NCBI GenBank assembly: GCA_050298595.1
Contig: JBNKUM010000008.1
Location: 1-64,000, forward strand
DNA: 64,000 nucleotides
From: Gammaproteobacteria bacterium
GTDB taxonomy: Bacteria > Pseudomonadota > Gammaproteobacteria > GCA-001735895
Direction of reading: 5' to 3'
This document shows, one piece after another, positions 1-64,000 of this stretch. Positions within the stretch are counted from its first letter, which is position 1; each line of letters opens with the position of its first letter. The notes under the pieces are model-generated. The model worked only from the letters and a program-made list of their open reading frames with translations, was not told the origin of the DNA and made no database searches. The position numbers were made by a program, and so were the translations under genes.

Positions 1-13
1 TAGTAAAAAATCT

Positions 14-2143
14 TTACCCCCGCATCCAGCGATGAAACTTACCCACCCACTCCAGCAGTTTTTGTGGCGCATGTGCGCGTTTCCATTCCCCTGCTACATA
101 TTTATTCGCTTCGGCTAATGTTGGGTAGATATGTATAGTGCCAAGGATTTTGTTCAGGCCCAGACCATGTTTCATTGCCAGTACGTATTCAGCAATCAAG
201 TCTCCAGCATGTTCACCCATGATGGTGACACCAAGGATTATATCCTTGCCGGGGACGGTCAGCACCTTGACCAGACCATGTGCTTCACTGTCGGCGATAG
301 CTCGATCCAGGTCATCGATACCAAAGGTCGTGACTTCGTAGGCTATACCCTGTTCTTTGGCTTCCAGTTCATTGATACCAACACGCGCGACTTCGGGCTC
401 GGTAAAGGTTGCCCAGGGAATGACAGAATAATCGGCCTTAAAGCGCTTGAAGATGCCAAATAGTGAATTGATCGAGGCATACCAGGCCTGATGCGCTGCA
501 GTATGGGTAAACTGGTAAGGTCCTGCAACGTCACCGCAAGCATAAATAGTTGGAATACTGGTTTGCAGGTATTCATTGACTTCGATGGTGCCTCGCGGCG
601 TCAGATTGACACCCAGTTCCTGCAGGCCGAAGCCCTGGGTATTTGGCGCGCGTCCGACCGCCACCAGCAGGCTATCAAACGGCAGTTCTACATCTTGTCC
701 CTGATGCTCAGCTATCAGGATATTTTGACCATCGCGCTGAATGAATTTTTTCGCCTTATGGCCAACCCGAACATCAACACCCTCCTCCTGGAATTGCTTT
801 GTCACCTTTTCAGAGACCTCTGGATCTTCACGTATCATGATGCGCTCCAGCATTTCTACCTGAGTGACCGATATGCCCAGTCGATTAAAGCTCTGCGCCA
901 GTTCACAGCCAATCGGTCCGCCGCCTAGCACCAGCAGGTTGTCAGGTTTTTCGCGCATCTGCCACAGGTTATCAGAGGTGTAGTATTCGATATCCTGTAT
1001 GCCTTCAATCGGAGGTACAAAAGGTTTAGCTCCAGTGGCGACAACGATATTGCGAGCAGTAATCGTTTGACCTTTAACCTCTACTGCATAGGGTGAGATA
1101 ATTCTGGCTTCACCCTCAATGACATCAACTCCCAGTTTTGTATAACGCTCCACAGAGTCATGCGGTTCTATCGCGGTAATGACCGATTGCACACGCTCCA
1201 TCACTTCGGCAAAATCAAATTCAGCATCGGCTTTTTTGATCCCAAACTCCTGACTGCGACAAATATGCGAGAGAAATTTGGCGGAGCGGATAATGGCTTT
1301 GGAAGGTACGCAACCGGTATTCAGGCAATCACCTCCCATTTTATGTTTCTCGATCAGGGTGATTTTTGCCTTAACAGCTGCTGCAATATAGGCCGTAACC
1401 AGTCCAGCAGACCCGCCACCTATAACGATCATGTTGGTATCAAATTTTTCGGGTTTGGGATGACCTTGCATGACTTTTCTCAGCTTGATGGTGTTAACTA
1501 TCTTACGACCTACAAATGGTAGCAGAGCCAGTAAAACGAATGAAAAGATGATCTTAGGTGAGGCTATACCTGACAGAGAGTCTATCTGCGTCAGTTGAGT
1601 ACCCGCATTCACATAAACTATGGTGGCAGCGAACATACCCAGCTGACTGACCCAGAAAAAGGTCCAGGTTTTTAAACTGGTTAATCCCATCAGCAGATTG
1701 ATCACGAAAAAAGGGAACGCAGGTACCAGTCGCAATGCAAACAGGTAAAAGGCACCGTCCTTATCTATACCCTGATTAATGGTTTTAAGTTTGTCGGGAA
1801 ATTTCTGCTGAATCGTATCTCGCAATACATAACGAGAAATGATAAAAGCACAGGTTGCTCCTATGGTACTGGCAAACGAAACCAGGATTACGCCGGAAAA
1901 TAAACCGAAAATAGCACCAGCGGCTAAGGTCATCACAGTAGCGCCCGGTAAAGAGGCTGCAGTAACGACAACATAGAGGGCAAAAAAGCTGATTAGCGTC
2001 GTTAAGGTATTCTGATGATAATAGGAATTCAGAGAAACTTGCTGTGATTTTATGTAATCCAGCGTCAGATACTGCCCAAGGTCGAAACTAAAAAAGACTA
2101 CAACCATGCTCACAAGAACGAGCAACATCAGGATTTTTTTCAT
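14..2143 (-). CDS. DedA/TVP38 (SNARE-associated) membrane domain fused to a pyridine nucleotide-disulfide oxidoreductase (dihydrolipoamide dehydrogenase/mercuric reductase-like)
   Basis: N-terminal VTT-type motifs (LPGATVMTLAAGAIFG, LRLVPAFPF). C-terminal GGGSAG, redox-active GGDCLNTGCVPSK, GGGPIG and HIYPTLAE. Confidence 0.9.
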   Translation of the reverse strand: MKKILMLLVLVSMVVVFFSFDLGQYLTLDYIKSQQVSLNSYYHQNTLTTLISFFALYVVVTAASLPGATVMTLAAGAIFGLFSGVILVSFASTIGATCAFIISRYVLRDTIQQKFPDKLKTINQGIDKDGAFYLFALRLVPAFPFFVINLLMGLTSLKTWTFFWVSQLGMFAATIVYVNAGTQLTQIDSLSGIASPKIIFSFVLLALLPFVGRKIVNTIKLRKVMQGHPKPEKFDTNMIVIGGGSAGLVTAYIAAAVKAKITLIEKHKMGGDCLNTGCVPSKAIIRSAKFLSHICRSQEFGIKKADAEFDFAEVMERVQSVITAIEPHDSVERYTKLGVDVIEGEARIISPYAVEVKGQTITARNIVVATGAKPFVPPIEGIQDIEYYTSDNLWQMREKPDNLLVLGGGPIGCELAQSFNRLGISVTQVEMLERIMIREDPEVSEKVTKQFQEEGVDVRVGHKAKKFIQRDGQNILIAEHQGQDVELPFDSLLVAVGRAPNTQGFGLQELGVNLTPRGTIEVNEYLQTSIPTIYACGDVAGPYQFTHTAAHQAWYASINSLFGIFKRFKADYSVIPWATFTEPEVARVGINELEAKEQGIAYEVTTFGIDDLDRAIADSEAHGLVKVLTVPGKDIILGVTIMGEHAGDLIAEYVLAMKHGLGLNKILGTIHIYPTLAEANKYVAGEWKRAHAPQKLLEWVGKFHRWMRG

Positions 2144-2253
2144 GGCGATTACTTCTTATTGTAGCGTTTTAAGCAATGGTTAGTAGTGCACACCAGAATT
2201 TAAGCTGAATCTCTGGACTATCTGCTAACTCCTTATGGTATAACTTTTAATAG

Positions 2254-2742
2254 TTACGCTTTCTTTGGATAATCATAATCCGATAAAGTGCCATCAGACT
2301 GGACAATTTTTTTCCATTCCCCATCAAATTCGATTGTTGCAATCGAACAGGTGGGCATATTTGAAGTGTGATAACCACACAGAAAATTCAAAAAAGCAGT
2401 CATATCAGGATTGTGTCCGACCAACATCAGTGTATTGATTTCAGGGTCACAGTTCCGTACCAGTGATAACATTCTGTCGATACCTGAAAAATACATATCT
2501 GAATCAATTTGAATTCTATCATGATCGTAATTAATCGAGTCTGCCAGATAGTGTGCGGTAGTCAACGCCCTTAATGCCGGGCTAGATATTAACCGCTCGA
2601 CTTCCACATCATTCAGTTTTAGTCGTTCACCCATAGCAAGAGCACTGCTATGCCCGCGTTTATTCAATGGACGCTGTTGATCGCTTAAGGACTGATCCTT
2701 CCAGGATGATTTAGCATGTCGAACCAGATAAAGTGTTTTCAT
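2254..2742 (-). CDS. sixA: SixA-like phosphohistidine phosphatase
   Basis: RHAKSSW histidine-phosphatase motif, SSPALRA, LVGHNP. Confidence 0.85.
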   Translation of the reverse strand: MKTLYLVRHAKSSWKDQSLSDQQRPLNKRGHSSALAMGERLKLNDVEVERLISSPALRALTTAHYLADSINYDHDRIQIDSDMYFSGIDRMLSLVRNCDPEINTLMLVGHNPDMTAFLNFLCGYHTSNMPTCSIATIEFDGEWKKIVQSDGTLSDYDYPKKA

Positions 2743-3872
2743 TTTTGCATCATGGATAAGGGTTGATTCTGCTGATCTGCATTTTCAGCCGCCCATTGTA
2801 AAATCTCTGATTCGTCCCCTCTGAAAATAACCTCTACCGGTTTCTTTTTCAGTTGATACTGATACATAGGGTCATAATATTGCTCCAGTAGTAGCTGAAT
2901 ACCTTCATCAAACCCCTGGCTCTCGCCATGACTGAAAAGTTGTGCCAACGCATTCGAAAATACCTGATAAATCATTTGATATCTTTCACCCCCTAATCTA
3001 TTTTTGATACGGGTGAGATTATCCAGCACGAAACGGCTAAACTCAGTCTCGGCCTGTTCGGCAAATTTCTGTTGATATAGTGGCCAGTTGAACTCGATAT
3101 AATCTTCGCGAATGATATCTACACGCTGTTGCACCGAGCGTTGAAGAAAGATACGTGGAGAGACTTCCATCTTTTTATAGAATTCACTCGGTGTAAGAAT
3201 ACGGCCTATCATCTTGCCCTCATCCTCAAGTACTACTGGCGTTTGTGGATAATGATGGCGATGCTTAAGAAAGGTGATAGAAAGCTGGTTTTCGAAATCT
3301 ATCTGCGCCGGTTGAGTATCGTGCACATCGCGTCCAAAAGCCGAGCCTCGGTGATTGGCGAGACCTTCCAGATCGACATAGTACTGCATCTTCTTCAGCA
3401 CTCGGGTTTTACCTGAACCCGTCATGCCGCTGAGAATAATAAAGGGTATCTGCTGCTGACTGATTTCCAGTTGTTGCAACAGATAGCTGCGCATCGCCTT
3501 GTATCCACCCTTAATCAACGGGTAGTCTATGCCCTGCTCTTTCAACCATGCCTGGGTGGTACGTGAACGTAAGCCCCCCCTGAAACAATATAGATAGCCA
3601 TCAGGGTGTTTATCGACAAAAGCCTTCCAGTGTTGCAATCGCTGTGCGCGAATCTCAGCAGTCGCCAGTTTCAGGCCCAGTTCAATCGCTTCATCCTGCC
3701 CAGCATCTTTATAGCGCTTGCCGATTGCTTCACGCTGTTCATCATCCAGTAGAGGAACATTCACGCTAGTAGGGAAAGCACCCTGATTGAATTCAATGGG
3801 GGCGCGAACATCCATCATGGGAGTATCGTTTAGAAATAATGCGCTAAAATCTTCAGTATCAGGACGAGACAT
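2739..3872 (-). CDS. mnmH: tRNA 2-selenouridine synthase
   Basis: Rhodanese domain (DVRAPIEF, YCFRGGLRS), P-loop GMTGSGKT and DLEGLANHRGSAFG. The ATG at 3872 overlaps the rlmKL stop (TAATG). Confidence 0.93.
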   Translation of the reverse strand: MSRPDTEDFSALFLNDTPMMDVRAPIEFNQGAFPTSVNVPLLDDEQREAIGKRYKDAGQDEAIELGLKLATAEIRAQRLQHWKAFVDKHPDGYLYCFRGGLRSRTTQAWLKEQGIDYPLIKGGYKAMRSYLLQQLEISQQQIPFIILSGMTGSGKTRVLKKMQYYVDLEGLANHRGSAFGRDVHDTQPAQIDFENQLSITFLKHRHHYPQTPVVLEDEGKMIGRILTPSEFYKKMEVSPRIFLQRSVQQRVDIIREDYIEFNWPLYQQKFAEQAETEFSRFVLDNLTRIKNRLGGERYQMIYQVFSNALAQLFSHGESQGFDEGIQLLLEQYYDPMYQYQLKKKPVEVIFRGDESEILQWAAENADQQNQPLSMMQK

Positions 3873-6100
3873 TAAAAAGTGATCTCCCAACACTGATGAA
3901 TCTTAGGTCGACGTTTGAAATCTTCAGGAATAGTCTGGACTGTGATGTCTTTTACCTGATAACGTTTAGAAATGTCTGCATTCAGTTTGAAACCTTTCTT
4001 ATTGGTTGAAAATATCAGCTTGCCGTCTTTTTCGAGTAGTGCCATGGATTGCTGAATCAGCTTTGCATGATCACGTTCAATATCCAGTATCTCGTTCATT
4101 TTTTTGGAATTAGAAAATGATGGGGGATCTAGAAAAATCAAATCAAACTTACCATTAACGCCATAACGATTAGGCTGGCGTAAAAGTTCGATGCAATCCC
4201 ATTGCAGGAACTGGTACTTTTTCTCATCGGTAAGATCGTTTAATTCGAAGTTCTCTTTCGCCCAGTTGATATAGGTCCCCGACATATCGGCACTAACGAC
4301 TTCACTGGCACCGCCTAGAGCAGCCTGCACACTGACCGATGCGGTATAACAGAACAGGTTGAGTACTTTCTTATCTTTAGCCTGCTCGAAGATGCGTTGC
4401 CGAGTGCTTCGATGATCCAGAAATAGGCCTGTGTCCAGATAGTCTTCCAGATTAACCAGAAGTTGCGCAGCCCCTTCGCTAACCTGTAATAGCTCACCGC
4501 GTCGGCCCTGCTTTTCGTATTGCTGACTACCGCGTTGACGTTGGCGTAATTTACAAAACAGCTGCTGGTCAGTGATATTGAAATATTGCTTTACGATTTG
4601 TTGTGCGAGTTGAATACGATGTGCAGCTTTCTCGGCATCAATAGTTTTTGGTGCCTGATACTCCTGCAAATGGTACCAGACTCGATCTGCTTGTTGGCTG
4701 CTACTATATCGATCAAGTGCAAACGAGAACTCTGGTAAATCTGCATCGTAAACGCGATAGCAACTGACCTGATTTCGTTTAGCCCATTTTGACAGATGCT
4801 TATCATTCTTCTTCAGTCGGTTCAGCAAGGCATTGGCTTCCTGATCCTGTGGGTCGAAATCGATGACTTTGGGTTTAGTCTGCTCTACTGTTTGTTCAAC
4901 GCTAGCAGGTCTCGCTTCTGACTTTTCAATATTGAATGAGGCAAAAACACAGCTTAGCTGACCATTGTTGACCGATTTTTTATAACTGCGATTCAGACGT
5001 AGGCGGTGCAAAAGATCAGGGTTTGCTGAAATAATATTCAGCGTTGCATTCACTCCATTATCCGCAAAGGATTTAAATACCTTGCCCATCTGCGAATACA
5101 GTGTAGCCAGTCCCTGCTCTGCCTGCAGGCGTTCACCATAAGGCGGGTTGATGATAATTATGGGTGGTTTAGTGACTATATCATAAGTCAGATCATTGAT
5201 ATCACTACGGGAAAACTGAATCAGGTCATCAACACCCGCACGCATCGCATTATCGCGCGCAATTTCAATGGCTTTAGCATCCAGATCACTGGCCATAATC
5301 TCACAATCCGGTGAGGATTCAATGCCCTGCTCAGCTTCATCCAGACAGTTTTGCCATACGGTTTTATCATGTCCCAACCAGCGCAGAAAGCCAAAATAAT
5401 CACGATCCATTCCAGGAGGGATATTGGCCGCTATCATTGCTGCTTCGATAGCAAAGGTGCCGGAGCCACACATGGGATCGATCAGGCTATGTGTTTTTGC
5501 AGCCTCTCGTGTCCATCCAGACTGGACCAACAGAGCGGCAGCCAGGTTTTCTTTAAGGGGTGCGCCACTATGTTGTAATCGATAACCACGGCGGTGTAAC
5601 GATTGGCCCGATAAATCCAGGCTTATAGTCGCCATGTTTTTGTGGATGATTAAATGGATACGTACATCTGGGCGTTCTTTTTCAATAATAGGACGACTGT
5701 TGACGGTATTTCTAAAGTAATCCACCACCGCGTCTTTAACCTTTAAGGAAGCATAATGGCTATGATTAATATCTGAGCGAGAAAGCGTAGCCGCAACAGA
5801 AAAGCTACCACGGGAGGTTAAATGCTGTGACCAGTCGATATCGTAGACTTGCTGATAGAGGATTTCTTCATTTTCTGCTTTAAAGGTTTTTAGCGGCAGG
5901 TAAACCCGATTTGCAAGGCGTGAGAAAATACAGATTCTATAGGCTAGCTCTACCGTCCCTTTTAACTCAATGCCACCGTAGACCTTCTTAATCTGAATAT
6001 CAGGGTCATTAACTTTAGACAGTATTTCTCTGACTTCATGAAACAGTGCAGTTTCGAAGCCCTTGTGTCCTGTCACGAAAAAATTGTGGGTTTGTGTCAT
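3872..6100 (-). CDS. rlmKL: Bifunctional 23S rRNA m2G2445/m7G2069 methyltransferase
   Basis: THUMP domain, SLHRRGYR, DPMCGSGT, NPPYGERL; second methyltransferase domain with YLDTGLFLDHR and DPPSFSNSK. Confidence 0.95.
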   Translation of the reverse strand: MTQTHNFFVTGHKGFETALFHEVREILSKVNDPDIQIKKVYGGIELKGTVELAYRICIFSRLANRVYLPLKTFKAENEEILYQQVYDIDWSQHLTSRGSFSVAATLSRSDINHSHYASLKVKDAVVDYFRNTVNSRPIIEKERPDVRIHLIIHKNMATISLDLSGQSLHRRGYRLQHSGAPLKENLAAALLVQSGWTREAAKTHSLIDPMCGSGTFAIEAAMIAANIPPGMDRDYFGFLRWLGHDKTVWQNCLDEAEQGIESSPDCEIMASDLDAKAIEIARDNAMRAGVDDLIQFSRSDINDLTYDIVTKPPIIIINPPYGERLQAEQGLATLYSQMGKVFKSFADNGVNATLNIISANPDLLHRLRLNRSYKKSVNNGQLSCVFASFNIEKSEARPASVEQTVEQTKPKVIDFDPQDQEANALLNRLKKNDKHLSKWAKRNQVSCYRVYDADLPEFSFALDRYSSSQQADRVWYHLQEYQAPKTIDAEKAAHRIQLAQQIVKQYFNITDQQLFCKLRQRQRGSQQYEKQGRRGELLQVSEGAAQLLVNLEDYLDTGLFLDHRSTRQRIFEQAKDKKVLNLFCYTASVSVQAALGGASEVVSADMSGTYINWAKENFELNDLTDEKKYQFLQWDCIELLRQPNRYGVNGKFDLIFLDPPSFSNSKKMNEILDIERDHAKLIQQSMALLEKDGKLIFSTNKKGFKLNADISKRYQVKDITVQTIPEDFKRRPKIHQCWEITF

Positions 6101-6114
6101 GGTTTAATTATCTC

Positions 6115-6266
6115 ACCACAGAGGACACAGAGAGTACGGAGGTAAAACCTTTTTTGATAATAGCAATTGACTTCATTTATTTAGTGACCCAAATTTAATT
6201 TGATAAATTAGCAATAAGGTCTTTGTATACCATTCCAACATATTAAACCTCTGTGTACTCTGTGGT
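6115..6266. repeat. Intergenic inverted-repeat element
   Basis: accacagaggacacagag (6115-6132) and ctctgtgtactctgtggt (6249-6266) are reverse complements at 17/18 positions and enclose an AT-rich core. Confidence 0.75.
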
Positions 6267-6277
6267 TAAGTTAAAAC

Positions 6278-9200
6278 CTATAACAGCACCTTTTCCATCC
6301 CACCATGAGACATCTTGCTCAGGAAGCTATCCAGCCATTTTTCACCATAGTTCAAACGCGCCAGCTCTACCACAATGTAATCGGTACTCATGCCGGTCAA
6401 TTTCTCATAACGCGACAGACCTTGCTGACAGGCCGGACAGGAGGTTAGACATTTCACTTCGGCCTTATCATCACCGGCCTGTACAACCTGCCTGGCCTGC
6501 TGCATTGATTCCAGCTTACAGTTGAATAATTGATGCGCAATATCTGGACGCGATGTGGCCAAAGTACCTGATTCACTACAGCATCTGGTGGTCAATTCAA
6601 CCGATTGACGCATCAGCTTGCTGGCTACCTCTATCGGCTGCTGGTTCTTGATGGGTGTATGACAGGGATCGTGGTAGATATATTTGGTGCCAGACTCCTG
6701 ATTGATTTCAAAGCCTTTCTCAACCAGATACTCATGAATGTCCATGATTCTTGAACCGGGAAAGATTCGTTCGAATTCATATTTCTCCAGCTGATCAAGA
6801 CAGGTACCACAGGAAACAATGATAGTTTTTATATCCAGATAGTTGAGCGTATTGGCTACACGATGAAATAGCACTCGATTCTGAGTGGTGATCTGGTGTC
6901 CTTTATCGTGATGCCCAGCTGCTATCTGAGGGTAACCACAGCATAGATAGCCTGGCGGTAATACGGTTCTGGCACCCGATTCATACAGCATCGCAATCGT
7001 AGCCAGACCGACCTGACTAAACAGTCGCTCTGAACCACAGCCGGGGAAATAGAATACCGAGTCACGATCTTCCTGTGGCACTTCCGGGTTACGGATGATA
7101 GGCACCATCTCTGGATCATCTGCCGCCAGGATCTGGCGCATGGTTTTGTCTGGTACATTGGCCTTTACCGGATTGCGCACAAAATTGACAATCTGTTGCC
7201 GAACGACCGGCTTACCGTTAGATGCGCGTGCCTGTTCTTCTCGTTTAGGGGCCATACCCAGCGATTTCAATATCATGCGCAAGGTGCGAATAGATTTAAA
7301 ACCCCATTGCAGCATCAGTTTGCGCGATAGATTAATCAGACTTGGATCGTGTAGATTCAGGAACCAGATCGCCAGTATTGCTCCCAGACTTTTGCGACGC
7401 TGTTTGTTTTTGGTTAACAGCGTTCGCATGGCAATCGTGACATCACCAAAGTCGATATTCACCGGACAGGGGGTGAGGCACTTATGGCAAGTGGTGCAAT
7501 GATCTGCTACATCGTTCAATTCGTCAAAATGTCGATGAGACAGGCCACGCCTGGTCTGCTCTTCGTACAGAAACGCTTCGATAATCTGGCCTGCGGCCAA
7601 TATCTTATTTCGCGGTGAATAAAGCAGGTTGGCGCGCGGAATATGCGTCATACATTCGGGTTTGCATTTGCCACAACGCAGACAATTCTTGATGGAATCG
7701 TTAATTTCTCCCATCTCACTGTTTTCAAGAATGAGCGCTTCCTGTTCCAGCAAGCGTAATGATGGCGTGTAGGCATTGCCTAGCCCCGAGCCTGCCAGCA
7801 ATTTCCCCTTGTTAAAATGCTGCTCTGGATCGATCTGTTGCTTGTATTTGGCGAAAGCTTCAAGTTTGTCCGTTTCCAGATACTGGATTTTGGTCAGGCC
7901 AATACCATGTTCGCCGGAGATCACTCCGTTCAACGAGGTCGCCAGTTGCATGACTTCGTCTACAATCAGATCGGCCTGATGCAGCATTTCATAATTATCA
8001 GAATGTACAGGGATATTGGTATGCACATTGCCATCACCCGCATGCATATGTAATGCAACGAACAGGCGTGAGTCTTTGACCTTTTCGTGGATTTTCGCTA
8101 ACTGATTACGCATATCTGCGTATTCAAGTCCCGAGAATATTTCATCCATCTGCTTTTTGACCTGTTGCTTATAGCTAATCCTTAATTGATTACGCAACAG
8201 GCAATCGATCACTCTATCGTCTTTTTCGAATACGAAATCCAGCTGATCAGCAAAATTACTGGCCGGACTGTCGAAGTGCGCCAGCCATTGTTCCCATTGA
8301 GCTATCTGAGCAAGCAGACGGGTAATAGCAAAGTCAATCTTGGACAGAAATAATTCATCAGGATCGGCTGATTTCTTTATCTTTTTCTGACAATCACTCA
8401 GGTATTGTTTTAGCGCAATACAGATTTCTACCTTATTGCTGATCGATTGGCGGATATTGATGACTTCTATGCCACGACTGTATTCGCTCAGATTTTCCAG
8501 CGGGATGACCACGTCTTCATTGATCTTGAACGCATTGGTATGTGCTGAAATGGCTGCGGTACGTTTTCTATCAGCCCAGAATCGTTCACGTGCTGATTTA
8601 CTCACTGCGATAAAACCTTCGGCCTGGCGTTTATTCGCAAGTTCTACAACAGCTGAACAGATACTTGCCAGTAAGTCATCATTATCAGAAATGATATCCG
8701 CCAGTAGCAGCATCTTGGGCTGATCAGAACGATTGGCTTTGGTACTGTATTGAACCGCTTTTAAGTATCTCGCATCCAGATGTTCCAGCCCCGCGAGCAA
8801 TACCCCATCGGTTTGATCAATCAGATCCTTGATTTCTACAATAGCTGCCACATCCCTGCCTGAATCCTGATTAAAGAATTCCAGACACACGGTACGGGTA
8901 AACTCAGGGATCGGGTGTAATACAAAGGTTGCTGAGGTAATCAGGCCATCGCAGCCTTCTTTCTGAATACCAGGCAAGCCCGCCAGAAACTTATCGGTAA
9001 CATCCTTGCCCAGCCCAACCTTTCGAAAGATTTGACCCGGTATGGTTAGAATCTCAGGTTTGGATAGCTGTTTACCACTACGCCTGTCGGTACGTGTAAT
9101 TTCGAACTCAACCGTTTCCTGTAGATGGATCTTGCCCATATTGTGGTTGAGGCGTTTAACCTCCAGCCAGTTGGCATCTGCGGTGACCATCTTCCAGCTC

Positions 9201-10087
9201 AGCAGGTTATCCAGCGTGGTACCCCAGATAACCGCTTTCTTACCACCGGCATTCATCGCAATGTTGCCACCAATGGTAGAAGCATCCTGTGAAGTAGGGT
9301 CCACAGCAAAAGCAAGCCTTTGCAACCCTGCTCTTTCAGACACACGTTTGGTAACTACGCCGGCCTCGGCATCTATAACACAAGCCCGGGCATCGCTACC
9401 CGGTAGATTGATCTCTCGAACCTCACCCAGTTTTTCCAGTTTTTCCAGATTGATGACTGCGGTATTCTCATACAAAGGAATGGCGCCACCGGTATAACCC
9501 GTGCCACCACCGCGAGCGATGATGGTTAAATCCAGATCGATACAGCCCTGTACCAGATCGGCCATCTCTTCTTCGGTATCTGGATGTAGCACGACCATTG
9601 GGTATTCAACGCGCCAGTCGGTGGCATCGGTAGTGTGTGAAACCCGCGCCAGCCCGCTGAAATCGACATTATCTTTTTTAGTGAGACGCGTGAGTTTGCG
9701 TTTTATTTTAACGCGTTGTTGAAGTAACCAGCTCAGCCAGTCATCGAACTCCTTGACCGTTGTGCGCGCAGCTTCGAGTAGATCAAGCGCCTGTTGATTG
9801 TCATCCGCCCGCTTTTCAATCTGTTGTAGGCGATGATTTAACGCCTGGCTTAACTGTTTACGACGCTTCTGATCGGCTAGCAGATCATCCTGCAGATAGG
9901 GATTACGTCGTACCACCCAGATATCGCCCAGCACTTCAAACAGCATACGTGCCGAGCGACCAGTTCTCCGTTCGCCACGAAGCTGGTTTAGTACATCCCA
10001 CCAGCGTTCGCCCATCAGACGATTGACTATCTCCTTATCAGAGAACGAGGTGTAGTTGTAAGGGATTTCTCGAATACGATCAGACAT
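6278..10087 (-). CDS. FAD-linked oxidase / Fe-S oxidoreductase (DUF3683-type, GlcD/GlcF-like fusion)
   Basis: [13 protein letters not shown]-terminus, [25 protein letters not shown], two CxxCxxC Fe-S motifs and CCG domains. Confidence 0.88.
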
Positions 10088-10130
10088 GCTTTGTAACTGG
10101 GCACCAAAAGCGTAGCATTATAACTGCAAT

Positions 10131-12446
10131 CTATTCGTCTTGAGTAATCTCTTTCTGTTCTTTGCTTGAAATTATATGTACGTCGCGTTGAGGGAATGGG
10201 ATTTCGATACCAGCTTCGCGGAATGCACGATCAATTTCAAAATTCATATCGCTCATGACTGTCAGGCGATTATCGACTTCTCTAATATAACAGCGTAGCT
10301 CAAAATTCAGTGAGCTATCACCGAAGGTACGGAACAGTACCCAGGGCTTGGACAGAATGGGACTTTTGGTAATCACCGACGGATGCTGGTAGGCGATATC
10401 GAGCAATATGGATTTAACCAGTTCAGTGTCGCTACCATAAGCAACACCTACCGGTAGTACTACCCGGCCAAGAGAATCGCGGAACATCCAGTTGGTAACC
10501 TGCCCCGAAATCAGCTCAGAATTAGGCACGATAACGTCAGAGCGGTCAAAGGTCTGGATCTGGGTAGAGCGTATACTAATTTTTTTTACATAACCTTCGG
10601 TTGAACCCACCATAATCCAGTCGCCGGTTTTAATTGGACGTTCAAACAGCAGAATGACACCTGAAACAAAGTTATTAACAATATTCTGTAGACCAAAACC
10701 AATACCTACCGATAATGCACCAGCGATCAGTGCCAGGTTGGCAAGTTGTACACCGGCGATAGACAAGGCGATCAGAAAACCGACAGCAACGCCAAGATAC
10801 CCTGTCAGCGAAATCATTGCCTCCTTGCTGCCCCTATCCATACGAGAACGATTGAGCCAGCTTTTATCCATGCGCCGCTTAATCCAGCCAATGATAGATA
10901 ACATCACAGCAAACGATAGCAATGCCACAATCATCTTGACGGGGACAATATTTACGGTGCCGATTTCAAATCCACCCGTGATGACATCTCTTAACTCAAG
11001 TAAGGTGGTATCCGATAGCACCCATATTTTGAGCACGGCAACGGCAAAAGTAGACCAGATGATGATGGAGAAGGTAAATCTGAACCAGATAGAACCGGGC
11101 AAGAACTCCTTTTCCTTTACTCCAATACGCTTACGAAAAACCTTTTGCCACTCATGGCGTCCTTCATCCAGGCTATCCAGAAAATCACTCCAGATGCGTA
11201 TTAAAAAGATGGTCAGGCTCCACATCAGAAAACTGCCAGTAATACCAAAAAGAATAAAATTTGATAGATTGACATAGCCCAGCCAGTCCGCGCCAAGACA
11301 AACCAGGAGCCCGAGAATAACCAGTACGCGCAGCAGATGAATATTACTTAACCCTCGGTAATAACGTAATAACCATGCCGCCCAGATCAGGTTCAGGACC
11401 AGAAGAAACAGATAAACATTACGGATCAATGCGGTAATTTGATCAGGAAAGTCATGAACCTGTAAAGCCGAATACATCAGAAAACCGGCAAACACCAGCT
11501 TGCTGAGCAACCTCAGACGACTGGCCAGCAAAAACGATATATCCTGCGGCAGACTGGTCAGTGGTTGGGCGGGCGGATAGGGATTCAGCAGTATTCGGAT
11601 AAATAGATTACCTAGCACATACATAAATAACCCAAAGACCAGCAAGGCCAGGAAATCCAGTGGCGAGCCACTGATCAACTGATAGGCATAATAAAGACTG
11701 AGACAGGAGGTAATGATCAAGGCAGCCATGTGTCTTTGAGCACAGCTAAACAGGGATAATTGAAATCGACTCAAATAACCGATTTGATTTGATTGTTGAT
11801 CAAGTCGAATACTGTTATTGAGTGCTCGCCTGATCCATAAAATTAATGCGGCAGCAACTAGTAGTAAAACTGATACATCAGGCAGGTTCTCCATCAAAGC
11901 GCTAACACCACTATCCTTTTCAATAAAAGACAGTACAGCCCGATAAATTTCTAGTGGATTGAACAGATTGTTTTTGATGTTCTGCAGCAAATTAGATTTC
12001 TTTCCCAGTAACTCTGAGGCTAATACCTGTTGTTGTTTAGTGATAACAACATCCACAATTTCATGAGCGCGCAATAACATTAATCGACAACTGGCCAGCT
12101 GCTGAGCATTACTTAACATACTCTGATTCAGACTCTGGCGCTTTTGAGTGACTTCTTTTTCTTCTGTCACCATTTGAGCGCCAAGCAATTCAAGGTCGTC
12201 AGCACTCTTATTTATCGCATGTTCATTGATTTCAATACATTCAGTGGCAACTTTTTTGACGAATATTCCCTGTTCCTGAAACTCGTTGAGTAATTGATAG
12301 TTAAGCAGTTTTTTGGGGTTGTTAACGGCTTTTTCGATGGCCTGTAATCGACCGTCAGCTTCACCAATTTTCAGGCTAAGTACAGGATCAATCGCCAGAG
12401 CTGTGCTGAACTTGATCAGGAGTAATAAGAATAAAAGGATACGCAT
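10131..12446 (-). CDS. MscS-family mechanosensitive channel (large, MscK-like)
   Basis: Signal peptide, coiled coil, multiple TM segments, GALSVGIGFGLQNIVNNFVSG, IPFPQRDVH. Confidence 0.9.
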   Translation of the reverse strand: MRILLFLLLLIKFSTALAIDPVLSLKIGEADGRLQAIEKAVNNPKKLLNYQLLNEFQEQGIFVKKVATECIEINEHAINKSADDLELLGAQMVTEEKEVTQKRQSLNQSMLSNAQQLASCRLMLLRAHEIVDVVITKQQQVLASELLGKKSNLLQNIKNNLFNPLEIYRAVLSFIEKDSGVSALMENLPDVSVLLLVAAALILWIRRALNNSIRLDQQSNQIGYLSRFQLSLFSCAQRHMAALIITSCLSLYYAYQLISGSPLDFLALLVFGLFMYVLGNLFIRILLNPYPPAQPLTSLPQDISFLLASRLRLLSKLVFAGFLMYSALQVHDFPDQITALIRNVYLFLLVLNLIWAAWLLRYYRGLSNIHLLRVLVILGLLVCLGADWLGYVNLSNFILFGITGSFLMWSLTIFLIRIWSDFLDSLDEGRHEWQKVFRKRIGVKEKEFLPGSIWFRFTFSIIIWSTFAVAVLKIWVLSDTTLLELRDVITGGFEIGTVNIVPVKMIVALLSFAVMLSIIGWIKRRMDKSWLNRSRMDRGSKEAMISLTGYLGVAVGFLIALSIAGVQLANLALIAGALSVGIGFGLQNIVNNFVSGVILLFERPIKTGDWIMVGSTEGYVKKISIRSTQIQTFDRSDVIVPNSELISGQVTNWMFRDSLGRVVLPVGVAYGSDTELVKSILLDIAYQHPSVITKSPILSKPWVLFRTFGDSSLNFELRCYIREVDNRLTVMSDMNFEIDRAFREAGIEIPFPQRDVHIISSKEQKEITQDE

Positions 12447-12499
12447 GGCGGTATCAGACCACCTGAAAAGGGAGTTTCGAAATCATTAGTAACGGATTT

Positions 12500-12527
12500 T
12501 CAATTTTGTTATTTGCTTTGCCGATAT
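12500..12527 (+). promoter_or_regulatory. Possible sigma-28 promoter
   Basis: TCAA-N16-GCCGATAT upstream of the gene at 12623. Confidence 0.4.
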
Positions 12528-12622
12528 TATGCCAGTGATCAGTCAACTAATCATTTAATCTGTAATTATGATTTATTTATATGTATTTGGACTATAAATA
12601 AATAATGGTCATAAATATTTAA

Positions 12623-14695
12623 ATGAATAATTTAACAAAAGCTTATCCCCTGTTCACTAAAGGAAGCCCTTCTGCTCAATACCAGCAGATCAGTAATTTC
12701 TGTGTGAATTATACCGAGGGTCTGCTAATCAGCCTGATGCATCTAGAAATAGATGAGGATTTTAGCGACCCACCCGAGACCTATAAAACACTACAGAAAA
12801 AGTTACAGCATCGTGAACGAACCATACGGCACGCATTTCAGTTCCAGATAGAAAAGCTGTTTTCTGACTTCAAGACTCTACGTAAAACACGATTACACGC
12901 AAACCGGGCGAGTGACTGGTTAGCAATAGGCCTGACAGGTCAAAATGCTTCCATCGTGCGAGCTAGTATCGAGACATCTAGCGAGCGTTTACATATTATC
13001 TATGAAAAACAGCTAGTGACTCTAAATGAACGTCTGAAAACACTGGTTCATCGAACAGACTACACCTATGCTGAAAATCCAATAAGCCCTGAAAATCTCT
13101 GTAACGCTTTCCTTTCATGCATTGAAGCCTTGTCTTTTAGCAGTACACAGCTATGCCAGCTTATTGGATTATATGATCGCGTACTCAGTCTGTTTCTGAC
13201 TGATTTTTATCGACAGCTTGATCTGGGCATGTACTATCTGGATATCCTGCCTGAATTAACAGATCCCGAGATATTCAAAGCGCCTTCTGCAAAAGTAAAA
13301 CCTCCTGAAATTTTCACCCCGGATATTGAAGCTAAGCGCGTTGTTGATATAAAAGAAACTCCGTCAGAGCCAACAGGTGATGAAAAGACTGATACTGAAC
13401 AAGTATCAGAAGAGTTTGATATCCCACGGGTAACCATCGAAGAAAAACCGGAACTTAATAACAAACTGGAAGAATTTTTTGCCTTAACTAGCCAGGGCTG
13501 TCTAGACTATGCCCAATTATTTGCTTCCTTTCTACATTCAACCAAAGGTTTGTTTGTAGAAAAGCAAATGAGCGATGTATTCCGCTTCCTGAACTTTTTT
13601 ACACATCTGCTGGACAATCCCAGAATATCTCAAGCGCTTAAGATTCAGCTATCACGAATTTCTCAACCATTGCTAAGACTTGTGTTGGTTGATCCATTTT
13701 TCTTTCGCAGTAGCAACCATCCAGTCAATGATTTTTTACTCTCCATCATCGATTATGAGATACGTTACGGCAACTCAAAATCCACTGCTAAACTAATATC
13801 TCCACTATTTGATCATTTGCTAGTATCAGCAAAGCTGACTCTAGATGACTTTTATCAGACCATAAATGAGTTTGAAGACTTAAAAGAGATTGAATCTAGT
13901 CGCTTACAGGAACTCAAACGCGATGACAAACAGGAACAGCAGAAAATAAAAAATGCAGTTCTCGAGCTGGTCAACCAGATTACCGAAAAACTGGAAGTAG
14001 AATCAGAAGTGCTGGCCTTTTTCTACGATGACTGGCAATTATTATTGCTACAGATAGCACGTAAAATTGGTCAAAAATCCACTGCCTTTATACAGACTGT
14101 TGAAATTACAAGAATGCTGGCCTGGAGTTTGGATGAGAATCATGAAGACAACCCAGAATACAGCCGATACTCTTTCACCAGTTTATTAAAAGCTATCGAT
14201 AAAGGATTGATTTCATTAAACTTTTCATCTGAGCACAGAAATAGAATCAGAAAACTGATGGTGCGTGAGTTTAAGAAAATCGAACATGCCAGAGACTCAA
14301 TAGTCGCTTCACCCAGAAAAGTCTTAAACAGCTTTAATTCGTTTGATCAATTCAGCGATACTGTTAATAAGTTCTCTTTGAACCTGACCGACATTACACA
14401 TATTCAACCTATTGAAGATGCTGCATTAGCCAATTTTTTAAATTCGCTGCAATATGGCACATGGGTAGAGATTAAAGAAGACCGGAAAAGTCGTTTTAAA
14501 CGAGGCAAGTTAAAATGGAAGTCTCAGGACAATAGCCGCTTCATCTTTATTGACCAGCGTGGTCATAAAATCAATGAGAGCACTCTGGATCAGATCAAAC
14601 AATACTATGCCGACGATATGATCAAGATACTGAGTAAGCCAATGCCCTTCACTTCAAAGCGGCCAACTTTGGGCCATGGATATACTGACTTCTAA
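12623..14695 (+). CDS. DUF1631-like protein
   Basis: ENPISPENLC, FFRSSNHP and C-terminal GTWVE...KLKW...FIFIDQRG motifs resemble this family. Confidence 0.65.
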   Translation: MNNLTKAYPLFTKGSPSAQYQQISNFCVNYTEGLLISLMHLEIDEDFSDPPETYKTLQKKLQHRERTIRHAFQFQIEKLFSDFKTLRKTRLHANRASDWLAIGLTGQNASIVRASIETSSERLHIIYEKQLVTLNERLKTLVHRTDYTYAENPISPENLCNAFLSCIEALSFSSTQLCQLIGLYDRVLSLFLTDFYRQLDLGMYYLDILPELTDPEIFKAPSAKVKPPEIFTPDIEAKRVVDIKETPSEPTGDEKTDTEQVSEEFDIPRVTIEEKPELNNKLEEFFALTSQGCLDYAQLFASFLHSTKGLFVEKQMSDVFRFLNFFTHLLDNPRISQALKIQLSRISQPLLRLVLVDPFFFRSSNHPVNDFLLSIIDYEIRYGNSKSTAKLISPLFDHLLVSAKLTLDDFYQTINEFEDLKEIESSRLQELKRDDKQEQQKIKNAVLELVNQITEKLEVESEVLAFFYDDWQLLLLQIARKIGQKSTAFIQTVEITRMLAWSLDENHEDNPEYSRYSFTSLLKAIDKGLISLNFSSEHRNRIRKLMVREFKKIEHARDSIVASPRKVLNSFNSFDQFSDTVNKFSLNLTDITHIQPIEDAALANFLNSLQYGTWVEIKEDRKSRFKRGKLKWKSQDNSRFIFIDQRGHKINESTLDQIKQYYADDMIKILSKPMPFTSKRPTLGHGYTDF

Positions 14696-14702
14696 ACTAA
14701 TA

Positions 14703-14722
14703 CGGCTGCCTTACGGCAGCCG
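14703..14722 (+). terminator. Hairpin after the DUF1631-like gene
   Basis: cggctgcc-ttac-ggcagccg perfect 8-bp stem, directly followed by the MITE. Confidence 0.55.
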
Positions 14723-14992
14723 CTAGTGTACTGTCCTAAACTGTATGCAGATTATAGCGAGACGGGAAATAGTCATATGCAAGGCGTCATCCGCAGGGAA
14801 TGGCATGCCCTTTTCAAGGATGACAACGCAGCAGATGGCTGTTTCCCGTCTCGCCCGAAGGGAAGCCCCCAAATCCCCCAATCCGGCGTTACAGTTCTTG
14901 ACAAGGGAGGCGCCATTGCCTGCGAACTGCGCCTTGTCTTGGGAAATTTGGGGGCTTCTATAATCTACATACAGTTTAGGACAGTACACTAG
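14723..14992. mobile_element. 270-bp MITE, IS630-like ends at CTAG
   Basis: 35-bp terminal inverted repeats ctagtgtactgtcctaaactgtatg(c/t)agattatag with one mismatch, no transposase. Family is inferred from the CTAG/TA target. Confidence 0.85.
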
Positions 14993-15088
14993 ATTGATGG
15001 GACGGAATTTACCTGACATGAGGGGGCTATTCATTATTATTGCTTCTACCCTATCATACAGGATGAGACCGTTAAATCCGACAGGCTC

Positions 15089-15706
15089 CTAGTTCCTAAA
15101 TTTCTTGCTGAAAGATCCAACTCCAAACAAACCAATTCCGAGCAATAGCATTGTTGAGGGTTCAGGGACAACGGTTCCCTTAATCGAGGCTATCCAGTAA
15201 TCCGAGTCGTCCGAAATTCCCAGGGTTGTTACCCCTAACGTGGATATTCCTCCATGTAGAGAAATAGTTTTTGCACCACTAGGTGAACCGATAAAATCAC
15301 CAAAAAGGCTTCCGTCAGTAAATATTCTGATATCCTCTCCTTCAAAGAATTTTTCCAAAGTTATCTCCTCTGGAATAAAGAGTGAATTAAAGTTAAATAC
15401 TATTGCTTCAGGATCACCAGCGGTATCAACTTGCAATTGATTGCAAAAAGAGTTTTGACTTACTCCCAATCCTAATGAATCAATGCACATTGTCGAACCC
15501 AGTCCTCCTAAAGTAAAAGCTCCCACAGAAGTCATGGTACCAGCCTGAATTTGAAGCGGAACACCATCTACAACGAATGTTTCTTCTGTAAGTCCATTGA
15601 GAACTCCTGCTTCAGTCGATCCAAAGTCATACATCAATGCAAAACTTAATGAACTGTACGATGAAAGAACGACTGATATAGCAATTATTAATAAATGATT
15701 TTTCAT
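15089..15706 (-). CDS. PEP-CTERM sorting domain-containing exported protein
   Basis: Signal peptide; C-terminal VPEPSTMLLLGIGLFG followed by basic residues. Confidence 0.9.
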   Translation of the reverse strand: MKNHLLIIAISVVLSSYSSLSFALMYDFGSTEAGVLNGLTEETFVVDGVPLQIQAGTMTSVGAFTLGGLGSTMCIDSLGLGVSQNSFCNQLQVDTAGDPEAIVFNFNSLFIPEEITLEKFFEGEDIRIFTDGSLFGDFIGSPSGAKTISLHGGISTLGVTTLGISDDSDYWIASIKGTVVPEPSTMLLLGIGLFGVGSFSKKFRN

Positions 15707-15794
15707 TTTTTCACCTTAAGTATAAGCAGTATAAAAGGGAATGGATTTTCATCGAAATCAACTCCTGAAAAAATTAAAAAATACATTCAAAAAT

Positions 15795-15924
15795 AAGCAT
15801 ATTTTATACCGCTATACTAAAGCGTTAAAAAAACGTCATGTTATAAGATTCACTAAATCTAAACATATTAATGTTGTAAAACATTCTGACAACTTTGGCA
15901 CTTCAATTGTAAAAAAAACTGACG
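15795..15924 (-). promoter_or_regulatory. Sigma-54 promoter plus tandem enhancer-like boxes of the PEP-CTERM gene
   Basis: Minus-strand cGG-tataaaatat-GCtt (GG-N10-GC) at 15795-15812; boxes tgtaaaacattctgaca (15875-15891) and tgtaaaaaaaactgacg (15908-15924). Confidence 0.65.
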
Positions 15925-16033
15925 TTACTCATGTAGATTAATTAGGCAAGATGGCTCAAATGAGCTATTCAAAGTATAAGAATTTGTTACAAATAATTTA
16001 TTTGTATTAAACATTTTTAGTGATGCCTGGACT

Positions 16034-16993
16034 TTATAGGTCAGGCTTCGAATTCCAATCCAAAAACTTTGACCAAGCTTCCATCTCCCATGTTTCTAAT
16101 GGAAATTGCGGTGAGTAGAACCATAATTCCAATAAAGCACGATTATCAGTTTTAATCGCATCATCTACCATATTTAAAGTGACTTTATTTTGTGGGATGG
16201 GTATTTTACCTTTTCTGAATCTTATAGTAGCAGAACGTTTTTTGGCTCCTTTTCCTATAAAGCCACTAGTACTATTCCATTTGTCACTATCATATGCCTC
16301 AGCTTCTCCTCCGGTAGCCTCTGCTACATTTACAGCAAGTAATTTCGCAAGTTTACTTCGTTTTCCTATTCCTCCACTTTGTCTGGTTAAATCACCAACA
16401 GCGCTGGCAGGAGTTGGTAGCCCGCTTTTGGAAAATGACATGTCCATTTCTTCTCCAGGGTCATCACTTCGGTATTCTCCAAGCGGTCCCATAAAAATGT
16501 TGGATTTGTTCCAACAAGCAGCTTTCGCTATTCTATTAATTTCGGTGCCAAATGAAGGTGATCGGGCCGCTGTTTCCTTCGCAAGATCTTCCCAGAAACT
16601 GTCGTCAACAGTGACGGCTGCAAAGTTTAAAATCGCCTGCATCTGGGATTTATTTTTATCACTAAGCGCGTTGTTAATGTCGTCTCGAATTTTATTCCAC
16701 GGGTAAATATGGTGGGCTGTTAAAGCTTGATCGTTTTCGTCTTTTCCTTTTAAAGAGCCTGGCTTCTTGGGTCTGTCGCCGATATACTGACCACTACCAG
16801 CATCATACAGCCTTTGAATTAGGCTTGTTGGAACGCCGGTATTTATAATAACTTGAACCTTCCTTTGGTTAATAGCCTCGGGCCGATTATCTGCAAATCC
16901 TAAACCCTGCTTTTTATCGCCGCTATTCTGACAATTAAAATTAGCAACCGCCCTACTTTTTTTCTCTTTCGGCTTCTCTACTTTTGCATACAT
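16034..16993 (-). CDS. Putative secreted toxin/effector with an eCIS-effector-like N-terminal leader
   Basis: MYAKVEKPKEKKSRAVAN...QGLGFADNRPE...IQR leader recalled from DUF4157-type proteins; downstream HHIYPW motif. Confidence 0.5.
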   Translation of the reverse strand: MYAKVEKPKEKKSRAVANFNCQNSGDKKQGLGFADNRPEAINQRKVQVIINTGVPTSLIQRLYDAGSGQYIGDRPKKPGSLKGKDENDQALTAHHIYPWNKIRDDINNALSDKNKSQMQAILNFAAVTVDDSFWEDLAKETAARSPSFGTEINRIAKAACWNKSNIFMGPLGEYRSDDPGEEMDMSFSKSGLPTPASAVGDLTRQSGGIGKRSKLAKLLAVNVAEATGGEAEAYDSDKWNSTSGFIGKGAKKRSATIRFRKGKIPIPQNKVTLNMVDDAIKTDNRALLELWFYSPQFPLETWEMEAWSKFLDWNSKPDL

Positions 16994-17034
16994 ATCCAAA
17001 ACCTTTTAATTTTATTTAGTGGTTGTTATAACCG

Positions 17035-17250
17035 GCTTTACTTCAAACTGCCCTGAGTTTTTCGCCGAAGGGTTGCCAGCTATGCCAATTCTCAGGAGCT
17101 GCGGACTCCCTACGGCCTGCACAATTCTCTGTGTACGCCTCACTTGTTTTGTTCGGATTCCTCGATCCTCCGCTACACGCGCAACACTCGATACGGGTGG
17201 CTGGTTAGGCCTTGCCCGACTGGGACTCTCACCCTGCAAGATGCATCAAG
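17035..17250 (-). mobile_element. Group II intron 5' (domain I) remnant, no reverse transcriptase ORF
   Basis: Minus strand reads catcttgcagggtgagagtcccagtcgggcaaggcctaaccagccacccgtatcgagtgttgcg...gaggcgtacacagagaattgtgcaggccgtaggg, which resembles the 5' region of bacterial group II introns. Confidence 0.6.
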
Positions 17251-17290
17251 ATTAATCGGAAAAATGATCTGCCAGAATATGCACTCACTC

Positions 17291-17337
17291 GTTTAACGGC
17301 TGAGCTCACCGGATTCATGTGCAGCGACTTGTTGTGA
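17291..17337 (-). other. Short or internally deleted integron attC site
   Basis: Minus strand TCACAAC-AAGTCGCTGCAC-atgaatc-CGGTGAGCTCAGCC-GTTAAAC shows the R''/L''/L'/R' layout. Confidence 0.6.
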
Positions 17338-17439
17338 AACCTAAACAGGTAAGAGTCGCCAGCGTCTCCTTAGACTGGGCGCAGTGATCGGGAGGAATTC
17401 CCCAACGCATCGCCGACCTTAACACCTGGTTACAACCGA

Positions 17440-17928
17440 TCAGTCCCGCTGTTTCTTCTCCGGATTGTTTTTTATCGCCATGGCGAGCTGTTGACGGTTG
17501 CCTGCATGTACGGACTCGAACCGATTCCGGCTGACATGCCAGTCTAGATGCTGTTCATTTCGAGATTTGTTTGGTTCTGTTTCGTACCCTTCTAATCCGA
17601 TCTTCTGCAACTCTTTCTCGCCATACACACACTCTTGAGCAACCTCTTTACCCGTCGCATTTTGGAGGCCAGGTACACTGGTGTCGAGGACATTGCAGAT
17701 CGAATAGGAGTAAGCTTCACGTACGCTTTCGCGCCCCACGTTGGTGGGATCATCGTGTGCCTGGGTGATGTGGCCGAACTGAACCACGACCTTTTGTTTG
17801 TCGCCGACCTGTTGGAGTTTTGGGTTGATCCCGCCCGCATCGGCAAAGTAGACGGTGGGATTACTTCTCAGTTGTCCGGTATAACCCAAGATATTTTCTT
17901 CTTTATAGAAATCGTCTCTGTAACCCAT
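17440..17928 (-). CDS. Hypothetical protein, probable integron cassette ORF
   Basis: 162-aa ORF between a GTTATGC core site (about 18013-18019) and the attC at 17291. Confidence 0.6.
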   Translation of the reverse strand: MGYRDDFYKEENILGYTGQLRSNPTVYFADAGGINPKLQQVGDKQKVVVQFGHITQAHDDPTNVGRESVREAYSYSICNVLDTSVPGLQNATGKEVAQECVYGEKELQKIGLEGYETEPNKSRNEQHLDWHVSRNRFESVHAGNRQQLAMAIKNNPEKKQRD

Positions 17929-18376
17929 TTTTGGAGCCCCTCTTTGAAATTTAGTCTGGTAGACTTATCGGACATAAGGCTTCGCCCAGTCGCGGTTACG
18001 CGATGGACGAATTCGCATAACGCTTAAATACGTAGAAAACTGAGGTATTTAAACGCCTCAATTTTCCAGATATGACTTTTGGAGTAAAGCTGTTTTTTTC
18101 CTGGAAAACCGAAGTTTCTTCCTTTAATTCAATAAGTTGTAAACTTTTCATCTTTTTAATCCTTATCAAATACTCCGAAATATTAACTCATTTTTACATG
18201 ATATTGGTAAATTGATTTGCATCTTTGCCCTGTCGGCTATATTCACTACCAGTGAGAATTCATCGAGAACAATAATCATGATTGATGGCTCTCCTTTAAA
18301 CCTGAATCCGCAGTTGAACATGGGGTTATGGGAAATCCCGTCGTGCCCGGCAAGGGGCACTTTTTGGTTTCCATGC

Positions 18377-18520
18377 CCAGCTATGGCTTTCTGCTTCGCT
18401 CTACCACCTACTTCCATGTAGGCGTCGGCTCTGGCATCCTGCTTCGCTCTACCATCTACCTCCATGTAGGCGTCGGCTCTGGCATCCTGCTTCGCTCTAC
18501 CACCTACCTCCATGTAGGCG
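18377..18520 (-). repeat. Tandem array of three 48-nt GGA-hairpin units
   Basis: Unit cgcctacatggaRgtaggtggtagagcgaagcaggatgccagagccga starts at 18520, 18472 and 18424 on the minus strand; no spacers. Confidence 0.9.
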
Positions 18521-18662
18521 TCCTGCTTTGATCTAACTTCGACCATTCATGGTCTTGTACCTTCTCCTGCATCTATTGCCATGTATGCCATATACATAAA
18601 ACACTGTTCGGTGCGCAAACAAACATTAACCTGGAAGGTAAATTCTCATGACACTGATTAAT

Positions 18663-18980
18663 CTAATCCTCTCCCTTATCGTGGTTGGCATGCTGCTCTG
18701 GCTCGTTAATAAGAAAATATCGATAGATCGAAATATCAAAAACATCCTGAATATTTTTGACGTCATTGTCGTTATTATATGGTAACTGCAGACTTTCGGC
18801 ATACTGGGGCCACTCGATAACATACGTATCGGGGGCTGATCTGATATTTGTATCGTGTCTGTCTGAACTACTACTCTTTATTCCAAAGGTATACTTCTTT
18901 AAACTCTTTACTTCCATATTGGCAATCGCTTTTAATAGTGCTTCTACGTCTTCCAGCAGCTTTTTTATATCGTCGACCAT
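18663..18980 (-). CDS. Hypothetical protein, possibly a gene fragment
   Basis: 105-aa AT-rich ORF with no recognised motif. Confidence 0.35.
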   Translation of the reverse strand: MVDDIKKLLEDVEALLKAIANMEVKSLKKYTFGIKSSSSDRHDTNIRSAPDTYVIEWPQYAESLQLPYNNDNDVKNIQDVFDISIYRYFLINEPEQHANHDKGED

Positions 18981-19050
18981 GCTTTCTCGGGTAATGTCAT
19001 CAATTACTTTTTGCAGACAATTCTCAATCGTTGATCTTTACAAACCAGTT

Positions 19051-19233
19051 TTATTTTTGCGTCTTTTCCTTGATGGCATCACCGGCTTCTTCGATCTTAT
19101 CTCCAGCCTGCTCTACCGCATTATCGATACTCTGTCCCGCTTTCTCAGCCGCCCCCCTTTTTTCGCACCCGGATAGCACTACAAACACCATACTTAACAG
19201 AAGAGCTGAACTGACGATCCTGACTAGCTTCAT
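19051..19233 (-). CDS. Small lipoprotein (60 aa)
   Basis: RBS gagga, lipobox VLSGC, mature part EKRGAAEKAGQSIDNAVEQAGDKIEEAGD. Confidence 0.8.
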   Translation of the reverse strand: MKLVRIVSSALLLSMVFVVLSGCEKRGAAEKAGQSIDNAVEQAGDKIEEAGDAIKEKTQK

Positions 19234-19399
19234 AATTAATATCCTCATTGTTAAAAAAATTGAAAAAATATATGTGTTAATCATTTTGTATGTACGGTTG
19301 CGAACACACAAAATGTGGTGTATATCTATGTCTGCTTCCAGCATTTGGATCCCCACCACGGGGAGGCGGCCGATATCATCCACTGACTCAGGGATTGCC

Positions 19400-19770
19400 A
19401 TGCAAGAACACTCTCCACTGCAAAACCACCTATTAGCCGCCCTTCCTGCCCAGGAATACGAGCTCCTGTTGCCCAATCTTGAACTGCTATCTATGCCTCT
19501 CGGTAAGGTGCTCTACGAGTCTGGCACCGAACTCAATCATGTCTATTTCCCCACTACGAGCATCGTGTCACTGCTTTACGTCATGCTCGATGGCGCATCA
19601 GCTGAAATCGGCATAGCGCTGTTCATGGGCGGCGAGACTATGCCCAACCGCGCCGTAGTGCAGAGCTCCGGCCACGCTTCCGCCTAAAGGGGTCACTGTT
19701 GAAACAGAAATTCAATCGCTGCAGTGTGCAACATACATCCGTGGGCAGTTAAACCTGCCAGGTTCCTAAT
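19400..19770 (+). pseudogene. Truncated, frameshifted Crp/Fnr-family regulator
   Basis: NHLLAALP...HVYFPTTSIVSLL; lacks the segment equivalent to GLVGDEGML of the neighbouring paralogue, frameshift near 19680, HTH missing. Confidence 0.75.
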
Positions 19771-19842
19771 TCACTATCAAGATTGCATTACCGAAGCGCC
19801 ATCTGAGGTTTTGCGGATCATCACGACACCAGGACAGTTCAT

Positions 19843-20550
19843 ATGACAGTCATCAAATCAACAGCTGGCGCCAATCGCTTGCTCGCAGCCTTACCGTCGA
19901 AAAACCGTCAGAAGTTTGTGGCAGCTTGCACACTGGTTGATCTGGTGTTAGGCGAGATCCTGGCCGAACCCGGTGAACACATGACTCATGTTTACTTCCC
20001 TATGAGCAGTTTCATTTCTCTTGTCATGCCGATGGATAGTCACTCCAATGTGGAGGTTGGCCTGGTTGGAGATGAAGGTATGCTTGGGATTTCAATCATA
20101 CTCGGGGGCGAGGCATCACCCCTGCGTGCACTGGTACTGGGAGCAGGTTCGGTGCTACGTATGGACACTGCGATGTTCACACATGAGCTCGAACACAACC
20201 CTGCGCTACAACGCGAACTAAAGCTTTACCACTATGTAGTCATGTGCCAACTCGTGCAAACTGCTGCCTGTAGCCACTTCCATGTGGTTGAGGCGCGTCT
20301 CGCCCGATGGCTCCTGATGGCGCAGGACCGCGCGCATTCAGACAGCTTTCATATCACCCAAGAGTTCCTCGCTTACCTGCTGGGCGTACGCCGTGTCGGT
20401 ATTACCCGGGCTGCATCTTCGTTGCAAAATCAAAACATCATTCACTATCGGCGCGGCGATATCACGATTCTTGACCGCAGCGGCCTGGAAGCGGCATCTT
20501 GTGGGTGTTACGCCGCAGACATAACATCCTATACCCGAATAATGGGTTAA
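19843..20550 (+). CDS. Crp/Fnr-family transcriptional regulator
   Basis: NRLLAALP, HVYFP, RLARWLL, ITQEFLAYLLGVRRVGIT helix-turn-helix. Confidence 0.92.
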   Translation: MTVIKSTAGANRLLAALPSKNRQKFVAACTLVDLVLGEILAEPGEHMTHVYFPMSSFISLVMPMDSHSNVEVGLVGDEGMLGISIILGGEASPLRALVLGAGSVLRMDTAMFTHELEHNPALQRELKLYHYVVMCQLVQTAACSHFHVVEARLARWLLMAQDRAHSDSFHITQEFLAYLLGVRRVGITRAASSLQNQNIIHYRRGDITILDRSGLEAASCGCYAADITSYTRIMG

Positions 20551-20592
20551 ACGCAATCGCGCATCGAGCACCTCAAGGCATTCGAGCACTAA

Positions 20593-20758
20593 CAAGGAAA
20601 TGGTCATGGCCCTTTGAGAGGATCGCTTCTCCAACTACTAGATGCACGACGGAATGACCGTGCCGTACACTGGCGATGTGGCATGGATACGGCCCGAAAG
20701 ACGCAAGTCGTTCTTTATCGGTTGCGTTACTTCGCTGAGCTACGAGTTCTTGCCGTGA
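20593..20758 (+). pseudogene. C-terminal remnant of a DUF6544-like protein
   Basis: KEMVMAL*EDRFSNY*MHDGMTVPYTGDVAWIRPERRKSFFIGCVTSLSYEFLP* with two in-frame stops; family recalled from motif. Confidence 0.45.
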
Positions 20759-21299
20759 AGCCCCACGAGCAGCATCATTTGATGTACCACCACAGCTGAC
20801 TTTCGACGAGAAAAGGGGAAACGAATGCATGGAATGCATAGGAGCGTGAAAAGACACATCAACTTTAATGGTTTATGAAACAGTCGGTCACCCTCTTATG
20901 CGAGAGGTCAACTGCGGAATCCAGGTTAAAAGATACATTGCGCAATTTTTGTCGTAATCGCTAACATAGCCAGTTGCTTTCATCTTGTGATCATGTACTG
21001 GAAGATATGGGTTTCTCGCGTGAGTTACTGTTACAGGGTGTTTCAGCCTGGCCCTGGCGGGTAGATGGCGAAGTGAATGAAGCCAGGGTCTATAGCATCT
21101 TTAATGAACATGAAAAAGAAGTCCGTCAAGCCATTAGCGAACTGGAAAGATATCGTGACCGTGAACTATCTGATATTGGCATTGTCAGATGCGATATTGA
21201 GCCTATCGTACGTAATGGTCGTACTGACTCTGTTGCAGCGATCAATGATTTGGATCTGAAAGAACCTCAGCCAATAGCTGCATAAGAATTCCTCCCCTT

Positions 21300-21371
21300 A
21301 ACCCGGTTCGGAGTTCGTGGTGATAGTGCCTTAGGGGGCTATCACCACGGCATCCCAACCGGGTCTTTTTT
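21300..21371 (+). terminator. Long-stem intrinsic terminator / possible 3' RNA element
   Basis: acccggtt...aaccgggt followed by a T-run, with inner stem gtggtgatag/ctatcaccac. Confidence 0.6.
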
Positions 21372-21394
21372 GCCTGAAAGGAATGAGTAATCAA

Positions 21395-22618
21395 TCAGGC
21401 AGTAATAATATTGTGTTCAGGCCCATAGGGAAAACCGGTAATGTTTTCACTACTGTCTTCGCCAATAACAAGAATATCGTGTTCACGGTATCCACCTGCA
21501 CCTGGCAGGCCCAACGGTAACGTCAGCATTGGTTCCATCGAAACCACCATGCCCGCTGTCAGTTCCGTATCTATATCCTCACGTAATTCAAGACCGGCTT
21601 CACGTCCATAGTAATGTGATAACACACCAAATGAGTGCCCATATCCAAAGGAGCGGTATTGCAGCAAATCCAGTTCTTCGAAGTAGCGATTGATTTCTGC
21701 GCAAATACCTGAGCAGCTTGCACCCGGCTTGATTAAAGACAGACCTAATTCATGTGCACCAATATTGGCTTGCCAGATTCTGAGTGATTCAGCATCCGGC
21801 TCTCCTAAAAACAACGTACGTTCCAGTGCTGTGTAATAGCCAGAAATCATTGGAAAGGTATTCAGACTCAGTATATCGCCCATCTTCAGTTTTGCCGTAG
21901 TAACCGGATTATGCGCTCCATCGGTATTGAGACCAGACTGAAACCAGACCCAGTTATCGCGTATTTCGCTATCCGGATAAGATCGGGCTATCTCCAGTTC
22001 CATCGCATCACGCCCAGCCATGGCGATATCAATTTCACGTACACCTTCAGCGATGGCCGCATGAATAGCTTCACCGCCGATATCAGCAATACGTGCCCCG
22101 CCCTTGATCAGCTCAATCTCCTCACTCGATTTCACCATACGAAGCTTCATGATGTCAGCATTCAGGTCGATGGTTTTAACCTCCCCGAATAGACTCTTCA
22201 TGGTATCGCGAGCAACCAGTGTCATGTGGTCAGCTTCGATTCCAATATATCGAATGTTACCCAGAATAGACTTGAGAGCGCGCCAGTAATTATTGCGCTG
22301 CCAGTCGGTGTAAATGAGGTTTTCGCCGTAACTTCGACGCCAGGGCTGACCACCATCGATATTGGCCGATATGGTGACACAGCGCTGAGCTGTGACGACA
22401 CAGGCGTAGGGTCTACCGAAAGAACAATACAGAAACCCGGAGTAGTAGGCGATATTGTGCATTGATGTCAACAACATGGCTTCGACACCAGAGGCTTCCA
22501 TCAAGGCCCGTAACTTAGCAAGACGGGTTCCATATTCATGATCAGAGAAAGGAAGTTTGGCCTTGTCGCCGTTGTGTAATTCGAAAAATTCTGGACGAAC
22601 AGTTTGAGATTGAGACAT
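21395..22618 (-). CDS. Creatinase (creatine amidinohydrolase, M24 fold)
   Basis: HNGDK, FLYCSFGRPY, NTDGAHNP, GYGHSFGVLSHYYGREAGLELREDI, YREHDIL; RBS ggag before ATG 22618. Confidence 0.92.
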   Translation of the reverse strand: MSQSQTVRPEFFELHNGDKAKLPFSDHEYGTRLAKLRALMEASGVEAMLLTSMHNIAYYSGFLYCSFGRPYACVVTAQRCVTISANIDGGQPWRRSYGENLIYTDWQRNNYWRALKSILGNIRYIGIEADHMTLVARDTMKSLFGEVKTIDLNADIMKLRMVKSSEEIELIKGGARIADIGGEAIHAAIAEGVREIDIAMAGRDAMELEIARSYPDSEIRDNWVWFQSGLNTDGAHNPVTTAKLKMGDILSLNTFPMISGYYTALERTLFLGEPDAESLRIWQANIGAHELGLSLIKPGASCSGICAEINRYFEELDLLQYRSFGYGHSFGVLSHYYGREAGLELREDIDTELTAGMVVSMEPMLTLPLGLPGAGGYREHDILVIGEDSSENITGFPYGPEHNIITA

Positions 22619-22814
22619 AGTCACTCCGAAGTTATTTCCGGGTAACATATGTATGACCCGGTAAGTTTATCCGGGCGTACAGGATCAAAAATCTGCCTAA
22701 GCAGTTATCGATTTAGCTGTTTGTAAACGACGCCATCGTTTACAGCTGGGGTGATTCTAGTCACTAGTATTAATTGTGACAAGCATTATTGTGGGGTGTA
22801 CAGCGTTGAACGTA

Positions 22815-22852
22815 CGGCTCAAATTAATCACAGATGTGATTAATTTGAGCCG
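22815..22852. terminator. Perfect 17-bp hairpin overlapping the cytochrome b stop codon
   Basis: cggctcaaattaatcac-agat-gtgattaatttgagccg. Confidence 0.6.
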
Positions 22853-23457
22853 GTCTCATTTTCTATGGACTCTGAGGTTTCAACACGTACCCATTTCCAG
22901 CCGATTATCATTGCCTTGACAAGGTTCTCGCGTTTCCAGACTCGATAAAAAACAATGGCAGCCAGATGCAAGATAACGAGCACCAGCAGCACTTTAGCAG
23001 ATAAGTGGTGTATCCAGGTCATACGGTTTACCATCGCTTCACTGACATAAGCCACCAAAGGTCCCGATTCGAAAAAATCATCTGATTCAATGAATAGACC
23101 GCTAATCCCCTGCCCCAGCAAGGCAACCAGCAAGGCCAGCACTGATAAAGAACCGATAGGGTTGTGGCCGGGAGAACCGCTGGGCTCACGATGTGAAATT
23201 TTTCCAAGATAGGCAACTATATCTCTCGGGCCTGGAAACAGGGATTTCCAGCGTACAGGCCGGGGTCCAATGAATCCCCACAAGATACGAAATGCAAGCA
23301 GGCCTAATAATGTATAGCCCAGATAAAAATGCCATTCAATCGTATCGAATGACATAAACTCCCCAAAGGCCCAATTGATGATAACAATAAGCGCCAGAAC
23401 CCAGTGCCACAGACGGGTCACCGGATCCCAGATTTTTTGTAGCTTTAGTTGTGTCAC
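22840..23457 (-). CDS. Cytochrome b/b6 domain membrane protein
   Basis: WDPVTRLWHW, GHNPIG, four TM segments with heme-ligand His residues, ENLVKAMI. Confidence 0.88.
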   Translation of the reverse strand: MTQLKLQKIWDPVTRLWHWVLALIVIINWAFGEFMSFDTIEWHFYLGYTLLGLLAFRILWGFIGPRPVRWKSLFPGPRDIVAYLGKISHREPSGSPGHNPIGSLSVLALLVALLGQGISGLFIESDDFFESGPLVAYVSEAMVNRMTWIHHLSAKVLLVLVILHLAAIVFYRVWKRENLVKAMIIGWKWVRVETSESIENETGSN

Positions 23458-23469
23458 GGCTTTAGCTAA

Positions 23470-23937
23470 TTATTTTTTCTCGCGAAAATCGTCATGACAG
23501 CCCTTGCAGGATTTACCCAATGCACCAATTTTGCTTTTCAACTGGGCTTCACCCTGACCAGCTACAGCAGCCAGTTCTCGAACCGCCGTTGCATACTTTT
23601 TGCCGTACTTTCCTATTTCTGGATAGGTGGTCCAGAGTTTGGGTAGTGTGGTGGTATCATCAGGATAGTTTTCATTATCAGTTCCTTTAACCCATGAACT
23701 ACGGATATCAATATCCAGCAACTTAACCAGATTATCAGCCAGCATACTGGCCTTTGCTGCATCATATTCCATCTTCCCTTTCGCCATAGCAAACAGTGGG
23801 CCTGCAAAGTAGGCTCTTAGCTGCATCTCTCCCTGCCTTGCTTTAATCGCGCCCTTTTTGGGATCCTTGGCGGCCAGACCAGGCAGGCTCAGTGATAGAC
23901 CGATAGCAAATAAACCGACTTTTACAAATGTGTTCAT
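23470..23937 (-). CDS. Cytochrome c' / c556 (class II)
   Basis: Signal peptide, helical body, C-terminal CKGCH. Confidence 0.9.
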   Translation of the reverse strand: MNTFVKVGLFAIGLSLSLPGLAAKDPKKGAIKARQGEMQLRAYFAGPLFAMAKGKMEYDAAKASMLADNLVKLLDIDIRSSWVKGTDNENYPDDTTTLPKLWTTYPEIGKYGKKYATAVRELAAVAGQGEAQLKSKIGALGKSCKGCHDDFREKK

Positions 23938-24165
23938 AGGTGATTCTCCTTTATTATTTCAACTGAATGGGCATTATAAACTGCTCGAAATTATCAGAAT
24001 AATTCGAAATTACAACCTGTTATTAAATCTTTTTTACTTAGTTCGTAAAAGTTACTCATATCGCTTACTGTTCGATCATTAACCTGAGGTAGCAAACTTT
24101 ATTGAGTATCAAACTGGGTCAGTACATATGCAGCTCTGTTCATATTACGGTTTATACTTTAAGGC

Positions 24166-24702
24166 CTAAGGAATGCGAACATCATCCTCACTAAAGGACC
24201 CTGTTTCGGGTCTGGCGTGACAGGCCTGGCAGTTACTTAATGATTTAACCTTTGGATTTCCTTTGATGTCTTTCGCTGATAACTCATCATGCTTATTGAT
24301 GATATAAGGTGTCTTAGTAATTCGTAATGGGGTATCACTGTCTCTTAATGAACGCATGATTTTAACCGATCTTTTATATTTGGAATGGTCCGCTGCATTG
24401 GTCATTGCATATTGAGTAAGTTCCTTTAGAGTTTCAGCATCTAATTCTGCATTTTCTCCAAAGTGATCATCCAGGCTGGACATTAACTTTTCCCATGATC
24501 TAGCTGGAAGTAATCCAGGTTGATAGGGAAAATGACATCCACCGCATTCATCGATATAGGTCTGGTTGTTAACAGGAGCTACACCTGGCGACCTCTCTCC
24601 GCTAAACAGTCCACCGAAAAATCCTTCTGCATGTGTAATACCTGAAAAAGAAAATAGGATTAATCCTAAAGAGGTTAAAATAAGGATAGATTTTGATTTC
24701 AT
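24166..24702 (-). CDS. Diheme cytochrome c (DHC)
   Basis: ECGGCH, LLPARSW, HFGENAEL, PLRIT, NCQACH. Confidence 0.9.
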   Translation of the reverse strand: MKSKSILILTSLGLILFSFSGITHAEGFFGGLFSGERSPGVAPVNNQTYIDECGGCHFPYQPGLLPARSWEKLMSSLDDHFGENAELDAETLKELTQYAMTNAADHSKYKRSVKIMRSLRDSDTPLRITKTPYIINKHDELSAKDIKGNPKVKSLSNCQACHARPETGSFSEDDVRIP

Positions 24703-24861
24703 AAATTATGCTCTGATTCATTGATAGTTGAAATTTCATACCAGTATAAAGTGTAAAGCTTAATTCAATCTGAAATTTAAAAATTGACAAGCCTTGTTGT
24801 GTATCTTGTTACCTGACTACCAGAGCATATATCAAAGTATATATTTCTCGAGGAGAAAATC

Positions 24862-25041
24862 ATGAAAATACCTGAAAGAGACGGAGATGGTTATTTACTG
24901 GCAATGGATTCATGGACACCTGGAATTGGTCGCGCCATGGCTGAAGCCGATGGTATTGAACTGGATGAAATCAAGTGAGCGCAGATTTTAAAAGCCCGTG
25001 AATACTATGAAGACAATGCGGTGGTTCCACTAGTTGGGTAG
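24862..25041 (+). pseudogene. TusE/DsrC-family sulfur relay protein, truncated
   Basis: RBS aggag; MKIPERDGDGYLLAMDSWTPGIGRAMAEADGIELDEIK*AQILKAREYYEDNAVVP with TGA at the usual Trp (24976-24978); C-terminal Cys arm absent. Confidence 0.75.
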
Positions 25042-25531
25042 ATTCCATAATGGCATAGATGTGTTGCCGGGCGCGTAATAAGACCTGAAAATCACTCATC
25101 TTCACCGGCTCGAAAACCAGTGCAAGATCTGCACTCATATCGATCAGTGACTGTTCCGCTGCAGCATGATCCCTAAAGTTAATACTGAAGGTTACGTTTG
25201 GATGTTTATACCGGTAGGCTGCAGTTTGCTGTGGCAGAAAAGAGATTAATTATGACCGCGTCGAATACCTGATAAGTCGGCTATCTGACTTTTCACCCGC
25301 TCTATATCCAAAAGCTGCATGCGGATGTGATGTATGTAGATCTCACCCGCCGCCGATAATCGACCTCCAGTTGGCAGGCGTTCAAAAAATATCTGCACCC
25401 AGATCTTCTTCAATAGCCAATATTCAGCGATTTAAAGCAGATGAGGTAATCGCCAGGCTATCTGCTGCTTTGCGAATAGAACCCGCTCGAGCTACAGCAT
25501 CAACAAGTCGTAAGGTTAACAGGTTTCTCAC
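25035..25531 (-). pseudogene. LysR-family regulator, degraded
   Basis: MRNLLTLRLVDAVARAGSIRKAADSLAITSSALNR*ILAIEEDLG, then frameshift to FERLPTGGRLSAAGE. Confidence 0.8.
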
Positions 25532-25803
25532 AGGCGACCTCTAAAGCACTGCGTTTTGTGCATCAGGTTGATATAACTTAACAGCATTCCGAAACAGTGA
25601 CAATTGCTTGCATTCAAATAATTCAAGCTAATTTTGTTCTGTCACTCGGATTTAGTGATTACTTCATATCTATCCAAATTTAAGTTTGAATTAAGCTAGC
25701 GCTGGTAGCTTCAGAAGTGCCTTTTGAATGCAGGAATCGATGCAGTTGCATCTTCAGGGTAAAAGCATTTTTACTACTAACCAACTTTTAATAGGTTCTA
25801 AAC

Positions 25804-26832
25804 ATGAATAAACTAAAACTCCTGGCGATCCTTTTTTCGCTTCTTTCAGGAAATGCACTCGCCGCAGAGCAATGGCAAGCGCTACCGAAAACAGCCCCTG
25901 CTCCAGTTGACAATCCAACAACCCCCGAAAAAGTAGAACTGGGCAAGATGCTATATTTCGATCCCCGTATCTCTTCCAACGGGACCGTTTCCTGCTTTTC
26001 CTGCCACAATGTCATGGAAGGTGGTGATGATCATCGCCCCACATCCATCGGTGTACACGATCAGGCCGGCGGGCGTAACGCGCCCACCGTATGGAATGCA
26101 GCCTTCCACAGCGTACAGTTCTGGGACGGTCGAGCGGCTACACTGGAAGAGCAGGCCAAGGGGCCACCAGCCAACCCCATCGAAATGGGGATGACTGACC
26201 TTGATGCTGTTGCACAACGGATTCAGACTATTCCCGGTTACAAACCCTACTTTGACAAAGCATTCGGTAAAGGTGAAAACATCAATATCGACACCATTGC
26301 AAAGGCTATCGCGAGCTATGAGCGCACACTGATCACACCCAACACGGCGTATGACCGCTATGTACGCGGTGACAAGAAGGCTATGAATGCGCAACAGCTA
26401 CGCGGCATGCAAAAATTTGCCGATAACGGTTGCGTAGCCTGCCATAGTGGTGCCAATTTCAATGGCCCTAGCATGCCAGTTGGTGTGGGCTTCTATCAAA
26501 AGTTCCCGACCTTCACCGACAACAGTTATGTTACCCGGTATGGGCTGACCGATGACGATGGTCGCATGGCTTCTACCGGCAAAGTTGAAGATAAGAACAT
26601 GTGGCGCGTTCCGACACTTCGTAATCTAACCTACACCGCGCCGTACATGCACACAGGTAACGTCAACTCGCTGGACGAGGCTGTGCGCCTGATGGCCAAA
26701 ACCCAGCTCAACAAGTCTCTGAAAGAGCGTGATGTTGCCGACATCGTTGCGTTCCTTGGCAGTATTAGTGGCGAATTCCCACAACAGACTATGCCTCGCC
26801 TGCCGGCAACGCCGGGCGGCATGATTGACTAA
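25804..26832 (+). CDS. Di-heme cytochrome c peroxidase
   Basis: LGKMLYFDPR, CFSCH, RNAPTVWN, QFWDGRA, CVACH, VPTLRN, APYMH. Confidence 0.93.
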   Translation: MNKLKLLAILFSLLSGNALAAEQWQALPKTAPAPVDNPTTPEKVELGKMLYFDPRISSNGTVSCFSCHNVMEGGDDHRPTSIGVHDQAGGRNAPTVWNAAFHSVQFWDGRAATLEEQAKGPPANPIEMGMTDLDAVAQRIQTIPGYKPYFDKAFGKGENINIDTIAKAIASYERTLITPNTAYDRYVRGDKKAMNAQQLRGMQKFADNGCVACHSGANFNGPSMPVGVGFYQKFPTFTDNSYVTRYGLTDDDGRMASTGKVEDKNMWRVPTLRNLTYTAPYMHTGNVNSLDEAVRLMAKTQLNKSLKERDVADIVAFLGSISGEFPQQTMPRLPATPGGMID

Positions 26833-26844
26833 CAGATGGACTCA

Positions 26845-26879
26845 ACTGCTACGACCAATGCACAACTGGTCGTAGCAGT
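26845..26879 (+). terminator. Hairpin after cytochrome c peroxidase
   Basis: actgctacgacca...tggtcgtagcagt. Confidence 0.6.
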
Positions 26880-27535
26880 CCATAGCTACAGGCTATTCCA
26901 GGGCTATCATTTCCAACATGGTCAACCTCAGGCATCACTTACCCCACCAGCTATCTGGATTATTGTAAACAGCCATCCCTGAATAGAAACCGGATCTTTA
27001 GTCTGCCAGGAGACTGATTCAATAATGCGTAAATGTGATAAGGCTTTTTTATAAATTTCTACATGATGCTTTTTTGGCAGCAGGATGCTGTGTTTTTAGC
27101 AGTATTTCGAATCAGTGACAAATGTTCTAATCAGCTGAACATAAATAAACTGAATTACAATTCGCCATGTTTGAAGATTTATCATTGATCATCCGATAAT
27201 CTACTGCTCGAAGCAAATGACGCCCGATACAAAAGTGATTCTGGACTTGACTGTGTACCGCTAGAAAACGCTGCGCCTGTTCATGTGACTTGAATTGTCG
27301 CATCTGCTACTCCTGTGCACGGGTATGCTCATGCGATACTTCGGCTCGATTATTCGTATCAAGGGGTCACCCATTGATATGAGGGACGGGAAGTTAGCAT
27401 CCCCAGAGCGGAGTTGTGTTTTGCACCAATCTATATTTTTCTGTAGACTCATTCGGTACATTATTTAAGTATTTTTTTAACCCAAAAAAGATACCTTTTG
27501 TTGCGGTATTTTATTTCCATTCAGGGAGTTTAGCC

Positions 27536-29368
27536 GTGTCAGATATTCTGCATAAAACCATTGCTCGCTATGAAATTAAGGATTTGATTGGTGAAGGAGC
27601 CATGGCAAAAGTGTACCGGGCATACGACCCTGAAATTGATCGTTCGGTGGCATTTAAAGTGCTTAAAGACGATTTCTGTGTTGATGAAGAGTACCTCAGA
27701 CGTTTTCTGCGTGAAGCCAAAGCCGCCGGGGCATTATCCCATTCTAATATTGTTACCGTATTTGATGTAGGTAAGATTGATAAATCCCCTTATATGATGA
27801 TGGAGTTGCTGGAAGGGAGGGATCTTGGCGACCTGCTGAAAGAGAAAAAGCGCCTGTCCATCAAGGAAACCCTGATTATCGGTATCCAGTTAGCCAAAGC
27901 GCTTAATTACGCCCATGAAGCCGGTGTTGTACACCGGGACATCAAGCCAGACAATATTATTGTGCTGCCCGATGGGGAAAGTATCAAAGTCGCTGATTTT
28001 GGTATTGCCCGTATTAATGAAAGTGACGAGATACTGAAAACCCAGGTGGGTTCGGTGTTAGGGACGCCTCGTTATATGTCGCCTGAGCAAGCACTCGGAG
28101 AGACGGTTGATGGTCGGTCAGATCTGTTTTCGGTGGGGGTAATCCTGTATGAAATGCTTACTGGGGTGAAAGCCTTTGACGGCGCCAGTATGGGTACGTT
28201 GATGACCCAGATCACCCAGAAACAACCCCCATCCTTGCAGCAACTGTGCCCCGGCCTACCGGCCGGATTGCGCCAAACGGTGTACAAGTTATTGCAAAAA
28301 AAACCGGAGCGTCGCTTTCAAACCGGCGCTCAATTAGCCGCCGCACTGACCAAAGAACTGGCCTCGGTGCGGGAGCAGGAAGAAGAACAGCGCAAGCATA
28401 AATATGTGCCGTTAAAAGTTCGCTTGTCAATTTATATGGGGGCCATTGTAACCGTCATCTTACTTATCAGCATGATGATCGTGTTCCATATTCAGAGCCA
28501 TTCAATGACGGTACAGGTTGTAGATGCCGGTGAGTCTTTTGCCAAATTTATCGCCACGGAAACTGCGGTGCCACTGCTTAGTGAAGATTGGATTACCCTG
28601 GAAGCCTTTATCAATGAAGCCGGCAACCGGGAGACTTTCAGTTATCTGGTCGTGACTGATCGTAACGGTATTGTCCGTGGTGCCAGCAATAAGTCGCTGG
28701 TGGGAAAACCATACAAGCCAGAGAATGAAGGCCAGCTCATCGCCAACAATGATAGCGTGCGTACCACCAGTTTGATCCTGGATAATGGGCAGAAGGTATT
28801 TAATATCCGTGCACCAGTGTTGTTTCAAAATACCGAAGTAGGCCAGATTGTCGTTGGACTATCGCAGAACAGTCTCGATCAGGTGAAAAGCGTTACCAGT
28901 TGGCTGATGTTTGCCCTCGGATTAGTGACGGTGTCATCGGTAGTGCTGGTGTTGTTTATTTTTGGTGGGTTGATTGCAAAACCGCTGAAAGCCTTGAATA
29001 CCGCGATGAAGGGCGTGATGGATGGAAACTGGGATACCCGTATCTCATTATCCCGGGATGATGAGATTGGCCAACTCTTTCTGACATTCAATAAAATGGC
29101 CAATGTGGTACAAAAGCACAACCTGGCTGAACCCCCGCCTCGGGCTCCCAATGCAGACCAATCTGCGACTAAACCGTTACGGGTGAACAAACGTCCGGTG
29201 GCGAAACGCAAAAAAAAGACCGCTGGCAGAGATGTCGATGTTAATGGCTATGACCAAACCATTATTGCTGCTACTGTAATTAAAAGTGGACCAGCAGATG
29301 TGGATGAAAGTCAGGACGAAACCATTATTGCACTCTCTTCAATTGCAGCGAAGTCCAGTAATGACTAA
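27536..29368 (+). CDS. Hanks-type Ser/Thr kinase with TM-periplasmic sensor-TM-HAMP module
   Basis: IGEGAMAKVY, VAFK, HRDIKPDN, DFGIA, GTPRYMSPE; two TM segments; HAMP (DEIGQLFLTFNKM); GTG start after gggag. Confidence 0.92.
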   Translation: MSDILHKTIARYEIKDLIGEGAMAKVYRAYDPEIDRSVAFKVLKDDFCVDEEYLRRFLREAKAAGALSHSNIVTVFDVGKIDKSPYMMMELLEGRDLGDLLKEKKRLSIKETLIIGIQLAKALNYAHEAGVVHRDIKPDNIIVLPDGESIKVADFGIARINESDEILKTQVGSVLGTPRYMSPEQALGETVDGRSDLFSVGVILYEMLTGVKAFDGASMGTLMTQITQKQPPSLQQLCPGLPAGLRQTVYKLLQKKPERRFQTGAQLAAALTKELASVREQEEEQRKHKYVPLKVRLSIYMGAIVTVILLISMMIVFHIQSHSMTVQVVDAGESFAKFIATETAVPLLSEDWITLEAFINEAGNRETFSYLVVTDRNGIVRGASNKSLVGKPYKPENEGQLIANNDSVRTTSLILDNGQKVFNIRAPVLFQNTEVGQIVVGLSQNSLDQVKSVTSWLMFALGLVTVSSVVLVLFIFGGLIAKPLKALNTAMKGVMDGNWDTRISLSRDDEIGQLFLTFNKMANVVQKHNLAEPPPRAPNADQSATKPLRVNKRPVAKRKKKTAGRDVDVNGYDQTIIAATVIKSGPADVDESQDETIIALSSIAAKSSND

Positions 29369-30344
29369 CTATGTTTTAGTCATAGCTGGCTTGATGCTGA
29401 TACTGTCCGGTTGCAGTTCACAGCCGCGGGCGGTGATAGCCAGCAATAGCCAATTTATGTTGGTGCAGGCCCGTCAGAATGATAGCTATCAGGCCATTGC
29501 TGCCAGCTACCTTGGCAGCCGCGCTGATGCCTCGATTATTCAGCGCTATAATCCGAGACTGACCTTATCGGCCGGTGCGGTCATCGCTATCCCCCGAGGT
29601 AACCCAAATCCCAGCGGGGTATACAGCAACGGCTATCAAATGGTACCGATCTTGTGCTATCACCAGTTTACCAGACAAGCCCATGACAGCAATTCCATGG
29701 TGGTAACAGTGCAGCATTTTCGCCAGCAAATGACCTATCTCAAAGAATCGGGCTATAAAGTGATTCCCCTGACCGACATTAGTTTATTTTTAGCCGGTAA
29801 AAAACCGTTACCAGACAAATCTGTGGTGTTGACTGTAGACGATGGACATAAAAGCTTTATGACCGTGGCGTACCCGATACTAAAAAAGTACGGATTTCCG
29901 GCGACGCTGTTTGTTTATCCGGATTTTATTGGCGCAGGAATTGCCCTGAATTGGGATGATGTTAAAAAGCTGGATGACGATCCACTGATCAGTATTCAAT
30001 CCCATTCTAAAACCCATGGCAGCATGGCAAGAAAGCCAACCGGTGAAACGATGTCCCAGTACCTGGCCAGACTAAAAACGGAAGTGCAGACCACGGACCA
30101 GATTTTTATCCGAAGATTAGGCCATGGCGCGAAGATTTTTGCCTATCCCTATGGTAATTCAAGTCCACAGGCCATTGTGCTACTGGAGAAAAATCATTAT
30201 CAGCTAGGGTTAACGGTTAACAAAGGCAGCGTAGCAACCTTTTCTCCGCCTTTTTTGCTTCATCGCACTATGATTTATGGGGCCGATAGTCTGGCCATAT
30301 TCAAACGTCAGTTACGCATCTTTACCAAGGCTGATTTGCGATGA
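29361..30344 (+). CDS. Lipoprotein: LysM-like domain plus NodB-type polysaccharide deacetylase
   Basis: Lipobox LSGC, PILCYH, TVDDG, HSKTH, FAYPYG. Confidence 0.88.
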   Translation: MTNYVLVIAGLMLILSGCSSQPRAVIASNSQFMLVQARQNDSYQAIAASYLGSRADASIIQRYNPRLTLSAGAVIAIPRGNPNPSGVYSNGYQMVPILCYHQFTRQAHDSNSMVVTVQHFRQQMTYLKESGYKVIPLTDISLFLAGKKPLPDKSVVLTVDDGHKSFMTVAYPILKKYGFPATLFVYPDFIGAGIALNWDDVKKLDDDPLISIQSHSKTHGSMARKPTGETMSQYLARLKTEVQTTDQIFIRRLGHGAKIFAYPYGNSSPQAIVLLEKNHYQLGLTVNKGSVATFSPPFLLHRTMIYGADSLAIFKRQLRIFTKADLR

Positions 30345-31234
30345 TTAAGGGGGGGGCTTTAAGTCTGCTAGGGTTACTGTTATTGGGGTGTCAAAGCATG
30401 CTTGCTGATCCGCAAAGCAGCCTGGCACAGCGTCGTCACATTGCTTTGCAACTGGAGCAACAAAAGCATCTGGCTGAGGCTTTGACTCAGTGGAAAATTA
30501 TTGCCCTGGCTGCACCGGATGAACAGACTGACCAGCATATCAGCCAGCTTGAAAAAACCATCCAGCACCAGCTGGTATCGCTGCATCGCCAGGCCAGAGC
30601 AACTGGGTTGACTGACTACCAGAAACAACAGATTAACTTAAAAATTCTGGCCCTTGATCCGGCAGATAAAACTGCCTTTATTGCGATGCAGGATGTCAGA
30701 GTTGAGCGGGCGGAAGATGCGGCGAACCAAAAGGTCGCCAATATCAATCGCGCCTATATGGACAATCAGCATAAGGCCGATTTGGCTATTCAGGACAGTC
30801 ATTTTAGCCAACAAGCTAGCGACAAGTTAGCTAAGCAGGATTACCAGTCGGTGCTGGATTTGGCTCAGCAGTGGCTGCAACTGCAGCCGGACAATAAAGA
30901 TGCCAAACAATATTATTTTACTGCACTGCAGCAGTTAGGTCAGCGTTCAGTGCAACAACATAAACTTGAACAGGGACTGACCTATTGGCAACGGGCGGAA
31001 GGGATTGATTTGGCAGATAAAAATCAGTTGAGTGGTCAGTTGATGAAGCTTAAACAGCAATTGTCCAATCAGTATTATGCCGAGGCAATGGCGGTGCTGC
31101 GATCCAATATCGACCAGTCGGTGCAGCTGCTACAGCGCAGTATCAGCTTTAATCCCGCCAATCAGCGAGCTGCTGCACAACTGCATAAAGCCCGTATTAT
31201 GCAGCAAAACTTTCACCATATCAGCAGTCAGTAA
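30341..31234 (+). CDS. TPR-like lipoprotein
   Basis: Lipobox LLGC, helical repeats ending in DP/NP, ATGA overlap with the upstream gene. Confidence 0.75.
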   Translation: MIKGGALSLLGLLLLGCQSMLADPQSSLAQRRHIALQLEQQKHLAEALTQWKIIALAAPDEQTDQHISQLEKTIQHQLVSLHRQARATGLTDYQKQQINLKILALDPADKTAFIAMQDVRVERAEDAANQKVANINRAYMDNQHKADLAIQDSHFSQQASDKLAKQDYQSVLDLAQQWLQLQPDNKDAKQYYFTALQQLGQRSVQQHKLEQGLTYWQRAEGIDLADKNQLSGQLMKLKQQLSNQYYAEAMAVLRSNIDQSVQLLQRSISFNPANQRAAAQLHKARIMQQNFHHISSQ

Positions 31235-31240
31235 TCGCCT

Positions 31241-32374
31241 TTATTGTTTGATTTTCTGTAGTTTGGCTTTTAATTCTAATGCCTGTTCCCGATACAGTTT
31301 GGCGCTGGAAAAATCTGGATCAATTTCCAGTACCTTATCCCATTTGGTAATGGCAATATCCAATTGCTGGCGACGAAATGCTGATGAGGCCTCGCGGTGA
31401 TATTTATCCGCTAACTGTTTCTGTAATTGGCGATAATCTCTACCAATTTCTTCATCTTTTGGTGCCAGTTGCTGAGCTTTTTTAAGATGTACAAAGGCGC
31501 TCATATCCTGATTGTTCTGTAACTCCAGTGCGGCTACCTGCGCATAGTCGGCGGCGGCCCGAGCTGGCAGTTTGGCGTGTTGTTGATTAGCGTCACCCAG
31601 TAGTGCAGTGATGGCTGGCTGACGGGATTCCTCGGTTAGCTCACCAAACCCCTGAAGTGCATTTAAGTCACTCATGGCGGCAGCATAGTCGCCTTTTTTA
31701 TTATGGTTGGTGATACTGGCGATTAATTCATCCGGTGTGGCTTGCATGTCAGCAGGAGCATTGGGTGTTTCCTGCAAGATTGCTTGCGGTGTCGGTTTAA
31801 TTGTCTGCTTGATCGCTACCGCCGGTTGGGAGGGACCTGGTTGCGAGTCGGCTGCCTGCTTGTTAGCCAGCAGGTTTTGGCGGACGTTACTGGCCTGTTT
31901 GGTATGTGGAATCTTAATGGTTTGGCCAATATTGACCCGGCTGGGGTCATCAATGCCATTATATTTGGCTAGTGCATAAAATTTAAGGGTGGAGCCCAGA
32001 TACTGGTGAGCCAATGTAGACAAACTTTGTCCTGATGTCAGTTGAACATCGAAGGACTGTTCGGGGAAATAGAGGTTGCCAGGCGTATTGATTTGCCGCA
32101 ACAAGTCTTCAGCACTGCTGCTCTGCGGAATGGCTTTCAGATAAGCATGTAATTCAGCCCTGGCTTCGCTGGCTTTACCGGTTGCCAGAAATTGTAATGC
32201 TTTGGCAAAGCGCTGGCGCGGGGTTAAACCGGGCTGTACCTGGTATTGACTGGCCGCAGCGTTGGATTTGTCGACGGTGGTGGAGGGCTTGGGCGTCATT
32301 TTACAGCCCAAAAGCAAACTAATCATTATGGCTGGCAACACAAGCCTGATAATGCTATCCCTGATGTTGTTCAT
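31241..32374 (-). CDS. LysM and TPR domain lipoprotein
   Basis: Lipobox LLGC, LysM (GQSLSTLAHQYLG...YNGIDDPSRVNIGQTIKIP), C-terminal TPR (WDKVLEIDPD). Confidence 0.85.
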   Translation of the reverse strand: MNNIRDSIIRLVLPAIMISLLLGCKMTPKPSTTVDKSNAAASQYQVQPGLTPRQRFAKALQFLATGKASEARAELHAYLKAIPQSSSAEDLLRQINTPGNLYFPEQSFDVQLTSGQSLSTLAHQYLGSTLKFYALAKYNGIDDPSRVNIGQTIKIPHTKQASNVRQNLLANKQAADSQPGPSQPAVAIKQTIKPTPQAILQETPNAPADMQATPDELIASITNHNKKGDYAAAMSDLNALQGFGELTEESRQPAITALLGDANQQHAKLPARAAADYAQVAALELQNNQDMSAFVHLKKAQQLAPKDEEIGRDYRQLQKQLADKYHREASSAFRRQQLDIAITKWDKVLEIDPDFSSAKLYREQALELKAKLQKIKQ

Positions 32375-33031
32375 ATTCCGCCTCTACCCTTGTAGTCTTA
32401 CAGAGTGTCTGTGGTTTACATCGTTATTATTGTCATGACGTTGCCATTGGTACAGGACAATCGATTATCGTAGCATAACCTGTTCAAAATAGTGGCACAA
32501 TGGACAACATGTTGAATGAATTAATGTAATATCTGTCTTTCAGCACAGTATTGCACCAGGCCATATTGAGCGCTGATAAGTAGATTGACCATCACGCTGC
32601 AAGTCCTGGTGGCTATCATTGACCACCCGGTTTATGGCATCATGCCAGCACCTGTTGAATGTTTGTCTGCAGTTTTACTATCACTGTTGAGTTTAGGAAT
32701 CAGTATCCCCCATGGCCAGCAAAAAATCCCGAGGTAAACGTCCCTCCGTCGCTAAAAAAGTATAGTAAGAATAAACGCGACATCCTATTTATGATGCTTG
32801 CGCTTGTTGAAAGGCAAGCAGTAAACCTAAGCTCATGAAAACTGAAGATACAACTGCTAAGAAACTCATATTAAACCCAAAACTAAAAAGTTGATTCATA
32901 TCGAAACATTATGCGTAGCAAGAATGCAAGTATGCGGGCAATATTGGAGATATATTTTTTATTAGTTTTACACTAACTTATTTTTCATTAAGTATAATAT
33001 TTCCTGTAGGAAAATATCAAGTTCAGTAAAA

Positions 33032-33223
33032 TTAACTGTACGAGAAAATCTTGCTAATTTCCACATAGCGGACATTAGTGATTCTGGCTGGTTTGGCTGC
33101 TATTAACCCTGAGTTGACATTTAGGATTAACAAAAAGAAGGTGGATACCTTGGGAAAAACTGTCTCAAAATCAGTTTGACACTTTTTACCTTCCGATGTT
33201 CGTAAGTTGAGAAGAGTTCTCAT
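33032..33223 (-). CDS. Small hypothetical ORF, possibly part of a degraded gene
   Basis: Strong RBS ggaggt; lies at the end of a chain of abutting ORFs. Confidence 0.3.
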   Translation of the reverse strand: MRTLLNLRTSEGKKCQTDFETVFPKVSTFFLLILNVNSGLIAAKPARITNVRYVEISKIFSYS

Positions 33224-33273
33224 GTACCTCCGCCCCCTTTAACTTCCGCTTTAACTTCCGCTTTATCTTCCAT

Positions 33274-33846
33274 TTAACTGTCCGAGTTGACGCGATTGTT
33301 ATAAAACACATCCTTTATATTTCTCTCAATTGAAACTAAATAACCACCCAAACCTACGAGCAAAACCAACCAGACTGCATACATTCCCCATTCAGCTGGA
33401 TTAGCAGTACTATTGTATAAATGATTGGCTATCGGAATAGCCGATGCTAAGAATATAAAATTTGTAACCCATAACCTGTTTAAATTCATAAACTCTTTAG
33501 GGCATGTTGATAGGTATCTGTCCCATACTTTTTCACCATCTTCCGTAGTATCTTGTTCATTCAGGAACATCCTAATTCTCTTGACGGCAAATTCTCCGCC
33601 AAGAATATAAAAGTCAAATAATACAGCGACCAAAGGCGCTATGTACAAAAGACCGAAGATAAAGAAAATACCATCATCTGATTCTAAGTTTAAAAGTGTT
33701 GCTGCCACACTAAACAAGCCAATGACAAATGTGAATTTTAGCCTAACATAGGATGCTCGGCGATCCTGTTGCTTTAGCTTCTCTTCGCGCAAGTGAGCTA
33801 TAAACTCAGAGCAAGCCCTTTTTTCTTCTTTTTCTTCGGTATCCAT
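33274..33846 (-). CDS. Uncharacterised four-TM membrane protein
   Basis: Four hydrophobic segments; ATG directly follows the U32 stop codon. Confidence 0.75.
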   Translation of the reverse strand: MDTEEKEEKRACSEFIAHLREEKLKQQDRRASYVRLKFTFVIGLFSVAATLLNLESDDGIFFIFGLLYIAPLVAVLFDFYILGGEFAVKRIRMFLNEQDTTEDGEKVWDRYLSTCPKEFMNLNRLWVTNFIFLASAIPIANHLYNSTANPAEWGMYAVWLVLLVGLGGYLVSIERNIKDVFYNNRVNSDS

Positions 33847-34815
33847 TCAAGTCACCTCATTACTTAATAGAAAACTTGTTTTAGAATCATATCTATCAGG
33901 CACAACCGATTTAGAGTGTTTGAAATTTTCGACAATACATCTCATGTCTCCATTATATTGAGAAGAAAGATATGACTGGACACTTTGGAATATTAGCTCC
34001 GTTTCAAATGATCGACCAACTATTTTAAAAATCGGATCGAATTGGAGGTATTTCTCAATATTTCGTGGGCTTATATAATTTGTTTTTCCTATCCCTCTGT
34101 TATTCATGTGTGACCGACATGGTTGACCTAGATACCTATCCTTCTCCGAGTCAGTAATAAAATCCCGAATAGCGGACTCGATGCTATAGTTTTGAGCGTC
34201 TAGTTGATCATTCCTTCTATGGGGGCAATATTTTATACAGCCTTCATTGATCATTATTTTTAATTTAACTGACTTATACTTATCTATTAATTTGTTAATA
34301 CTGATAATTTTTGGAACATCATGATTTAAATCCGGCGGCAAAAGGAATATCGTCACCCCCATATCCACCAGTTCTTCTACATCAACTAACGAATCGATAT
34401 CTATGTATACTGAGTTTTGAATGTCAACTTCAACTGGCCAAAGCGTTTTAGCCTGCCTAAGAAGCTCTTTACTTCCTACCGTTACTGAGTTTATGCCATG
34501 CCTCAGTAAACCAGAGACATAATCAACCATAGTATCTGTTGCTAACCCATGAAAATTCATCAATAAATTGGTTTTAATACCTAAATTTCTAGCATCACTA
34601 ATCAGATTTATAATTTCTTGATCATATCTGACATGATCAAAAACGTAATCATCTCCATTTTTCACTATATAATCTTTTATCTTTGGTCTCCGCCCTGAAC
34701 CCATAACGTGGGGGTTCCCGGCGAAATATATTTCCTCAACATGTTCACTTAAGCCAGATAAAACTAGCTTACTGATGAAGTTCTTGTCTCCATTGTATGG
34801 AATAGAAAATTTCAT
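33847..34815 (-). CDS. U32 peptidase-family-like (probable Fe-S) protein
   Basis: EEIYFAG...GSGR, NEGCIKYCPH, a later Cys, FKIVGRS. Confidence 0.7.
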   Translation of the reverse strand: MKFSIPYNGDKNFISKLVLSGLSEHVEEIYFAGNPHVMGSGRRPKIKDYIVKNGDDYVFDHVRYDQEIINLISDARNLGIKTNLLMNFHGLATDTMVDYVSGLLRHGINSVTVGSKELLRQAKTLWPVEVDIQNSVYIDIDSLVDVEELVDMGVTIFLLPPDLNHDVPKIISINKLIDKYKSVKLKIMINEGCIKYCPHRRNDQLDAQNYSIESAIRDFITDSEKDRYLGQPCRSHMNNRGIGKTNYISPRNIEKYLQFDPIFKIVGRSFETELIFQSVQSYLSSQYNGDMRCIVENFKHSKSVVPDRYDSKTSFLLSNEVT

Positions 34816-34916
34816 AGTGTTTTATAACAGCTTGATTATGTTACACGCACGAATATTGTGATATGCCGAATTATGTTCTCATTCATAGATAAAATAAACA
34901 ATGACCGCTCATGGCA

Positions 34917-35086
34917 CAGGCTGTGTGAAAACTCGCTTCAATTTGATGACACCAAAAACATTTCCCACTACGGGGTAATTTTTCAGGATTATTTAGAACT
35001 CAATTACCACAAATCACAAAAAATTAATCCTATATAAGCCCGCATATTCCACTTGAAAAATTGGAAAATAGTTTTCACACAGCCTG
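34917..35086. mobile_element. 170-bp MITE with IS1182-like ends
   Basis: Perfect 17-bp TIR caggctgtgtgaaaact / agttttcacacagcctg; no ORF. Confidence 0.8.
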
Positions 35087-35145
35087 GGTACCAACTTGCC
35101 TATTGCGCCGCACAATGCAATGACAGCTTTACCAACCCAGTTTTT

Positions 35146-35207
35146 TAAAAAGCTGAGCGACGATAGGAGCGGAGCTTTTTCGGTCAACTGGATGCTACTT
35201 TTAAAAA
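35146..35207 (-). other. Truncated attC-like site
   Basis: Minus strand ttttaaaagtagcatccagttgaccgaaaaagctccgctcctatcgtcgctcagcttttt directly after a stop codon; distal arm lost. Confidence 0.45.
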
Positions 35208-35211
35208 GGTC

Positions 35212-35415
35212 CTATCTTTTGATCACAAAAGGTAGGGCGATAAAAACACCCCCTATAATGACAAGGATGAACTCATTTGAGATGAAATAAGGAAATAGCA
35301 TTAAGTCTATTCCGCTTAATAAAGGAATGATGGCCTTTTGCTTTTTCCCATAAATAAAGTACCCAAGTCCTATTGATCCAAATAATACTGCCCACATTAA
35401 TGTTGACGTATTCAT
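35212..35415 (-). CDS. Small membrane protein (67 aa), cassette-like
   Basis: MNTSTLMWAVLFGSIGLGYFIYGKKQ...FPYF, located between two attC-like sites. Confidence 0.75.
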   Translation of the reverse strand: MNTSTLMWAVLFGSIGLGYFIYGKKQKAIIPLLSGIDLMLFPYFISNEFILVIIGGVFIALPFVIKR

Positions 35416-35430
35416 TAATAATTTTTCTTC

Positions 35431-35539
35431 ACATAACGCAGCAAGCAACTGAGGGGGGGGGGTAATTGGTTGCTTTTTTGCGTCTTTTTACAAAAAATAA
35501 GACAGTTTACGGAGGTTAGATTAACTGGCTTTATTAGAA
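35431..35539 (-). other. Degenerate long attC site
   Basis: Ends ...gttgcttgctgcGTTATGT 15 nt before the ATG; internal ttttttgtaaaaagacgcaaaaaa hairpin. Confidence 0.6.
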
Positions 35540-35739
35540 CACTTTTTCAGACGATACTATACCGCCAGGCATAGCTTTCCTCCATTTTTTAACTTTTGAC
35601 TTTGTAAAGCATACATACTGCCCTTTGATTGTAAGTTAATGTGTTAGAACATGAGCAATTCCTATCGTATTTTTCACAGGATTTTCACAAGCCCCGTTCA
35701 GACTTTTGGTAAGAGTTAAATTCAGACGGGAGAAGTTGT

Positions 35740-36081
35740 ATGAAGAGGATCATGCTAATTTTAGTAATCATGCTATTGACTTCAACTAGTGTTGCTGCAG
35801 AAGCGGGGGATATGTACGCTGAAGCCGACCGGGAAATGATTGAACTGCTGGCATTGAACCACGACCAGGCGTTAGCTTATTTAGCGATAATTGAAAAGCA
35901 ACGGGAGTTGTTTCTAGCACTTAAAGCGAGAGAGTGGCAACAGGAACTTGCGTTTTATCAGCAAACATTCGCACTGTTAAAGCCGGTATTGACCCGAAAG
36001 CAGTATGTTCAATTTGTTGGAATTATTAATAGTGTTATCGAGGATACCAACGATAACGAATTATTGGTTATGGGGGATTAA
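35740..36081 (+). CDS. Hypothetical exported protein
   Basis: RBS gggag, signal peptide, helical 113-aa product. Confidence 0.7.
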   Translation: MKRIMLILVIMLLTSTSVAAEAGDMYAEADREMIELLALNHDQALAYLAIIEKQRELFLALKAREWQQELAFYQQTFALLKPVLTRKQYVQFVGIINSVIEDTNDNELLVMGD

Positions 36082-36495
36082 CATAATTAACTGGGGGCAA
36101 TCCTTAGCCGGTTCCGGTTAATTACAAATTAAATACAATAACCCACCAATTGATCGTAAGAGCGTTTCCAGAACAACAATGGCCCGAGTCACCCAGGTAT
36201 CAGAAGCAAGGGACTTAGGGGTCAGTTCTCGCATTGAAACAATCTTTAAAAGGGACTGAGATACATAAGAACTCCTCTCAACTTAAGGATATCGCCTATA
36301 CAAAGCTATGTCCGCTTTATTAAAACCATCACTTGTAGGAAATGAATCAACTTTGTATTGCCATAGCCGCAAATGGTACACCTGAAACCTTCACTCATTA
36401 ACCCGGAACGACCGCCTCCAGGAAGGAGCCTGCTACATTCTGACCTTCAATGAGTACTATCGACCCGAATTAGCATCCAGGAAAACGGTCATTTT

Positions 36496-37125
36496 TCAGG
36501 CGTCGTTGAAAGCTTCCACAGTGTACTTCCTGTAAAGCTCAATGACCTTATGTACATAGATCTCAGTTTCGTCAAAAGGCGGGATCTTGTTTCCGTATTT
36601 TAGTACTGCTTTTTCACCCGCATTGTAACTGGCGAGGGCCAGTTGCAGGTCGTTATCAAAACGCACTAGCAAATCCTTAAGATACCGGGTACCACCGGAA
36701 AGATTATCAACTGGGTCATACCGATTCGCGACACCGTAGCGCCTGGCCGTATCTGGCATCAACTGCATCAATCCGACTGCGCCTGAGCTCGACACAGCGG
36801 TCGGATCATAGGCTGATTCAGTGGAGATGACCGCATGAACCAGGCTTTCGGGTAAACCCTGGCTGCGTGCAGCCTCCGCGATCATTAAGGCGAATCGCTG
36901 GCGGTTTTTTTTCATATTTTGATAATCGACTTTCGGCTCACGCCACCCCTTGCGTGATGGTAAAAACAACCGGTAGCCAGAGTGTGGAGGTTTATTAGTC
37001 AGATGAACAAGGCCTTTGTTGTCGACAAACTTATAAATATCGGCATAGGTAGCAGGTGAAGCGGCAGCTGTGCATAAAATCAGAAAAACAACAGCGGGCA
37101 GGACAGATAAACGAGAAGTGCACAT
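36496..37125 (-). CDS. Lytic transglycosylase (SLT domain) with DUF4124-like N-terminus
   Basis: IYKFVDNKGLVHLTN, AVISTES, GAVGLMQLMP, ASYNAGE, IPPFDET. Confidence 0.9.
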   Translation of the reverse strand: MCTSRLSVLPAVVFLILCTAAASPATYADIYKFVDNKGLVHLTNKPPHSGYRLFLPSRKGWREPKVDYQNMKKNRQRFALMIAEAARSQGLPESLVHAVISTESAYDPTAVSSSGAVGLMQLMPDTARRYGVANRYDPVDNLSGGTRYLKDLLVRFDNDLQLALASYNAGEKAVLKYGNKIPPFDETEIYVHKVIELYRKYTVEAFNDA

Positions 37126-37228
37126 GCTGGGATTATAATTAAAAATGGCTCTGTAGCAAAACCAAGAGCAAGAGTTAATATTGACACCCATACATATTCC
37201 AGCATCAACCAGGCGATATATTTTTCAA

Positions 37229-37574
37229 CCTAGAATTCGCAGTTAGACGAGTTGTAGTGAGTTTGAGGTGGTGTAGATCAAGGAGTTACAGGGCTTCCGC
37301 GTCCTGCTCTCGCCCCTTACCTATATCCCTATAGGCAACGCAGAGATACGTCGCCGCAAACGTGCAATTCAGCTCATAGCGGGATTCACCTGTTGGGTTT
37401 TCAGCATGGATGCCGTTATTACGCGAATGCATGGACGCCTACATGGACGTAGGTGGTAGGGCGAAGCAGGAAGCCAGAGCCGATGCATAGGAGCGTGAAA
37501 ATACAAACTGACTAAGATCGTTAACGAAACTGAAGGTTACCCACTAATACGAGCGGTCAACTGCGGAATCCAGG
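37229..37574. mobile_element. 346-bp MITE with IS1380-like ends
   Basis: TIR cctagaattcgcagtt / aactgcggaatccagg, 5-bp TSD TTCAA (37224-37228 and 37575-37579); the right part resembles 20820-20925. Confidence 0.8.
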
Positions 37575-37668
37575 TTCAATAGCACCCAGAATGATTATCT
37601 CACCGCTATTCCTGGCGAAGTGTAAGTAGCAACTGCCCGGGGCGCCCCCCTTGTCTTTACTACAATGG

Positions 37669-39852
37669 CTACTCACCCTCGTAACTGAATATTAGGGCAG
37701 CCAACGGCGGCAAGGTCAGATTCAGGGAGTATGGATGCTCCATCCAGGGTATGGCCTCGGTCTCAAGCAGGGTGGCTCCGTTGCCCAGACTACTGCCTCC
37801 GTAACATTCTGAGTCGGAATTCATGATTTCCCGATAGCGTCCCACGAGCGGAACACCGATACGGTAGTTTTCACGCGGTACCGGCGTCAGGTTACATACC
37901 ACCACTACAATCTCTTCGCCATCACCCTTACGCAGAAAACTCAGGATGGATTGCTGGGCATCGTTGCAGTCTATCCATTCGAAGCCCTGCCAATTGAACT
38001 CGTAGCGGAACAGGGCTGGAGTTTTGCGGTAAAGGTGGCAGAGATCCCGAGTCAACCGTTGTATGCCCTGGTGCAAAGGGTACTCCAGCACATACCAGTC
38101 AAGTTCCCCGGCACTGTTCCACTCGGTACCCTGGCCAAACTCCGTGCCCATGAAGAGCAGCTTCTTGCCAGGATGGGTAAACTGGTAGGTGTAGAGGGTG
38201 CGCAGATTGGCATGCTGCTGCCATTCATCTCCCGGCATTTTATTTAGCATCGACTGTTTGCCATGGACAACTTCATCGTGTGAGAAGGGTAACAGAAAGT
38301 TTTCCGTGAAAGCGTAGAGCATGCTGAATGTGAGCATATTGTGGTGGTACTGACGATGGATAGGTTCGCGGCTCATGAATTGCAGCGTGTCATTCATCCA
38401 GCCCATGTTCCACTTCAGGTCGAAGCCCAGGCCGCCGAGATAGGTTGGTCGGCTGACCTGCGGAAAGGAGGTGGATTCCTCCGCGATCATCAGGGTTCCG
38501 GGACAGTGTTCGTGTACCGCGACATTGAGCTCGCGCAGAAAGTCGATGGCCTCAATGTTTTCCCTGCCGCCATACTGGTTCGGGATCCACTCTCCCTCTT
38601 TGCGTGAGTAGTCGAGGTAGAGCATGGAGGCGACCGCATCCACCCGCAGGCCATCGACGTGCATATCATTCAACCAGAAGAGCGCACTCGAAATGAGGAA
38701 GGCTTTTACTTCATTGCGGCCGAAATTGTAGATCAGTGTCGACCAGTCCAGATGTTCACCCAGGCGAGGGTCTTCGTGCTCATAGAGAGGTGTGCCATCG
38801 AACCAGGCCAGGCCATGGGCGTCCTTGGGAAAATGCGCCGGCACCCAGTCGAGCAAAACGCCGATATTGTTTTGATGGCAGTGGTCGATAAAGTAGCGAA
38901 AATCGTCCGGGCTGCCGAAGCGGCTTGTGGGTGCGAAGTAACCGGTAGTCTGGTAGCCCCAGGAGAGGTCGAATGGGTGCTCGGTGATTGGCAGCAGTTC
39001 AATATGAGTAAATCCCATTTCCTTGACATAATCGACCATTTGTCGGGCGAGTTCGCGGTAGTTCAGGAACTCCCCTTCCATGTCACGCCGCCAGGAGCTG
39101 AAGTGAACCTCGTAGATCGACATGGGGCTGTGTTGCCAGTCCGCGCGGACTCGCGATGCCATCCAGTCGCTATCTCCCCATTGGTAGGTGCTATGTGCAG
39201 TAATGATCGAGGCCGTGTCTGGACGCAATTCAAATTGACGGCCGTAAGGATCGGCCTTGAGGAAAATCTCGCCGCTGTGACGATTGCGGATTTCGAATTT
39301 ATAGAGCCAGCCCGGCTCGAGATCCGGAATGAACAGTTCCCAGACGCCACCACCGGAGTGCACCCTCATGGGATGGCGGCGACCGTCCCATGAATTAAAG
39401 TTACCGACTACGCTGACCCGCTCCGCGTTGGGCGCCCATAGTGCAAAGAGGATACCGGCCACACCATCCACCTCATGCTCGTGGGCTCCGAGGAAACGAT
39501 AGGCATGGCGATGACGCCCCTCGTTGAAGAGGTGCAAATCAAAATCGGAGATCTGCATCTCATAGCTATAGGGGTCGTGATTAATGTGCTCTCGGTGCTC
39601 CTTATCCCGCCATATCAGCCGGTAATGAGGCGGCAGCATCTCGTTGTCGCCCTGCCACAGAAAAAAATCGCTGCCGGTCAGACGTTCTAGCTGGATATCG
39701 CCTTCGGCGATACTGACCTCCAGCGCCTGGGGATTAAAAACACGTATCAGGGTCTGTCCATCATTGGTATGAGGTCCAAGCACAGCGAATGGATCGTGAT
39801 GGCAGGCATCTCGGATCCGTAGCAATTCATTGTCGAGTATCAAGCTGTCCAT
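37669..39852 (-). CDS. glgB: 1,4-alpha-glucan branching enzyme
   Basis: [42 protein letters not shown]. Confidence 0.96.
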
Positions 39853-40211
39853 GATGCATTCTCCAGATTGCTATTCACTAAATATGTATGTTTTCAGACG
39901 AAAACATAGAAAGAATCGGGTAGTTTACTTGCAAATTACAGGTAATAGGGAAAAATTTTCATGATTACGCATAGACTGCATCCCCATTCATACAATAGTA
40001 GGAGCTTTTCCTTGAGAGCAGCTTTCTTTGAGGATTTCGATATTTTTGTAATGTTCTCTATTTCAAACGGTATTGATAAAGTTGAGATAAGCATAGTAAT
40101 GGAGCCACCATTTCGGTCCCAACACCAGAACTACCCCTCGAGTCAAACCAGAATGTTTGTGGATTCCAGTCTTTCACCTATACACCTTCTACCAGGGTGT
40201 AACAGGAAGTT

Positions 40212-40757
40212 CTACCAGATCAGATCATCAGGTACCTGATAATCCGCATAGGGATCATTTTCATCAATGGTTTTTTCTTCCGGCTGCAGAATAACAACGC
40301 GCTTTTCATTGCGTTGTTGAATTTTTTGCGCAACAGCCAGGGGTACTAGTTCATAGCGCCCTTCAATGCGCGCGATACCCAGACGCCCAGCGACTATCTG
40401 CTGTTTCAAGTCAACATTCACATACAGCTTGTTTACCTTGTTGCGATGCTCGAAGTTGTAAGGCAACTCACATTCCTTATCACGCTTAATCGCATTGCTT
40501 CGGATCAGTTGGTCAATCTCTATTGAAATAGCCTTTTTCTTCTCCTGTTCAATTTTCCTGCGATTCAATTCACGATCACGCTCGGCTTTTTCCTGTGCGG
40601 CTGCACGTGCCTTTATGGTCGCTTCATCCAGTACAGGGGGCGCTTTCTTCTTGCGCTGAGGCTGCTGCTTATTCTTTTTCTTCTGATTAGCCTGTTTGAC
40701 CTGCTTTTCTGTTACCAGACCAGCTTTTAGGAATTGTTCCTGAAATGGGTTACTCAT
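40212..40757 (-). CDS. DUF2058 family protein
   Basis: MSNPFQEQFLKAGLV N-terminus, DPYADYQVPDDLIW C-terminus. Confidence 0.85.
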   Translation of the reverse strand: MSNPFQEQFLKAGLVTEKQVKQANQKKKNKQQPQRKKKAPPVLDEATIKARAAAQEKAERDRELNRRKIEQEKKKAISIEIDQLIRSNAIKRDKECELPYNFEHRNKVNKLYVNVDLKQQIVAGRLGIARIEGRYELVPLAVAQKIQQRNEKRVVILQPEEKTIDENDPYADYQVPDDLIW

Positions 40758-40797
40758 ATTTTTTCGTTTAGGTTTAAATAGATAGTAAGCGCCCAGA

Positions 40798-41136
40798 TTA
40801 TCCCAGCTTTGCGCCATTGTGAACAGGCTGATCGGGCACTGCGAGAACTACTGCACCATCTTCACGATAAAAACCCGTAACCAGACACTGGGATTTGACT
40901 GGACCAATTTGTTTGGATGGAAAATTAACCACAGCAACCACCTGTTTTCCCGGCAGTTCTTGCATACCATAAATATCGGTAATTTGAGCGCTGGATTTTC
41001 GAATACCAATATCCTTGCCAAAATCTATCTGCAAAATATACGCCGGTTTTCTAGCTTCAGGAAAGGGTTGTACATCGATAATAGTGCCAACTCGCAGCTC
41101 AACTTTTTCAAAATCATTCCAGGTTATTGTTTGCAT
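40798..41136 (-). CDS. csaA: tRNA-binding protein / export chaperone CsaA
   Basis: FEKVELRVGTI, FPEARKPAY, SSAQIT, VNFP. Confidence 0.9.
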   Translation of the reverse strand: MQTITWNDFEKVELRVGTIIDVQPFPEARKPAYILQIDFGKDIGIRKSSAQITDIYGMQELPGKQVVAVVNFPSKQIGPVKSQCLVTGFYREDGAVVLAVPDQPVHNGAKLG

Positions 41137-41144
41137 AGTGAGAT

Positions 41145-42179
41145 TTATAAACGGGATAGCTTATGCATATTGATTAACAGGGCTGTAAATATTAATAAAG
41201 CACCCGCCTGATGGCTAGCAGCCAGCCATACGGGTACATGTAACAACAGGGTACTGATGCCAAGCGTTACCTGAACCAGCACCATCAAACCAACCAGATT
41301 AAAGCTACCTGTGGTTGCGCGATCAAATCGAAAGCGCTTCGAATTTAGCCAGTAAATCAGGCAAAGTGTAGCGGTGGTTAACGCCAGTAGGCGATGATCA
41401 AACTGTACTGTCACCATGTTCTCAAAAAAATTGAGGTACACCGGGCTAAGTACGAGTAAGCCATCAGGAATCCATGAGTCTCCCATTTTAGGAAAGGTAT
41501 TGAAAATCAAACCTGCTTTAAGACCAGCGACAAAGCCACCTGAAACAATGGTCGTCACCAGTAGTAGCATCAGGTAATGCACTGCCTTGCGAAATCCCGG
41601 ATATAGCGAATGCCCCTGCGGAACCCTGAGGTTGGTATTCTTTAAACCTAATGCCGTCCATACGATAAAGCCATAAATCAAAATCGCAGAGATCAGATGA
41701 GCGGTCAGCCGATATTGACTTACATGTGGATTATCCACCAGGCCGCTTTTCACCATATACCAGCCCAATAGCCCCTGTAATCCACCTAATACGAACATCA
41801 CAAGCAATTTTGGTGTGAGCCCGAGTTTGATACGTTTTGTGAAAAAGAAAAATAAAAATGGCAGCAGGAATACCAGGCCTATGATGCGTCCTAGCATGCG
41901 ATGAGAATATTCAAAATAGAATATCTTTTTAAAACCATCCAGCGTCATACTGCGATTTATTTTCTGAAATTCGGGAGACTGCTGATAGTTGGTAAATTCT
42001 TCCTCCCAGTCCTGCTCATTGAAAGGAGGAACTACCCCATGGACAGGGTGCCAGCTGACCATCGATAAACCGGAACCGGTCAGGCGTGTTACGCCGCCCA
42101 GGATTACCATCACGAAAATCAGGGCCGCACAGAGGATTAGCCAACGGGCAATGGCTCGGTCATTATCTATATCAAACAC
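41145..42179 (-). CDS. ctaA: Heme A synthase (COX15/CtaA)
   Basis: GGVTRLTGSGLSM, EYSHR, GWYMVKSGL, VSQYRLTAH, QFDHR. Confidence 0.93.
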   Translation of the reverse strand: MFDIDNDRAIARWLILCAALIFVMVILGGVTRLTGSGLSMVSWHPVHGVVPPFNEQDWEEEFTNYQQSPEFQKINRSMTLDGFKKIFYFEYSHRMLGRIIGLVFLLPFLFFFFTKRIKLGLTPKLLVMFVLGGLQGLLGWYMVKSGLVDNPHVSQYRLTAHLISAILIYGFIVWTALGLKNTNLRVPQGHSLYPGFRKAVHYLMLLLVTTIVSGGFVAGLKAGLIFNTFPKMGDSWIPDGLLVLSPVYLNFFENMVTVQFDHRLLALTTATLCLIYWLNSKRFRFDRATTGSFNLVGLMVLVQVTLGISTLLLHVPVWLAASHQAGALLIFTALLINMHKLSRL

Positions 42180-42218
42180 AACCTGCTACAACTCAAAAAA
42201 GAAAAAGTAGATAAAAAA

Positions 42219-42232
42219 GCGACATTTGCCGC
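42219..42232 (-). promoter_or_regulatory. RegA/PrrA/RoxR-like box upstream of ctaA
   Basis: GCGGC-aaat-GTCGC on the minus strand. Confidence 0.5.
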
Positions 42233-42283
42233 CTAAAGGTCGCACTATACAGATTAACAGGCAAATGTAATCAGTTGATTAAT

Positions 42284-42370
42284 AAAAAACGAAAGGCCAG
42301 GATGAAATTCATCTTGTGACGAGTACGCCCGTATCCCATCGATGCCCCGATGCAGCATCCCGACCTTTCG
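42284..42370 (-). terminator. Long structured terminator after flgF
   Basis: cgaaaggtcgggatg...catcctggcctttcg followed by TTTTTT on the minus strand. Confidence 0.6.
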
Positions 42371-42400
42371 CTATTGGTGAATCTTTAGTAAATTAAATTA

Positions 42401-43144
42401 TTAGCCAGACAGCCGCATTAAACGCGCACTAGAGGCATCATTTTCATTAGCTACATTCATTAGCTTAACCTGAGTTTCATAAAAACGTGCCTGTTCCATC
42501 ATGTTGACCATGGCATCTACGGTATTCACATTACTGGCTTCCAGTGCGCCACTGGTGAGCGAGACGTTAGCATCTGCTGCGGCATCCACACCATCTTTAG
42601 TTCTGAATAAGCCATCCTCACCTCGTTCGATATTCTGCTTCGATGGATTCACCAGCATCAGGCGATCAACTGCCACCAGGGTATTAGCAGCCTGACCTGC
42701 GGCACGAATACTGATGGTGCCATCGCGCCCTATCACCAGAGTTTCAAAATCGGGCAATGTCACCGGACCTCCCTCACCCATCATGATTTGATTAGCACCA
42801 TTCAATACCAGGCCAGAGGAATCAATATGTAGATCACCACGACGTGAATAGGCGGTAGAACCATCTGGGGCCTGGACCGCAAAATAGCCGTCACTATTAA
42901 TCATCACATCCAGATCACGCCCGGTTGTCATCACCGCGCCCTGTTTATAATCAACCCCCGACCTTTCATCACTGGCATAGGCACGGCTAGCATAACCAGG
43001 ACCATACACCGGCTGGGAGTTAAAATGATCCATCTCAGCTTTGAACCCCACCGTATTGACGTTAGCCAGATTATTGGCATTAGTCTGCTGAGCGTGTAAC
43101 GCATTAGATGCGCCATTCATTGCGATGTAGAGTAAATGGTCCAT
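42401..43144 (-). CDS. flgF: Flagellar basal-body rod protein FlgF
   Basis: MDHLLYIAM, ANNLAN, TGRDLDV, GALEASNVN. Confidence 0.93.
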   Translation of the reverse strand: MDHLLYIAMNGASNALHAQQTNANNLANVNTVGFKAEMDHFNSQPVYGPGYASRAYASDERSGVDYKQGAVMTTGRDLDVMINSDGYFAVQAPDGSTAYSRRGDLHIDSSGLVLNGANQIMMGEGGPVTLPDFETLVIGRDGTISIRAAGQAANTLVAVDRLMLVNPSKQNIERGEDGLFRTKDGVDAAADANVSLTSGALEASNVNTVDAMVNMMEQARFYETQVKLMNVANENDASSARLMRLSG

Positions 43145-43170
43145 AGTGCTTGGCCTGCCTTAATCAATAC

Positions 43171-44493
43171 TTAGCGAATCTGGATAATGGTTTGAGTCAG
43201 TGTATTAGCCGTCTCAATCGAACGCGCATTGGCCTGAAAGTTTCTCTGTGCAGTAATCAGGTTGACCAGTTGCTGTGTGAGATCAACGTTTGATGCCTCC
43301 AGCGCACCCGACTGAATTAAACCAAAACGTCCAGTACCCGCTTCGCCGGCAATTACGGCTCCTGAATTGGATGTTTCATCCCAGGAAGTTCCACCTACAT
43401 TAACCAGCCCTTGACTATTAGGAAAGTCAGCCAACGCAATCTTACCAATTGGTGTTGAGATGCCATTGGTATAAGTCGCACGAACAAGGCCTTCATCAGA
43501 AATATCCAGACCCGAGATTCTGCCGGTAGAGAAACCATTAGGATTCAGCGTGTTCACCGAAAAATTTGACGCATACTGGGTGGTGGAGTTATTGGCAAAA
43601 TCATGTGTTATGGTCAATGGACTCGCTCCATTGGAAAGTGCCACCGCCGTATTAGTTATAGTCGCTGGGGTTGAAGAAGCCAATGTACCATCGGGATTAA
43701 AATTGAACTGGATTGCATTTTGAGCGATGGTAGTTGCCGGTAAAACTGCTGAAGGATCTGGATGAGTTATTGCCGTTCCTCCAGTCACATCGGTAGGAGC
43801 CCCATCCAGGTAGGTAAAAGCCTGCCATTGATTGGTCGCAGCGTTATCATTAACAAAATAATAGGTCAACACATGTGACTCACCCAGAGAATCAAACACT
43901 GTAGTGGATGTAGAATTGGTATAGGTATTACTCGCAGAGGGATCAAACAGCGCAGGATCCAGAGCAGTAGCACCAGCATCCAGATTCAACCCTATCTCAA
44001 CCTCGTTAGTCGCCTCAGGGGCTCCGGTTGAAGGTGGTAAGATCAATGCGGCAGTGGTATTCAAACTGGTCGAAGTTACATTCCCGGTTGCAGTATCTAC
44101 TGGAAATGCCTGTAGGTAACGCCCGTCATTATTGACAATATAGCCATCGGCATTAACCCTGAATTCACCCGCCCTGGAATAAGATCTATCAGTACCCGCC
44201 TGATTTTGACTGACGACAAAAAATCCCTGCCCGCTAATCGCCAGATCTAAACTGGAATCGGTAAACTCAAAGTTACCCTGAGTAAACTGCTGGCTGACAT
44301 TATCGATTTGTACACCATTACCCACTGAGGTGGGAGAGTTTCCAAATGGGGATATTGCATAGATATCACCAAACTCAGTTCGAGAAAATTTAAACCCGGT
44401 AGTAGCAACATTGGCAATGTTGTTACTGGTTACGTTTAAATCAATAGCGGCGGCCTGCAGGCCACTTAACGCTGTATTGGATGAAAATGACAT
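43171..44493 (-). CDS. flgE: Flagellar hook protein FlgE
   Basis: ALSGL, NNIANVATTGFK, LDLAISGQGFF, LEASNVDL, QRNFQANA. Confidence 0.95.
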   Translation of the reverse strand: MSFSSNTALSGLQAAAIDLNVTSNNIANVATTGFKFSRTEFGDIYAISPFGNSPTSVGNGVQIDNVSQQFTQGNFEFTDSSLDLAISGQGFFVVSQNQAGTDRSYSRAGEFRVNADGYIVNNDGRYLQAFPVDTATGNVTSTSLNTTAALILPPSTGAPEATNEVEIGLNLDAGATALDPALFDPSASNTYTNSTSTTVFDSLGESHVLTYYFVNDNAATNQWQAFTYLDGAPTDVTGGTAITHPDPSAVLPATTIAQNAIQFNFNPDGTLASSTPATITNTAVALSNGASPLTITHDFANNSTTQYASNFSVNTLNPNGFSTGRISGLDISDEGLVRATYTNGISTPIGKIALADFPNSQGLVNVGGTSWDETSNSGAVIAGEAGTGRFGLIQSGALEASNVDLTQQLVNLITAQRNFQANARSIETANTLTQTIIQIR

Positions 44494-44514
44494 ATCAATT
44501 CCCCTGCGTAGTAA

Positions 44515-45192
44515 TTACATAATTTTGCGGATCTGGCTCATACTGATATCACCGAGACCTGAAACCGTTAAAGTTAAATCTGAGCCAGATTGCCCCAGTG
44601 TGACACTTTCGACCTGAACCGAGGTCAACACCTCTCCAGCTGAAACCTGATCGCCCTGCCTTAGTTCAGCTGATAGCTTATAGGTACCGGGACGGAGTCG
44701 ATCACCATCGGCATTTAAGCCATCCCAGTGAAACTCAAGAAGACCGGACTGCTGCTGCCCAAGATCAATACGATGTACCAGCTGTCCCTGGCTATCAGTC
44801 ACATAAACAATTGCCTTGCTGACTGGTTGATCTAGTTGAACAGCTGCATGTACGTCGCCTTCAGCAGCTATCTGCACCTTATCGCCAGGTACCAGCACAT
44901 TGCGTCCAACCATAGTTGATGCCTGTAAAGCCTGATTGCCCTGAAAAGCAGCACTCATACTGCTAAAAGCCGAGTTCAGATCATTGATACCACTGACGGT
45001 ACCAAATTGGGCCATCTGGGCCAGGAAGTCGCCATTTTCCATGGGGGATAAGGGGTCCTGGAAGCGCAGCTGGGCTGTCATTAGCTCAAGAAACTCCGTT
45101 TGGCCTAAATCAGTATTCGACTTGGTTTCGGTAGTCTCAGGTTTATTAATACCGAGCTGGGTATAAATATTATTGGAATCGACAGTTGACAT
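44515..45192 (-). CDS. flgD: Flagellar hook capping protein FlgD
   Basis: FLELMTAQLRFQDPLSPM, AQMAQF. Confidence 0.95.
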   Translation of the reverse strand: MSTVDSNNIYTQLGINKPETTETKSNTDLGQTEFLELMTAQLRFQDPLSPMENGDFLAQMAQFGTVSGINDLNSAFSSMSAAFQGNQALQASTMVGRNVLVPGDKVQIAAEGDVHAAVQLDQPVSKAIVYVTDSQGQLVHRIDLGQQQSGLLEFHWDGLNADGDRLRPGTYKLSAELRQGDQVSAGEVLTSVQVESVTLGQSGSDLTLTVSGLGDISMSQIRKIM

Positions 45193-45206
45193 AATCTATG
45201 GCCTCG

Positions 45207-45617
45207 TTAATTACCCAATGACAGGGTCCTTATCATCAGTTCCTTTGAAGTATTCAACACTTCAACGTTATTTTGATATGACCTGGAGGAGGATAGCATA
45301 TTGACCATCTCTTCTACCGTATCAACGTTGCTGGTGAATACATAACCCTGTTCATTAGCCAGTGGGTTAGCTGGATCATATTTGTTTCTAACTGGAGCAT
45401 TACTTTCTACGATACCCAGCATTTTTACACCGGCTTCGCCAGGACGAGATTTATCGTATAGATAACTCTGAAAAACAGTTTCACGTGCGCGATAAGCTTC
45501 TTCGGCCGATCCGGCAACAGTTTCCGCATTCGCCATATTACTGGCCGTAGTATTCAAACGAATGGATTGTGCGCTAATGGCGCTACCGGAAATCTGAAAA
45601 TTTGCTAATAATCCCAT
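45207..45617 (-). CDS. flgC: Flagellar basal-body rod protein FlgC
   Basis: RLNTTASNMANAET, YDPANPLA, EEMVNM. Confidence 0.95.
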   Translation of the reverse strand: MGLLANFQISGSAISAQSIRLNTTASNMANAETVAGSAEEAYRARETVFQSYLYDKSRPGEAGVKMLGIVESNAPVRNKYDPANPLANEQGYVFTSNVDTVEEMVNMLSSSRSYQNNVEVLNTSKELMIRTLSLGN

Positions 45618-45619
45618 GA

Positions 45620-46015
45620 CTATTGACCTCGAATTGCCAGTTGTAGACCACGGATCTTACTATTTAGCATAGTAAGACTAGCCTGATATTGCAGGGCATT
45701 CTGTGAAAAGCGGGCCTGCTCAGCATGCATATCTACGGTATTGCCATCCAGCGATGGATTCAATGGATTACGGTATTTAATATAAGCCTGTCGATCAGAT
45801 GACTGTAAAGACATATGACGTGAATCGGTGGTTTGTAACTGCATGGAGCTATCTGGGTTTTCTAACTGCTGCATCATCTGCTGAAAATCCATATCACGAG
45901 CTTTATAGTTGGGTGTATCTGCATTCGCGATATTCGCGGCCAGAATACTGGAGCGCTGTGAGCGCATCATCATTGCGTCATCGTGAATGGAGAAAGCTCT
46001 TTCTATTAGTGACAT
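45620..46015 (-). CDS. flgB: Flagellar basal-body rod protein FlgB
   Basis: NIANADTPNYKARD, DGNTVD. Confidence 0.95.
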   Translation of the reverse strand: MSLIERAFSIHDDAMMMRSQRSSILAANIANADTPNYKARDMDFQQMMQQLENPDSSMQLQTTDSRHMSLQSSDRQAYIKYRNPLNPSLDGNTVDMHAEQARFSQNALQYQASLTMLNSKIRGLQLAIRGQ

Positions 46016-46047
46016 GGTCTTCACCCGGTTTTAGTTACAGATGAACA

Positions 46048-46168
46048 TGCAGGGAAACTGCCAATCAAATATTTAATTTAAAATTCAATAACTTATGAAA
46101 CAAGAGGATAAAGGGAAAGTGCCTTTTGCGGCAAGGCGGCAATGTAGAAAGGAGTGACATTGCCGCCA
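46048..46168 (-). promoter_or_regulatory. Sigma-54 promoter of flgB with upstream CGGCAA repeats
   Basis: tGG-cagtttccct-GCa at 46048-46064; gcggcaaggcggcaat...attgccgcc resembles FlrC/FleR enhancer repeats. Confidence 0.7.
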
Positions 46169-46173
46169 TAGTG

Positions 46174-47112
46174 CTATTTAGAATTGATCACATCCAGTGC
46201 TTCAATTATTGCTCCGGCCAATAGATCAGGTTCAAATTTTGCGATAAATTTATTGGCGCCGACTCTATCAACCATGCTCTGGTTGAATACCCCACTCATT
46301 GATGTGTGCAGAATAATATAAAGATGCTTCAGTCGTGGATCAGAACGTACCTCAGTGGTAAAGGTATAGCCATCCATTTCCGGCATTTCTATATCCGATA
46401 CCACTACCGCCAACCGCTTAAGCTGGGGATCATCATTATCTGCCCATGACTTTAGTAGCTCCAGAGCCTGCTTGCCATCCTTGGTAGTTACGGTTTTCAT
46501 CTTGATATCGTCTTCTACGGTTTTACACACCTGTTTGCGTGCGACCAATGAATCATCTGAGACCAGTATCAAATCACGCTCCATTTCCTGTTCGGTATCA
46601 AATCCATCCAGATATCCTTCGGTAACATGCTCTTTCGCACCTATAACCTCGGACAGAACTCTTTCTACATCAATGATTTCAACCATTTTTTCATTGACAT
46701 AAGTAACCGCTGTCAAATAACTGTCACCTGCAGTTCCAGAGGGTGGCGGCAACATGTCTTTCCAGTTCAGGTTGATTATTCGATCCACTTCGCGCACCAG
46801 AAACCCCTGCACACTTCGGTTATATTCGGAGATGATGACAAATGCATTCTCGATATCCGTGAGAGGTGGCCCGCCAATAGCAAGGCTGAGATCCATAATA
46901 CAGATCGTTTGACCACGGATGTTAGAAATCCCACGAATAACTGGATGAGACTGGGGTACGATAGATAACTTAGGGCATTGCAGTACCTCTCGCACCTTGA
47001 AAACATTAATGCCATATAACTGCTGCCCGTGAAGACGGAACATCAGTAATTCCAGTCGATTTCGACCTGCCAGCTGTGTACGCTGATCAACACTTGCCAT
47101 TACACCGGACAT
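46174..47112 (-). CDS. cheV: Chemotaxis protein CheV
   Basis: CheW domain (YGINVFKVREV) plus receiver domain (SDIEMPEMDG, HTSMSG). Confidence 0.95.
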   Translation of the reverse strand: MSGVMASVDQRTQLAGRNRLELLMFRLHGQQLYGINVFKVREVLQCPKLSIVPQSHPVIRGISNIRGQTICIMDLSLAIGGPPLTDIENAFVIISEYNRSVQGFLVREVDRIINLNWKDMLPPPSGTAGDSYLTAVTYVNEKMVEIIDVERVLSEVIGAKEHVTEGYLDGFDTEQEMERDLILVSDDSLVARKQVCKTVEDDIKMKTVTTKDGKQALELLKSWADNDDPQLKRLAVVVSDIEMPEMDGYTFTTEVRSDPRLKHLYIILHTSMSGVFNQSMVDRVGANKFIAKFEPDLLAGAIIEALDVINSK

Positions 47113-47147
47113 TTAATTACCTCTTATAGTTATACATGCCAATTGTT

Positions 47148-47174
47148 TTGTCGACTCACGATAGAAAAACTTTA
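47148..47174 (-). promoter_or_regulatory. Sigma-28 promoter of cheV
   Basis: TAAA-N15-GTCGACAA on the minus strand. Confidence 0.65.
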
Positions 47175-47194
47175 AAAGCCATAATCAAATAAAG

Positions 47195-47210
47195 CGGCAT
47201 TAAACTTGCT
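47195..47210 (+). promoter_or_regulatory. Sigma-54 promoter of flgA
   Basis: cGG-cattaaactt-GCt. Confidence 0.6.
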
Positions 47211-47363
47211 TCGTTTAAATACACATTAGAAATATCGGTAAATAAAGCATGTTTAATACAGCATTTAACGATTTTCATATTCATTTGAGTCAGAATTATG
47301 ACACTTTGACCGTAATTGGCCACTTACCGAGTCATAAGAACCAGATAAATCTAGTATAGTTGA

Positions 47364-48071
47364 ATGAAAAGAAATAACTTAATCGGGATTTTAGTTTCAG
47401 TGCTTTTTTTAAGCCTTGCATGGCAAAGTGCCGCTGCAGAGCGGCAAAGCCTGACCTCGATTCAATTACAGGCCGAATCATTCCTGATGAATTACCCTTA
47501 CCAAACTCCTTATCCTATACAGGTTAAATTATCCAACCTGGACCCAAGGCTTAATCTGAAAGCTTGTGCAACCAAATTGCGCATCGACTTTACTCGACAG
47601 GATAAAATAAGTGGGAACACTTCTCTGGATATTCGTTGTTCTCAGCCCACCAGCTGGAATATCCATCTCCCTGTCAGGGTTGATGTGTATGACGATGTAC
47701 TAGTTAGCCGAATTCCGCTAGTCAGAGGACAATCATTAAGTGCAACTGATGTAAAGTTTAGAAAAACCAATATCAGCACTCTGAATCGTGGATACTTTCG
47801 CCAGATAGAAGACCTGAAAAACTTGCAGGCGAAAAATAATCTGTCTGCAAACATAGTTTTAAATCCATCGAATCTGGCTCCCAGAAAGCTGATAAAATCA
47901 GGTCAGAAAGTGACTATTGTGTTGAATTTTAAAGGACTAGAGGTGAAATCAAGCGGTGAAGCCTTGAGCGCTGCCAGCGAGGGGCAGTTGATCAAAGTGA
48001 GAAACACAGGCTCTAACAAGATTATTCAAGGTGTTGTATCAGCGAATGGTCAGGTAAAAGTTAGCTTATGA
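47364..48071 (+). CDS. flgA: Flagellar P-ring formation chaperone FlgA
   Basis: Signal peptide, LDPRLNLKAC, SAF domain, IKVRNTGSNKII; canonical gene context. Confidence 0.92.
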   Translation: MKRNNLIGILVSVLFLSLAWQSAAAERQSLTSIQLQAESFLMNYPYQTPYPIQVKLSNLDPRLNLKACATKLRIDFTRQDKISGNTSLDIRCSQPTSWNIHLPVRVDVYDDVLVSRIPLVRGQSLSATDVKFRKTNISTLNRGYFRQIEDLKNLQAKNNLSANIVLNPSNLAPRKLIKSGQKVTIVLNFKGLEVKSSGEALSAASEGQLIKVRNTGSNKIIQGVVSANGQVKVSL

Positions 48072-48099
48072 GCATAATGAATAAACTTTAAAAAAACAT

Positions 48100-48126
48100 T
48101 AAACTTTATTGAAACCTTGCCGATAT
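48100..48126 (+). promoter_or_regulatory. Sigma-28 promoter of flgMN
   Basis: TAAA-N15-GCCGATAT. Confidence 0.8.
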
Positions 48127-48158
48127 AACGTTCGGGAAGAAATAAATTGGAGACTCCA

Positions 48159-48446
48159 ATGACTGATGCAATTAACACCAATAACCGACTTAAGATTTCA
48201 AACCAGCCGCTTGAGAACAAAGCCAAAAGCCCTGCTGCGGGTAGCGCTAAGAGTGCTGCAAATACATCGGCATCGGCTGTTGTCGAACTATCCTCAAACC
48301 AGGTTTTAAAACAAATGCAAAACCTTCCTGATGTAGATAGTAATAGAATTGAGTCTATTAAATCAGCAATCGCAAACGGTGAATACAAGCCAGATGCTGA
48401 AATGATTGCTAAAAAATTCTCTGAAATTGAACAGCTACTACCCTGA
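48159..48446 (+). CDS. flgM: Anti-sigma-28 factor FlgM
   Basis: RIESIKSAIANGEY...IAKK; position after flgA. Confidence 0.9.
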   Translation: MTDAINTNNRLKISNQPLENKAKSPAAGSAKSAANTSASAVVELSSNQVLKQMQNLPDVDSNRIESIKSAIANGEYKPDAEMIAKKFSEIEQLLP

Positions 48447-48455
48447 GCCTGAATT

Positions 48456-48953
48456 ATGCAACCGCATCAGTCTACCCAATGCGCTCGTTTACTTCTCCCC
48501 TTGCTGCAAAAGCAGCTTGAACAGGTAAAAGATTTCACGGCTTATCTGGAAGAAATCAAGCAGGCAATTACCCATAACGATAAGGACACACTTAACCAGT
48601 TATTAAGCGGAAATGGGCTGGATGTTAACAGCATCGAACTATTACAGCTGAGACAGCAGGAAATTGTCGTTGAATATGGTTTTACACCTTCAACTGAAGG
48701 CCTTGATGAGTGTATCAATGAGTGCCAGCAAGCACAACTGAGCAAGCTTCACAGCGAACTGAAACAGCAACTGCAAAACTTGCAAAATTCTCTATTGATC
48801 AATGATTTACTGGTTAAAAAGAATCAGCAACGCGTGCGTCAGTCGATACGACTGTTATCAGGTCACCAGCAAGATAGCAGCTCAATGACTTATTCAAGTA
48901 ACGGTAATACCAGCGAAGATAACCCATCTAGCCATTCTCTGGCCCGAGCCTAG
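48456..48953 (+). CDS. flgN: Flagellar export chaperone FlgN
   Basis: Helical protein after flgM with C-terminal TYSSNG. Confidence 0.75.
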   Translation: MQPHQSTQCARLLLPLLQKQLEQVKDFTAYLEEIKQAITHNDKDTLNQLLSGNGLDVNSIELLQLRQQEIVVEYGFTPSTEGLDECINECQQAQLSKLHSELKQQLQNLQNSLLINDLLVKKNQQRVRQSIRLLSGHQQDSSSMTYSSNGNTSEDNPSSHSLARA

Positions 48954-48969
48954 TATTATAGATCTCCCT

Positions 48970-51492
48970 TTATTTGGTAAATAACTGTTCCCCACCTCGG
49001 GGTAAGGGGCGAGGACGGGCAATACCATAACCCTGGGCAAAATCCACACCGACCTGTTTCAGCGCTTGAATAATCTCATCATTTTCCACAAATTCAGCAA
49101 TTGTTTTCAGCTTTAAAACACTGCCAATATTATGAATTGACTCAACCATCGCTCTATCAATTGGATCCTCTGCCATATCTTTCACAAAAGCACCGTCAAT
49201 TTTTAGATAATCCACATCAAGCGATTTCAGATAGGCGAAAGAGCTCAAGCCACTACCAAAATCATCCAGTGCAAACAGACAACCTAGCTGCTTCAGTTCA
49301 TCCATAAAAACCTGAGCCTTGGAAAGATTGCTAATGGCGGATGTTTCAGTGATTTCAAAACAGATTCTGCCAGGAGGTACGGCGTATTCACTAAAAAGCT
49401 TCTTGATTCGATATAACAGATTTTCATCGACTAAGGACTGCCCCGAGAGATTGATAGCGAAGATATCATTTGAATTGTAATCCCAGTAATTATCCATCCA
49501 GTTGAATAGATTTTGGATAACCCAACGATCAATACGTGCCATTAACTGATAACGTTCTGCAGATGGAATAAAGGCTCCTGGTGGTATTAATTCGCCATTA
49601 TCCCCTATCATTCGCAGCAAAATTTCATAACGAATGTGCTCGCCCCCATCCTTCAAGGGAATTATGGGTTGGTAATTAAGTTCAAAGCTGTCATTTTCGA
49701 GCGCACTCTGGATACGAATCATCCACTGTGCTTCACCGCGTCGCTGAGATATTCCCTTATCGTCCTGGCTATACAGATGCACTCGGTTGCGCCCGGCTTC
49801 TTTGGCTGCATAACAGGCTGAATCAGCTTCTTTAAAAACTTCCTCTGCATCTGGGCTATTTTTATCTATCACCACCAGTCCGATACTGACCCCTACCTGA
49901 AACGATTGCCCACCCCAGCCGAAACGAAAGTCTTCCACAGCAGTACGAATTTCTTCAGCAATATTGACGGCGGGGCCAACTTTGCATTTTTTTAGTACTA
50001 CTGCAAATTCATCGCCCCCCAGCCGAGCAAGCATGTCATCATCGCGCATACAGGACTTAAAGATTTCAGCTAACTGGCGTAATAGTTCGTCCCCTGCAAC
50101 ATGCCCACAGGTATCATTCACCACCTTGAATTTATCCAGATCCATAAAGCAGAAACAGTGCTCTGTAGCATCCTGCCTGGACGAATTTATGGTTGCTTCC
50201 AGTTGACGCTCAAACTCCCGACGATTGATGAGTTGGGTGAGCTCATCATGACTAGCCTGCCAGGAAAGTTGACTGGCAAGGCGATGTGATTTACTCACAT
50301 CACGAAAGATCATGACTGCGCCAATGATATCACCAACCTGATTATGAATGGGTGTAGCCACCTGATGGATGACGAGCTGATCACCATTCCTGGCTATGAG
50401 GATATCTCCTGAGACCGAATCCACCTGCATTCCACTATTGATACACTCGTAAACCGGTAGTTGAGAACGCTCTGATTGAATCGTAATCACTCTGTCCAGG
50501 CGTCGATTGATCAGCTCTTCATACTTATAGCCAATGAGTTTCAAGGCTGCTGGATTGAGAAAGTTGATCTGCCCGATGATGTCTGTGGTGATTACACCAT
50601 CTGCGATACTACTTAAGGTAACCTGCGCCTGCTCTTTCTCACGGTATAGCGCTTCCTGAGCCAGTTGTCGCTCGGTAATATCCTTGATGGTGACAATAAA
50701 TTGCATATCCTCACCTTCAAAAATGGTATTTATTGCGACTTCTGAATGAAAAATTTCTCCGCTAGATCTCAATGATTTAACCTGTTCCAGAAAATTCAGT
50801 GTTTTCCCCGGATTAACACCATCCATGATCACATTGAAACGGCGGTTATAGGGTGAGGGGAATAATACCGATAGCGGTTTTCCTAAGAGTTCGTACTCGG
50901 AATAGCCGAACATGGTTTGAGCCGATTTATAGAACCCGCTAATCCGCCCCAGACGATTCAGGATAATAATCGCATCCAGTGTGTTATTCAGTATTGTCTG
51001 TAATTGCGACTCCTGTTCACGCGCTCGACTAGCCAGGGTTTCCAGCTCAAGCGTAGTCTGTTTTAACGATAGCTCATGCATATTGCCACGCGACAAATCC
51101 CTGATCTGAATCAGACAACATGTCCCATGCTGGCTAGAGACTGGCTTAACAGTAATTGATTGGTGGATACGACTATTTCGCTCCCGGTTTTGACGGTTGT
51201 GATAAAGCGGTAATGTAGCGTGATGAAACCTTGCAGAAATCAAAGAACTAAGGCCAAGCTTTAATGCATCTTCGATAGACTGGTTCAAGCGCTCATTGAT
51301 GACAGGAAAAACCTCATCAAAGGTTTGTCCCAACACCTCATCTCTAGTGCGAAAACTAAAGTGAGTTAACCACTGATTCCAGACAATAATTTCACGCTTA
51401 TGATTAAGCACCATAAATCCATAATTGATCGAGTCATAGATACTAAGATCAAATTGATGTGCTTCAACAAAAGTCTGGGTATTATTCGTCAT
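48970..51492 (-). CDS. PAS-PAS-PAS-GGDEF-EAL c-di-GMP enzyme
   Basis: HDELTQLINR, intact GGDEF, EILLR, DDFGSG, KIDG, AEFVE, QGY. Confidence 0.93.
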   Translation of the reverse strand: MTNNTQTFVEAHQFDLSIYDSINYGFMVLNHKREIIVWNQWLTHFSFRTRDEVLGQTFDEVFPVINERLNQSIEDALKLGLSSLISARFHHATLPLYHNRQNRERNSRIHQSITVKPVSSQHGTCCLIQIRDLSRGNMHELSLKQTTLELETLASRAREQESQLQTILNNTLDAIIILNRLGRISGFYKSAQTMFGYSEYELLGKPLSVLFPSPYNRRFNVIMDGVNPGKTLNFLEQVKSLRSSGEIFHSEVAINTIFEGEDMQFIVTIKDITERQLAQEALYREKEQAQVTLSSIADGVITTDIIGQINFLNPAALKLIGYKYEELINRRLDRVITIQSERSQLPVYECINSGMQVDSVSGDILIARNGDQLVIHQVATPIHNQVGDIIGAVMIFRDVSKSHRLASQLSWQASHDELTQLINRREFERQLEATINSSRQDATEHCFCFMDLDKFKVVNDTCGHVAGDELLRQLAEIFKSCMRDDDMLARLGGDEFAVVLKKCKVGPAVNIAEEIRTAVEDFRFGWGGQSFQVGVSIGLVVIDKNSPDAEEVFKEADSACYAAKEAGRNRVHLYSQDDKGISQRRGEAQWMIRIQSALENDSFELNYQPIIPLKDGGEHIRYEILLRMIGDNGELIPPGAFIPSAERYQLMARIDRWVIQNLFNWMDNYWDYNSNDIFAINLSGQSLVDENLLYRIKKLFSEYAVPPGRICFEITETSAISNLSKAQVFMDELKQLGCLFALDDFGSGLSSFAYLKSLDVDYLKIDGAFVKDMAEDPIDRAMVESIHNIGSVLKLKTIAEFVENDEIIQALKQVGVDFAQGYGIARPRPLPRGGEQLFTK

Positions 51493-51549
51493 TGCCCTAC
51501 TTCGTTTAATCCAGGTTTAAACAACTGATAACAAAATAACGCATCCATA

Positions 51550-52107
51550 CTAGCGTTTACGAGTCCATAGCAGGCAAGCAATAAAGCTTTTATCTTTTAA
51601 ACTTATCTGTATTTGGGTATAGAACAGCTCATCATCAAAAATATCAGATCTATATTCATTCATGATTTGCGTATAGTGATCTCGATCAAGTCTGGGTAAA
51701 TGGCTGATGAGTTGGCCCTGATTAAGCCTCAGGTAGCTGCTGAGACAACTATTAATGATGATATTACCAAACTCCAGCAACGCCTCTTCTTCCAGTTCGG
51801 TAAGTTCACGCAGTCGCGCGTTTTCTTTTAATAGTCCGCGCATCAACTGCATACCAGCATCATGGTTTAACAAAAATAACACATGTCCCTGTATTACTCC
51901 CTGTAAGCTCTGACTTATCGCAATAACTTCAGGTTCCTGTTGATCAAACAACTTATGTAAATTATCAAGCCCAATCATGCCATGCGAAGAAATCTTGAGC
52001 TCGATATTGATATGACTTATCGATGATACTACAGACTCTGCCACAGCAAGACCCTGGGCAGTCATCTGTAGCATAGATAAATGAGGCTTTTCTTCGATAT
52101 TAATCAT
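51550..52107 (-). CDS. CheC-like chemotaxis phosphatase
   Basis: LTELEEEALLEFGNIIINSCL (ExxN motif). Confidence 0.65.
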   Translation of the reverse strand: MINIEEKPHLSMLQMTAQGLAVAESVVSSISHINIELKISSHGMIGLDNLHKLFDQQEPEVIAISQSLQGVIQGHVLFLLNHDAGMQLMRGLLKENARLRELTELEEEALLEFGNIIINSCLSSYLRLNQGQLISHLPRLDRDHYTQIMNEYRSDIFDDELFYTQIQISLKDKSFIACLLWTRKR

Positions 52108-52330
52108 CTATTTCAAATTGTCTAATAAAATCCCGTCTTGTTATTGTTATGGAAAATATGCAGTTGATTGTAGCCCGGATACACAATAGAACAAACCCGA
52201 TGCACTTATGGACACATTAAATAACATATAAACTGTCTTTTTTTGAGGTTTCTTAAGGCTCATAAAGCAAACATTGTGTAATACACTAGCTGTATACAGC
52301 TTTTACTTATCTAGCTGAACCAGCACCCAC

Positions 52331-52358
52331 AAAAAAACCCCAAGTAAAATGGGGTTAA
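52331..52358 (-). terminator. Intrinsic terminator downstream of the SoxW-like gene
   Basis: aacccca-ttttact-tggggtt followed by a T-run on the minus strand. Confidence 0.65.
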
Positions 52359-52427
52359 AACACACATTAATAACAGGAGGTAATATTGAGTATAGAAACC
52401 CTCAGTTGGCTTTATGAGACCCGAGTC

Positions 52428-53495
52428 TCATTCTGAAATTTCAATACCGACAGGGTGCATCGAGTGATAGCCCCAAATATCAACATCGAACCCCTGCTTA
52501 CGAATTTTCTCAGCACGTTCTGAAATGTAGCGCTGAAAACTTGGCTGCCTGTTGTAGCCACTATCCAAAACATAGGCAAGCGATGACTGAACATGGAAGG
52601 TTTTAAAAAAACCTTCCATTCGGTGCACCTCAACTCCTTGATCATCGAGTAATACTATCGACGGGGTGTAGTTAATCTTTAATTTTTCTGCAAATTTCCT
52701 GTGTGACATTTTCTGGCCATCTGGAGTAATAATCTGAGCTTCAGAATTTACATTCAGCAAAACATTATCCATTTCCTTAACCAGAGCCCGGGTTGGTTTA
52801 TCACTTAGCACCTTTTCGTGCAGGGTTTTACAATCCTCACAACCCGCAGACTCAAAATAGAGCGCGAGAGGTTTGTTAGAACGCTTAATGATTGCCTGTA
52901 AATCCGCTTCTTCCAGGAAAAAATCATCCTTAATCAGTGGCTGATCACTATTAGCCGTTCCTTTAAGCATATACTGGGTAAAGCCCTGCTGATTTTCCTG
53001 TTTCTGTGCGACATAGCTGAGGGCTTTCCTGAATTTCTCAGGTGATTGATAGCCATTTAAGCGCAGGATCACCTTACCCTGCTCGTTAAGAAATAATAAT
53101 GTCGGTGTAAATTGAACCTTAAGAGCGGCTGACAGCGTTTTTTCAGTAAACGATTTTCCTCCGACTGACACGACTTCACGATCACCCCACATATTCAAAC
53201 TGATACCGTCGAAATACTGTTGGATATAAGACTTTATTTCTGGATCGGTAAAGTTTTCTTCCACCAGACGCGCGCAATAGGGGCAGCCATCCTGATGGAA
53301 AAACAGCATTACTCGCTTACCCTGCTCTTTAGCCTCGGCGACATCTTCTTCAAACTCGAGAAAGCTTTCCTTGAACCAGGAAGGTTTATCAGATGTTTTA
53401 GCGCCTAGAAAGGCACCAGAGCGCTGTTCAGTAGCTGAAACCACCAACATAAAACTGCATAGCCACAATATGCTCAGAAATTTTATCATTTTCAT
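52428..53495 (-). CDS. SoxW-like periplasmic tandem thioredoxin-fold protein
   Basis: Signal peptide, PSWFKESFL, CPYC and CEDC in two thioredoxin domains, VQFTPT. Confidence 0.8.
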   Translation of the reverse strand: MKMIKFLSILWLCSFMLVVSATEQRSGAFLGAKTSDKPSWFKESFLEFEEDVAEAKEQGKRVMLFFHQDGCPYCARLVEENFTDPEIKSYIQQYFDGISLNMWGDREVVSVGGKSFTEKTLSAALKVQFTPTLLFLNEQGKVILRLNGYQSPEKFRKALSYVAQKQENQQGFTQYMLKGTANSDQPLIKDDFFLEEADLQAIIKRSNKPLALYFESAGCEDCKTLHEKVLSDKPTRALVKEMDNVLLNVNSEAQIITPDGQKMSHRKFAEKLKINYTPSIVLLDDQGVEVHRMEGFFKTFHVQSSLAYVLDSGYNRQPSFQRYISERAEKIRKQGFDVDIWGYHSMHPVGIEISE

Positions 53496-53574
53496 AGCTT
53501 AAACCTATTTAGGTTCATAGTTAAATAAAGACGCAACTTCGGCAGGATTTATTCGAAATAATGTCCAGATTTAA

Positions 53575-53733
53575 GGAACCTCTGATTAATTCTGGGTCGA
53601 GGGTGTAGTGAGATGAAATACTTCGGATCAAGGCGAAAAGTGCACGTAATAGCAAGCTATTGCGAAACTTTTCAACGCTGAGCCGGATTATTTCAGCCAC
53701 CACACACCGATCCACGAATTGATCAGAGGTTCC
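53575..53733. mobile_element. 159-bp MITE with IS5-like ends
   Basis: TIR ggaacctctgat(t/c)aattc matching at 17/18 positions, TTAA duplication on both sides. Confidence 0.85.
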
Positions 53734-53745
53734 TTAAGTAGATTG

Positions 53746-55398
53746 CTATCCGGCAGTTTTAAATTCAATGACTTCATCCATTAAGTCGAGACCGGTTTTA
53801 GTATGGGTAATAAGCAGAAAAGATTTGTCTTTTAGTTGTTCAATCAGTCCTGAGATAAGTGCAGCTTCAGTTTTACTATCCAGTCCTTCGCCAGGTTCAT
53901 CAAGAATCAGGCACTCAAAATCTCTAAGCAGAGCACGCGCAATTGCGATGCGTCTGGCCTGCCCCCCTGAAACCTTGATGCCCGTTTCCCCTACCCAGGT
54001 ATCCAGCCCATCAGGTTGATGCTGAATAAAATCATCAAGCTGGGCCAAGCTACAAACCCGGTTTAATTCATCCTCGGTCGTATCGGGTTTAGCAAGCAAA
54101 AGGTTATTTCGAATTGTGGTATTGAATAGATGTACCTGCTGAGGCACCACGGCAATCCAGTTATGCAATTGCTCACTACGGTAATCAGTTATTGACCTTC
54201 CGCCAAAAGATATCTCACCTGACTGAGGTCCACGATAACGCAGTAACAGTTGAATCAAGCTGCTTTTTCCTGATCCCGTGGGTCCGACAATGGCCAATTT
54301 TTTTCCAGATAACAGCAGAAGATTAACATCCGATAAAACCTGCGTAGCATTTTCATGATATCGAAAAAACACATGATTAAACTGGATATCAAAGTGATCA
54401 GGAGTTTGTGCGTCGCAAGCTGGCTCTAACACGGGAGATACCCGATCAATCACGGAGAATAAGCGATTAGCTGCAGTCTGAATTTGGCCCATTAGACGGA
54501 ATGCCTCAGGTAACGGCATGACTGATTCAAAAGCAGCAAGGGTAAATAACACCAGCATCGCGAGTTCAGCACCGCTTATCTCAGCATTAAGCGTTGATGG
54601 AATCGCGAGCAGCAGCACTAACCATTGCGCCAGGTTCATCATCAACAATAAACCGGACTGGGCCAACCCTGATACATAACCCATTTTTTTCTGTGCATCG
54701 ATACTGCGTTGACTGGTTTCAGTTACCTGAGCATAGCTTTGTTCAAGCGCACCATACACAGTCAATTCAGCCATACCCTGTACTGCATCGACTATCTGGG
54801 TATTTAATAAGGCGGTTTGTTCGACTATAGATTGTCCCGATTTTTTTCCTAATTTGGCGATCATAAAAGGTAATAGCAAACCAGAGATTATTAACAGTAA
54901 AAGTAGTAGCAGGCCCAGCGTGAGATTATATCGGCTCATCACCCAACTGGTGACTAGAACACCAATTATTGCAACCGATACCGGGACTATAACCCTTATA
55001 TACAGATTACTCAGGGTATCGATATCTGATCTGATCGTGCTTAGCAGGTCTCCGCTGCGAACATCCTCTAACGCAGAAGGAACTAATGGTTCTAAATGAG
55101 TGTAAAACCAGACTCGCAGGCCCGATAAAAACCTGAAGGTCGCCTCATGAGTGACCAGCCTTTCAGCATAGCGCCCAGCTGTACGAAAAATCGCTGCACC
55201 CCGAATGATTGCCGCTGGACTGTAATAGTTCATAGAAACGCCAGCCACACCCGCAATTGCCATGGAGGCTATAAACCAGCCCGAAACGGCCATCAGTGAT
55301 ATATTGGCTAACAGCGTTATAGTGGACAGGAAAATCCCCAATAAGACCCAGGCAATATAGGGCTTATATAATTTTATTAAACGCCACATAATTCTCAT
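53746..55398 (-). CDS. cydC: Thiol reductant ABC exporter subunit CydC
   Basis: RTAGRYAERLVTHEATFR, GPTGSGKS, SGGQARR. Confidence 0.95.
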   Translation of the reverse strand: MRIMWRLIKLYKPYIAWVLLGIFLSTITLLANISLMAVSGWFIASMAIAGVAGVSMNYYSPAAIIRGAAIFRTAGRYAERLVTHEATFRFLSGLRVWFYTHLEPLVPSALEDVRSGDLLSTIRSDIDTLSNLYIRVIVPVSVAIIGVLVTSWVMSRYNLTLGLLLLLLLIISGLLLPFMIAKLGKKSGQSIVEQTALLNTQIVDAVQGMAELTVYGALEQSYAQVTETSQRSIDAQKKMGYVSGLAQSGLLLMMNLAQWLVLLLAIPSTLNAEISGAELAMLVLFTLAAFESVMPLPEAFRLMGQIQTAANRLFSVIDRVSPVLEPACDAQTPDHFDIQFNHVFFRYHENATQVLSDVNLLLLSGKKLAIVGPTGSGKSSLIQLLLRYRGPQSGEISFGGRSITDYRSEQLHNWIAVVPQQVHLFNTTIRNNLLLAKPDTTEDELNRVCSLAQLDDFIQHQPDGLDTWVGETGIKVSGGQARRIAIARALLRDFECLILDEPGEGLDSKTEAALISGLIEQLKDKSFLLITHTKTGLDLMDEVIEFKTAG

Positions 55399-57128
55399 TA
55401 CAGAACACCGTAGGCTGTTACCAGTTGCTGATACAGGCCAGCCTGTGAATTTAATTGTGTATGCGTCCCCTGCTGAATAACCTGGCCCTGGTCTAATACA
55501 ATAATTCGATCAGCTTGTTGGATGGTATTCAAGCGATGTGCAATAGAAAGTACTGTGCGACCTTTTGTAAAACGCTGCAATGCCTGTTGTATAATAAACT
55601 CGCTATCCTTATCCAGATGCGCCGTAGGTTCGTCAAGTATCAGCAATCTAGGTTGGCGCAAAAATGCTCTGGAAAGTGCCAGCCGTTGTAGCTGCCCTCC
55701 AGATAAACCTTGCCCGCCATCACCAATGAGGGTGTCTAATCCAGCGGGTAGCTTTTCTACAAATTCGCGCGCACAGGATTGATCAAGGGCATCTAGTACA
55801 GCTGACTCATCGACATCATTCATGCCGAGAGTCATATTATCCAGCACTGATCCGTAAAACATGCGCGGGCGTTGTGGTATCCAGGCAATGTTTTGGCGCC
55901 AGGACTCAAGTTTAATCTGATCCAGATTCTGCTGATTGACCAGAATCTGCCCCTGCTCTAGCTGTAAAAAGCCAAGTAGCAGATTGACTAAGGTAGATTT
56001 ACCACTGCCTGATGGCCCTACCAGAGCCACATGCTCTCCAGCAGGTATATCAAAACTAATGCCTTTAAGTGCAGGTCTTTCAGCGTAATTAAAACTAACA
56101 TCACGAAAACTGATAGCGATCGATTTTTCGCTCAGCTCAATGGTTCTCTTAGCAGAATCTACTACCGAGGTTTGCAGAATTTGTATAATCCGCTCACTAC
56201 TCGCAATAGCCTCCATGCGACCATGATAATGAGTGCCGAGGGAACGCAACGGTAGATAAAATTCTGGTGCCAATAGCAAAATAAAGAAACCGGATTCAAA
56301 GCCCATTTCACCGAATAACAAACGAAAACCAATCAACACAGCTACAATGGCTATAGAAACCGTGGCAAAAAATTCTAATGCTAAAGAAGATAGAAATGCC
56401 ACCCGTAATACTTTCATGGTCGCTTCCCGATAGTCTTCGGAAATACGCTCAACTACCTGAGCTTCACGTTTACTGGCATTAAATAGTTTCAAGGTCGTCA
56501 AACCCTGGATAGTATCCAGAAAGTGACCACCAAGGCGAGCTAGTTGCTTCCATTGTTGCTGATTTAACTTCTCAGCCCCCTTTCCAATCAGTATCATAAA
56601 AAAGGGTATTAAAGGTGCTGTCAGAAACATAACAAGCCCAGACTTCCAGTCTATCGGGAAAACAAAAACAAGAATTGATAGAGGTATCCACAGTGCCAGC
56701 GACATAGCTGGCAGGTAACGTGCGTAATAATTTTCCAGTGCTTCCACCCCTTCGGTTAAGGTAGTACTGATTTCCCCGCTACGTTCTCCGGATAAATATG
56801 AGGGGCCAAGCTGCTGAATTTTTTTAAGTAACCGCTCACGAATATTTTGTTTGATAGCTGCGCTAGCAAGAAATGCAACTCGTTCAGTAAAATAACTCAC
56901 TATCACTCTGGCAAGAATGATAGCGAGTATACCGGTAAGCCATATTTGAACATCATCCAGTGATTGCTGGTCAAACACTACAGCATTGACGATATGCGCC
57001 AGACACCAGGCCTGGGCGATAATAAGTAAACCGCCCAGGCTGCCTAAGGCAATAGCGTAGCGAAGTAAGCCACCTTGATGTTTTATTTTAGCTTTTAAAA
57101 ACTCAACAGATTGCAGAGGCTGACTCAC
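55398..57128 (-). CDS. cydD: Thiol reductant ABC exporter subunit CydD
   Basis: TAPLIPFFMILIG, LRVAFLSS, LAPEFYLPLR, LSGGQ. Confidence 0.95.
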   Translation of the reverse strand: MSQPLQSVEFLKAKIKHQGGLLRYAIALGSLGGLLIIAQAWCLAHIVNAVVFDQQSLDDVQIWLTGILAIILARVIVSYFTERVAFLASAAIKQNIRERLLKKIQQLGPSYLSGERSGEISTTLTEGVEALENYYARYLPAMSLALWIPLSILVFVFPIDWKSGLVMFLTAPLIPFFMILIGKGAEKLNQQQWKQLARLGGHFLDTIQGLTTLKLFNASKREAQVVERISEDYREATMKVLRVAFLSSLALEFFATVSIAIVAVLIGFRLLFGEMGFESGFFILLLAPEFYLPLRSLGTHYHGRMEAIASSERIIQILQTSVVDSAKRTIELSEKSIAISFRDVSFNYAERPALKGISFDIPAGEHVALVGPSGSGKSTLVNLLLGFLQLEQGQILVNQQNLDQIKLESWRQNIAWIPQRPRMFYGSVLDNMTLGMNDVDESAVLDALDQSCAREFVEKLPAGLDTLIGDGGQGLSGGQLQRLALSRAFLRQPRLLILDEPTAHLDKDSEFIIQQALQRFTKGRTVLSIAHRLNTIQQADRIIVLDQGQVIQQGTHTQLNSQAGLYQQLVTAYGVL

Positions 57129-57146
57129 AAAACTACAATAAATGAA

Positions 57147-57797
57147 TTATTGAATATGACCTGGCTCATCTTGTTTAAGATAAGCTACTTCTTCAGGACT
57201 TAAATCAACATCATCAAAACCACTGATCATCGGCATAATGTGCTCTTTAACAGAATGGCCTAAGGTCAACATATAAATATGCACCAAGACGAAAAGCACA
57301 ATTGCAAAAGCAGCGGCTGTATGAATTATTGCAACGATCGATAATGAGAGGCCTGAAAAAAGGGGAGCCCAGTACCCGTACAACAGGTAAACAATTCCCG
57401 AAATCCAGATTGCTGGGAAAATCAAAATTTTCAGGACTAAATAAGCCAGAGCCTGCAATGGATTATGTTTTCGAAGATATAGCTTTCGATAAGGATGACG
57501 TTCCCCTTTAAAAACACCAAAACTATAAAACCTGATAACACTCCAAAGCCCATCTTTGGTAGGCAAATAATGCCTCCAGGCTCCCGTGGTAAACAGCCAG
57601 AATATGGCAAATGCCCATAACACTAAAAGTGCTAGCGCACTATAGGTATGCCAATTAACTTCAGAATAAAAACTCATCAAGTCATGAAACCCATGAATAC
57701 CAAATCCAGTGAATAACAAAGTCATAATTAATGCCATTTGACACCAATGCCAAAACCGTTCGAAGCGAGTAAATATAAGTACTTTATGCTTAGCCAT
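57147..57797 (-). CDS. Cytochrome b subunit (thiosulfate reductase PhsC-like), partner of the octaheme cytochrome
   Basis: FERFWHW, KHNPLQALAY, HIYM. Confidence 0.85.
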   Translation of the reverse strand: MAKHKVLIFTRFERFWHWCQMALIMTLLFTGFGIHGFHDLMSFYSEVNWHTYSALALLVLWAFAIFWLFTTGAWRHYLPTKDGLWSVIRFYSFGVFKGERHPYRKLYLRKHNPLQALAYLVLKILIFPAIWISGIVYLLYGYWAPLFSGLSLSIVAIIHTAAAFAIVLFVLVHIYMLTLGHSVKEHIMPMISGFDDVDLSPEEVAYLKQDEPGHIQ

Positions 57798-57799
57798 TA

Positions 57800-59446
57800 T
57801 TATTTCCCCTTATTAATTAATTTACGTGTTAAAGCATGCCCAACAATAGCGATAATGCTAAGCAAAATGGCAATTACACCAATAGTATCCAGTATTGGGT
57901 TACTATCTCTTGCGGGTAAATAAACGCCTTTTATATCTTTTAAACGACTATCCTTGGAATGACAGCTACCACATCTAACTACATCTTCTTTTGGTGCAAC
58001 CATATGAGTAATAGGCCAGAAAGATTGAGTTTGTATAAACCCGTATTCACCACTATAAGGCCGACCATTCTTTTCCATTCCTTTTTCTATGGCTTTTGAG
58101 AAATCAAAATTACCCCAGAAGGAAGTATCATCATTACCCCATAAATGCATATACACCAGAGTGTTATTACCTTTATCGTAAGGCTGGTTAGTTCTCATAA
58201 CCTTGAATGGCCAGATTCGTGAATTTTTATCGCCCTCACTACCACCTATATGGTTAATATCTATAGGAGCAGTGGCTGGATCAAATTTTGTATCAGCCAA
58301 CGTGTAGGTCATTTCTCCATTAAACCAGTAGAACTCTGGTACATAATTTTCACCATACACAAAATCTCCTTTAATCGACTTATAGGTATGTCGGTGCTCA
58401 CCATTACCCTGAATATAGTTTTCTTCATTGTAGCCCAAACCATCTTTTAACTTACCTGCCGTACTCCAGTCCCAGTCAGTTTTAGTTGCTACACCACCAC
58501 GCGCTATGGTGGGAATGTGACAGGTTTGGCAGGCGATTTTCTGTACATGATGATTCAGCTTAATGCCTGTCAGTTCACTTTTGTCATGTGGTTCATCACT
58601 ATGGCAGGATTCACAGGTAGCCACATCGCGTCTCTCACCTGGCTTGCCGGTACCTTCTATATCTTTAGCAATCACATCATAACGACTGCCAGCCCAGATA
58701 TGTTTTTTGGTGATATGGCATTGAGTACAGGCAAAATTCAATCCATTTTCATCCATATGAACATCCAGAGCTTTATCCGGATGAATTAAAGATGAATCCA
58801 GGTCACCATGTTTGACGCCATCACCACCGCCCCCGTAAAAATGGCAGCTACCACAGTTTTCTCTGTTAGGTAGTCCAACACTTTGAGCAACCTTACTCCA
58901 CTTAATCTCTTCTAACCCTTCAAACATGATAGAACAGGCTGCATTACCCGTAGTTGTGGGCGTTTTGTAATAGCTACCGGTCTGGTCATGACAGACCACG
59001 CAATCTATATTTTCCTGTTTTGTAAAATCGAAGCTTTCATCTTTCCATCCGTACCCTGCGTGACACTGGGCACACATCCCTTCGTTACCACGTGCATTGG
59101 TACAGAAGTTATTAATTACATTTTTTTTACCCAGTTTCTGTCCAGTTCTGGGGTTGATGTATTCCCAGGTCTAGTGAACATTTTGCATAAACTGATGCCC
59201 AGCCTCGGTATGACACTCGAGGCAGGCTTGTGTAACTGCAGGCCCACTTTCGAATGGCCCTTTTAGCTCCTTGAATTTACTGTGATCGGCTGTTGAATTC
59301 GATTCATGCTGTGGCGGGGGCTTAGTCACTGCTCCAGCCTGATGATCATTATCATTTGTATTATCTGTCGTTATCGAAGCCTGAATCGAGCCATAAAAGA
59401 AAAGGCCAAAAAAAACAATACAGATATTCCTCTTAGTTAATTTCAT
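57800..59446 (-). pseudogene. Octaheme tetrathionate reductase-family cytochrome c interrupted by an in-frame TAG
   Basis: One frame reads STADHSKF...CLECH...NVH*TWEY...LGKKNVINNFC...CAQCH with eight CxxCH motifs in total; TAG at 59171-59173. Confidence 0.88.
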
Positions 59447-59993
59447 TGTTATTCCTATTTTTTTTGCGGCTAAGTTAAACCCTGTATACAGCTGGTTTTA
59501 ACTGTGCCTTTATTATTATCCAGGCAAGGCACTAATATTGATAAGTGCTTATGTACACCCAGACTCCAAAATTACCTACAACTATTAGCCCTGATATTTA
59601 TTGAGCAGCAATGTAGAGCAGTGCTCAATTGTAAATTTCAGTACATCCAGCGAAGTAACTTTCGATAGCCTGACAGTTGGCGGTTATGAAAAATCATATA
59701 GCGAAGCTTTATCGACTCTCATTGAAGGAAATTGAGAAAGCAACTGAAACCACATGTGCCAGGGACGCCATCAAAAAACTGATCTGGCCAACCGCGAATT
59801 TTATAAGGAGATACCACTTAGCATTGTTTATATACATTAATAAAACCCTGCTTTTTTACATGGTTAATCAATCTTTAGTGCATAAATACCTTAACTTTTA
59901 ATAAAACCCGTTAAATGTTACCGAGTTTTATAAACCTGAGCACCTCTAACGTGTATATTATTTCTCTGCGTATAAGAGGTGTCCCTGGTTGAA

Positions 59994-60104
59994 TTAATCA
60001 GATTCTTCTTTATCCATGCAATGCTCTGATTCATACCACATTACATTGATGATTCCAAAAGATAGCGCCAGCATAACGCCCAGTATCCAGGTGAAATACC
60101 ACAT
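59994..60104 (-). CDS. cydX: Cytochrome bd-I oxidase small subunit CydX
   Basis: MWYFTWILGVMLALSFGIINVMWYE (36 aa), RBS aggag, directly after cydB; absent from the ORF track. Confidence 0.92.
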   Translation of the reverse strand: MWYFTWILGVMLALSFGIINVMWYESEHCMDKEESD

Positions 60105-60156
60105 ATGAAAAACTCCTTAAATGGGGAGAAGCTGTATCCAGCTTCTCCGGATTAAA

Positions 60157-61296
60157 TTAATAGGCTGAGAAACGGTCATTCATTTCATCTACAGATAAAC
60201 GTCCCCACATCTTGTAATAATTCCACACTGTATAACTCAAAACGATAGGCAGAAAGATTACCGTGGCCCAGAACATCACGGACAATGTCAAATGGCTAGA
60301 ACTGGCATCCCAGATGGTGAAACTATGATCAGGATGAGTACTGGAAGGCATCACGAAGGGAAATAGAGAGACCCCTGCTGTCATGATGACACCGGTAATA
60401 CCCAGTGAACTGCTAAAAAAACCTGCCCCAGGTCGATCAGCACGCGACATGAGAATCGTACCCAGCATGCCAAGAAAACCTAAGGCCGGAAAAGCCATAG
60501 TCACTGGGTATGTTTTATAGTTGTTCAACCAGGCTCCACTGCTAATTTCAACGGTTTTCGCCAGAGGATTAGGTAAGGCATCTAACGCAGGTTGCGAAAT
60601 GATCTTATAACCATCTATCCCCATCACCAACCAAACGCCAGCTGCAGCAAAAGCAAGTATGGCTACTATTCCGGTATAAGTAATCCACGTTTTTATACGC
60701 TCGGAGATCTCACCACTGGTACGCATCTGAATCCACATGCCACCATGCATGGTAAGTAAAGAAAAACTCAACACCCCTGCAACCAGAGCAAATGGATTTA
60801 ACAAGGCCCAAAAGGAACCCGTATAGAAGGGGCGGAGCAATTCATCCAGATAAAATGGAACACCCAGAATCAGGTTGCCAAATGCAACACCAAAAACTAA
60901 GGAAGGAACCGCACCACCCGCAAACAGCCCCCAGTCCCAGGCTTTACGCCAGCGTTCATCACCGAGCTTACTACGATAATCAAATCCTACCGGGCGAAAG
61001 AACAACGCGAATAACACCAATAACATGGCGAAGTAAAAGCCTGAGAACGCCGCGGCATAAACCGCAGGCCATGCCGCAAAGATAGCGCCACCAGCGGTAA
61101 TTAACCAAACCTGATTACCATCCCAATGAGGGCCAACGGTATTGATCATAACACGACGTTCATCATCGGTTTTACCTACAAAAGGCAGCAGATTACCTAC
61201 TCCCATATCCATACCGTCGGTAATTGCAAAGCCTATCAACAACACGCCAACAAATAACCACCAGATCATTTTTAATATTTCGTAATCAAAAATCAT
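60157..61296 (-). CDS. cydB: Cytochrome bd ubiquinol oxidase subunit II
   Basis: DGMDMGVG, PHWDGNQVW, RPVGFDYRSK. Confidence 0.96.
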   Translation of the reverse strand: MIFDYEILKMIWWLFVGVLLIGFAITDGMDMGVGNLLPFVGKTDDERRVMINTVGPHWDGNQVWLITAGGAIFAAWPAVYAAAFSGFYFAMLLVLFALFFRPVGFDYRSKLGDERWRKAWDWGLFAGGAVPSLVFGVAFGNLILGVPFYLDELLRPFYTGSFWALLNPFALVAGVLSFSLLTMHGGMWIQMRTSGEISERIKTWITYTGIVAILAFAAAGVWLVMGIDGYKIISQPALDALPNPLAKTVEISSGAWLNNYKTYPVTMAFPALGFLGMLGTILMSRADRPGAGFFSSSLGITGVIMTAGVSLFPFVMPSSTHPDHSFTIWDASSSHLTLSVMFWATVIFLPIVLSYTVWNYYKMWGRLSVDEMNDRFSAY

Positions 61297-61308
61297 GACA
61301 TTATCTCC

Positions 61309-62889
61309 TTAGGCGTGAGCTGGTTGATCTGCTTTGACAGATGCTTGTTCAAGACAGTAGCGTCCAGTCCCCAAAGAACTCGGTCCCTTTCTCGCAAAGT
61401 GGAACATTAGCCACATCTCTATTACTAACAGGAAGGTGTAAAAGGTAACAAAGCCAGCAATGCTGATCATCAAATCAGTAGCGGTCAGGCTAGAAGTGGC
61501 AAGAAAAGTTGGCAGTACCTCACCAATTGCCCAGGGTTGTCTACCTGATTCAGCGATGAACCAACCCGTTTCTATAGCAATCCATGGCAATGGAATACTG
61601 TACAGGGCTATTCTTAACAACCAACGTTTTTGCTCAATAACGCGCCTGGCGTTGTAATAAAAGGCGAGCACAAAGATAAGTAGCATGGCAAACCCTGCGG
61701 CCACCATGATACGGAAGGTCCAGAACAATGGTGCAACCTGGGGTATACTGGCTTTAGCCGCCAGCTTGATCTGTTCTTCAGTCGCATCAACCACATCTGG
61801 CGTATAAGCCTTAAGCAACAAACCGTATCCAAGGTCGCCCTTATACTTCTCAAAGTTTCTTATATTTTCCTCAGTTTCATTACCATTACGCAATTTAACC
61901 AGATATTCATAGGCGACTTTACCTCGACGAACTCTCTCTTCATTCATCTTGACAATATCTTTCAAACCGGTAACTTCTTCATCAACGGAACGTGTTGCAA
62001 TCAAACCCATGACCCAGGGAATTTTGACTGCAGCGTCTGTTTTCTGAGATGCCTGGTCTGGTAAACCAAATAGTGTAAAACCAGCAGGCGCTTCGTGTGT
62101 TTCCCACTCTGATTCAATCGCTGCCAGTTTTACTCTTTGCACATCACCCAGTTCATAACCAGATTCATCACCCAACACTATAACCGAGCAGATCGAAGCC
62201 AGGCCAAATCCCGCAGCGATTGCAAAGGATCTTTTCGCAAAAGCGATATCACGCCCTTTCAACAGATAGTATGAAGAAATACCCAATACAAACATGGCCC
62301 CTGCAACGTAACCGGCACTTGCAGTATGAATAAATTTAACCTGTGCGACTGGATTGAATAAAACATCCGCAAAACTCGTCATTTCCATACGCATGGTTTG
62401 ATAATTGAATTCTGAGCCCACTGGATTTTGCATCCAGCCATTCGCAACCAATATCCATAAAGCTGATAAATTAGTACCGAGAGCTGTCAAAAAGGTTACT
62501 AGCAGATGCTGACGTTTTGATAAGCGTTCCCAGCCTAGAAAAAACATTCCTATAAAGGTCGATTCGAGGAAAAAAGCCATCAACCCTTCGATAGCAAGTG
62601 GCGCACCAAACACGTCACCGACATAGTGCGAGTAATAAGCCCAGTTGGTACCGAACTCAAACTCCATGGTTAATCCGGTAGTAACACCAAGGGCAAAGTT
62701 GATACCAAACAACTTACCCCAAAATTTGGTCATGTCGCGGTATATTTCTTTCCCGGTCATTACATATACCGACTCCATAATAACCAGTATCCAGGTCATA
62801 CCCAGAGTCAACGGAACAAACAAAAAATGATACAACGCGGTAACTGCAAACTGCCATCGCGACAGTTCAATCATGGCTGGATCTAACAT
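61309..62889 (-). CDS. cydA: Cytochrome bd ubiquinol oxidase subunit I
   Basis: [25 protein letters not shown], long Q-loop. Confidence 0.96.
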
Positions 62890-62989
62890 TTTAACAAACT
62901 CCCAAATTAAAAAAAATCTTTACACCCTTAGCCTAACTCTATTTCTACTTTCTATTTTTAGATTGATAGATATAGACCTAATTATCAAT

Positions 62990-63004
62990 GCGACAAAATG
63001 CCGC
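62990..63004 (-). promoter_or_regulatory. RegA/PrrA/RoxR-like box upstream of cydA
   Basis: GCGGC-atttt-GTCGC on the minus strand. Confidence 0.6.
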
Positions 63005-63021
63005 TCCTGATAATTAGAAGT

Positions 63022-63372
63022 TTAAACAGGTAGATGGACATGCGGTTGAGCCTGTGCTAATGGAAGGCCTTCGATGATTCGTTTTACTGCATACGAAGGG
63101 TCTGTCTCTGAGGTCGCTATTACCTTAACACCACGAGAATTCAACTTTCTAATAAAGCCTTCTCCACAGCTACCAGTTATTAGCACATCCAGATCATCTA
63201 ACGGGTGAGGACCACCGGAGAATTCATGCATAGATTGATCTTTTGGCAAATCGATACGTTGACTTTCATACCACTCACCTTGAGGTGATTCCGAAAAAAC
63301 CAGAAAGCGCCTGCTCTTACCAGCATGCCCAGTTATAGTCTTAAAATTTTGACTTGTGACACCAATTTTCAT
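63022..63372 (-). CDS. NifB/NifX-family (FeMo-cofactor-binding fold) protein
   Basis: MKIGVTSQNFKTITGHAGK, DVLITGSCGEGF. Confidence 0.8.
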   Translation of the reverse strand: MKIGVTSQNFKTITGHAGKSRRFLVFSESPQGEWYESQRIDLPKDQSMHEFSGGPHPLDDLDVLITGSCGEGFIRKLNSRGVKVIATSETDPSYAVKRIIEGLPLAQAQPHVHLPV

Positions 63373-63403
63373 ACTTAGACCCCTTTAATTATTAATCACT
63401 CAA

Positions 63404-63808
63404 TTAAGCAGCAATTTCTTTTTTTACTAAACTTTTTACCCACAATCCCATCGTATCGTTTGCTAGTGCCATAGGTGCTTCCATAAATGTAACAATTAGT
63501 TTATCCACGGTTTCAGCTATACCTATAGAGCGCGGTCTGACCGCAAGCATTTCAGATTTTGGCAATTGTGTGCCAAAGCAAAATACAATATTTCTGGCAT
63601 CAATTATTTCTTCATTAACATACCCATCAGGTAAGCCTTTTGTGTGACTAAAATGATCAAATTCAGCTATAAATCTCGTCACTTTATGATCATCAATCAA
63701 TTTCTTAAAATAATTAATTACTTCCTGCGCAGATTTATATTCGGTTTCAGATTTATCGACTTCTAGCTTAAATATTGGAAATTTTTCCTGTAATAAGATT
63801 TGTTTCAT
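63404..63808 (-). CDS. Conserved hypothetical protein (DUF6858-like)
   Basis: FDHFSHTK, FCFG, LAVRPRSIG, FMEAP. Confidence 0.65.
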   Translation of the reverse strand: MKQILLQEKFPIFKLEVDKSETEYKSAQEVINYFKKLIDDHKVTRFIAEFDHFSHTKGLPDGYVNEEIIDARNIVFCFGTQLPKSEMLAVRPRSIGIAETVDKLIVTFMEAPMALANDTMGLWVKSLVKKEIAA

Positions 63809-64000
63809 TTTTACTCTCGGGTGATAAATAAATATTTAATCGTCTTGCTTACAAATATTGCCAAGTTTCGCAGCTTTTACAGTTTTGACTAATAACACAC
63901 AAACCAGAACTGATAGAAATATCAGCAGACTGAGTCCTAGATACCCGTAAAATATCTGACCTGTAATATGAGACATAACCATACTGGAAATACTTATTGC

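What the first reader, a model, noticed from the sequence alone, without database searches (positions are those of the whole stretch)
18377..18520. 48-nt GGA-hairpin module that inserts into hairpin loops and amplifies in tandem
Seen: three tandem units here, one copy at 37436-37482 and a diverged inverted copy at about 37292-37335. Comparing 20822 (cgaatgcatgga-atgcataggagcgtgaaaa) with 37424 (same flanks, 47 nt inserted) gives an empty and a filled site, with the insert directly after the GGA of a host hairpin. The array also starts after GCAGGA. Each unit has a cctac-ATGGAR-gtagR stem-loop, and two of the three also carry gcAGGAtgc. Established: ANGGA in a hairpin loop is the CsrA/RsmA binding motif, multimerised in CsrB/RsmZ. 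Inference: this is an ultra-small mobile unit parasitising MITEs, and/or a mobile CsrA-sponge RNA.
Basis: partly seen in the sequence, partly recalled or inferred. Interest (0 to 1): 0.75.

Follow-up and report, generated by a model that had tools for sequence, protein, structure and literature searches.

The report
48-base insertion module with GGA hairpin
The three tandem repeats are copies of a 48-base, gene-less DNA module found in many Gammaproteobacteria that turns up precisely inserted into other repeats, small RNA-like elements and even genes, and whose hairpin looks like a binding site for the regulator CsrA.

Summary
Window 18378-18521 carries three head-to-tail 48-nt units, 37435-37482 a fourth, 37292-37336 a diverged inverted one, and 20825-20839 an empty site.

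The unit (ACG-stem-ANGGAN-stem-GG-TAGRGCGAAGC-AGGAWGCCMGAGCCG, read on the GGA strand) is not a local oddity:
- It has 73 strong copies in this genome.
- It occurs in 26 of 150 other gammaproteobacterial families sampled.
- An exact-pattern scan found at least 119 loci, against about 26 expected by chance.

The hairpin stem covaries while the GGA loop is kept.

I found nine precise empty/filled pairs:
- two MITE families, a REP-like palindrome in Ectopseudomonas and a TwoAYGGAY-like element;
- an IS5-like transposase gene (in frame, +16 aa);
- a plasmid pglX gene (in frame, +16 aa).

The base after the insert is A in 9 of 9 pairs. A GGA lies at the site in 6 of 9. The site is a hairpin loop in only 2 of 9.

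So this is a discrete, very small insertion module. That part is well supported. The enzyme is unknown; Y1/HUH transposase genes co-occur (26 of 26 module-positive genomes) but are not linked to modules.

The CsrA-sponge idea stays untested. It has circumstantial support and no strand bias relative to genes. No Rfam family matches.

The parts
18378..18425 (-). Module copy 1 of the tandem array. Hairpin GCCTAC-ATGGAA-GTAGG; its tail is degenerate (GCAGAAAGCCATAGCTG).
   Evidence: Model R1 match C8:18373-18429, 51 bits; sequence.
18426..18473 (-). Module copy 2, full form with GCAGGATGCC.
   Evidence: R1 match 18421-18477, 64.8 bits.
18474..18521 (-). Module copy 3, full form.
   Evidence: R1 match 18469-18525, 67.5 bits.
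18522..18560 (-). Two other unit types that lead into the array on the GGA strand: GTACAAGACCATGAATGGTCGAAG and TTAGATCAAAGCAGG.
   Evidence: Read. The same unit types recur in chains elsewhere in the genome.
18299..18319 (.). Degenerate terminal inverted repeat of the MITE-1 family beside the array.
   Evidence: Reads aacctgaatccgcagttgaac, compared with the family terminal repeat.
20822..20928 (+). Right half of a MITE-1 copy with the empty site. The host hairpin ATGCAT-GGA-ATGCAT lies at 20825-20839.
37227..37576 (.). Full MITE-1 copy, with terminal inverted repeats at 37227-37248 and 37556-37576.
37435..37482 (+). Single module inserted in the central GGA hairpin of MITE-1.
   Evidence: R1 match 37431-37487, 69.3 bits; empty/filled series.
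37292..37336 (-). Diverged module-like unit that belongs to MITE-1 itself (CCTATAGGGATATAGG + TAAGGGGCGAGAGC + AGGACGCGGAAGCC). It is an empty site for a further insertion seen in two other copies.
   Evidence: R1 14.2 bits, E 0.6. C36:1689 and C49:37257 carry a module between ...GTGAGC and AGGACGCGG, while dozens of copies listed in the visible part, this one included, do not.

Best explanation
The array consists of three copies of a 48-nt, non-coding, non-autonomous insertion module that is widespread in Gammaproteobacteria.

Read on the GGA strand, the unit runs from ACG to GCCG. It holds one hairpin whose stem is free to vary while the loop stays A-N-G-G-A-N. A purine-rich tail follows: GG-TAGRGCGAAGC-AGGAWGCCMGAGCCG.

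Shown:
- It appears and disappears as an exact 47-48-nt block in otherwise matching DNA.
- It has no inverted ends, and only 1-3 nt at the junction are ambiguous.
- It always lies directly 5' of an A, most often at C^AGGA or G^GA.

Such sites occur in the GGA loops of other hairpin repeats. They also occur inside the module itself, at the boundary GAAGC^AGGA. I infer that this explains the nested chains of the form hairpin part, hairpin part, tail, tail.

Inferred: near-identical tandem copies such as those in this window arise by slippage or by repeated insertion at the module's end. A trans-acting enzyme working on single-stranded, hairpin-folded DNA moves the module. A Y1/HUH transposase is the leading candidate, but it is not identified.

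Confidence of 0.7 applies to 'discrete mobile insertion module'. Confidence in the HUH step alone is about 0.25.
For: Size of the family:
- Model R1 finds 93 matches at E<=1 and 73 at E<1e-3 in this genome.
- 26 of 150 other families of the class have a match at E<=1e-5, with 1-21 copies each.
- All 10 of the 12 same-genus genomes that matched the 1.6-kb query matched its array part.
Chance expectation is 26.

Structure:
- On 105 distinct copies, 84 cells change on both sides of a stem pair, against 25.1 +/- 3.4 in shuffles (0 of 500 shuffles reach it). Pair 16-26 reads GC 55, AU 23, CG 17.
- The loop reads ANGGAN in 92 of 105 copies.

Precise empty/filled pairs:
- MITE-1 centre: 7 empty copies, 5 with one module, 7 with chains.
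- MITE-2: a paralogous pair on contig C21, near-identical in its flanks, differing by the block.
- C51, C56 and C100 filled, C70:286-345 empty.
- C22 filled, C86 empty.
- MITE-1 left part: 2 filled, dozens of empty copies listed in the visible part of the output.
- TwoAYGGAY-like element: 3 filled, 3 empty in one alignment.
- REP-like palindrome of Ectopseudomonas mendocina: 6 empty copies; 11 of the 14 module copies are followed by AAAGC.
- IS5-like transposase: +16 aa against the G011 ortholog, 79% identity.
- Plasmid pglX: FNA[16 aa]DNRYQ against FNADNRYQ.

The same hairpin subtype occurs in several host contexts.

Co-occurrence with Y1_Tnp genes: 26 of 26 module-positive genomes against 75 of 124 module-negative ones, Fisher p = 1e-5.
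Against: - No enzyme is linked. Only 1 of 26 Y1_Tnp matches in this genome lies within 500 nt of a module.
- The RAYT-like genes are flanked by other, different repeats of their own.
- There is no bias toward the leading or lagging strand: 22-23 against 29-30 by local GC skew. IS200/IS605-type insertion would predict a bias, although riding inside MITEs blurs this test.
- The module has one hairpin, not one at each end.
- Several 'filled' sets could each descend from a single insertion that then spread together with its host repeat. This is likely for the Ectopseudomonas REP composite, so the number of independent events is smaller than the number of copies.
- A deletion of the block would look the same as an insertion in two-copy comparisons.
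Its counts include two unpublished genomes (G050, G128), both module-negative and Y1-positive.
- Model R1 was built from copies found with a fixed 19-nt pattern, so conservation of the tail is overstated.
Confidence: 0.7

Rival explanations
1. The module is kept because its RNA is a portable CsrA/RsmA-binding unit. It offers one hairpin-presented ANGGAN, plus GCAGGAGG and GCAGGAWGC in single-stranded tail, about 24 nt apart, which would suit one CsrA dimer. Arrays and insertions into GGA-hairpin RNAs would raise the capacity of sponge RNAs. This can be true together with mobility.
For: - The loop reads ANGGAN in 92 of 105 copies.
- G-U pairs outnumber A-C mismatches 20 to 5 in the five core stem pairs on the GGA strand.
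- This genome has two csrA genes.
- Downstream of csrA and tRNA-Ser lies a candidate Rsm-like sRNA with GGA hairpins and a terminator (fold z -4.6 in G010, -4.8 here). Its first GGA loop (TCTGGAA in G010) is replaced here by a chain of about 103 nt that includes a module. G001 has 2.5 tandem modules fused to the same 3' part.
- The only module found in genome G153 lies about 415 nt from csrA.
- Modules sit in the AGGGAU loop of TwoAYGGAY-like elements.
- AYGGAY loops were proposed as CsrA sites in PMC4333381 (passages read), and as multivalent Csr/Rsm sponges with mobile-element-like expansion in bioRxiv 10.64898/2026.09.22.753630 (abstract, sections 8 and 11 read).
Against: - No binding or expression data exist.
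- No strand preference relative to flanking genes: 11 sense against 10 antisense in tandem gene pairs, using crude ORF calls.
- The G153 copy is on the strand opposite to csrA.
- 2 of 26 module-positive genomes gave no CsrA match: G147 (100% complete) and G149 (95% complete).
- CsrA needs little more than GGA in a loop, so it does not explain the near-constant TAGRGCGAAGC and GAGCCG.
- The region after csrA and tRNA-Ser is a general hotspot for insertions.
- No Rfam Csr/Rsm family reaches threshold; the best is rsmX at 18.5 bits against a cut-off of 56.
Confidence: 0.25
2. There is no dedicated mobility. The blocks come and go by replication slippage, template switching and gene conversion between similar hairpin repeats at short GGA/GA homologies. 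This would resemble the variable boxB units of pneumococcal BOX elements or the mosaic motifs of BIMEs (both recalled).
For: - Junctions share 1-3 nt (A, GA, GAC) with the module ends.
- Units and sub-units repeat in many orders: the 33-nt hairpin part and the 15-nt tail.
- The window array is a simple head-to-tail repeat.
Against: - The same exact 48-nt boundaries recur in nine unrelated contexts.
- Two of those are unique protein-coding genes with no nearby module to copy from.
- The boundaries also recur in distant genera with unrelated host repeats.
- One to three shared bases are very little for repeated, identical template switches.
Confidence: 0.15
3. The threefold array is an assembly artefact, meaning the true copy number differs, although the module itself is real.
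For: Logan contigs of runs X1 and X3 break inside the array and none bridges it.
Against: - The three units differ from each other by point changes (93% matches), which collapsed or inflated repeats usually do not show.
- A relative (G001) has its own 2.5-unit array.
Confidence: 0.05

Closest known systems
TwoAYGGAY RNA motif (Rfam RF01731, clan CL00106 together with rsmX and RsmY)
   Same: Hairpins with AYGGAY-type loops. Many copies per genome in Pseudomonadota. Association with REPs and other repeats. Both a CsrA-sponge role and mobile-element-like expansion have been proposed for it (PMC4333381, passages read; bioRxiv 10.64898/2026.09.22.753630, abstract and sections 8 and 11 read).
   Different: The covariance model does not match any module. 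There is one sub-threshold hit in the whole genome, 30.3 bits against a cut-off of 43, and it falls on a host element. There is no hit in 20 loci from other genera. The module has one hairpin plus a constant tail and no basal stem. It inserts into TwoAYGGAY-like elements rather than being one.
REP / REPIN elements mobilised by RAYT (Y1/HUH) transposases
   Same: Short imperfect hairpins in intergenic DNA, with a GTAG next to the hairpin. They sit in genomes that carry Y1 transposase genes. Nested and clustered arrangements occur.
   Different: In REPs the GTAG lies 5' of the hairpin and cleavage is at a CT dinucleotide (PMC3479197, passages read). Here GTAG lies 3' of the hairpin on the GGA strand. 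Modules do not flank the RAYT-like genes. The sequence is shared across orders, whereas REPs are lineage-specific (recalled).
Small dispersed repeats of cyanobacteria (Elhai et al. 2008, Genome Res 18:1484; recalled, only the reference entry was seen in PMC3116915)
   Same: Mobile repeats far too small to encode anything, found nested in other repeats. Their mobility was inferred from presence/absence at matching sites.
   Different: They are 21-27 nt, occur in another phylum, have an unrelated sequence and carry no GGA loop. The paper was not held, so the comparison rests on memory.
BOX elements (tandem boxB units) and BIME mosaics (recalled)
   Same: Modular intergenic repeats in which one short unit varies in tandem number.
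   Different: Those units are not known to insert alone into unrelated repeats or into genes.
IS200/IS605-derived small elements
   Same: No inverted ends and no target duplication. A subterminal hairpin. Insertion beside a short fixed word; on the C-rich strand the module follows TCCT in 4 of 9 pairs and a T in 9 of 9.
   Different: One hairpin instead of two, 48 nt only, no strand bias and no partner IS found.

Membership tests
TwoAYGGAY (RF01731) | Covariance-model score at or above the gathering score of 43 bits | tested here: not met
   The gathering scan of the window gave no RF01731 match. The E<=10 scan of 18250-18650 gave none. The whole genome gave 1 match at 30.3 bits, and it is not on a module. 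Twenty loci from other genera gave none.
TwoAYGGAY (RF01731) | Two hairpins with AYGGAY loops rising from one basal stem | tested here: not met
   The module has one hairpin and an unpaired tail. A variant with a second GGA hairpin (GCAAC-GCAGGAGCG-GTTGC) exists.
CsrB/RsmY/RsmZ-type CsrA sponge RNA | Several GGA motifs, some in hairpin loops | tested here: met
   Each unit has one loop GGA and two tail GGA motifs.
CsrB/RsmY/RsmZ-type CsrA sponge RNA | A transcript of its own with promoter and terminator | tested here: inconclusive
   No RNA run was listed. No sigma-70-like site was found at the csrA-linked locus. A terminator-like hairpin was read by eye and in the folds.
CsrB/RsmY/RsmZ-type CsrA sponge RNA | Binds CsrA and relieves its targets | not testable with these tools
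   This needs a gel shift and reporter assays.
CsrB/RsmY/RsmZ-type CsrA sponge RNA | Match to an Rfam Csr/Rsm family | tested here: not met
   The best match is rsmX at 18.5 bits against 56, beside a module at the csrA locus. There is none in the window.
MITE | Terminal inverted repeats and a target-site duplication | tested here: not met
   The ends ACG... and ...GCCG are not inverted copies of each other. Only 1-3 ambiguous bases lie at the junctions. The host elements are MITEs.
REP/REPIN-RAYT system | GTAG 5' of an imperfect hairpin | tested here: not met
   GTAG follows the hairpin on the GGA strand, and CTAC precedes it on the other strand. The rule is taken from PMC3479197.
REP/REPIN-RAYT system | Repeats flank the cognate RAYT gene | tested here: not met
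   1 of 26 Y1_Tnp matches lies within 500 nt of a module. The flanks show other repeats.
REP/REPIN-RAYT system | Genomes with the repeat carry a Y1 transposase | tested here: met
   26 of 26 against 75 of 124.
IS200/IS605-type single-strand element | Insertion 3' of a fixed short word, with no duplication | tested here: inconclusive
   On the C-rich strand a T precedes the insert in 9 of 9 pairs and TCCT in 4 of 9.
IS200/IS605-type single-strand element | Bias toward one replication strand | tested here: not met
   22-23 against 29-30 loci by local GC skew.

The most novel reading that the evidence does not exclude
A 48-nt gene-less module moves within and between gammaproteobacterial genomes, plasmids included, as a portable CsrA-binding domain. 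By landing in the GGA loops of sponge-type RNAs, in untranslated regions and even in frame in genes, it would rewire Csr/Rsm control. This would be a mobile element whose cargo is a protein-binding RNA hairpin.
Probability: 0.2. Interest if true: 0.9.

Novelty: new variant of a known kind. Interest (0 to 1): 0.78.

Why it matters
Mobile DNA this small, with exact boundaries, a recognisable target and spread across orders, is barely documented. It would set a lower size limit for transposable units in bacteria.

It gives a concrete, testable link between two open questions raised for TwoAYGGAY-type elements: how they multiply, and whether they titrate CsrA.

It also matters for annotation. The module creates spurious ORFs, such as 18166-18546 here. 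It adds 16 residues to real proteins. It breaks short-read assemblies.

Tried and rejected
- No RNA holder was listed for window 17400-21400, so expression and strand could not be examined.
- Logan contigs do not bridge the array, so the copy number could be neither confirmed nor refuted. The joints at 37283-37553 in that call come from other MITE copies and were not used.
- A full-text search for an 11-nt core of the module found only unrelated papers: 17 held the term, 15 were listed, and none of those listed was on bacteria.
- Searches for CsrA with MITE and repeat terms, CsrA with sponge and transposable element and REP/RAYT with nested insertion found no description of this module. Not in print as far as these four searches reach.
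- Elhai 2008 was not held.
- The orthologous locus of the array in relative G011 breaks synteny at about 18612, so it gives no empty site for the array itself.
- The candidate sRNA next to csrA has no paralogue in the genome.
Its raw count, 46 of 67, is inflated by modules aligning to one another and was not used. Part of that output was cut from view.
- No match in the phage collection.
- A protein-coding reading of the array (ORF 18166-18546, 126 aa) was rejected. The ORF exists only because 5 of the 6 frames of the module lack stops.
- A type III toxin-antitoxin repeat array was considered and dropped, because arrays are rare and no toxin gene follows.

Full report
**1. The observation**

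Window 18380-18522 is a 48-nt tandem repeat: 3.0 copies, 93% matches, score 251. In register with the family defined below, the units are 18378-18425, 18426-18473 and 18474-18521, with the informative (GGA) strand on the minus strand.

A fourth copy lies at 37435-37482 on the plus strand. A diverged, inverted, module-like unit lies at 37292-37336.

The copy at 37435 sits in the centre of a 350-nt MITE at 37227-37576. Its terminal repeat word has 114 matches with up to 4 mismatches in the genome. At 20822-20928 there is a half copy of this MITE without the insert.

Logan contigs of two runs break inside the array, so the count of three has no independent check.

**2. The unit**

The window is contig C8 of a 5.49-Mb draft genome of 119 contigs. 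BLAST of one unit found 27 places at E<=1e-3. Many shared only the first 26 nt and were followed by other small hairpins.

Nearly all lie in named Gammaproteobacteria, among them Pseudomonas, Ectopseudomonas, Stutzerimonas, Shewanella, Pseudoalteromonas, Marinobacterium, Thiohalomonas, Endozoicomonas, Sedimenticola and Methylococcaceae. My arithmetic gives 26 expected by chance.

Aligning 105 distinct copies shows conservation beyond the pattern. The unit starts at ACG and ends at GAGCCG. This matches the 48-nt period of the window array.

The unit has three parts:
- a hairpin;
- then GG-TAGRGCGAAGC;
- then AGGAWGCCMGAGCCG.

The hairpin stem covaries. There are 84 cells with a change on both sides, against 25.1 +/- 3.4 in shuffles (0 of 500 reach the observed value). 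The slid controls give 9-21. Pair 16-26 reads GC 55, AU 23, CG 17.

The loop reads A-N-G-G-A-N in 92 of 105 copies. In the five core pairs, G-T wobbles outnumber A-C mismatches 20 to 5. The structure is therefore read on the GGA strand, as RNA or as single-stranded DNA.

Only this hairpin is stable in folds of the array: z -2.0 as RNA and -0.8 as DNA.

**3. Spread**

A covariance model of the 105 copies (R1) finds 93 matches at E<=1 and 73 at E<1e-3 in this genome. It also finds:
- 14 in a complete Ectopseudomonas mendocina genome;
- matches in 26 of 150 other families of the class, one genome each and at least 90% complete, with 1-21 copies.

Stricter filters applied in that last search, and only 37 candidates per genome were scored. 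All 10 of the 12 same-genus genomes that matched the 1.6-kb query matched its array part.

The model comes from pattern-selected seeds, so tail conservation is overstated.

**4. It is a discrete insertion block**

Nine contexts show the same 47-48-nt block present or absent in otherwise matching DNA.

(i) MITE-1 centre. Of 24 anchor pairs:
- 7 have 2-3 nt between the anchors (GG in 4 of them);
- 5 have 50 nt, which is one module;
- 1 has a partial module;
- 7 have chains of 77-166 nt;
- 4 are unrelated pairings.

(ii) A second MITE family. Two paralogous segments on contig C21, near-identical in their flanks, differ by the block.

(iii) C51, C56 and C100 are filled and C70:286-345 is empty, at 95% identity over 60 nt.

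(iv) C22 is filled and C86 is empty.

(v) The diverged unit of MITE-1. Two copies carry a module between ...GTGAGC and AGGACGCGG, while dozens of copies listed in the visible part of the output, the window's included, do not.

(vi) A TwoAYGGAY-like element of about 150 nt. Three copies are empty and three are filled. The block sits in the loop of caaatggc^AGGGATgccatttg.

(vii) E. mendocina. Six REP-like palindromes are empty, reading ...TCGCGGCT|AAAGCCCCTCCC. Eleven of the 14 module copies are followed by AAAGC, the start of the palindrome's outer right arm, and most are preceded by ...CGC(G/C)GCT.

(viii) An IS5-like transposase gene on contig C115 reads DTTV[HDCKDAGGRAKQEARA]EEKNITYPTD. The ortholog in relative G011 (79% identity) lacks exactly these 16 residues.

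(ix) The pglX gene (BREX-1 methyltransferase) on a Salmonella plasmid reads FNA[DDCMDAGGRATQDAKA]DNRYQ; a Moellerella plasmid pglX holds the same module by DNA match but was not translated. An E. coli plasmid homologue reads FNADNRYQ.

The two translated gene insertions use the same strand and frame. Five of the six frames of the module have no stop codon (read from the sequence).

The same hairpin subtype occurs in several host contexts. This speaks for separate insertions and not only for spread with the host repeat.

**5. Target**

Written as ACG...GCCG, the insert is followed by A in 9 of 9 pairs. The junction ambiguity is A, GA or GAC.

The site is C^AGGA or C^AGGGA in 4 pairs, ^GA in 4 and ^AAA in 1. 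A GGA lies at or next to the site in 6 of 9. The site is a hairpin loop in 2 of 9.

A tenth, imprecise case exists. In relative G010, a candidate small RNA downstream of csrA and tRNA-Ser has the hairpin ctaattcg-TCTGGAA-cgaattag. Here the loop is replaced by a chain of about 103 nt that includes a module. G001 has 2.5 tandem modules joined to the same 3' part.

The module's own boundary between hairpin part and tail is GAAGC^AGGA, the preferred site. Chains such as the 86-nt centre of the C101 copy read as one module nested in another. This nesting is my inference.

**6. Mechanism**

No enzyme is shown.

For a Y1/HUH enzyme:
- the ends are asymmetric;
- the hairpin is subterminal;
- there is no target duplication;
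- a short fixed word lies beside the insert;
- Y1_Tnp genes are present in 26 of 26 module-positive genomes, against 75 of 124 module-negative ones (Fisher p = 1e-5).

It includes unpublished genomes G050 and G128.

Against a Y1/HUH enzyme:
- 1 of 26 Y1 matches here lies within 500 nt of a module;
- the RAYT-like genes carry their own, different flanking repeats;
- there is no replication-strand bias, 22-23 against 29-30;
- REPs have GTAG 5' of the hairpin and are cut at a CT dinucleotide (PMC3479197, passages read), which fits only one junction here.

**7. The CsrA reading**

The hairpin (for example CUGCAUGGAUGCAG) and the tail motifs GCAGGAGG and GCAGGAUGC resemble the consensus CsrA sites that I recall from the literature.

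AYGGAY loops were proposed as CsrA sites (PMC4333381). TwoAYGGAY elements were proposed as possible multivalent sponges that expand like mobile elements (bioRxiv 10.64898/2026.09.22.753630). Rfam places TwoAYGGAY in the clan of rsmX and RsmY.

In favour:
- the csrA-linked locus;
- the sole module of genome G153, about 415 nt from csrA, inside a duplicated 3' end of tRNA-Ser;
- insertion into TwoAYGGAY-like loops.

Against:
- 11 sense and 10 antisense copies between co-directional genes, using crude ORF calls;
- the opposite strand at G153;
- 2 of 26 module-positive genomes without a CsrA match;
- no Rfam match.

**8. Comparison and verdict**

The module is not RF01731 by its model. It is not a MITE, because it has no inverted ends. 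It is not a REP in the strict sense.

It works most like the very small mobile repeats described in cyanobacteria (recalled) and like the tandem units of BOX elements (recalled). Three things set it apart:
- its own sequence;
- a GGA-centred target;
- a range across gammaproteobacterial orders that reaches plasmid genes.

Four literature searches found no description of it. The supplements of the bioRxiv preprint are closed and may show related variants (its figures S26-S27).

I rate it a new variant of a known kind, with interest 0.78.

Noticed in passing
window 17095-17229 (-): Fragment of a group II intron (RF02005, D1-D4-6, 52.4 bits), 1.1 kb from the array.
   Followed up: no
L128 (G000:C91:7656-10811), minus strand about 1200-960: Candidate Rsm-like small RNA downstream of csrA and tRNA-Ser(GCT). 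It has GGA hairpins and a terminator-like stem, and an upstream palindrome caaacttattccagataagtttg. The core is conserved in G010, and the fold has z -4.6 to -4.8. No promoter-like site was found by the simple scan.
   Followed up: partly
G000:C69:7100-7420, C101:116000-116320, C89:19980-20300, C21:50880-51220, C80:2950-3290, C109:22150-22500: A family of TwoAYGGAY-like elements of about 150 nt, with a basal stem and two hairpins carrying AGGGAU and UGGAA loops. At least 8 copies exist. Only one reaches 30.3 bits with RF01731 (cut-off 43), so Rfam misses the family.
   Followed up: partly
G000, 26 places: Unusually many Y1_Tnp matches. Several are RAYT-like genes of 206-281 aa, many with internal stops. 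Each has its own flanking inverted repeats, for example GGGGTCAGGCCTTACATT.
   Followed up: partly
L185 (G000:C115:54500-56500) 586-1395: IS5-like transposase that carries the module in frame right after the DTTV motif. A second ORF (1389-1760) continues in another frame.
   Followed up: yes
L192 (NZ_CP133280.1 9117-14165) 2501-2549: The module lies in frame in the BREX-1 pglX gene of a Salmonella IncR plasmid, and by DNA match in pglX of a Moellerella plasmid. The same loop region also lacks 10 residues that the E. coli plasmid homologue has.
   Followed up: partly
L177 (G153:C41:8400-9700) 560-1010: Two decayed duplicates of the 3' end of tRNA-Ser after csrA and tRNA-Ser. Each is interrupted at the same place (atccctctctc^tccgcca) by module chains of different length.
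   Followed up: partly
window 34350-35681 and 37014-37650: Summed contig depth is 5-30 times that of the neighbouring bins in runs X1 and X3, so these are repeated DNA. The second stretch is the MITE. The first was not looked at.
   Followed up: no
window 33237-33284: Tandem repeat of 12 nt, 4.0 copies (CTTTAACTTCCG), score 66.
   Followed up: no
G001:C62:22926-30059: Module matches recur about every 1.6 kb (25099, 26772, 28387, 29996), which suggests a larger tandem unit that carries the module.
   Followed up: no
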